DNA of 64,000 bases from a virus (lineage: Duplodnaviria > Heunggongvirae > Uroviricota > Caudoviricetes). Location of the stretch: IMG/VR virus record IMGVR_UViG_3300031992_002114, positions 1 to 64,000 of that record. One strand, 5' to 3'. Positions 1 through 64,000 of the stretch are shown here, one piece after another (the first letter of the stretch is position 1; the number at the start of each line of letters is the position of its first letter). The position numbers and the translations under genes are program-made. The notes under the pieces were generated by a model, which ran no database searches, was not told the origin of the DNA, and saw only the letters and a list, made by a program, of their open reading frames with translations.

Positions 1-329
1 TTCTTGGAAGCTTCAGTAATACGCTGACGGAATACAGCTTTATCACCTTGAGCTACAATGCGGATATCAGCAAACTGACCATACTGCTCCATAACACGGT
101 TAGGAAGAATATCATCAATTGTCTCTTCAATTAGTTCAAAGATTTGATTTTTATTCTTGCGGAAACCCTTATAGTCAGGAGCTAGTAGATTAAATTGAGC
201 ACGAAGAGCTGAATTAACATCCTCTGCGGAAAAGCTCTCTTCTCCCTGATTAGTGGAATAAGTTAAAGGAGTTTTATGAGCAGCAGCAAAAGCAAGTTTC
301 TTTAAATCATTAAATTCCATAAGTTGCAT
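1..329 (-). CDS. N-terminal part of a structural protein (possibly major capsid); continues beyond window start
   Basis: ATG at 327-329 preceded by GGAGG; open minus-strand frame to position 1 (MQLMEFNDLKKLAFAAAHKTPLTY...); sits at end of head-gene block. Confidence 0.5.
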   Translation of the reverse strand, partial: MQLMEFNDLKKLAFAAAHKTPLTYSTNQGEESFSAEDVNSALRAQFNLLAPDYKGFRKNKNQIFELIEETIDDILPNRVMEQYGQFADIRIVAQGDKAVFRQRITEASK

Positions 330-350
330 TGTCTATTTCCTCCCTTCCAA

Positions 351-857
351 TTAAACAGAGATTACTTGTAGTTTGACACCAGGTTGTCCATCAGGCATTG
401 TGTAGGCCTTTACAACCTGAAGAATTAAACCAGTTGTAGCAGTATTATCAAGTTTAAGAATACCATTGGCATTAGGAGTAACTTTATCTCCTTCTTGATA
501 AGTACCATCAACTAGATTGTTTGTAGTATAAATATCGCCAACAACAAGACGAAATACACGAGGTGTCATTACACCATCATAGAAATCTGTCTTTTTCATA
601 ATATAATCGCGATGCATTTGATGACGTTCATCATAAAGTTTTTCTTCATTAAAGACCATCATTAAAGGACCGTCACCAGTTAAAGTGACTTTACCAGCAG
701 CGTAATTATAGTGTACAAATTGTCCTTGTGAAAGCTCTGCAATTGTACTATCAGCAGGAAGTTGACCATAAACTCCACCATTACGAGGTGCGGAAAGATG
801 ATTAGGTTCAACTACTGGATAGCCAATTGTATTTCCAATTGTAACAGAGTTAGCCAT
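351..857 (-). CDS. hypothetical head-associated protein (168 aa)
   Basis: Listed ORF; RBS AAGGAGG before ATG at 855-857; TAA stop; lies between scaffold and capsid-like gene. Confidence 0.7.
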   Translation of the reverse strand: MANSVTIGNTIGYPVVEPNHLSAPRNGGVYGQLPADSTIAELSQGQFVHYNYAAGKVTLTGDGPLMMVFNEEKLYDERHQMHRDYIMKKTDFYDGVMTPRVFRLVVGDIYTTNNLVDGTYQEGDKVTPNANGILKLDNTATTGLILQVVKAYTMPDGQPGVKLQVISV

Positions 858-876
858 CTTTAATCCTCCTTAAATT

Positions 877-2253
877 TTATCGTTTTACTAAACGGAGAAC
901 TGATAGAAGTGAATCTTCAGCATCTTCCGCATTATTTGTATTATCTAAAGAGAAAGACATTAGAGGAGATTCTTCCTCGACTTCTTCTTCTTTCTCTGGA
1001 AGTCCATCAACAGTTGAAAAATCTACATTCTTACGAACATAAATAAGAGCTAATTTCTCTTCAATTTGATCAAGAGAATATTCTTCTTTATGAGCAATAA
1101 TATCTGCTTTATCTGCATCTGTAAGCATATGATACTTAGCAATTAAAGCATCTTTTTGCTGATTTTCAAAAGAAAGTTTGAAAGCTCGAAGTTCTTCAAG
1201 CTCTTTTTGAATAGCAGAAAACTCTTCTATAGAAACAGTATGTTGCTCAAGATTCTTTTTACCTTTATCAACATCTGAATTAGTTCCTTCATCGTTTTGT
1301 TCTAATTCTTCGTCATCACCATCATCATTTTGATCATCATCATTTTGACCATCATTATCATTTTGTGTATCATCTTGAGAATCTGTAGTATCACTTTGAT
1401 TATCAGCGTCATTACCGTCTCCGGTGTTATCACCACCGTCTCCGCCATCTCCGCCATCATCAAATTGAGTTTCTACAAATTGAGTTTCAATTTCTTGTTC
1501 TGTTTCAACTTCTTTTTCTTCAAATTGAGTTTCTTGATTATCGTTCACTGTCACCCCTCCTTTACTGTATAGAGTTTGATTTAATTCTTGTACCATAGCG
1601 AACAATTTAGCAGTAAATTCACTATCCTTAGAAAATTGATTCTCTACATCAGTAATAGAGGCTCCTTCAAAACAAGGTTCGACATTATCTCCAAGAATAC
1701 ACAATTTGGAAAATACCGCATCATTAATTATAAAAAATTCCATTCCTGAGTTATTGTCTGTTGCCCAGTGACCTTCTAAATTTTTACTATCTAATTCCAT
1801 AGATTGACCCTTACCCTCATCAATTACTTGTTGAGCTTCTGGGTATTGATCTACTCATAGATAACCAGTTGTTAAAAGATATTCTCTTTCAGTTTCATTA
1901 CCAAATTCATCTGTATCAGTAAAAGTTTGGAATCAAATGCGAGCATCTGGAGCTACAAAACCATAAGGAACAGTTTTACAAGAAAAATGAATTTCTCCAT
2001 CTTCTATAGTAATTACATCTCCGTGGTCGCCAAAATCTTCTTTGTCTTTAAGATAAGCTCCAACAATTGGGCATCCCCGTAAAGTTTTTGACATTTCAAG
2101 AGCTGCATTCTTATCAATATATGAACCATTACGATTTTTACCGAGATAAAGTACTTTAATTTGACATTGGGCCATTAGAGGATTGATATCAAGTGGAGTT
2201 AACTCGATAAACTCCGGATCAGCAATTGTTTTAATTGATCTATTATTATTCAT
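877..2253 (-). CDS. head scaffolding / prohead-core-like protein with very acidic D/E/G/N/Q-rich middle (459 aa)
   Basis: ORFs 1933..2253 and 877..1800 are in the same frame, joined by one in-frame TGA and no TAA/TAG; acidic low-complexity region plus coiled-coil C-terminus is typical of scaffolds; RBS GGAGGG upstream. Confidence 0.6.
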
Positions 2254-2261
2254 CTACCCTC

Positions 2262-3806
2262 CTAACCTTCTGCTTGTTCATTTCTAATTGTCTTATCTGA
2301 TTTTTCACTTTCTGGTAATTCTGGTCTACCAGTTTTCTTTTCAGATTCTCCAGCTTTAGGAACTTCTTTAGCACTCATAGTTGAGGACATTTGAGGTGGA
2401 ATAAATAATTCATCTAAATGCATCATTCCATTTTCAAAAACAGCAGTAGCAATAATACTACTTTGAGTTTGTCCAAGAGCAATTTGAGGAAGAAGCTTAG
2501 AGAAACCAATTGTAGTTTGCTCTTTATAAAGCTTAGATAGTTCTTTATAATTATATCCTGTTGTTGGAAGAATTTGAACACGATACATTAAACGCTTTTT
2601 ATTTTTATTAAATGGTTTTAATAAATCTTCTGCGTATTCTTCAAACTGATAAATTAAATCAAGAACACTTGATTCATCATTTACAATAGACTTTTCTAAT
2701 GCAACATTTCCATCTGCATTAAATTGTAACTGAGAAACACCAGCTTCATTATATACACCACGTTCAACTTTTCCAAGTTGATCAACAGAACTTACATTAT
2801 TGCGGTCTGCCATATCTGCAACTTCTACATCTGCAAATGTTGATAAGACCCGCACACCAATAGATTCACCAATCATGCCTACTGCATTATTGTGAAGAGT
2901 TTGTACTTCATCAGTATCAAAAATTAAATCTCCATTTTTGTCTATTGGAAATTTTTGAATAAGAATTCTTAAAATTTGTTGCTCCATTTTTTTCTTATCT
3001 AATTCTTGCATATCTTGTAAATCCAAGAGCTTAGGAATAACTGGGAAGAAAATAGGAACATCAGAATTTCCTAAATTAAATTTAACAGCTTTTGTACAAT
3101 CTAAAAGGAATCAACCCATATCATCATTTGATGTATCTCTTGGTAAAGTTCCTTTCTTATAAGCTACATAAGCTTTTTGGAATTCTTTAGGAAACATTTT
3201 TAAAATTTTTATACGATATTCATTATTTGACGTTAAATCGTCAAAATATTTAACATTAAACTCTATCGCGGGACGACCATTTCATTTATATCTACTACGG
3301 CAATATTTAGGTGGTAATTCTTGAAGAAAAACCGCGTCCTTTTGTTCTAATTTATAACCATAATAGCATCCATTTTTAATTACTTTTAAAGCAATTTCTG
3401 AAAAACTTTTCTTTAATCTTGAATTTTCAAGTAAAACTGCGGCTTTAAGCCATCCTTCAATAACTTTCTCATCTTTTATTTTATTATCATATCTATTAGG
3501 TGTAATAAATCAGTCATATCTAAATAAGGTAGCAAGATATTTACATAATCTTTGATAAATACCATTTGATCTATAAAAATAATCTGAGATTAATCTTAAT
3601 GTTTCTAAATCATTTTTTTCAATAGCTCTTTCAATCTTTTCTCTATCATATTTCTTTTTGCGGGAAAGGCTATCAAAATAATCTAAATTTGAAACGACAT
3701 CATCTCTTAAAATTGATTTGCCAACTCTAATTTTATTAAAATTAGCTTTCTTTTTTGGGGTAATTATATTAAAATCTCTGGTATTTATATTTTTTGTATA
3801 AGCCAA
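2262..3806 (-). CDS. putative portal protein (~514 aa)
   Basis: ORFs 3510..3806 and 2262..3026 share a frame; the 484-nt gap has only TGA (3111, 3282, 3510) and no TAA/TAG on hand translation; position between scaffold and terminase; TAG stop at 2262. Confidence 0.5.
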
Positions 3807-3829
3807 ATTTATTTACACCCCCTGTCTAT

Positions 3830-4267
3830 TTAATATCCAGCAGCATTAAAAATATAGTCATAAGAAATCTTATTCTCATCATATCATGGAATTGCTACCA
3901 ATTTTAATCCATGTTTATCACAATACTTTCTTTTAGTTAAATCATTATGTTTCTGTCTTTGTAAACCTAATCTTCCACCAAATTTAGGTATTGCTTTATA
4001 ATGCTGTCTACCTTGAAATTCTATTAAAAAATCTATGTCTCCATCATCTGTAAAGACACAAAAATCAAATCTTAAATGACGACCTGACTCTGCAATCAAA
4101 TCGTCAAATTCATATTCTTCAGCAAATGGAATGTCATTATCTGAGAGTATATTATATATTTTAACTTCACCTGCGGAATCTCTCATTATAAATTCACTCC
4201 TTAATACATATTTAACTTTCAATTTATAATAAAAATTAAGCAAACTAAATAATTCTTTTTTGCCCAA
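3830..4267 (-). CDS. DUF559/Vsr-like PD-(D/E)XK endonuclease-domain protein (homing-endonuclease-like insert)
   Basis: Motif FDFCVF...DIDFLIEFQGRQHY...KD...KYCDKHGLKLVAIP resembles the DUF559 endonuclease fold; one in-frame TGA then TAA at 3830. Confidence 0.55.
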
Positions 4268-4272
4268 AAATT

Positions 4273-6033
4273 TTAAGAAAAAAGCATTAATTTAGATAAA
4301 TCTCTTTTCTTACGACGAGCACCTTTATCTTCTTCTAACTTACACCAATATAAACCATAAATCAACGCACTAAATTTATCTTTTTTAATTTTTCTTGTTG
4401 CTTGTTTAAGAATAATGTTTAAATTTTCAGTTTCTTCAATTAAGTTTAACATTTGTTCTCTAAGAATTGAAGTCATTACATATGGTTGTAAATAAGCTGC
4501 CCTTTCTCCGGCTGTCATTCGTTTTGATTGCGCTTGTCCCGCAAGCTTATTTTTAGCAACATTTTCATCAATCAAAAATCTAATTTTACCTGCATTTAAT
4601 TGACTTTGACAATAAGCATACATTTCTGTATTTAGTGGAGCATTAGCTTTCATAAGATACATTGCTTTTGGAATAGTATCTTCTGTTTCAAACTTTTTAT
4701 ATTTACCTTCATCATCGTTATAAACTCCAAGATTTGGTAAAAACTCTCCTGTGTCAGGATCCGTTTGATCTGTGATTAAAAAGTCTACAAGACCTGTGCC
4801 TAAACCGTTGGCATCAATGACAGCTATTTTACAATGATATTGTTGATATATTCGTTTAATTTTAATCGCTTGTAATCCAAAGTGTTCTTCATCAAAACTA
4901 TAAAGATTTACTATTTCCTTCAAAGGGACACCTGTTCGTGCTGGAGCCACTTTAATAACAATTACTTCACTAGTACAACCATGACGTCCAACGTCTACCC
5001 CAAGAACATAATAAGTAGAAGGATTATTGCGTTTATTAGGTTCTTTCTCTGGTAGTTGAAGAGTGCGGCGCTTGTCAATTCTGTCTGGATCGAAGAATGC
5101 TCCTTCGACAGCTCCTGCTCATAGACTTTCATATTCTCGTTCAAAACTTGCCTCATTGAATGTACCGTCCATACGAAGGTCAGCGACAAAGTTACGATTG
5201 AGTAGTCCTTCCATAACAGGAATTCGTCAAGATCCACCAAGAACAATAGCTTTGTCAGGATTTACCGCAGATTGACAAAGAATTTGAATTAATTTGTCAT
5301 AACTGAAAGTATTTTTATAACCGGCCGTTGTAATATATATCTGACTTTGGTTAAGAGGCTCATTAGGATCAACAAATCCATTCACTCTTCGTTCAACGTT
5401 CATCAATGGAAGAATAACCTCGTTAAGAATATCTTGATCAATACCAACTACCTCTTCCATTAAGCCAGCTTGGAAACGCTGTCCACGAGTTTTTTCACTT
5501 GCTGCAACATTTTCAAGAGAAGAACCATTTTTAAAAGTGTAAATAACACTGTCTCGTGTTGTACGAGTTTTAGCTTTAATAATACTTGTTTTATTATTAG
5601 TGCGAGTATCTCAAATAATTTCATTAGCAAGTGCTGGAATTAAACGACATAATTCATCAACCTTTGCTTGAAGAATACTTGCACTTTGCTCTTTTCCTCC
5701 AGCTACCGTAAATATTCGACAACCAGGATATAAAATACACTTAATCATTAAACAAAGAACTGCTAAAAATGATTTAGAGAATGCTCGGGGAAATGTACAA
5801 AAGGTATATTTATATCTCATGACTGCCCGCAAATAAACTCTCTGATAATAAAAGAAATGAAAAGTATTATCTGGATTTAATGAACATAAATAATCTACAA
5901 AGATATCAGGATAACAACGTCAAAAAGAAATTAACTCTTCTAATCGTTCTTTATCTTGACGAATACGCTCACGATCAACAGTTTCCCGCACTTGTTTAGA
6001 TTCATTATATTCTAATAAATCTTTAAGAGCCAT
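4273..6033 (-). CDS. terL: terminase large subunit
   Basis: Four listed ORF pieces (4273..4950, 5227..5460, 5611..5832 plus N-terminus from ATG 6033) are all in one frame and joined by TGA only; N-terminal ATPase-like region (IFTVAGGKEQ) and C-terminal nuclease-like region (VIDANGLGTGLVDF...); TAA stop. Confidence 0.8.
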
Positions 6034-7441
6034 TGTCGTCACCACCAACTTGAGCAAATACTTGTTCAGTTTCAGAAGCAATCATATCATCTAAATTGTT
6101 AGTTCAAAGTTCAGCTTCTAACTCTCCATCGTCATCATCTTCTTCTTCAATATAAGCAGATTGAGTTAAGAGAGCATCATAATTTGCGTCAGCTTCTTTT
6201 TGAGCTTTTTCAGACTCTTCAAGTTTTTGAATATAAGATTCAATAAGGTCGCCAAGACCCATTTCATTTTTAACAAGATTACGAGTATAAGCTTGCATAT
6301 CTTTTAGTGTAAAATCAACTTTATCTTCTTTAGCATCAATACCTGGTCTAAATTGGTCAATAAAAGTACCAGGTTCTAACTCTCGTTCAACAGCAGCTAC
6401 TAATTCCCCAACAGAATCAATGTAAGCTTCTTGTTCTTCTTTATTTTGAGCTTCTGTAAATTTTGCTGATTTCCGCAATTGATCAAGAACTCCCGCTAAG
6501 TTTTTATAAGAAGTAAAATCTTCTATTTCAAGAGCTTTATCCATTTTAATAGATGTGCGGCAAATCTTTTTTAAAGCTTCCTCACGGTCAACATTCATTT
6601 CATAAGTATTAGTATACTTATTATAAAGATTTTCCATTTGTACTCATTCTGAAGGAGTAAAAGAAGCACCTCATTTAATAGTAAGATATTTAATATCTTC
6701 ACTAGTTAAACTATTTTTAATTTGCATTTCATTTTCATCTATTGTAGTAGGCATATAGCTCATCATAGTATCAACTGCGTTTTGTAAAGCAGCTTCTTCT
6801 TTTTTTTCTTGCATTTCAGCTATTTGCTGTTGAACTTGATGAAAAGCTTGTTTTTTACTCAACTTTTGCTTAGTTGCTTCATCTCAATCATGATCTTCTG
6901 GAGAGGCTTTATCTAAACCAAGCAATATTTTTTCTTTCTTAGTTGCTGTTGCCCCAAGAGGCTCATGATAAGCCATTAAAAGCTGATTATCACCTGTTAA
7001 TGTGCGGTACTGTTCAAGTGTTATTTCTCCCGCATCTAACTTAGCTTTAAATTCAGCTTTCTTTTCTTCAGAAACAATATTATCTCTCCCATGAATATTT
7101 ACTCAATGTTCTGTAGCTGCATCACTATCTGCATAACGCCATTTTCTTCAAGGATTCATATTTGTTGTGCGGATATAGCGACCAATTACGGATTTGTTAG
7201 AAAACGTCCCAGGATTACGAAGATAAGCAGCTTGAGCAACAGATACTCATAAAGGTTCTATATACGGTACATCAAATTCTTTTAAAATTCAATCAAAAGT
7301 TGATGGATCATCATTTTTAATATAAGTAGTTAAACAATCTTTACAATAATCAAAACGAGTACCATCTTTCTTTTTAAAAAAATTTGTTTCAGGTATCACT
7401 CGTCCGCACTTTTGACATGTCATTCTTTTTTTTGTAGCCAT
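6023..7441 (-). CDS. hypothetical protein with N-terminal zinc ribbon and acidic C-terminus (possible packaging / small-terminase role by position)
   Basis: RBS GGAGGAAAAAG before ATG 7439-7441; hand translation MATKKRMTCQKCGRVIPETNFFKKKDGTRFDYCKDC... continues in frame through ~6 TGA into listed ORFs 6671..6862 and 6104..6637; TAA at 6023 overlaps terL start. Confidence 0.5.
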
Positions 7442-8527
7442 TTATCTTTTTCCTCCTTTCTTTTTTCTACACTCTTTACAAATAGAGTAATAACCATCTT
7501 TTGACGAATTAGGAGAAAAGAAAAACGGATGTGCGAGGAGAGAACGACCGCATTTCCCGCACGTCTTTCATCTATGACCCATTGGTTCTTCATAGGTAAA
7601 ATATCAAAGAAGATAATTTTTCTGAGCTTGTTCTGCTACTAGTTTAGGAATTTTTTTAGTTCAAATAGTAGAATAATACTGCTCAGAATGTTCTTCTTGA
7701 TATTTATCAAAAATCATTTCTTTTATTTCTTTATTTGTATAACCATCTATTTTTCAAATTAATACATCATAAAAAACTGGATATTTCTTTTCTAAAGCAT
7801 CGTCAACTACTTTTTCTAAGTCCAAAAGATGTCAATGAATGTCAGAATCTAACATATCTCAAGTTTCTTGTTTTAATTGTTGATAATATTGAAGAAGGAA
7901 AGAAATAGAATCTGGTTTAAGTAATGATAATGGTTGGTCACTGTGCGGAATAAGGTCTTTATCAAAATATACTTTTTCTGGGATAGACACATTTGCTAAA
8001 CCAGAAACCATATTATTGGCTACAGACCGTCCTGATTGATTAGAACCTTTAATCATATAAGCTTGTTTCCAACTATCAATTAAAGCAGTTTTTAATTTTT
8101 TCTTGCGGTAACTCGTTGTTGCTTCGTTGTATTGTCGTTCTAATGACGCTATTACATCCATGCATTCCCGCAATCCACGTATATTATCTATATCCTCTTG
8201 GGTAATTGGATCTTTGTGGTCTAAAAGTTGGTCTTTATTATTGTTAATAATATTATAGATTCCATCTTCACCATTTTTTAACTTATCAACTAATCCTTCA
8301 TAAGAAATTTGTCTTTTTAATACTGTTGCATCTCTATTTTTAGTAACAATTGGATATTCTTCTAAGCGTTCTTTTGTTGTTTGTTTTTTATCTCCGACAT
8401 AAAGGAGGTAATCACTAAGATTTATTAAATCTTGCGGAGATAATTCCTTTTGCTGAGATGTGATTGATTCAACTAGAACTTTTCTAGTTGTTTCACTTCT
8501 TATATCATGATTTAATTGCATCAACAT
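7442..8527 (-). CDS. hypothetical protein with C-terminal CxxC...CxxC zinc ribbon (361 aa)
   Basis: ORF 7859..8527 continues through several TGA to TAA at 7442-7444; ends KTCGKCGRS...YYSICKECRKKKGGKR. Confidence 0.5.
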
Positions 8528-8853
8528 ATCACCTCCTTATACATATATATATTATACCCAATTTTATAAAATTTTATACCAAAATTATTCATTTTTGCCC
8601 AAAAAATTATTGGCACTTTGAAATAGTATATGCTATAATATATTTAAAGAAAAAGAGAGTAAAGGAGTGAGTGCTTGATAGAATTTAAAATGTTTTGCTT
8701 CTCTGTCTTTGGCATTCAAGCTTTTATTAGTATATTTAATTTTATATTAGCTTGAAGTAAAATAAAGTTTCCAAGATGAATTGTAGATATTCTTGCAGGA
8801 ATCTCTTGGGCTATGACTGGATTGTATTGGTTATGACAAGGAGTGATATTATA

Positions 8854-8973
8854 ATGGGATATTATCATCAAGATGAAAGAGATTTAGCCGCAGGAATTGG
8901 TTGTTTAATTCTTTTAGCAATGTTTGTTCTTATAATTATACTTTTTATTATATCAATTTTTATTATTTCATAA
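8854..8973 (+). CDS. small membrane protein
   Basis: ATG 8854 after AAGGAGTGA; hydrophobic LAAGIGCLILLAMFVLIIILFIISIFII. Confidence 0.35.
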   Translation: MGYYHQDERDLAAGIGCLILLAMFVLIIILFIISIFIIS

Positions 8974-8987
8974 TAGGGAGGATTTGA

Positions 8988-9503
8988 ATGATTACTATTA
9001 ACTATGATAATCGGGACAAGCGTGACTATATTGTTATCGCGAAGGGAGACAACGTAGAGTCGCCAGATAGTGTTCAATACTTTGTTGATATGGATAATGC
9101 CGATGGAAATACGAGCGATGGCGCGCACACTTTTAATGAACTATATCATCATAGAACTGTACTGTTTAGTGTAATTGTTAAAGAATATCATTTTCTTGCT
9201 TGGAAGAGTAAAAAGCATAATGATGGTACTATGTATGATGGATACTTCATTGTAGGTATTGATACTCCAAGAGGTCAAGCTACTTATCATTGTGAAATGA
9301 AATATTGGGATTTATTTGACTGTAAAGAGAAAAAGAAGGCTCCTAAATGGGATGGACATACTCCTGAGCAAGCCATTGCAAGAATCAGTCAATTAGATAG
9401 ACAAGAAGCTATTGAGTATTATTTAAAAAGAACTGGTAATTTAAGTGATGCTCTACATTATATGATTGATGATAATTCAGTGGTGGTTGAATCTCATGAA
9501 TAA
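8988..9503 (+). CDS. hypothetical protein (171 aa)
   Basis: RBS AGGGAGGA before ATG; first gene of rightward early block. Confidence 0.7.
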   Translation: MITINYDNRDKRDYIVIAKGDNVESPDSVQYFVDMDNADGNTSDGAHTFNELYHHRTVLFSVIVKEYHFLAWKSKKHNDGTMYDGYFIVGIDTPRGQATYHCEMKYWDLFDCKEKKKAPKWDGHTPEQAIARISQLDRQEAIEYYLKRTGNLSDALHYMIDDNSVVVESHE

Positions 9504-9690
9504 TGTCGTAAAAGATATAAAAGATTTTTTGGATTATGAAGGTTTTTCATATGAAGAATTTAGTGAAGTTAAAAAAAAGCTTTTATTTGGTGGACGATAT
9601 GGAATTTATGAAAAAGATAAAAATGTATATCTTGTAGTTAAAAATCCAACAGTAGAAGAAGTAAAGAGAGCATTAGGCTATGGATACTAA
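9496..9690 (+). CDS. hypothetical small protein
   Basis: ATGAATAA start/stop overlap with upstream gene; in-frame part of listed ORF. Confidence 0.45.
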   Translation: MNNVVKDIKDFLDYEGFSYEEFSEVKKKLLFGGRYGIYEKDKNVYLVVKNPTVEEVKRALGYGY

Positions 9691-10066
9691 GATTTTTGAT
9701 AGATTAGAAGAGATTGCGGACTGAGCGATAAGTGGCGACGCTTCTTCGAAGGATATCGCGCACGAATTAAACAGTCTTAAATTTGAATTTAATAATCCTA
9801 GTAAAATATGTATAGAGAATGCTAAAAAAGAAGCTGAAATAAAGTTAATGAAAGCTAAAGAATTTGATAGAGGTTATCAATTGGGTAAACAAGCTAAAAC
9901 TGCTGATGAATGGACTCTAGATAGGGATAGACAAGAAGTATTAGATAGATTAAAGGATAAAAATCCTGACTATTGGTGTTTAGATGCTTTGTTTGAAGAT
10001 GATAAAAAAGTTATTACTAATAAAATGTTATATGAAAGGTTAGTATATCTATTAGGTGGTAAATAA
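9680..10066 (+). CDS. hypothetical protein (129 aa, one in-frame TGA)
   Basis: ATG 9680 is in frame with ORF 9848..10066 through GACTGAGCG (D-W-A); no TAA/TAG between. Confidence 0.5.
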
Positions 10067-10141
10067 TATTTAGTATTATATTTATAAAAAAATTATAATA
10101 AATAGAAATAGGTAAAATTTTTAACTGTAATTGGAAATCTA

Positions 10142-10699
10142 ATGAGTAAAATTAATATTTATAAATGTTATAAGTGTGGAAATTTTTCTTTGAATAAAAC
10201 AGGTTGGATGATTTATGGTAACGATCATACAAAAAATTTATATATTTGTAAAGATTGTTTAATGAAAAGGAAGAAAGAAAGAAATAAAATGGAAGATAAA
10301 AAGACAGCAGTAAAGAATACTTTAAATAAAATTGTAGATGCTATGAATATTATTTCTAGTGATGAATATAATTTTGAAGAAGGGCAGTTATATTTTATTA
10401 GTGGTCCTATGGCTGGATATGATAATTGGAATAAAGAAGCTTTTGATAAGTGTGAAGAGAAGTTACGTTCTGAATTAAAAGCTAGTTATATTTATAATCC
10501 TGCTAAAAAGATTAAAGATGAAGATAGAGATTTTTCTTATTATATGAGAGAGCCTTTGCGCACTATTAATATGTATCAAGATGATTGGGAAAATGTAATT
10601 GATGCAATTATTTTACTTCCTGGTTGGCAAAAAAGTTTAGGTAGTGTAACAGAAGCTTTAGTTGCTCATGAAGTTGGAATAGATTTAGTAGAGTGGTAA
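10142..10699 (+). CDS. N-terminal zinc ribbon fused to a DUF4406-like (nucleoside 2-deoxyribosyltransferase-like) domain
   Basis: CYKCG...CKDC then YFISGPMAGYDNWN...IYNPA...DAIILLPGWQKSLGSVTE.L.AHEVGI matches the DUF4406 pattern. Confidence 0.6.
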   Translation: MSKINIYKCYKCGNFSLNKTGWMIYGNDHTKNLYICKDCLMKRKKERNKMEDKKTAVKNTLNKIVDAMNIISSDEYNFEEGQLYFISGPMAGYDNWNKEAFDKCEEKLRSELKASYIYNPAKKIKDEDRDFSYYMREPLRTINMYQDDWENVIDAIILLPGWQKSLGSVTEALVAHEVGIDLVEW

Positions 10700-10822
10700 T
10701 GTTTGAACAATGTCCTTTTTGTGGTAGTATAAATATTGTAGAAGAAAATCTTGATGATAATTTTTATGAATATTATTGTGAAGATTGCGGAGCAGGTTGA
10801 GACGATAATTATTATGAGTAGA
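10700..10822 (+). CDS. small CxxC zinc-ribbon protein (one TGA)
   Basis: MFEQCPFCGS...CEDCGAGWDD; TAG stop. Confidence 0.4.
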
Positions 10823-11030
10823 AAAGAAATTATAATTTGTGATAGTTGTGGTAAAATTATTCATAACAAGAATGAAGAACTTATAACTTATCAGACTAAT
10901 TGTTTACAAGAAGATGGTACTTATTGAACTGATAGATATCATTTATGTGAAAATTGTATGAATTTAATGTTAATAGCAGTTAATGATAAATTTGAAAGGT
11001 ATAAAAAATTAAATGAAGATAATTTGTAGT
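10815..11030 (+). CDS. small zinc-ribbon protein (one TGA)
   Basis: MSRKEIIICDSCGK...CENC; overlaps neighbours. Confidence 0.4.
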
Positions 11031-11198
11031 GAATGTGGTAGAGATATTAATGCTCTAGGACAAGATAATATGAGTTATACTATGGAACCTTTGTGTGAAG
11101 ATTGTTATTACTATTTAAAGAATAGTAAAAGTTTAGTCAATCAAGGTCTGTTAAGGTCTTTATATTTAGAAGAGTATAAGTATGATAAAGAGTCTTAG
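11013..11198 (+). CDS. small zinc-ribbon protein
   Basis: Listed ORF; CSECG...CEDC. Confidence 0.45.
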   Translation: MKIICSECGRDINALGQDNMSYTMEPLCEDCYYYLKNSKSLVNQGLLRSLYLEEYKYDKES

Positions 11199-11385
11199 GC
11201 AAATTTGTTTAGAAAAATATGGAGAAAATTTTATTAAAGAATATGATATGCTTGGTAGTGGTGAACCAATTGGAGATTTATATTATACTATAATTTTTCT
11301 AGAAAAAATAGAAGAAGCAAGAGACATATATAATAATCAGAAAATTATTAAATTTAAAAATTTTATATTGGAAAGATTTAAATAA
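11182..11385 (+). CDS. hypothetical small protein
   Basis: Listed ORF, chained with neighbours. Confidence 0.4.
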   Translation: MIKSLRQICLEKYGENFIKEYDMLGSGEPIGDLYYTIIFLEKIEEARDIYNNQKIIKFKNFILERFK

Positions 11386-11565
11386 TGTTTGAATGTGAAT
11401 ATCAAAAATTTATAAATCATGTTGAGGGGCCTGGAGCTTGGCATGAATATTTTTGTATATTGTTTCAAGATGAGTGTAATTGAAAAGAATGTGAGGAATA
11501 TACTAAAAATGTTGGTACTACCCAAGAGCAGATGATTAAAGAATTAGAGAGATTGGGCTTTTAAA
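11385..11565 (+). CDS. hypothetical small Cys-rich protein (one TGA)
   Basis: ATG 11385; MFECEYQKF...CNWKECEEY; TAA. Confidence 0.35.
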
Positions 11566-11567
11566 AT

Positions 11568-11834
11568 ATGATTATTGAAAATATAAATAATTGGAAAATT
11601 TTAAAATCTCGTAGAAAATATGCCATTAAGATTTTAAAAGAAATGTATGAAGAGGATAGGCAGAGAGGAATGAAAAGAAGAGAAGATACATATTTTAAAA
11701 ATATTACAGACAGATATTTTGATCGTACTTTTTTAGATTTTCATTCTAGATGCTTAGCTGATCATCTTAATAAAATGATATATCTATTAGGTGGAACATC
11801 AGAAGATTTTATTAAAGAAGGTTCTTTATTTTAA
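11568..11834 (+). CDS. hypothetical protein
   Basis: Listed ORF. Confidence 0.45.
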   Translation: MIIENINNWKILKSRRKYAIKILKEMYEEDRQRGMKRREDTYFKNITDRYFDRTFLDFHSRCLADHLNKMIYLLGGTSEDFIKEGSLF

Positions 11835-12423
11835 TGGAATTTAGATTAAATTTAAATTTTGAATTTAAGCGTGAATTAGAATCTAAAAAATGAATTTAAG
11901 TGTGGGAAAGACGTGGGCATATCACTTTTTTAATATTAGAGCGCCAAATCCTATAACCAGCCCCCTCTTATTACCCAGAAAAATATTAAAGGATTCCATA
12001 TAAATCTTTTATGTAAAACGCTCAATTTTTTGATGACCCCTCAATAAGGCTAAGTAAAGACGTTATAACATACAGAGTATATCCAAGAGAAGAAGAATAT
12101 GATGTGCGGGACAGCTGGTGTTTTGAATAAGTATCAATCTTGTCCGCACATTTCATTTATGATTTTATATTCTGGTAAATCAACTTTAGAATCAAGTATG
12201 GTTACATAATTTATTTTATTTATTCTGTAAAATAAATAATTAATTCAATTACTATTTTCATTATTGATATGATGCTTTTGGTTAAACTCTTTATCCTAGA
12301 TTCTTTATGTTAAAGCTTTTATATTTATTTCTTATCTTTCTTCTTTTGGTTCAAAGAAGAAAAAGATTGAGGAATTTATTTGCTGTCCTGATACTATTGA
12401 CTAAGAAAGAAGGAAGATATTTT

Positions 12424-12774
12424 ATGTTAAAAATTGTAAAAAAAGAAAATAAAAATGAGAACAAGGATAATCGCACTCCAACTTATTTCAAAACTATTGA
12501 TGATTGTGCTTTCTTTTGTGCTACATGCGGGTCTAGTCCTATTAAGGTAATAAAGGCTATGCTTACATGGAAGAAGCAGCACAAGGACAACGAGCATGCC
12601 TTGACAGACGTAGCAGAGCTAGCTTGCAGGAAAGCACAAGCTATGGATGATCAACACGCTATTACTACGATCACTAGAGTGTTATCAATTGTATGCTCTG
12701 CTGATAAGACTATTAACAAGGATGAACAGTTTATTTGGGAGGCAGAAGACCTCAGCGAGGGCGAAAAATTTTAG
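12424..12774 (+). CDS. hypothetical protein; GC content rises within this gene
   Basis: Internal ATG 12424 after GAAGGAAGA; upstream part of the listed ORF looks non-coding. Confidence 0.4.
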   Translation: MLKIVKKENKNENKDNRTPTYFKTIDDCAFFCATCGSSPIKVIKAMLTWKKQHKDNEHALTDVAELACRKAQAMDDQHAITTITRVLSIVCSADKTINKDEQFIWEAEDLSEGEKF

Positions 12775-12835
12775 CACACACACGACAGGTTTGCAAGAAC
12801 TTTTTTCTCCTACGCAAAGTCTACACAACATGACC
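12758..12835 (+). repeat. class-B ~70-bp repeated element (GCGAAAATTTTA.CACA...GTCAAGA...TCTACACAA), copy 1 of ~7
   Basis: Similar copies at ~15075, 16038, 17165, 17340, 18188, 18448. Confidence 0.55.
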
Positions 12836-12972
12836 TAAAAGAGATATGTGGAGGAATTGTGTGCACAAAGATTCTCGCGTCAGTTGGTGGGGAGTTGTAG
12901 TAATATATTAGTCAAGGAGAGGGAGAGAGAAAGTCAAAGGGACTTTCGCCCAATCCAAAGAGAGGAGCCACA

Positions 12973-13362
12973 ATGGCTACCACGAACAAGGTTACCCGCT
13001 TTACCGCACTGTCCACCCTCATTGAGTTCGCTAAGGCTAACGACTTTGATAACGCTGAGGTTATGGAGATTGCTGAGAAGATGCGTGACAAGCTCAAGAC
13101 TCCTAGCAAGGCTGGTACTACTACTCACACGGCTAAGAACAATGATAAGTTCTTTGATGCTCATATGAATGTGTTCGCGGATGGTGCTATCCTCACAGCT
13201 CGCGAATACGCAAACGCTATTGATGGTTTCCCCGTGGATAATATGGGTCGTCCTAGCATCCACAAGGCTACTGCTATCCTCGTTCGTGCGGTCAATGAGG
13301 GTAAGCTGGTAAAGGTTCCTAGCGAGAAGAAGAGTGCTCCTATGAGCTACAAGCTCGCGTGA
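12973..13362 (+). CDS. GC-rich paralog family member A (129 aa, unknown function)
   Basis: ~50% GC codons in a 30% GC genome; paralogous to 17643..18032 and 24648..25046 (shared ...FPVDNMGRPS.HKATAILV...KV..EKKS.PM.YKLA). Confidence 0.7.
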   Translation: MATTNKVTRFTALSTLIEFAKANDFDNAEVMEIAEKMRDKLKTPSKAGTTTHTAKNNDKFFDAHMNVFADGAILTAREYANAIDGFPVDNMGRPSIHKATAILVRAVNEGKLVKVPSEKKSAPMSYKLA

Positions 13363-13371
13363 TTATCAGTC

Positions 13372-13415
13372 CTGAGCATGACTTAAAACTGCTCAATTCT
13401 TTTATATTAAAAAGA
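13372..13415 (+). terminator. rho-independent terminator (TGAGCA...TGCTCA hairpin + T tract)
   Basis: After paralog A stop; near-identical copy at 14727-14770. Confidence 0.55.
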
Positions 13416-13639
13416 ATAAAAAATGAAAATTGAATAAATAAAAAGTGAAAATGAAAATCAAACAAAACAGATGTTCGGGGTGGGCGAAATTTTACTACAA
13501 ACGCACGGAGAAGTCAAGTCTGAAAAACCTTCTTCACAAAATCTTCATAAATGAGCAGATCTCCCGCAATTGTGAAGAATCTATGAAGAGCCCAAAACTG
13601 TGCTATAATGTACTTAAGGACAAAGAGAAAGGATATGCA

Positions 13640-13867
13640 ATGTATAACAACACTGTTTTTCTAGTAACTGTTAATCCTGAAATGTATTATGGTACTCCTT
13701 ATCACTTTGCTTTTAAGAATAAAGATAATGCTAAGAAGAAATTTGATGAACTTGTAGAAAAGCACAATCTTTATCATGATGGTAGTTATCGTGTAGCACA
13801 AAGAGATTCAGAAAGCTTGCATCATGTGGACACTGTAGAACTTGATGAAATCTTTTATGATGATTAA
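13640..13867 (+). CDS. hypothetical small protein
   Basis: ATG 13640 after AGAGAAAGGA; in-frame C-terminal part of listed ORF. Confidence 0.4.
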   Translation: MYNNTVFLVTVNPEMYYGTPYHFAFKNKDNAKKKFDELVEKHNLYHDGSYRVAQRDSESLHHVDTVELDEIFYDD

Positions 13868-13980
13868 TATGGTGGGACTTTAGTCCCATCATTCTTTTAA
13901 CTAGTTGGGGATCCCAACAAAAATGTGAAGATATTGTGAAAGACTTGACAACTAACCCGGAAATATGAGATAATATAATC

Positions 13981-14130
13981 ATGGAACGGAGGAAGACCCG
14001 CCAAACACAACCTAGTCAAGTTGTAAAACTGACTACAGGGTTAGGAGATACCATGACTGCTATTTTTGTTATTATTATTATCATGATTATTATGACAAAT
14101 AACAATAACGGTCCTTTTGGCTATGCTTAG
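13981..14130 (+). CDS. small membrane protein
   Basis: ATG after GATAATATAAT promoter-like motif; hydrophobic core AIFVIIIIMIIM. Confidence 0.3.
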   Translation: MERRKTRQTQPSQVVKLTTGLGDTMTAIFVIIIIMIIMTNNNNGPFGYA

Positions 14131-14144
14131 AAAGAAGGTTTATA

Positions 14145-14411
14145 ATGGAGCGTGAATTTTCCTGTTATCATCTTATTGGTTCTCTTACTGTACTTAAAGA
14201 TAAACAAATTATTGCTATTCTTTTTGCTACAGATGCTTTTTATATTTCAGAATTTAAAGCTATTAATAAATACAAAGATTTAGTTTGGGAAATTCAAGGA
14301 GCTATGAATAATAATGTAGTATTAAACGGAGCTAAAATAAATGCAGAAACTATTCTCTATGGTAAGAAAGATGATAAAGAAGTTATCATCCGCAAACAAA
14401 CATTCGAGTAA
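14145..14411 (+). CDS. hypothetical protein
   Basis: Listed ORF with RBS. Confidence 0.5.
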   Translation: MEREFSCYHLIGSLTVLKDKQIIAILFATDAFYISEFKAINKYKDLVWEIQGAMNNNVVLNGAKINAETILYGKKDDKEVIIRKQTFE

Positions 14412-14511
14412 GTCGATCCCTGTGAAGATTCTGTGAAGAAAGAAAATCCTAGACAATTTGCCCAAAAGTGTAGTATAATATAATCAAGGTCAAAGAGAGA
14501 AAGGATTTCAC

Positions 14512-14721
14512 ATGAACACTCTGTATGGTTTCCTCCTTGAAGGTGAAAATGTTGATGGTGACCTGATTAGCTCTTATGTGGAATTTGAAAATTGTGAAGA
14601 TGCTACAGACGCTCTTAAACTAGCTGAGAAAGAAGCTGAAACTATCCTTAAAGATGAAGATGGTGGACATATTGATATCTTTGATGAGGATGGTAATTTT
14701 ATGGTTGATGTAGAAGTTTAA
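14512..14721 (+). CDS. hypothetical acidic small protein
   Basis: Listed ORF; RBS AGAGAAAGGA; TATAATATAAT motif upstream. Confidence 0.5.
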   Translation: MNTLYGFLLEGENVDGDLISSYVEFENCEDATDALKLAEKEAETILKDEDGGHIDIFDEDGNFMVDVEV

Positions 14722-14726
14722 ATATT

Positions 14727-14770
14727 AGTCCTGAGCATGACAATAAAAGGCTCAACTTTTTATTTTATCG
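14727..14770 (+). terminator. rho-independent terminator (second copy of AGTCCTGAGCATGAC... element)
   Basis: TGAGC..GCTCA hairpin then ACTTTTTATTTT. Confidence 0.55.
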
Positions 14771-14795
14771 ATCCCAAAAGAAAAGGAAAAAGATT

Positions 14796-15032
14796 ATGAT
14801 TACTATTAAGTGCGGGAAGAGCTCCTACAATACTACTAACATTGATTCAGAAGCAACTTTTACAATTAATGATGATGCTAATCTAACAGAAGTATTTCTA
14901 GCTATTGTAAAAGCTACTCAATTTGAAGGTTATTCACTTGATAGTTGGCTTAATATTATTAATGAAATGAAAGATGAAATTGATAAGGAATATTCAATTC
15001 TTGATTTTCTATCTGATTCAGTTTATGATTAA
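14796..15032 (+). CDS. hypothetical protein
   Basis: Listed ORF; RBS AAAGGAAAAAG. Confidence 0.5.
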   Translation: MITIKCGKSSYNTTNIDSEATFTINDDANLTEVFLAIVKATQFEGYSLDSWLNIINEMKDEIDKEYSILDFLSDSVYD

Positions 15033-15074
15033 ATAATTTAAGAGAGTGAAGAGCTCTTCTATAATACTTTTAAG

Positions 15075-15150
15075 TATCTGCGACGGCGAAATATTTTATC
15101 ACACGGCTGAGGAAATGTCAAGAGCTTCACAATATCTACACAATTAAGCA
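15075..15150 (+). repeat. class-B element copy
   Basis: GACGGCGAAATATTTTATCACAC...ATGTCAAGAGC...TCTACACAA. Confidence 0.5.
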
Positions 15151-15262
15151 GATCTGCCCAAAATGTGAAGGAATTATGAAGATTAAAATTAAGGCTTGAC
15201 CGCACATAATGTAAGTAGTAATATAATAATTGTCAGTTGGTTACTACTATTGGAGATTAAAC

Positions 15263-15430
15263 ATGCTTACATCACTTGTTTTAACCTATGCTTGGTGCCT
15301 GACTGTAGTTTTTATTCTATTGCTTACTTTGTATCTTGATAACAAAAATTATTATCTTGGTGTTGGCTATTATATTATTATTGGTCTATTCTTTTTGATT
15401 ATTACTGCGTGGATAAGCTACGTTAGTTAA
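15263..15430 (+). CDS. small membrane protein
   Basis: ATG 15263 after GGAG; two hydrophobic segments. Confidence 0.4.
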   Translation: MLTSLVLTYAWCLTVVFILLLTLYLDNKNYYLGVGYYIIIGLFFLIITAWISYVS

Positions 15431-15464
15431 TTCACAATTCCTTCACAATTCAAGATTGTCACTT

Positions 15465-15515
15465 GACAAACTCCCATCTCTTGTGTAATATAATAATTGA
15501 CAGAAACAAGAGATG
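15465..15515 (+). promoter_or_regulatory. TAATATAATAATTGAC promoter core flanked by a perfect 15-bp inverted repeat (ACTCCCATCTCTTGT / ACAAGAGATGGGAGT)
   Basis: Read directly from sequence; immediately upstream of ATG 15513. Confidence 0.6.
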
Positions 15516-15716
15516 GGAGTTACGATGAAAGCTATGACACTCACAGAAGCTAAAGCTTATTACACTCCCATTATTCAAGCAGAGGTCAATCGTTGTAATA
15601 TGCTTATTGAAAGCATTGAAGAAACAATTGCAGAAATTGGTGAAGATGATGATATAATTCAACTTCTTAATGAAACTATTAATGAGCGTGATATTTGGGC
15701 TAGTGGATTGGAGTAA
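15513..15716 (+). CDS. hypothetical acidic small protein
   Basis: Listed ORF; promoter embedded in a 15-bp inverted repeat upstream. Confidence 0.5.
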   Translation: MGVTMKAMTLTEAKAYYTPIIQAEVNRCNMLIESIEETIAEIGEDDDIIQLLNETINERDIWASGLE

Positions 15717-15721
15717 TAATT

Positions 15722-15943
15722 ATGTTAGTTTATATTGTAACTCTTCGGTATGAAGACTATTCTACTATCCTTGGAGTATATCATTCTTTTCCAACTGCAT
15801 TTAAAGATATTTTAGAAGAACATATTCATTGTCATGAACCTTTTACAGCTATTGATTGGAGTAACTGGAAAACAGATAAATCTCTTATTATTGAATTAGA
15901 TGAATATAATGAAATTAAAATTAAACAATATCAAGTTTGGTAA
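15722..15943 (+). CDS. hypothetical protein
   Basis: Listed ORF; terminator follows. Confidence 0.5.
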   Translation: MLVYIVTLRYEDYSTILGVYHSFPTAFKDILEEHIHCHEPFTAIDWSNWKTDKSLIIELDEYNEIKIKQYQVW

Positions 15944-15946
15944 TAA

Positions 15947-15975
15947 AAAAGAGCTTAACAGCTCTTTTTTTTTAT
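15947..15975 (+). terminator. rho-independent terminator
   Basis: AAGAGCTTAACAGCTCTT + T9. Confidence 0.6.
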
Positions 15976-16037
15976 ATCTTAAAATAGAACATTTGTTCTA
16001 TCGCGAGATCTTAAAACTAATACAATGATTGATATCA

Positions 16038-16110
16038 GTGGCGGCGAAAATTTTAGCACATCGCGCAACAGAAGTCAAATGAAGATTTTGTGAAAACACA
16101 AAGTGAACAC
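16038..16110 (+). repeat. class-B element copy
   Basis: GGCGGCGAAAATTTTAGCACATCGCGC...AGTCAAATGAAG. Confidence 0.5.
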
Positions 16111-16294
16111 AATTGTCCCAATAGTCCAGAAAGTAAGATAGTTTATACGGGTCAAATAAAGATTTTAATTATCAAAGCAAAAAACGATCGATCTACCTGC
16201 GGTTTCACAAAGTCTACACAATTAAAGAAAGTCGTTGACTTTCACACTAAAGAGCGTATACTAATAGCTGTCCAAAGGGAAACAACGAAAGGAA

Positions 16295-17005
16295 ATGGAC
16301 ATGCGTAAGGTTTTCGCTATTCTTGACATTGAGACTGTTACTGATGCTCGTTTGGCTTTTGATATTGCATGGATTGTTTGCGATTCTAAGGGTAACATCC
16401 TTGAGCGTTATAACGCTCTTGTGAGTGAAGTTGTTAATAGTCCTTTTGGTATGGCTTTCTTGCGTCGTGATTCTTTCATTAAAAATAAGGCTCAAATGTA
16501 TATTGATGCTATTAATTTTAATGGTATTGATATTAAGTCCTTTGAGGATATCATGCAAGATTTTAATAATATCTCTGCTCGTTACAATGCTAAAACTGTT
16601 ATGTGTGCTTATAATGCTAAGTTTGATTACAGTGTACTTAATGATAACGCTAGTTATATTTATGGCTATGGTGAGCAATTCTTTAATGATAATGTTGAAA
16701 TTGTTGATATCATGACTATGGCATTAGCTACTATTTGCGATACTAATAAATATATTCTTTGGTGCATTCAGAATGGCATGGTTACAGAAAAGGGTAATGT
16801 AAAGACTAATGCACAAACTGTTTATGCTTACATGCTTGATGATATTAATTTTGTAGAAGCACATCACGCATTAGAAGATTGCGAAATTGAAAAGGATATA
16901 TATTTTAAGGCTCGTAAGCGTAAACAAAAGCAGCATAAGCAATTTGCAATGCCTATGTTTCATTGCAAGGAATGGAAAAAAGTACAATCTCGCAATGTAA
17001 AATAG
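16295..17005 (+). CDS. DnaQ-like DEDDh 3'-5' exonuclease
   Basis: Exo I motif ILDIETV and Exo III motif HHALEDCE. Confidence 0.65.
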   Translation: MDMRKVFAILDIETVTDARLAFDIAWIVCDSKGNILERYNALVSEVVNSPFGMAFLRRDSFIKNKAQMYIDAINFNGIDIKSFEDIMQDFNNISARYNAKTVMCAYNAKFDYSVLNDNASYIYGYGEQFFNDNVEIVDIMTMALATICDTNKYILWCIQNGMVTEKGNVKTNAQTVYAYMLDDINFVEAHHALEDCEIEKDIYFKARKRKQKQHKQFAMPMFHCKEWKKVQSRNVK

Positions 17006-17164
17006 CAATAAAAAAAGGGTAGGATGTAAAAGTCCTACCCTAAATAGTATTAACCAAGAGAAGAAAGTATAATGTGCGGGAATTGTGTTGACTTTGTGAA
17101 TTAACTGATTCTGGCTTGACAATAATTTGTTCATATGAGATAATTATAATGGGGGAGAGATCGA

Positions 17165-17240
17165 CCTGGACGAAAAATTATAACACATTCGCGAGGAAAA
17201 GTCAAGAGAAAATTTCAATCTACACAGAATCTCCACATTT
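17165..17240 (+). repeat. class-B element copy
   Basis: GACGAAAAATTATAACACATTCGCG...AGTCAAGAGAAAATTTCAATCTACACAGAA. Confidence 0.5.
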
Positions 17241-17339
17241 GCCCAGATCTGCCGCACATCAAAAATTTAATTAAAAAGCCCAGGACGATCGCATCAATAT
17301 TTGAATAATTTCATATCAAAGTTTAAACATATCAAAATA

Positions 17340-17410
17340 TCAACGAGGACGAAAATTATACCACGTCCGCATGAGACTTGTCAAGAAAAATTTTTCTTCA
17401 CATTTCCCGC
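17340..17410 (+). repeat. class-B element copy
   Basis: GACGAAAATTATACCACGTCCGC...TTGTCAAGAAAAATTTTTCTTCACA. Confidence 0.5.
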
Positions 17411-17559
17411 ACAAATCAATCCTGAAACTAGTTCAAGATAAAAAGCTTAATAGTTCAAGATAAAAAGTTAATTAGTTCAATTTCAGACCAAAAAGTTCAA
17501 TTCAATCAATTGTGGAGGAATTGTGTGGAAGGGAATTTCTCGTGCCTGTTGGGTCGAAT

Positions 17560-17600
17560 CCATGATAATATATAGTTGTCCGAAGGGGAAAGAGAAAATT
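17560..17600 (+). promoter_or_regulatory. class-A promoter copy upstream of paralog B
   Basis: GATAATATATAGTTGTCCGAAGGGGAAAGAGAAAATTCC. Confidence 0.5.
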
Positions 17601-17642
17601 CCGAAAGGCGGAATGGTTCCCCTAGACAGAAAGAGGTGCCCT

Positions 17643-18032
17643 ATGGCTACCAAGTTCAACGTCACTCGCAAGCAGGCTCTTGAGTCCATCATTGAGTTTG
17701 CGAAGGCTAACGAGTACGATAACACGGATGTGATGGATGTGCTCAACAACATGCTTTCTAAGCTTCAGACTACCTCTAAGCGTTCGGGTGAGACGGCAGC
17801 TCACAAGACTAACGCGAATATGCTTCAGAAGTATCTGAATCTCTTCGCGGATGGTGCTGTTCTTACGTCTCGTGAGTTTGCTAATAACGCGGATGGTTTC
17901 CCTGTTGATAACATGGGGCGTCCCTCTGTTCACAAGGCCACGGCCATTTTGGTGCAGGGCGTGAATGATGGAGTTCTTGTGAAGGTTTCGCCTGAAAAGA
18001 AGTCCAAGCCCATGGGGTACAAGTTGGCCTAG
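17643..18032 (+). CDS. GC-rich paralog family member B
   Basis: ATG 17643 within listed ORF; clear similarity to 12973..13362 and 24648..25046. Confidence 0.7.
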   Translation: MATKFNVTRKQALESIIEFAKANEYDNTDVMDVLNNMLSKLQTTSKRSGETAAHKTNANMLQKYLNLFADGAVLTSREFANNADGFPVDNMGRPSVHKATAILVQGVNDGVLVKVSPEKKSKPMGYKLA

Positions 18033-18187
18033 TCAATGGAGTTTGGGGAGTCTCCACAAAATCCCCACATATTAAATTTTGAATGGTCTGGCATCAAAAG
18101 TCAGACCATTTTCTTTCAAATTTTATTAGAACACGTGTTTGGGCGGAAGATCTCAGCTAGTATCAAGATTTTAGTTAAATGGTTGAT

Positions 18188-18265
18188 CGGTGTTGGCGAA
18201 AATTTTATCATATGTGCGACCAGTTGTCAAGAAGAAATTTTCAATTCACAGAGTCTACATAAGTT
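18188..18265 (+). repeat. class-B element copy
   Basis: GGCGAAAATTTTATCATATGTGCGAC...TTGTCAAGAAGAAATTTTCAATTCACAGAGTCTACATAA. Confidence 0.5.
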
Positions 18266-18770
18266 ATCCTAATTGTGCAGGTTTTGTGAAGTATCAAGAT
18301 TACAACTAGATTGGGCTCTGTTGGGTGTATAATAAAGTCACAGACGAGGCACAGGGGATGATAGTCCTACGCAAGCGTGAACCGGGTGGTCTGGTTAATG
18401 GGCATTGTGCCGGCAGGTCAAGACAGAAAATAGCTACAGTCAGGTCTAAAGTCTGCGTGAGCGAAATTTTTGGCAGCTGCATAGGCAAATTTTCTATCGA
18501 ATGGCAAGGTTATAGGCGATTCAACCATAGGCCCAAAATATAGGCAAAAATAATAAAATTTACTTGACAACTGATAGATTTTTATGATATAATAAAAATA
18601 ATATGTCAATTTTAGTTGAAAATCAAGAATTTTTAACAGAAAAATGAAAATTATACTTGACAACTGACTAATTTTCATGATAAAATGAAAGTTTATACCT
18701 AATTTTGTGCGCATTTATAACAAAAAAGAGCCCTTTCGGACTCTTTCTAGTGTTTTTATTAATATTTTTA

Positions 18771-19169
18771 CTAAACTGCTTGATAACGGAATGGATCGTT
18801 CTTCTTCTCCTTCTCAAGACGCTGAATCAGGCCAAGCTCAACACCAAGCTTGAGAACTGCGGTTGCCTTAGGGGCAGAAGGAATCTCATCAAAGAGCTCC
18901 TTAATCTCACCAGCAGTCTTAGGCTCAACCAGCGCAGGAAGAATAAGCTCTACAAGCTTCTCATTCTCCTCACGCTTCTTGGAGTTACCAGTGGTACGAG
19001 AGCGGTTAAGCTTCTGATACATGTTACCAAGGACATTGAGGAGGTCCTCAACAGTAGCGTCTTGATTCTCTGCTTGAACAGCTTCGACAAACTCATCCTG
19101 ATACATCTCGACGTAGTTACGAACGATAGCAATTGCAGCCTTCTGAGTGATAGCGTTCTTAGTAGTCAT
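18771..19169 (-). CDS. GC-rich small protein, possible distant member of the paralog family
   Basis: Listed ORF; elevated GC; similar length and KATAVLKLGV segment. Confidence 0.55.
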   Translation of the reverse strand: MTTKNAITQKAAIAIVRNYVEMYQDEFVEAVQAENQDATVEDLLNVLGNMYQKLNRSRTTGNSKKREENEKLVELILPALVEPKTAGEIKELFDEIPSAPKATAVLKLGVELGLIQRLEKEKKNDPFRYQAV

Positions 19170-19387
19170 ACTAACCTTCTTTCTTTGATTGGGAGTCAGA
19201 CTCCTTTTGTCTGATTACTCTCTCCCTTTCGTTATATATATAATATCATGATTTAGACCCGGTTGTATACGAAAAACTTTGAAAGCTGGTTAAAAAAAAT
19301 TGTTTCAGATTGTACAGAGAATTGCTATGCAGGTGTTAAAATGGAGATGCACTCCCCACCAAATACACACCATCAAATTTTTATCCC

Positions 19388-19470
19388 CAACTAAAACATA
19401 TTATCAAATCTTAAACATTTAATTAAAACATCTTGTCAAATCTTAAATTTTAATTAAAATATATTATTAA
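19388..19470. repeat. tandem ~33-bp AT-rich direct repeat
   Basis: TATCAAATCTTAAACATTTAATTAAAACATC / TGTCAAATCTTAAATTTTAATTAAAATAT. Confidence 0.45.
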
Positions 19471-19736
19471 TGTTTAGAAATTTTAATTCTACTACACTTC
19501 TTAATATTAACTATAATATTTAATTTCTATTATCGTCTTTTAAAAGTTTCTTCTATGTAATCTTTTTCTAATATACTTTCTAATTAACTATATTTATCTG
19601 TTACTTCGTCTAATGCAATCTTTAATTTATCTATCGCATCTCCTAGCTTTATAATTTGTTCAATCTCAAGTTTCTTCATAATCTATAGGCTCATCTCCTA
19701 TACATATACTAATAATACATAATATAAGAATTAATG

Positions 19737-19961
19737 CTATAAGCCACACAATTTCACCTCTGGAATATTTTCTAAAACTTCCTTATAAAACTCCATTATA
19801 CAAATTTTAGCAATTACCTCATCAATATTTTTTTGTTCTTCTTCTGTTAATCTATATAGCAAAATATCTTCTATGTTTCTTTCATAAATATGATAATGAT
19901 TCTTTATTATCATTTTACCTTGTTTAATATAACATCTACAATTCTTTTTAAAATTTTCCAT
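19737..19961 (-). CDS. hypothetical protein
   Basis: Listed ORF. Confidence 0.4.
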   Translation of the reverse strand: MENFKKNCRCYIKQGKMIIKNHYHIYERNIEDILLYRLTEEEQKNIDEVIAKICIMEFYKEVLENIPEVKLCGL

Positions 19962-19990
19962 TTTTAAAATTCATTTTTCAAAATCGAAAT

Positions 19991-20311
19991 TTAAAAATCA
20001 TTTTCTATAATCATTAATGGATTTTTCAAATTCAAATTTGCTAATTCTTTAATAAATTGAATATTTAATTTGCCCTCTATCATATAATGAATTAATTTCT
20101 TTTCCAAAAATTTCCACTTTTTATCTAAAGAACGAATAATATCCCAATATACCTCTTCATCAAAATCATCTTCATACATATAATATAAAAACTTAATATA
20201 TTCATTTATATAATTACCAAGCTGACTTCTTTTCATCACAAATAATTTAGGATATATAGGTAAAGGATTATATCTTTCCCCATACATTTTATAAAATTCA
20301 ACCTCAGTCAT
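19991..20311 (-). CDS. hypothetical protein
   Basis: Listed ORF. Confidence 0.45.
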   Translation of the reverse strand: MTEVEFYKMYGERYNPLPIYPKLFVMKRSQLGNYINEYIKFLYYMYEDDFDEEVYWDIIRSLDKKWKFLEKKLIHYMIEGKLNIQFIKELANLNLKNPLMIIENDF

Positions 20312-20389
20312 ATTTCTCCTTTCAAAAAAGTTGACTATATTCTTTTGTATTCTTTTATATATTATTTTATATTCTATATAGTCTTTCTC

Positions 20390-20510
20390 TGTCCAAATTT
20401 ACTAAACCCTTTGACCAATTTGGACATACCCTTTGACTTTTTTGGACATACCCCTTGGTCCAAATTTGTCAAACCCTTTGACTTTTTTGGACATACCTAT
20501 TTTATAGGCA
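20390..20510. repeat. iteron-like array of ~22-bp direct and inverted repeats (CCCTTTGAC..TTGGACATACC)
   Basis: At least three direct copies plus one inverted partial copy (GGTCCAAATTTGTCAAA); abuts wHTH gene 20497..20880. Confidence 0.6.
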
Positions 20511-20880
20511 TTTTCCGCACTTTCTCCATTTCCAAATTCATTTTTGGAATTTCATAAAAGTCTCAATATCCTTCTTCATTCTTAACCAAATAACCCCTCT
20601 CCTTCAACACTCTCTTAGCCTTTCTAAATGTACTTACACTAATACCAAATTCATTATAGGCTGCAACAGGAGAAACCCAAAACTCATAGCCTTCCATATT
20701 CTTTGCAAAATATAGTCAAACTTCAAATTGAGCAGGAGTTAAATCTCTTAAAGCATATTTAATAGACCTTAAATTAATAGCTGCATAATAATTATCTACT
20801 AATCTACCATCGCAATCTTCTTTATTAATCACAACATATTCCTGATTTGGATTTGAATCAAATTTTACATTAGTTAACAT
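20497..20880 (-). CDS. winged-helix DNA-binding-like protein next to the iteron array (one TGA)
   Basis: Hand translation MLTNVKFDSNPNQEYVVINKEDCDGRLVDNYYAAINLRSIKYALRDLTPAQFEVWLYFAKNMEGYEFWVSPVAAYNEFGISVSTFRKAKRVLKERGYLVKNEEGYWDFYEI... ; TAG stop at 20497. Confidence 0.45.
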
Positions 20881-21299
20881 TCCCAATACCGTTCTAGCAA
20901 CATTTTAACACCATCTTGCTTATTTTTGTCAATGATTGCCCGCACATCTAAATCTTCATATCTATTTTCTTTATCTTCACTTACTATCTCTTGGTTTAAC
21001 TTATAAATCGTATTATAATCAACATGAATTAAATTATCTTCATCTTTTATAAACCAACCATATTCAATTAATTTTTCAATATACTTTTCATATTCTTTAA
21101 TATCTAAACCTAAATAATTTGCAATATCTTTACCATCTAAATAAATCTCTTCTTGACCACTCTCATATAAATAACTTTCTAATATCATATAAAATAAAAC
21201 TATAGAATACATATTAATATCACTAAATGTTCTTAACATAATATAAACAACCAATAGTTGTCCATCTTGCAAATCTTGTTTACTTAAATCAATTTCCAC
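20874..21299 (-). CDS. hypothetical protein
   Basis: Listed ORF. Confidence 0.5.
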   Translation of the reverse strand: MEIDLSKQDLQDGQLLVVYIMLRTFSDINMYSIVLFYMILESYLYESGQEEIYLDGKDIANYLGLDIKEYEKYIEKLIEYGWFIKDEDNLIHVDYNTIYKLNQEIVSEDKENRYEDLDVRAIIDKNKQDGVKMLLERYWEC

Positions 21300-21694
21300 T
21301 ATAGTTCTCCTTTATCTACTGCATCCAAAAGCTCTAGAAATTCATAATCAACTTCTAATTCTCCTTCATCATTTCTAACTAACCATCCTTCTTCCTGTAA
21401 CATACCCACTATATCATCATACATCTCAGCAGGACTTTTACCATTTCTTCCACTAATTCCTTGACCTATATATAAAGTTCTAATTTCATCTTCCTTCATT
21501 CCAAAAATAAAAGAAAACAAAATTCTATAGGCATCATAACCAGAACTATAATCATTCATCAATCTAATTACACTTCTAGCAACATTAGCATTCTTTTCTT
21601 TCTCTCTAGCTTTCATAAGCAATTGTTCATATCTATCTTGCTCCGCAAAAGCTTTCTCTAAACTTTGCATAACTTCTTTAAATTCATCAGTCAT
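21299..21694 (-). CDS. hypothetical protein
   Basis: Listed ORF. Confidence 0.5.
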   Translation of the reverse strand: MTDEFKEVMQSLEKAFAEQDRYEQLLMKAREKEKNANVARSVIRLMNDYSSGYDAYRILFSFIFGMKEDEIRTLYIGQGISGRNGKSPAEMYDDIVGMLQEEGWLVRNDEGELEVDYEFLELLDAVDKGEL

Positions 21695-21737
21695 AAATAT
21701 ATCCTCCGCGGGACGATGCTATATTTCACTTTTAGCA

Positions 21738-21966
21738 ACTTGAATATTTCATTCTTATACTTCTTCAGTTCTAATTTGATATTTATCAAGAACCGTTTTA
21801 TCCTTAACAATTATTCATTCATTTTCATCTAAACTCTTATATAATTTAACACTAGCAACTCTAGCTTCTAATTGATATATATCTAAAATATCATTAACTG
21901 CTTGCTCTTTCCGCACATATTTACCTAAAAAATCTTTATTATTATATAAAGAATACATTTTCATAA
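21738..21966 (-). CDS. hypothetical small protein (TGA-containing)
   Basis: ATG near 21966 after GGAG; frame open through TGA to TAA. Confidence 0.3.
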
Positions 21967-22004
21967 TAATCTCCTAAAAGAAAGGGGAGTATAAAACTCC
22001 CCTT

Positions 22005-51860: not shown

Positions 51861-52136
51861 ATGGCTTATAGTAGAATTAATTTTAAAAATGGTGCGGAAG
51901 GTGGAACTCCTTTAAGCGCTGCTAATATGAATCATATAGAAGATGGAATAGTTGAACTTGAAACTAATAAACAAGATAAATTAACTGCGGGAAGTAATAT
52001 TACAATTACTGGAAATACTATTTCTGCAACTGTCCCGCAAGTTCCTAATGAAACAGTTGATTTAACTTTTACTTATAGTGATGGAACGAGTGAAGTAATT
52101 TCTTTTGTAATTGATGATAGTAATGTTGGAGAATAA
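51861..52136 (+). CDS. tail-fibre-associated small protein
   Basis: Listed ORF; RBS AAAGGAGGAAGAG. Confidence 0.5.
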   Translation: MAYSRINFKNGAEGGTPLSAANMNHIEDGIVELETNKQDKLTAGSNITITGNTISATVPQVPNETVDLTFTYSDGTSEVISFVIDDSNVGE

Positions 52137-52138
52137 AA

Positions 52139-52840
52139 ATGACAGCTATTAATTTTACAGATATTCGTTCTATTGGGTTACATAATAAAAGTGTAACTCA
52201 AATTAGTTATACTAATTCAGGTGAAATTATTTGACCTACTCCTTCTCTACCTTCTAATTATACTCGTGGAGATTTTTTACAGCAACACTTATCTGATAAT
52301 AGAGGTGCTCATTTTTCTCTTCCTATTGGTTTAACAGAAGATATTCAATTTGAAATTACTTTAAGTTTTAATACTTTAGGAGAAGAAGAGGAAGAAAAAA
52401 GAAATATTTTAGGTTGTTATGATGATGAAGAAAATGTAGTTTGAGGTTTACAAATTTTAAATAATGAGTTATATTTTAATGAAGAACTTGTTCAAAATTT
52501 TTCTTTGTCAGAAGATACAATTTACAATATAATTATATTAGATAATGAGTTAAGGATTAATGGAAATTTAGTTCATACTTCTTTAATTCATCCTTTTGAA
52601 TGAAATTATTTAGGTTTATATGATTTAATTTTACCAGACCAATCTATTGATATTAATTTTCAACAAGCAGATATAAGTATTTACAAGGTAAGAATAAAAA
52701 ATAATGGTACTTATTCTTACGATTGTGTACCTGTTGAAAATAATAATACTCATTATACCGGTTTATATGATTTAATTGGTCAAAGATCTTTTTATGATAA
52801 TCAAAATCCTACTATATTAACTGTAGGAACAAATTCTTAA
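52139..52840 (+). CDS. hypothetical tail-associated protein (TGA-containing)
   Basis: ATG 52139 open to TAA 52838 through TGAs. Confidence 0.45.
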
Positions 52841-53020
52841 GCTGGTATAAAAAACTTTTTGACAACTTGTCGTAAAATATTGTATAATATATTTACAGAG
52901 TCGGAAAGAGGTTAAACAAAAATGTTTTGATTGAAAAAGAAAAGAAGTTGATAAAAAAAAATAAATGACAAATGAATTAAAAGCATAGTATAATATATTT
53001 AAAGAAATTGATAATTGATA

Positions 53021-53092
53021 ATTCCTCATGGTGTAATTGGCAACACAATGGATTCTGGTTCCATTATTTCACGTTCGAGTCGTGATGAGGAA
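53021..53092 (+). tRNA. tRNA-Gln(CUG)
   Basis: Cloverleaf parsed by hand: acceptor TTCCTCA/TGAGGAA (U1-A72), anticodon loop TTCTGGT, T-loop TTCGAGT. Confidence 0.6.
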
Positions 53093-53095
53093 GCC

Positions 53096-53240
53096 ACGCC
53101 CTTGTGACGGAATTGGCAGACGTAGTGGACTCAAACAAATTTGAGCACTTAGATTTGGAAACTGCTAAGTGAATGCTGGCTAATTCGGTGAAACTCTATT
53201 TAAGTAGACAACGCCGAGCTAAATTTTTAGGGCAGACCCA
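53096..53240 (+). other. tRNA-Leu-like 5' fragment (acceptor + D-arm, similar to the tRNA-Leu at 56042) followed by hairpins; no T-arm found
   Basis: GCCCTTGTGACGGAATTGGCAGACGT vs GGGCTTGTGATGGAATTGGCAGACAT. Confidence 0.35.
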
Positions 53241-53300
53241 TATAATTTAGTCTTCCTAAATTTTATTTATATTGGATAAGTGAGACATGGAAGGATAAAA

Positions 53301-53801
53301 ATGGGTCTAAAAAAATATTCTAAAGAATGGTTAGAAGAGCTTTGTAAAGATAGTTTTTCTTATGCAGAAGTATTAAGAAAAGCAGGTAGAAAACAAGGCG
53401 GCGGTGCTCAAAAAACTTTGAGAGAAAAAATTGAGTTATACAATATTGATATTTCTCATTTTACAGGACAAAATTGGAGAAAAGGAAAAACTAAAAAATC
53501 TGATAGTAGACTTTTACAGCAAGGATTAAATCAAGAAAAATATCTCCTTGAAGAAGTTTTTGTAAAAAATAGTCCTGTTACTCAAAAAGTTTTAAGAGGG
53601 TATATCGAAAGACATTCTGTATTAGAATATAAATGTCAAAATTGTGGATGTAATGGTAATTGGCAAGGTGGAAAAATTGCTCTTGAAGTTCATCATATTA
53701 ATGGTGATAATAAAGACAATAGATTAGAAAATCTACAGTATTTATGTCCAAATTGCCATGCTTTAACTGATACTTATTGTGGCAAAAATAAAAAGTCCTA
53801 A
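53301..53801 (+). CDS. HNH endonuclease
   Basis: CQNCGC...LEVHHINGDNKDNRLENLQYLCPNCH. Confidence 0.7.
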   Translation: MGLKKYSKEWLEELCKDSFSYAEVLRKAGRKQGGGAQKTLREKIELYNIDISHFTGQNWRKGKTKKSDSRLLQQGLNQEKYLLEEVFVKNSPVTQKVLRGYIERHSVLEYKCQNCGCNGNWQGGKIALEVHHINGDNKDNRLENLQYLCPNCHALTDTYCGKNKKS

Positions 53802-53869
53802 AATAAATGTGTAGAGACTATATACCAGCCTCCTAAGTTGAAAAATATGGAGAAGACATAGTCCAGACT

Positions 53870-53960
53870 ACAACTACTTTTAGTAGGCTATGGTGACATA
53901 GTGTAGTAAGAAAATCCACGGGCTTCGGCCGTAAGAGTTCGAATCTCTTCAGGGGCACCA
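53870..53960 (+). other. tRNA-like 3' element (UUCG hairpin, T-arm, acceptor 3' strand, CCA) with no 5' partner found
   Basis: GGGCTTCGGCCG...AAGAGTTCGAATCTCTTCAGGGGCACCA; no upstream 7-mer pairs with CAGGGGC. Confidence 0.35.
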
Positions 53961-53979
53961 AAATGTTAATAATAATTGA

Positions 53980-54003
53980 CGTGATAGTTAAAACAGTTAC
54001 TTC
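53980..54003 (+). promoter_or_regulatory. conserved 23-nt tRNA-flanking element GTGAT(A/T)GT..AAA.AGTTACTTC, copy 1 of 8
   Basis: Other copies at 54223-54245, 54341-54363, 54439-54462, 57923-57945, 58018-58040, 58798-58821, 60347-60369; several end 0-2 nt before a tRNA 5' end or fragment. Confidence 0.5.
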
Positions 54004-54004
54004 T

Positions 54005-54077
54005 CTGAGATTAGCTCAATTGGTAGAGCGTTTGTTTTACGTACAAAATGTAATAGGTTCGAATCCTATATTTTAGA
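54005..54077 (+). tRNA. tRNA-Val(UAC)
   Basis: D-arm GCTCAATTGGTAGAGC; anticodon loop TTTACGT; T-loop TTCGAAT. Confidence 0.6.
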
Positions 54078-54114
54078 TTTTATACCTGTTTTATAGATTT
54101 CCGTCAATTTTAAT

Positions 54115-54210
54115 ACTCCCATAGTGTAATGGTAGCACAGTGGTCTTCAAAACCATAGCAACCTGTGTCCAAAGCAGGCGGTCTCTGTTCGAATCGGAGT
54201 GGGAGTGCCA
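54115..54210 (+). tRNA. UGA-decoding tRNA (anticodon UCA), type II with long extra arm, Ser/Sec-like, discriminator G, CCA encoded
   Basis: Acceptor ACTCCCA/TGGGAGT; 3-bp D-stem; anticodon arm GTGGT-CTTCAAA-ACCAT; extra hairpin CCTGT-GTCCAAA-GCAGG; T-arm CTCTG-TTCGAAT-CGGAG. Confidence 0.65.
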
Positions 54211-54460
54211 TTGTAAATAAAGCGTGATAGTAAGAAAGTTACTTCGCACACAATGCAACAGACTCTTAATCTGTCAATAACACTTTCTTTATTATTTCCG
54301 CTAATATTAAATATTTATTGGTGAGAATAAATATTTAGTAAGATGATTGTAAGAAAGATACTTCAACTCATAAACAGTTACGGCATAGAGCTTTCTTTCT
54401 TAAAAATATCTCTTGCATTAGTTTTATTAATAATTTGACGTGATAGTTGAAATAGTTACT

Positions 54461-54533
54461 TCATATTTAACTCAATGGGTAGAGTAATTATCTTGTAAAT
54501 AATCTGTTATTGGTTCGAATCCAATGGTATGTG
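54461..54533 (+). tRNA. tRNA-Thr(UGU)
   Basis: Anticodon arm ATTAT-CTTGTAA-ATAAT; T-arm ATTGG-TTCGAAT-CCAAT; 1-72 mismatch. Confidence 0.5.
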
Positions 54534-54571
54534 CTTTTCACTATTTCATAAATTTCCGTCAATTTTTTTAT

Positions 54572-54647
54572 GGGACTTTAGCTCAGTTGGTAGAGCAGAG
54601 GACTCTTAATCCTAAGGTCATGGGTTCAAACCCCATAAGTCCCACCA
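54572..54647 (+). tRNA. tRNA-Lys(CUU)
   Basis: Acceptor GGGACTT/AAGTCCC, loop CTCTTAA, CCA encoded. Confidence 0.55.
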
Positions 54648-54651
54648 TTAA

Positions 54652-54724
54652 CGGGATGTAGGGTAATTGGTAACCCCCTGCATTTGGGATGCAGTTATTG
54701 CACGTTCGAGTCGTGTCATCCCGA
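54652..54724 (+). tRNA. tRNA-Pro(UGG)
   Basis: Acceptor CGGGATG/CATCCCG; loop TTTGGGA; T-loop TTCGAGT. Confidence 0.6.
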
Positions 54725-54763
54725 GATTTTATTTATTTATTTAAAATATTCTTAAGAGGAAAA

Positions 54764-55339
54764 ATGGGAGTAAAATTATCACAAGAAGAAGTTATTAGAA
54801 GAATTAAAAAAAATTTTAAGCAAGATGTATCTCTTATTAGTGAATACAAAAATAAAAGAAGTAAAGTTAAATTACATTGTAATGAATGTGGATATGAATG
54901 AGAAGCTTCTGCTCAAACGGTTATTGATAATAATAGTTGTCATGTTTGTCCTAATTGTAATAATATAAAACAAAAATTTCATTGTGCTTATTGTAATAAA
55001 GAAATTTATAGAATTCCTTCTGAGATAAAAAGAAATAAAAGTGGTTATTTTTATTGTTCAAAAACATGTGGAAATTTACATAAAAATTTATTAAGAAAAA
55101 CATCAGGAGAATGAAATAATTCTAAAAATTATAGATTAAAAGCTTTTGAAAAATTAGAGCATTGTTGTGTTTCTTGTGGATGAAATGAAGATGAAAGAAT
55201 ATTAGAAGTTCATCATATAGATGAAAATAGAGATAATAATAATATAGATAATTTATGTATTCTTTGTCCTACATGTCATAGAAAATTAACTTCTCATTAT
55301 TATATATTGACACCCTCTTTTAAAGTAATTTTAAAATAA
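54764..55339 (+). CDS. HNH endonuclease (TGA-containing)
   Basis: CVSCGWNEDERILEVHHIDENRDNNNIDNLCILCPTCH. Confidence 0.6.
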
Positions 55340-55345
55340 TTTAAC

Positions 55346-55424
55346 GGGCTGAGGGACTGCTAGGAGTGGTCACCTGTCCTGCAAACAGGAAAGCAGCTGG
55401 GTTCGAATCCCAGTCGGTCTACCA
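55346..55424 (+). tRNA. tRNA-Ala(UGC) (G3:U70 present; unusual C33)
   Basis: Acceptor GGGCTGA/TCGGTCT; loop CCTGCAA; T-loop TTCGAAT; CCA. Confidence 0.45.
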
Positions 55425-55482
55425 AAAATTTTTTGGACAAAAATGAATAATTTATAGTATAATTTTTATATTAATATTAAAT

Positions 55483-55556
55483 TCTCTTGTAGCTCAAAAG
55501 TAGAGCACACGACTGATAATCGTGAGACGAAGGAGCGTTACCTTCCGAGAGAACCA
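55483..55556 (+). tRNA. tRNA-Ile(GAU) (atypical T-loop AGCGTTA)
   Basis: Acceptor TCTCTTG/CGAGAGA; anticodon arm CACGA-CTGATAA-TCGTG; CCA. Confidence 0.5.
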
Positions 55557-55557
55557 T

Positions 55558-55644
55558 GGGTCAGCTTCCGAGTTGGAGAACGGAGACAGTCTGTAAAACT
55601 GTTGCTTTAATGCTGAGTAGGTTCGAATCCTGCCTGACCCACCA
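55558..55644 (+). tRNA. tRNA-Tyr(GUA), type II
   Basis: Acceptor GGGTCAG/CTGACCC; loop CTGTAAA; long variable arm; T-loop TTCGAAT; CCA. Confidence 0.6.
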
Positions 55645-55654
55645 ACATTAAAAT

Positions 55655-55729
55655 TGGAAGGTAGCTCAATGGTAGAGCCATCGGCTGTTAACCGATCTGT
55701 TGTGGGTTCGAGCCCCACTCTTCCAGCCA
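55655..55729 (+). tRNA. tRNA-Asn(GUU)
   Basis: Anticodon arm ATCGG-CTGTTAA-CCGAT; T-loop TTCGAGC; CCA. Confidence 0.6.
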
Positions 55730-55732
55730 TAT

Positions 55733-55808
55733 GGTTGTATAGCTCAGTAGGTAGAGCAAAGGCCTGAAAAGCCTTGTGTCGTTAGTTCGATTCTAACTAC
55801 AACCACCA
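55733..55808 (+). tRNA. tRNA-Phe(GAA)
   Basis: Acceptor GGTTGTA/TACAACC; loop CTGAAAA; CCA. Confidence 0.65.
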
Positions 55809-55814
55809 AATTAT

Positions 55815-55893
55815 GGGACTGTAGCTTAGCTGGCTTAAAGCGTCGGACTGTCTCTCCGAAGATCGTGGGTTCGAATCCCATCAGTCTCGCCAA
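55815..55893 (+). tRNA. tRNA-Asp(GUC)
   Basis: Anticodon arm TCGGA-CTGTCTC-TCCGA; T-loop TTCGAAT; CCA. Confidence 0.55.
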
Positions 55894-55896
55894 TAT

Positions 55897-55970
55897 GGAG
55901 TCTATAGTATAATGGTTAATTACGATTGGCTGTGGCCCAATAAATGAAAGTTCGATTCTTTCTAGATTCC
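55897..55970 (+). tRNA. tRNA-His(GUG) with G-1:C73
   Basis: Extra 5' G pairing with discriminator C; loop CTGTGGC. Confidence 0.6.
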
Positions 55971-56041
55971 CGGAATGCTTTGTCTAAAACCTTCACGTGG
56001 TGCATTCTGATTTCGACTAATATTAGACAATATATTATAAA

Positions 56042-56125
56042 GGGCTTGTGATGGAATTGGCAGACATGATTGCCTTAGAAGCAATTGCTTTATGCGTGGA
56101 AGTTCGAGTCTTCTCAGGCCCACCA
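56042..56125 (+). tRNA. tRNA-Leu(UAG), type II
   Basis: Acceptor GGGCTTG/CAGGCCC; loop CTTAGAA; long variable arm; T-loop TTCGAGT; CCA. Confidence 0.6.
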
Positions 56126-56145
56126 AAAGAACAAAGGAGACAATA

Positions 56146-56675
56146 TGTCAGAAAAAGTAGGTATTGCTGCACCTTGAATTGATTATGCTCGTAAAGTTCG
56201 TGCTTTATTCGCAAATGATCCAGATGTAATTGTAGAATATGATAATGAAAATATGAAACTTAACTTGCGGGTCAATGGAACAGCAAAAGCAGATGCTCTT
56301 GCTCAACTTCTTCCAACAGAAAAAGAGTTTGGAAATGTAGTTCTTGCAATTAATGTTATTCCCACAAATGGTGGAAAAACATGTGCTAATCTTCTAAAAG
56401 ATGCTTTAATTGGTAACAATGCTTTTTATGATATTATTGATTTTACTAAAGATACTCCGTATCCAGATGTAGTATATGTAGTTTTTGATAATAATGTAGT
56501 TCAATATCCTAATGATAATCTTAGTCATTATGCGGGAGTAGAAACTACACTTTATGCGGATATTGCTAAAGAAGTTTTTGAAAATGTAGATGGTAATGTT
56601 TATTTTAATACTATTTACGATGAAGATAATGATCTTCATTCAGATATTCCTTCTGGAGTTTGGCCTGTAGATTAA
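56146..56675 (+). CDS. hypothetical protein (one TGA near N-terminus)
   Basis: ATG 56146 in frame with ORF 56253..56675. Confidence 0.5.
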
Positions 56676-57488
56676 AAATTTTTTTTGACAGATTGAATTA
56701 AAATATAATATAATATAAATACAGTGAGAGAGAAAAAAAATAGTTAGTTAAGACAGAAAATAATTTTTGACAAGATGATAGAAGATATGTTATAATATTA
56801 ATTGACAAGAGGGGACTTCAAAGAAACCGCGGAAATCTTTGAAGAGTGGTAACCGGCTCTCAGCGGCCTAGGAGACAAATACGGAATCCTAGATAGCGCG
56901 TGCCACGAAAGGAGTCATGACCTTTCTAAACAGCGAGAGATAGAATAACGAGGTGGTCTCTCGGGAAGTGTTACCTAAGTCAATTATTATCTGAGTCTGG
57001 TTTTCCTCAGATATAAAGTTAAAAAAGAAAAGTCCAATGTCTGTTACTCCACAGGCCACAAAAGGAGAAAAGACTTGGCCGTGAGAACGAGTCTATATGA
57101 AAGAACTCTCATATTTGTTTAGTTGGAGATACGGTATCGAAAGCCGTTTATCCCGATTATACTGGGATAATAGTTTAAAAGGTAAAAATATCAACTAACA
57201 AGCGCTTTACTCACATAGAGAGGACAGCTGTGTCGGATCAGTCCAATCAGTCCAATCAGTTGCGCAAGTGGTAGGAAAGGAGGCATCCGAAACTACTGCG
57301 ACATGGATACATAGAAGAGCCTTCACGTGGCGTATCTGTTTTTACTAATCTTCTTAATAGCCGAAGAGACGGCCTTAGCATTTTAGCTAAGAGAATGTAC
57401 CGCGAGAGATCGGACGGGTGAAACGATAACATCCTGAAAACAACATTAGGAAAGTAGACTCGCAACGCTTTCCAATAGGAGAAAAGAT

Positions 57489-57659
57489 ATGAAAAATTTT
57501 TTAGAAAAAGAAATAAAGAAATGTCATAGTAAAACAAGTTATGAAACTAAAGATATTGCTTCGCGGGAAGGGCATTTAATTTTAAATTATAAAGAATTTA
57601 GAGTTTATCAGTGTCCATATTGCGGGCAATGACATATTACTACTGGGTCTGTAGCTTAA
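57489..57659 (+). CDS. questionable small zinc-ribbon ORF overlapping 5' end of tRNA-Met
   Basis: RBS AGGAG; CHSK...CPYCGQW; last 15 nt are tRNA sequence. Confidence 0.25.
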
Positions 57660-57720
57660 TAGGTAGAGCACAAACCTCATAAGTTTGGGGATATCAGTTC
57701 AATTCTGATTGGACCCACCA
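57645..57720 (+). tRNA. tRNA-Met(CAU) (initiator, elongator or Ile2 not resolved)
   Basis: Loop CTCATAA; T-loop TTCAATT; CCA. Confidence 0.55.
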
Positions 57721-57721
57721 A

Positions 57722-57798
57722 GCGGACATAGTTCAAATGGATAGAGCCCAAGTCTTCTAAACTTGTTGTTGAGAGTTCGAATCTCTCTGTCCGCACCA
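57722..57798 (+). tRNA. tRNA-Arg(UCU)
   Basis: Acceptor GCGGACA/TGTCCGC; loop CTTCTAA; CCA. Confidence 0.6.
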
Positions 57799-57799
57799 C

Positions 57800-57873
57800 A
57801 GGGCGTTAGCTCAACGGTAGAGCAATAGTCTCCAAAACTATTGATGAGAGTTCGACACTTTCACGCCCTGCCA
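57800..57873 (+). tRNA. tRNA-Trp(CCA)
   Basis: Acceptor AGGGCGT/ACGCCCT; loop CTCCAAA; discriminator G; CCA. Confidence 0.6.
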
Positions 57874-58941
57874 AAAATTTTTTTTGACAATTTAAATTAA
57901 AATAGGATATAATAATTATAGAGTGATTGAAAGAGTAGTTACTTCTAGGATGAATAATGTAATAGACAATAAAACTATTCTTTTATAATATCCTCTAAAG
58001 TGTGTTATAAAATACAGAGTGATTGGAAAACAGTTACTTCTTATATGATAAAATATAATTTTTAAAAGTTTAGCTAAGACTATTTAATTTAGCTCCATTT
58101 CAATACTGTTTTCAATATTTCCTCTTATAGCTCTTTGAAAGAAGAATATCAAGGACTTTATGAAGCATGTGCATTCGCAATAACATGCGGTCATGCGGGC
58201 CAGTCAAAAGAGTAGACTTTCATGGGATACTTTGAAAGAAAGCTTTATTATTTTAGGTAACTAAAATAATAGAAGAGATAAAAGTCTCAACTAAAATCTG
58301 GTTAGCATTTAATTATTTTGCTATTAAAAGGTAATGTCTTGTCGCTTTCATAATAGGCGCTTCCAGCGGAAGTTTGAATCCTATAAGTCTATAAGCTGGT
58401 AACTTATAGATACTGTAGGAAATACCAAATAAGAAAGTTTCTAGTTGCGGGAAAGTGATTTCCTTATAAGACAAGTTCAATGTGCGAGTAGCCCTAATCT
58501 AGAATGATAAACGTGAGCCTGCGTTAATGGTTATGATTCTGAAGATTATAATAATTAACTTACTGAATGTTGGGTGAAAGTTAAAGGTAATCAATCCTTT
58601 TATAGAGGTGGTATTAAAGTGATGCGGTAGGCAGAATGAAAAACTCACCTGTGGGTTGGACAGCTTTAATTAACTGGGGTAAAAAGTTATAGGCTCGCTA
58701 CCTATAGCTCAGTTTTATCTCCTATATGACTGAATATTAAAACAAAATAATTAAGTAGAACGAAGGTTCCATAAAATCTTTGATATTCTTCTTTTAAGGT
58801 GATTGTAGAAAAAGTTACTTCCCATCAATATGTTACAAGTTCGATTCTTGTTTTTGCCGCTATTTTGGCAGAATAACTCAATTGGTAGAGTGATTGATTT
58901 TTTACTTTTTCTTTTATTTCCCTTAAAGGAGGGTTTTGAAA

Positions 58942-59157
58942 ATGACTTCACTTCATGATAAATTTTTAGAAGAAACTGATTTTTGTAAAACTTGCGGAAG
59001 TCAACGTTGTGATTGTAGTCCTGAGTGGATTGAAGGCTGTCAACATTTTCAAAAATTTAGTATTGATTATGGTGTTAAAATCTTAAGAAGGATTAAACAT
59101 AAGGAAAGGACAACCAACGGAGAGTTGGACTCGCCTGCTAAGCGAAGTGCTCTTTAA
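58942..59157 (+). CDS. small Cys-rich protein
   Basis: RBS AAAGGAGGG; ATG 58942. Confidence 0.45.
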   Translation: MTSLHDKFLEETDFCKTCGSQRCDCSPEWIEGCQHFQKFSIDYGVKILRRIKHKERTTNGELDSPAKRSAL

Positions 59158-59196
59158 ATAAAAAGAGTTGGGAGCGTAACCCAGTCTTTCCGCCAC

Positions 59197-59288
59197 CGAG
59201 AGTTGGTAGAATTGGTGAATACACTTGCTTGGAAAGCAAGCGGGCATTGTAAAATGTCCTCTGAGTTCGAATCTCAGGCTCTCGGCCA
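59197..59288 (+). tRNA. tRNA-Ser(GGA), type II
   Basis: 3-bp D-stem; loop TTGGAAA; 6-bp extra arm; discriminator G; CCA. Confidence 0.6.
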
Positions 59289-59290
59289 AT

Positions 59291-59377
59291 GGAGTAATGG
59301 CAGAATGGCAATTGCAGCAGTTTCGAAAACTGTAAAACGGAAACGTTTTGGGAGTTCGAATCTCTCTTACTCCTCCA
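59291..59377 (+). tRNA. tRNA-Ser(CGA), type II
   Basis: Acceptor GGAGTAA/TTACTCC; loop TTCGAAA; extra arm AAAACG-GAA-CGTTTT; CCA. Confidence 0.55.
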
Positions 59378-59382
59378 ATATA

Positions 59383-59457
59383 GAGCCGTTGACAGAGCAG
59401 TTTATGTAGCGGCCTGCAAAGCCGTTTAGGTTGGTGCGACTCCAACACGGTTCTCCA
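59383..59457 (+). tRNA. tRNA-Cys(GCA)
   Basis: Acceptor GAGCCGT/ACGGTTC; loop CTGCAAA; T-loop TGCGACT; CCA. Confidence 0.5.
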
Positions 59458-59466
59458 AAATATTAT

Positions 59467-59540
59467 GCGGTTGTGGTGTAATGGTAACACACGAGCCTTC
59501 CAAGCTTTTGATGAGAGTTCGATTCTCTTCAGCCGCTCCA
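59467..59540 (+). tRNA. tRNA-Gly(UCC)
   Basis: Acceptor GCGGTTG/CAGCCGC; loop CTTCCAA; CCA. Confidence 0.55.
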
Positions 59541-59542
59541 AT

Positions 59543-59618
59543 GGCGCCATCTTCTAATTGGTCAGGATAGGGGACTCTCAATCCCCCGATGCGAGTTCGA
59601 TCCTCGCTGGCGCTACCA
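59543..59618 (+). tRNA. tRNA-Glu(CUC)
   Basis: Anticodon arm GGGGA-CTCTCAA-TCCCC; T-loop TTCGATC; CCA. Confidence 0.55.
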
Positions 59619-59623
59619 ATACT

Positions 59624-59699
59624 GCGGCGGGGTGAAACGGTTTCCACGCCGGTCTCATAAGCCGGAGACAGTACGTTCGACTCGTACCGCTCGCAACCA
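59624..59699 (+). tRNA. irregular tRNA-like element with CAU anticodon arm (aberrant D region, imperfect acceptor)
   Basis: CCGGT-CTCATAA-GCCGG; T-arm GTACG-TTCGACT-CGTAC; 3' ...CGCTCGCAACCA; D region is a tight hairpin GTGAAACGGTTTCCAC. Confidence 0.35.
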
Positions 59700-59714
59700 A
59701 TGAAAGGATGATTC

Positions 59715-60164
59715 ATGTCACATAAATATTTAAACGATATTGGGATAAAATCAAATGACGTTTGTATTTTTAACACTGAATCTATAGATAAAGATAAAAA
59801 TAGACAGAAACGCTTTAAAAAACAGCGTAAAGAATACGGCTTTGATGAGCGTGAAACATGGTCAATGGATTATACAATAGCTACTTGGCTTTATTCTCAC
59901 TTTAAAGGATATAAAAAGTATGCTTCAAAAATTATTGATTTAACTTATCATAAATTTGATATTCCTAGATGGGATAAAGAAAATAATATAATTTCTGATG
60001 AATTAATTGAAGTTAATCAAAAAGAAGCTATTGATATTGTTATTAAAAATATTAAATTCTATTTAAAGTATAGTGATGATTTAAATAAAGGTGATATAGC
60101 TATTAAAAAATTTGAATATGCTTTTAGAATTATAGGTATTATTGCACCTGCAATGTGGTGGTAA
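59715..60164 (+). CDS. hypothetical protein
   Basis: Listed ORF. Confidence 0.5.
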   Translation: MSHKYLNDIGIKSNDVCIFNTESIDKDKNRQKRFKKQRKEYGFDERETWSMDYTIATWLYSHFKGYKKYASKIIDLTYHKFDIPRWDKENNIISDELIEVNQKEAIDIVIKNIKFYLKYSDDLNKGDIAIKKFEYAFRIIGIIAPAMWW

Positions 60165-60358
60165 TAATGAATAGTATTAAAATTTTTAGTATTAAGGATG
60201 TTATTTTTATTGTAAAATTAATGTTACAAAATTTTAATATTACTATTCCCGCACAATATTTACCAATTATTGAAAATGATATTAAAGATTATGCTTTACA
60301 AGTTTATATTAAGAAAATAAAAGAAGATGATAGTCTTTCTACAAACGTGATGGTTTAA
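60155..60358 (+). CDS. hypothetical small protein
   Basis: Listed ORF. Confidence 0.4.
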   Translation: MVVIMNSIKIFSIKDVIFIVKLMLQNFNITIPAQYLPIIENDIKDYALQVYIKKIKEDDSLSTNVMV

Positions 60359-60371
60359 ATAGTTACTTCAT

Positions 60372-64000: not shown

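What the first reader, a model, noticed from the sequence alone, without database searches (positions are those of the whole stretch)
56760..57480. ~700-nt GC-enriched non-coding stretch between tRNA-Leu and tRNA-Met: structured RNA candidate
No credible ORF on either strand (only an antisense ORF at 57256..57537). GC is visibly higher than the surroundings. Local palindromes include GACTTCAAAGAAACCGCGGAAATCTTTGAAG and CCTAGGAGACAAATACGGAATCCTAG. There is a tandem CAGTCCAAT x2.3 at 57240-57262 and the region has its own TATAAT-type promoters at ~56712 and ~56783. Short stretches weakly resemble RNase P P4 (GAAAAGTCC) and GGGTGAAAC, but order and spacing do not fit.
Basis: seen in the sequence. 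Interest (0 to 1): 0.6.

Follow-up and report, generated by a model that had tools for sequence, protein, structure and literature searches.

The report
New large structured phage RNA family
The GC-rich gap is a real gene for a roughly 680-base folded RNA, not described in the RNA family library, that sits beside ROOL RNA in a phage tRNA island, contains a built-in tRNA look-alike, and carries the sequence signature of RNAs that stick to copies of themselves.

Summary
Window 56800-57478 (+) has no ORF under four genetic codes and is GC-enriched (0.41-0.47 against 0.22-0.30). It lies behind two perfect tandem sigma-70-type promoters. It matches none of 4227 Rfam families, while a true ROOL RNA 660 nt downstream scores 297 bits. 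I found homologues in about nine other phage or metagenome lineages. They show heavy compensatory covariation: 16 of 25 pairs in the 5' domain, a 15-pair pseudoknot 100% paired, and a 22-pair cloverleaf 100% paired.

The RNA is modular:
- a 5' multi-helix domain whose hairpin loops stay palindromic while their sequence changes (TCATGA, TGGCCA, TGATCA, TAGCTA). Published cryo-EM work used this same signature to support intermolecular kissing loops in OLE and GOLLD;
- a conserved hairpin;
- a circularly permuted tRNA-like domain with a closed acceptor stem, in the same order as the tRNA-like domain of bacterial Y RNA (YrlA);
- an H-type pseudoknot;
- a lineage-specific tail.

The phage uses code 4. 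It also encodes a Ro60 (TROVE) protein, an RNA ligase and a YrlA-like RNA. Best reading: a new family of ornate, probably self-associating phage RNA. Its function is unproven.

The parts
56685..56714 (+). Promoter 1 (TTGACA, 18 nt, TATAAT)
   Evidence: 12/12 consensus match. The same sequence precedes the homologous RNA in L041 and L045.
56767..56796 (+). Promoter 2 (TTGACA, 18 nt, TG-TATAAT), proximal. Predicted transcription start about 56800-56804.
   Evidence: 12/12 match with an extended -10. Tandem promoter pairs precede the RNA in L002, L017, L034, L036, L041, L043 and L045.
56800..57478 (+). The whole structured RNA (about 680 nt)
   Evidence: GC-rich. No ORF. No Rfam hit. Homologues with covariation. 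Comparative helices are compatible with a fold of -169.8 kcal/mol against an unconstrained -180.4.
56800..56985 (+). 5' domain D1. It is a multi-helix junction closed by P1 (56800-56806 with 56979-56985) and P2 (56848-56853 with 56970-56975), and it holds hairpins H1-H4.
   Evidence: RNAalifold gives 25 pairs, 16 with double compensatory changes. 96.4% of cells are paired, 0/500 shuffles reach this, and slid controls give 40-53%. Manual check of P1, H2 and H5.
56816..56844 (+). Hairpin H1. The loop carries the palindrome CCGCGG (56827-56832).
   Evidence: The stem differs in nearly every lineage and always pairs. The loop is CCGCGG or CGGCCG, a symmetric double change.
56867..56892 (+). Hairpin H2
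   Evidence: Stem covaries: CTAGGA/TCCTAG, TAGGG/CCCTA, TTGGC/GCCAA.
56907..56926 (+). Hairpin H3. The 8-nt loop AGUCAUGA holds the palindrome TCATGA (56915-56920). Candidate symmetric kissing loop.
   Evidence: The aligned 6-mer is TCATGA, TGGCCA, TGATCA, TAGCTA or TGATCC. 17/18 symmetric Watson-Crick cells; 35/20000 column shuffles reach this. Stems covary.
56933..56963 (+). Hairpin H4
   Evidence: All 6 predicted pairs show double compensatory changes.
56989..57012 (+). Hairpin H5
   Evidence: ATCTGAG/CTCAGAT here; ATCTGCG/CGCAGAT, TGTCT/AGACA and others elsewhere.
57039..57065 (+). Hairpin HB (GUCUGU-UACUCC-ACAGGC) followed by CACAAAAGG. This is the most conserved block of the family.
   Evidence: Near-identical in all lineages with a full-length RNA except the L002-type RNA of L043. 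It was used as the search pattern.
57071..57114 (+). Two hairpins found only in the window lineage (57071-57094 and 57095-57114)
   Evidence: Absent from the other lineages in the alignment. Predicted by the constrained fold.
57121..57196 (+). Circularly permuted tRNA-like domain with a closed acceptor stem. Order: connecting stem 57121-57126 with 57191-57196; T arm 57131-57147; 7-bp acceptor-like stem 57148-57154 with 57164-57170, closed by a 9-nt loop; D arm 57173-57189.
   Evidence: ARAGORN calls the re-permuted constructs tRNA in all lineages tested. 22 pairs are 100% paired and 6 show double changes. Covariance model R1 scores it 94.5 bits.
57225..57262 (+). Hairpin CAGCTG/CAGTTG. Its variable loop holds the 9-nt tandem repeat (57237-57260).
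   Evidence: The stem is invariant. The loop varies in length and sequence, and L001 has one repeat unit fewer.
57268..57299 (+). Hairpin H7
   Evidence: GTAG/CTAC becomes GTAAT/ATTAC in L017. The inner GGA/TCC becomes AGA/TCT in L036 (read by eye; moderate support).
57305..57354 (+). H-type pseudoknot. Stem a: 57305-57310 with 57332-57337. Stem b: 57313-57318 with 57349-57354. Inner stem c: 57319-57321 with 57329-57331, around CACGTG.
   Evidence: 15 pairs are 100% paired in 6 lineages and 5 show double changes. 0/500 shuffles reach this; slid controls give 27-51%.
57358..57478 (+). Lineage-specific 3' tail with hairpins at 57360-57373, 57374-57391 and 57449-57473
   Evidence: Identical in L001. 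93.5% identical to L043 3854-3961. Replaced by an unrelated tail in the other lineages.
57489..57659 (+). 56-aa zinc-ribbon ORF (code 4) with a ribosome-binding site at 57477-57481, probably co-transcribed. Listed as context, not as part of the RNA.
   Evidence: Translation; PHROG 15216, function unknown. Other lineages carry an unrelated 40-47-aa basic ORF here.

Best explanation
Window 56800-57478 (+) is the gene for a previously undescribed, modular, highly structured non-coding RNA of phages. It is about 0.7 kb here and 0.9-1.1 kb in relatives.

How it is made. It is transcribed from two strong tandem promoters as the first element of an 'RNA island'. That island continues into a small ORF, tRNA genes, ROOL RNA and a Y-RNA-like element.

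How it folds. It forms independent modules:
- a 5' multi-helix domain;
- a conserved hairpin;
- a tRNA-shaped domain whose acceptor stem is closed by a loop and which joins the body through the anticodon-stem position;
- a pseudoknot.

How it most likely works. It is an architectural RNA that pairs with copies of itself through self-complementary hairpin loops, H3 most clearly and also H1. This would give dimers or higher assemblies, as shown for OLE, ROOL and GOLLD. The assembly would display a tRNA mimic that tRNA-recognising factors can bind or cut.

Shown: the gene, its strand, the helices, the pseudoknot, the tRNA-like fold and the palindrome-switching pattern. Inferred: self-association, any processing, and the cellular role.

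The confidence of 0.55 is for the whole statement including self-association. That this is a conserved structured RNA gene I hold at about 0.95.
For: Not coding and not a known family:
- No ORF in four codes.
- GC island.
- Perfect promoters.
- No Rfam match at E<=10, while ROOL in the same window scores 297.6 bits as a positive control.

Homologues found in L001, L002, L017, L033, L034, L036/L046, L041, L045 and L043.

Covariation:
- 5' domain: 96.4% paired, 16/25 pairs with double changes, 0/500 shuffles.
- Pseudoknot: 100% paired, 5 double changes.
- tRNA-like cloverleaf: 100% paired, 6 double changes.
- ARAGORN accepts the re-permuted modules as tRNAs.
- Invariant G-U pairs would be A-C on the other strand, so the + strand is the functional one.
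- The RNA region is 99.5% identical to L001, against 97.6% for the locus as a whole.

Self-association:
- The H3 loop 6-mer takes five different forms, four of them perfect palindromes. 17/18 symmetric pairs; 35/20000 shuffles.
- H1 switches between CCGCGG and CGGCCG.
- The window RNA contains no second copy of either palindrome that could pair within the molecule.
- Kretsch et al. 2025 (PMC12286853) used the same GGCC/GAUC/AGCU switching to support intermolecular kissing loops seen by cryo-EM in OLE and GOLLD.
Against: - There is no expression, processing or oligomerisation data.
- The overall count of 6-nt palindromes is not above shuffles in four of six lineages, including the window. The argument therefore rests on two loops.
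- H1 contributes only one switching event (1309/20000 shuffles).
- One lineage (L033) has an imperfect H3 palindrome.
- CACGTG in the pseudoknot is not kept in L043.
- The family is rare, about ten lineages, and the sequences are related, so shuffle controls overstate significance.
- The proximal promoter would start transcription inside the 5' strand of P1 in the window.
- Modules are shuffled and can be missing. L043 has a 'mini' form lacking the tRNA-like domain and the pseudoknot. No single module can yet be called essential.
Confidence: 0.55

Rival explanations
1. It is a giant Y-RNA-like partner of the phage's own Ro60 protein. The tRNA-like domain is the effector module, as in YrlA, and a GNCGAAG-type motif binds Ro60. 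The rest is scaffold.
For: - The window encodes a TROVE/Ro60 protein at 38013-39464 (Pfam 58.9 bits, cut-off 23).
- The module has the YrlA order (variable region, T arm, closed acceptor, D arm) described in PMC4201824.
- Model R1, built from the module, also hits window 58820-58902 (41 bits). Rfam scores that element as YrlA with 32.5 bits, E 9.5e-5.
- GUCGAAG sits just 5' of hairpin HB in most lineages, and GCCGAAG lies at 57360 in the window.
- A second RNA lineage (L041) sits on a contig of nearly the length (85,971 nt against 85,987 nt) of the IMG/VR contig from which the related TROVE gene was fetched; that they are the same phage was assumed, not tested.
Against: - Rfam's YrlA model does not match the module at E<=10.
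- The RNA is 6-10 times longer than any Y RNA.
- The Ro60 gene is 17 kb away, whereas YrlA genes lie within 4 kb.
- No closed tRNA-like element lies near the TROVE genes in L039, L040 or L042.
- The 7-nt motif is short, sits in different places, and is not near the 5' end.
- TROVE phages are very common (more than 2600 hits), while this RNA is rare.
- The smaller YrlA-like RNAs in the same island are more obvious Ro60 partners.
Confidence: 0.15
2. It is a precursor cut at the tRNA-like domain. RNase P cleaves the loop that closes the 7-bp acceptor stem, and the 3' side is trimmed and given CCA. The result is a two-piece RNA or two separate RNAs, so the tRNA-like domain acts as a processing signal.
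For: - The acceptor-like stem is 7 bp in the window and 7-8 bp elsewhere, stacked on a proper T arm.
- M. smegmatis YrlA, which has a 7-bp closed acceptor, is cut by RNase P in vitro at the predicted site. It is also cleaved and given CCA in vivo (PMC4201824).
- From established knowledge: two-piece tmRNAs mature this way from permuted genes.
- L043 nests an apparently ordinary tRNA cloverleaf (read by eye from the sequence, not checked with a tRNA finder) inside the RNA, which would force processing there.
Against: - No data on RNA ends.
- S. Typhimurium YrlA and D. radiodurans Yrn1 are not cut.
- No CCA is encoded.
- The module is absent from L002 and from the L043 mini form, so processing there cannot be general.
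- This reading is compatible with the best explanation rather than exclusive of it.
Confidence: 0.2
3. It is a long structured 5' leader that controls translation or stability of the downstream small ORF and the tRNA operon, not a free-standing RNA.
For: - No terminator separates the RNA from the ORF in the window.
- A hairpin (57449-57473) abuts the ribosome-binding site.
- A small ORF follows the RNA in every lineage.
Against: - The window has a different, unrelated ORF behind the same RNA core.
- The 40-47-aa ORF also occurs without the RNA, in the P0154 contigs and in L042.
- L034 has a stem plus T9 terminator between the RNA and the ORF.
- 700-1100 nt with a pseudoknot and a tRNA mimic is far more than any known leader needs.
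Confidence: 0.08
4. It is a highly divergent member of GOLLD or ROOL that the Rfam models miss.
For: - Same habitat: a phage tRNA island beside ROOL.
- Comparable size.
- It combines conserved core blocks with variable, exchangeable regions. This loosely recalls GOLLD's conserved 3' and variable 5' regions, but here the 5' domain is among the parts present in every full-length lineage.
- A tRNA or tRNA-like insert, as reported for the GOLLD linker.
- Symmetric kissing-loop signature.
Against: - No GOLLD or ROOL hit for any of six divergent copies at E<=1 to 10 with relaxed filters.
- The same searches score the true ROOLs at 297.6 and 278.6 bits.
- I could not obtain a GOLLD sequence for a direct structural comparison.
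Confidence: 0.05
5. It is not a functional RNA. It could be decayed tRNA-array debris, a DNA-level element with protein-binding palindromes, or a gene in an unrecognised code.
For: - The tRNA-like module could arise from a truncated tandem tRNA duplication. L017 shows two such units head to tail.
- The palindromes are restriction-site-like.
Against: - Compensatory changes keep more than 96% of pairs across lineages that differ by 15-35%.
- G-U pairs are strand-specific.
- No ORF in four codes.
- Strong dedicated promoters are conserved.
Confidence: 0.02

Closest known systems
ROOL RNA (Rfam RF03087)
   Same: Large ornate RNA of phages and prophages, found in tRNA islands. A ROOL gene lies 660 nt downstream in this window (58141-58788) and also in L036. 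It forms homo-oligomers through kissing loops and A-minor contacts (PMC12286853). Its function is unknown.
   Different: The ROOL model shows no sequence or structure match to this RNA. The helices differ. This RNA has an embedded tRNA-like domain and exchangeable modules. Its oligomerisation is only inferred.
GOLLD RNA (Rfam RF01998)
   Same: Phage RNA near tRNA islands, up to 800 nt or more, with a conserved part and a variable part. tRNAs are sometimes nested in its linker. Symmetric kissing loops are supported by palindrome covariation.
   Different: No GOLLD model match for six copies. The insert here is a closed, permuted tRNA mimic rather than an ordinary tRNA, except in L043. A direct comparison with a GOLLD sequence was not possible.
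YrlA / bacterial Y RNA tRNA-like domain (Rfam RF02553)
   Same: Same topology: variable region, T arm, acceptor-like stem closed by a loop, D arm. The anticodon-stem position leads into the rest of the RNA. The phage encodes Ro60/TROVE. A neighbouring element hit by my module model is also a sub-threshold YrlA hit.
   Different: The module itself fails the YrlA model. The host RNA is 680-1100 nt, not about 110 nt. It is 17 kb from the Ro60 gene. No clear Ro60-binding stem is formed by the RNA ends.
OLE RNA loop L9.3 and HIV-1 dimerisation initiation site
   Same: A hairpin loop with a 6-nt self-complementary core. The core changes by symmetric double substitutions (GGCC, GAUC, AGCU cores). This was taken as evidence for a loop-loop homodimer (the HIV DIS comparison is from general knowledge).
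   Different: There is no homology. Here the contact is predicted from sequence only.
Two-piece (circularly permuted) tmRNA
   Same: The precursor has the T arm and the 3' acceptor strand upstream of the 5' acceptor strand, joined by an intervening loop that is removed (general knowledge).
   Different: ARAGORN finds no tmRNA here. The acceptor has G3-C70, not G3-U70. There is a full D arm and no tag reading frame.

Membership tests
ROOL (RF03087) | Match to the Rfam covariance model at or near its gathering score (99.1 bits) | tested here: not met
   No hit at E<=10 on 56600-57700. The true ROOL at 58141-58788 scores 297.6 bits, and L036 scores 278.6.
ROOL (RF03087) | Located in a phage or prophage tRNA island | tested here: met
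   25 tRNA genes at 53-60.7 kb surround it. The phage terminase is identified.
GOLLD (RF01998) | Match to the Rfam covariance model (conserved 3' domain) | tested here: not met
   No GOLLD hit for the window, L033, L034 or L036 at E<=5-10, nor for L002 or L017 at E<=1.
GOLLD (RF01998) | Helices P1-P27 and the D7 14-mer architecture | not testable with these tools
   No GOLLD sequence or structure could be fetched. This needs a structure-aware comparison or cryo-EM.
YrlA / Y RNA (RF02553) | tRNA-like domain in the order V, T arm, closed acceptor stem, D arm | tested here: met
   The cloverleaf is 100% paired with 6 compensatory pairs. ARAGORN accepts the re-permuted constructs. The order is as described in PMC4201824.
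YrlA / Y RNA (RF02553) | Match to the Rfam YrlA covariance model | tested here: not met
   No YrlA hit at E<=10 on 57085-57235. The neighbouring element at 58796-58923 gets 32.5 bits against a gathering score of 69.
YrlA / Y RNA (RF02553) | GNCGAAN0-1G motif near the 5' end (putative Ro60 contact) | tested here: inconclusive
   GUCGAAG lies 5' of hairpin HB in most lineages, but the window has GUCCAAUG there. The window has GCCGAAG at 57360. None of these is near the 5' end, and the motif is short.
YrlA / Y RNA (RF02553) | Encoded within about 4 kb of a Ro60/TROVE gene on the same strand | tested here: not met
   The TROVE gene at 38013-39464 is on the same strand but 17.3 kb upstream. No R1 hits lie near the TROVE genes in L039, L040 or L042.
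tRNA (RF00005) | Cloverleaf with a free acceptor end and an anticodon loop | tested here: not met
   Neither ARAGORN nor Rfam calls it in its native order. The acceptor is closed by a loop, and the anticodon stem continues into the RNA body.
tmRNA, including permuted two-piece forms | tRNA-Ala-like acceptor (G3-U70) plus a tag reading frame, detectable by ARAGORN or Rfam | tested here: not met
   ARAGORN reports no tmRNA and Rfam gives no tmRNA hit. The acceptor GGGAUAA/UUAUCCC has G3-C70.
RNase P RNA, group I and group II introns | Match to the Rfam models | tested here: not met
   No such hit at E<=10.

The most novel reading that the evidence does not exclude
A further class of naturally self-assembling phage RNA, alongside the cage-forming ROOL and GOLLD. 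Multiple self-complementary loops would build a closed multimer that displays, or after RNase P nicking releases, Y-RNA-type tRNA mimics. The assembly would act with the phage's own Ro60 and RNA-ligase repair set, and perhaps with ROOL, to manage tRNA or RNA damage during infection.
Probability: 0.15. Interest if true: 0.9.

Novelty: new variant of a known kind. Interest (0 to 1): 0.77.

Why it matters
Only a handful of natural RNAs are known to form RNA-only multimers, and the two phage examples (ROOL, GOLLD) have no known function. A third, unrelated family in the same genomic niche would help for three reasons. It shows the same palindrome-switching signature. It physically links such an RNA to a Y-RNA-type tRNA mimic. 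It occurs in a phage that also encodes Ro60 and an RNA ligase. Together these give a concrete handle on what these RNAs do: whether they bind tRNA-handling enzymes or Ro60, and whether they are processed by RNase P. The family also offers a fresh cryo-EM target whose modules are naturally swapped or deleted between lineages, which amounts to a ready-made mutant series.

Tried and rejected
- **Single-sequence folding.** z is -1.65 on the + strand and -1.73 on the - strand, which is not discriminating.
- **Global enrichment of 6-nt palindromes.** Not significant in four of six lineages, including the window, so I do not claim it.
- **blastn against GenBank phages.** No match for the window RNA or for the long L034 form.
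- **Exact-pattern scans of species-representative genomes.** Nothing in either scan, so no prophage or host was identified.
- **Synteny through the upstream 176-aa protein.** Only L001 and L002 carried the RNA. L003, L005, L008 and L009 did not.
- **Pattern scans.** The 16-mer scan and the 17-base pattern scan also returned chance hits: L011-L032 except L017, and L037-L038. The module-M pattern found nothing in viral contigs.
- **Getting a GOLLD sequence for direct comparison.** Failed: the paper is not held, and a literature search on the name was swamped by an author surname.
- **Closed tRNA-like elements next to TROVE genes.** None found.
- **First constrained fold.** It used coordinates off by one. 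This was corrected.
Rejected by Rfam.
Full report
**1. Observation**

The stretch is real. GC rises to 0.41-0.465 between 56800 and 57400, against 0.22-0.30 in the neighbouring coding DNA. Six-frame translation under codes 11, 4, 15 and 25 gives no credible gene.

The genome reads TGA as sense. The upstream gene runs through an in-frame TGA (IAAPWIDY). At the aligned position, its homologue in L036 has TGG, read by eye from the printed sequence. ARAGORN reports a tRNA with anticodon UCA at 54115-54210.

The non-coding gap is therefore 56676-57488. It is bounded by a 176-aa gene and a 56-aa zinc-ribbon ORF, not directly by tRNA-Leu and tRNA-Met.

Two 12/12 sigma-70-type promoters lie at 56685-56714 and 56767-56796. 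A third, at 57884-57913, precedes ROOL.

**2. Not a known family**

At curated thresholds Rfam finds 25 tRNAs and one ROOL RNA (58141-58788, 297.6 bits), but nothing in the candidate. With relaxed filters and E<=10, the only matches inside the candidate are chance-level, the best being the CPEB3 ribozyme at 16 bits. The same holds for five divergent homologues and for the tRNA-like module alone. ARAGORN finds no tmRNA. GenBank phages hold nothing similar.

**3. Relatives**

- A near-identical phage, L001 (97.6% over the locus), has only 3 substitutions and one 9-nt repeat-unit indel in the RNA. The small downstream ORF has 7 substitutions in 170 nt.
- The upstream protein led to L002, where a longer homologous RNA follows the same gene behind the same pair of promoters.
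- The longest shared motif then retrieved L017 from viral contigs and L033, L034 and L036 from metagenomes.
- The small basic ORF that follows the RNA in most lineages retrieved L041, L043, L045 and L046.
- None was found in species-representative bacterial genomes.
- The terminase is closest to those of 120-140-kb phages of Firmicutes such as Enterococcus, Geobacillus and Alicyclobacillus.
- A sortase, an LPXTG protein and ChW-repeat endolysins in relatives fit a Gram-positive host.

**4. Anatomy and covariation** (window coordinates)

*5' domain, 56800-56985.*
- P1 (AATTGAC/GTCAATT) and P2 (GGTAAC/GTTACC) enclose hairpins H1-H4.
- RNAalifold predicts 25 pairs, 16 with double compensatory changes.
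- 96.4% of cells pair. 0/500 shuffles reach the observed values. Slid controls give 40-53%.
- P1, H2 and H5 also covary.

*Conserved hairpin.* HB (57039-57056) plus CACAAAAGG is the most conserved block of the family.

*tRNA-like domain, 57121-57196.*
- It is a circularly permuted tRNA: connecting stem, 4-nt variable region, T arm (loop AUCGAAA), a 7-bp acceptor-like stem closed by a 9-nt loop, UA, D arm with GG, then back to the connecting stem.
- All 22 pairs are kept in five lineages and 6 show double changes.
- After re-permuting in silico (I added an artificial anticodon loop and ACCA), ARAGORN calls every version a tRNA.

*Pseudoknot, 57305-57354.*
- GGAUAC/GUAUCU crosses AGAAGA/UCUUCU, with GCC/GGC inside.
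- 15 pairs are 100% kept in six lineages and 5 show double changes (for example GAUAGA/UCUAUC and GGUAGA/UCUACC).
- Slid controls give 27-51%.

*Strand.* Invariant G-U pairs in the pseudoknot, the T arm and the connecting stem fix the functional strand as +.

*Overall fold.* A fold constrained to these helices costs only about 10 kcal/mol relative to the unconstrained minimum.

**5. Modularity**

Blocks are shuffled, duplicated or missing between lineages.
- A module with a GGAGUAGCUACC hairpin lies before HB in L033 and L034 but after it in L002.
- L017 carries two tRNA-like units in tandem.
- L043 nests what reads as an ordinary tRNA cloverleaf next to the closed one (read by eye, not checked with a tRNA finder).
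- L043 also has a second, 'mini' RNA. It equals window 56923-57077 joined directly to 57380-57487. The window's 57078-57379 block, from the tRNA-like domain to the pseudoknot, therefore behaves as a cassette inserted into a backbone.
- The window's 3' tail is lineage-specific.

**6. Self-complementary loops**

The H3 loop 6-mer is TCATGA (window), TGGCCA, TGATCA, TAGCTA and, in one lineage, TGATCC. Each change is a symmetric double substitution. 17/18 symmetric positions are Watson-Crick, and only 35/20000 column shuffles match this.

H1 switches between CCGCGG and CGGCCG. That is a single event and is weak on its own.

Neither palindrome has a second copy in the window RNA that could pair within the molecule. 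Nucleotides this close within an 8-nt loop cannot pair with each other.

Kretsch et al. used exactly this pattern (GGCC, GAUC, AGCU) to corroborate the intermolecular kissing loops seen by cryo-EM in OLE and GOLLD (PMC12286853). I therefore infer homo-oligomerisation. With two independent self-complementary loops per molecule, assemblies beyond dimers are possible.

The total number of 6-nt palindromes is not enriched in four of six lineages, including the window. The inference rests on these two loops only.

**7. The tRNA mimic and its context**

A covariance model of the module (R1) finds further closed tRNA-like elements outside the big RNA.
- Directly 3' of ROOL: window 58820-58902 (41 bits), and likewise in L041, L043 and L045.
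- Stand-alone genes with their own promoter: window 60379-60453, L017 and L046.

Rfam scores window 58796-58923 as YrlA (Y RNA-like) at 32.5 bits, E 9.5e-5. That is below the gathering score of 69.

YrlA has the same order (variable region, T arm, closed acceptor, D arm) and partners Ro60 (PMC4201824).

The window encodes:
- a TROVE/Ro60 protein at 38013-39464 (58.9 bits);
- an RNA ligase at 26518-27489;
- a metallophosphoesterase at 35529-36347.

M. smegmatis YrlA, which has a 7-bp closed acceptor, is cut by RNase P and receives CCA in vivo. The module here also has a 7-bp stem, so processing is plausible.

Against a simple Y-RNA reading:
- The module fails the YrlA model.
- The Ro60 gene is 17 kb away.
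- No such element lies near the TROVE genes.
- The GNCGAAG motif is short and inconsistently placed.
- TROVE phages are far more common than this RNA.

**8. Explanation**

Shown:
- a conserved, + strand, promoter-driven structured RNA gene;
- its domains, pseudoknot and tRNA mimic;
- its absence from Rfam 15;
- its position as the first element of an RNA island that also holds tRNAs, ROOL and a Y-RNA-like element.

Inferred:
- self-association through the H3 and H1 loops;
- display or processing of the tRNA mimic;
- any link to Ro60 or RNA repair.

The leader hypothesis is weak. The same RNA core precedes two unrelated ORFs, and the common ORF also occurs without the RNA. L034 has a stem plus T9 terminator between the RNA and the ORF.

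**9. Novelty and verdict**

This is a new family within the known kind of large ornate phage RNAs from tRNA islands. It works like ROOL and GOLLD in its setting, and probably in self-assembly. It works like YrlA in one domain. It meets the membership test of none of them.

Interest is high for RNA structural biology and phage biology. It is tempered by the lack of expression or biochemical data and by the rarity of the family (about ten lineages).

Noticed in passing
window 58141-58788 (+): A full-length ROOL RNA (Rfam RF03087, 297.6 bits, model 1-574). It has its own perfect promoter at 57884-57913 and lies 660 nt downstream of the finding. L036 also has ROOL at 2352-3012.
   Followed up: partly
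window 58796-58923 (+): A Y-RNA-like element directly 3' of ROOL. It has a closed-acceptor tRNA-like domain (R1 41 bits), and a long stem pairs its two ends. Rfam YrlA gives 32.5 bits, E 9.5e-5, below the gathering score of 69. The same arrangement follows ROOL in L041, L043 and L045.
   Followed up: partly
window 60379-60453 (+); L017 3123-3045 (-); L046 189-269 (+): Stand-alone closed, permuted tRNA-like small RNA genes. Those in L017 and L046 have their own consensus promoter, and L046 also has a T-run. tRNA finders do not see them.
   Followed up: partly
window 38013-39464 (+): A 483-aa TROVE-domain protein (Ro60/Rsr orthologue) with a DVSGSM motif. More than 2600 relatives exist in public data, many on 130-150-kb phage contigs.
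   Followed up: partly
window 26518-27489 and 35529-36347 (+): An RNA ligase (PF09414) and a calcineurin-like phosphoesterase. Together with Ro60 they look like an RNA-repair gene set.
   Followed up: no
window 54115-54210 (+) and genome-wide: The genome reads TGA as sense, most simply as Trp, because the L036 homologue has TGG at the aligned position. It carries a 96-nt tRNA with anticodon UCA, which ARAGORN labels 'SeC'.
   Followed up: partly
window 53301-53801 and 54689-55339 (+): Two HNH-endonuclease-like ORFs sit inside the tRNA array. GIY-YIG genes occupy similar positions in relatives (L002, L041, L042). These are probably homing endonucleases.
   Followed up: no
window 45800-46879 (+): A reverse-transcriptase gene (RVT_1) lies just upstream of a 1230-aa collagen-repeat fibre protein (48155-51847). 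This may be a diversity-generating retroelement.
   Followed up: no
window 34648-35451 and 60616-62622 (+): The phage encodes a sortase and a 668-aa LPSTG-anchored, pilin-like surface protein.
   Followed up: no
L002 2476-2607; L034, L036, L041, L043, L045 downstream of the RNA: A conserved 40-47-aa, very basic ORF (MSxLEVLIxKRNRLLQNGKNTEGSGVIRKxDRKIRxLEK) follows the RNA in most lineages. The window has an unrelated zinc-ribbon ORF instead. It could be an RNA-binding partner. It also occurs without the RNA.
   Followed up: partly
L043 3600-3960 (+): A 'mini' version of the window-type RNA lacks the tRNA-like domain and the pseudoknot. It sits just upstream of that phage's ROOL, in a contig that also has a full L002-type RNA.
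   Followed up: partly
window 59624-59695 (+); L033 990-1068 (-); L036 3338-3403 (+): Three further RNA hits: an extra tRNA seen by Rfam (38 bits) but not by ARAGORN; a short tmRNA-model hit (50 bits, gathering 47) in L033; and a weak HDV-like ribozyme hit (28 bits, gathering 44) in L036.
   Followed up: no
window 57136-57142: The T loop of the tRNA-like domain reads AUCGAAA (A at positions 54 and 60). From memory, this pattern is typical of eukaryotic initiator tRNA. L041 and L045 have AUCAAAA.
   Followed up: no
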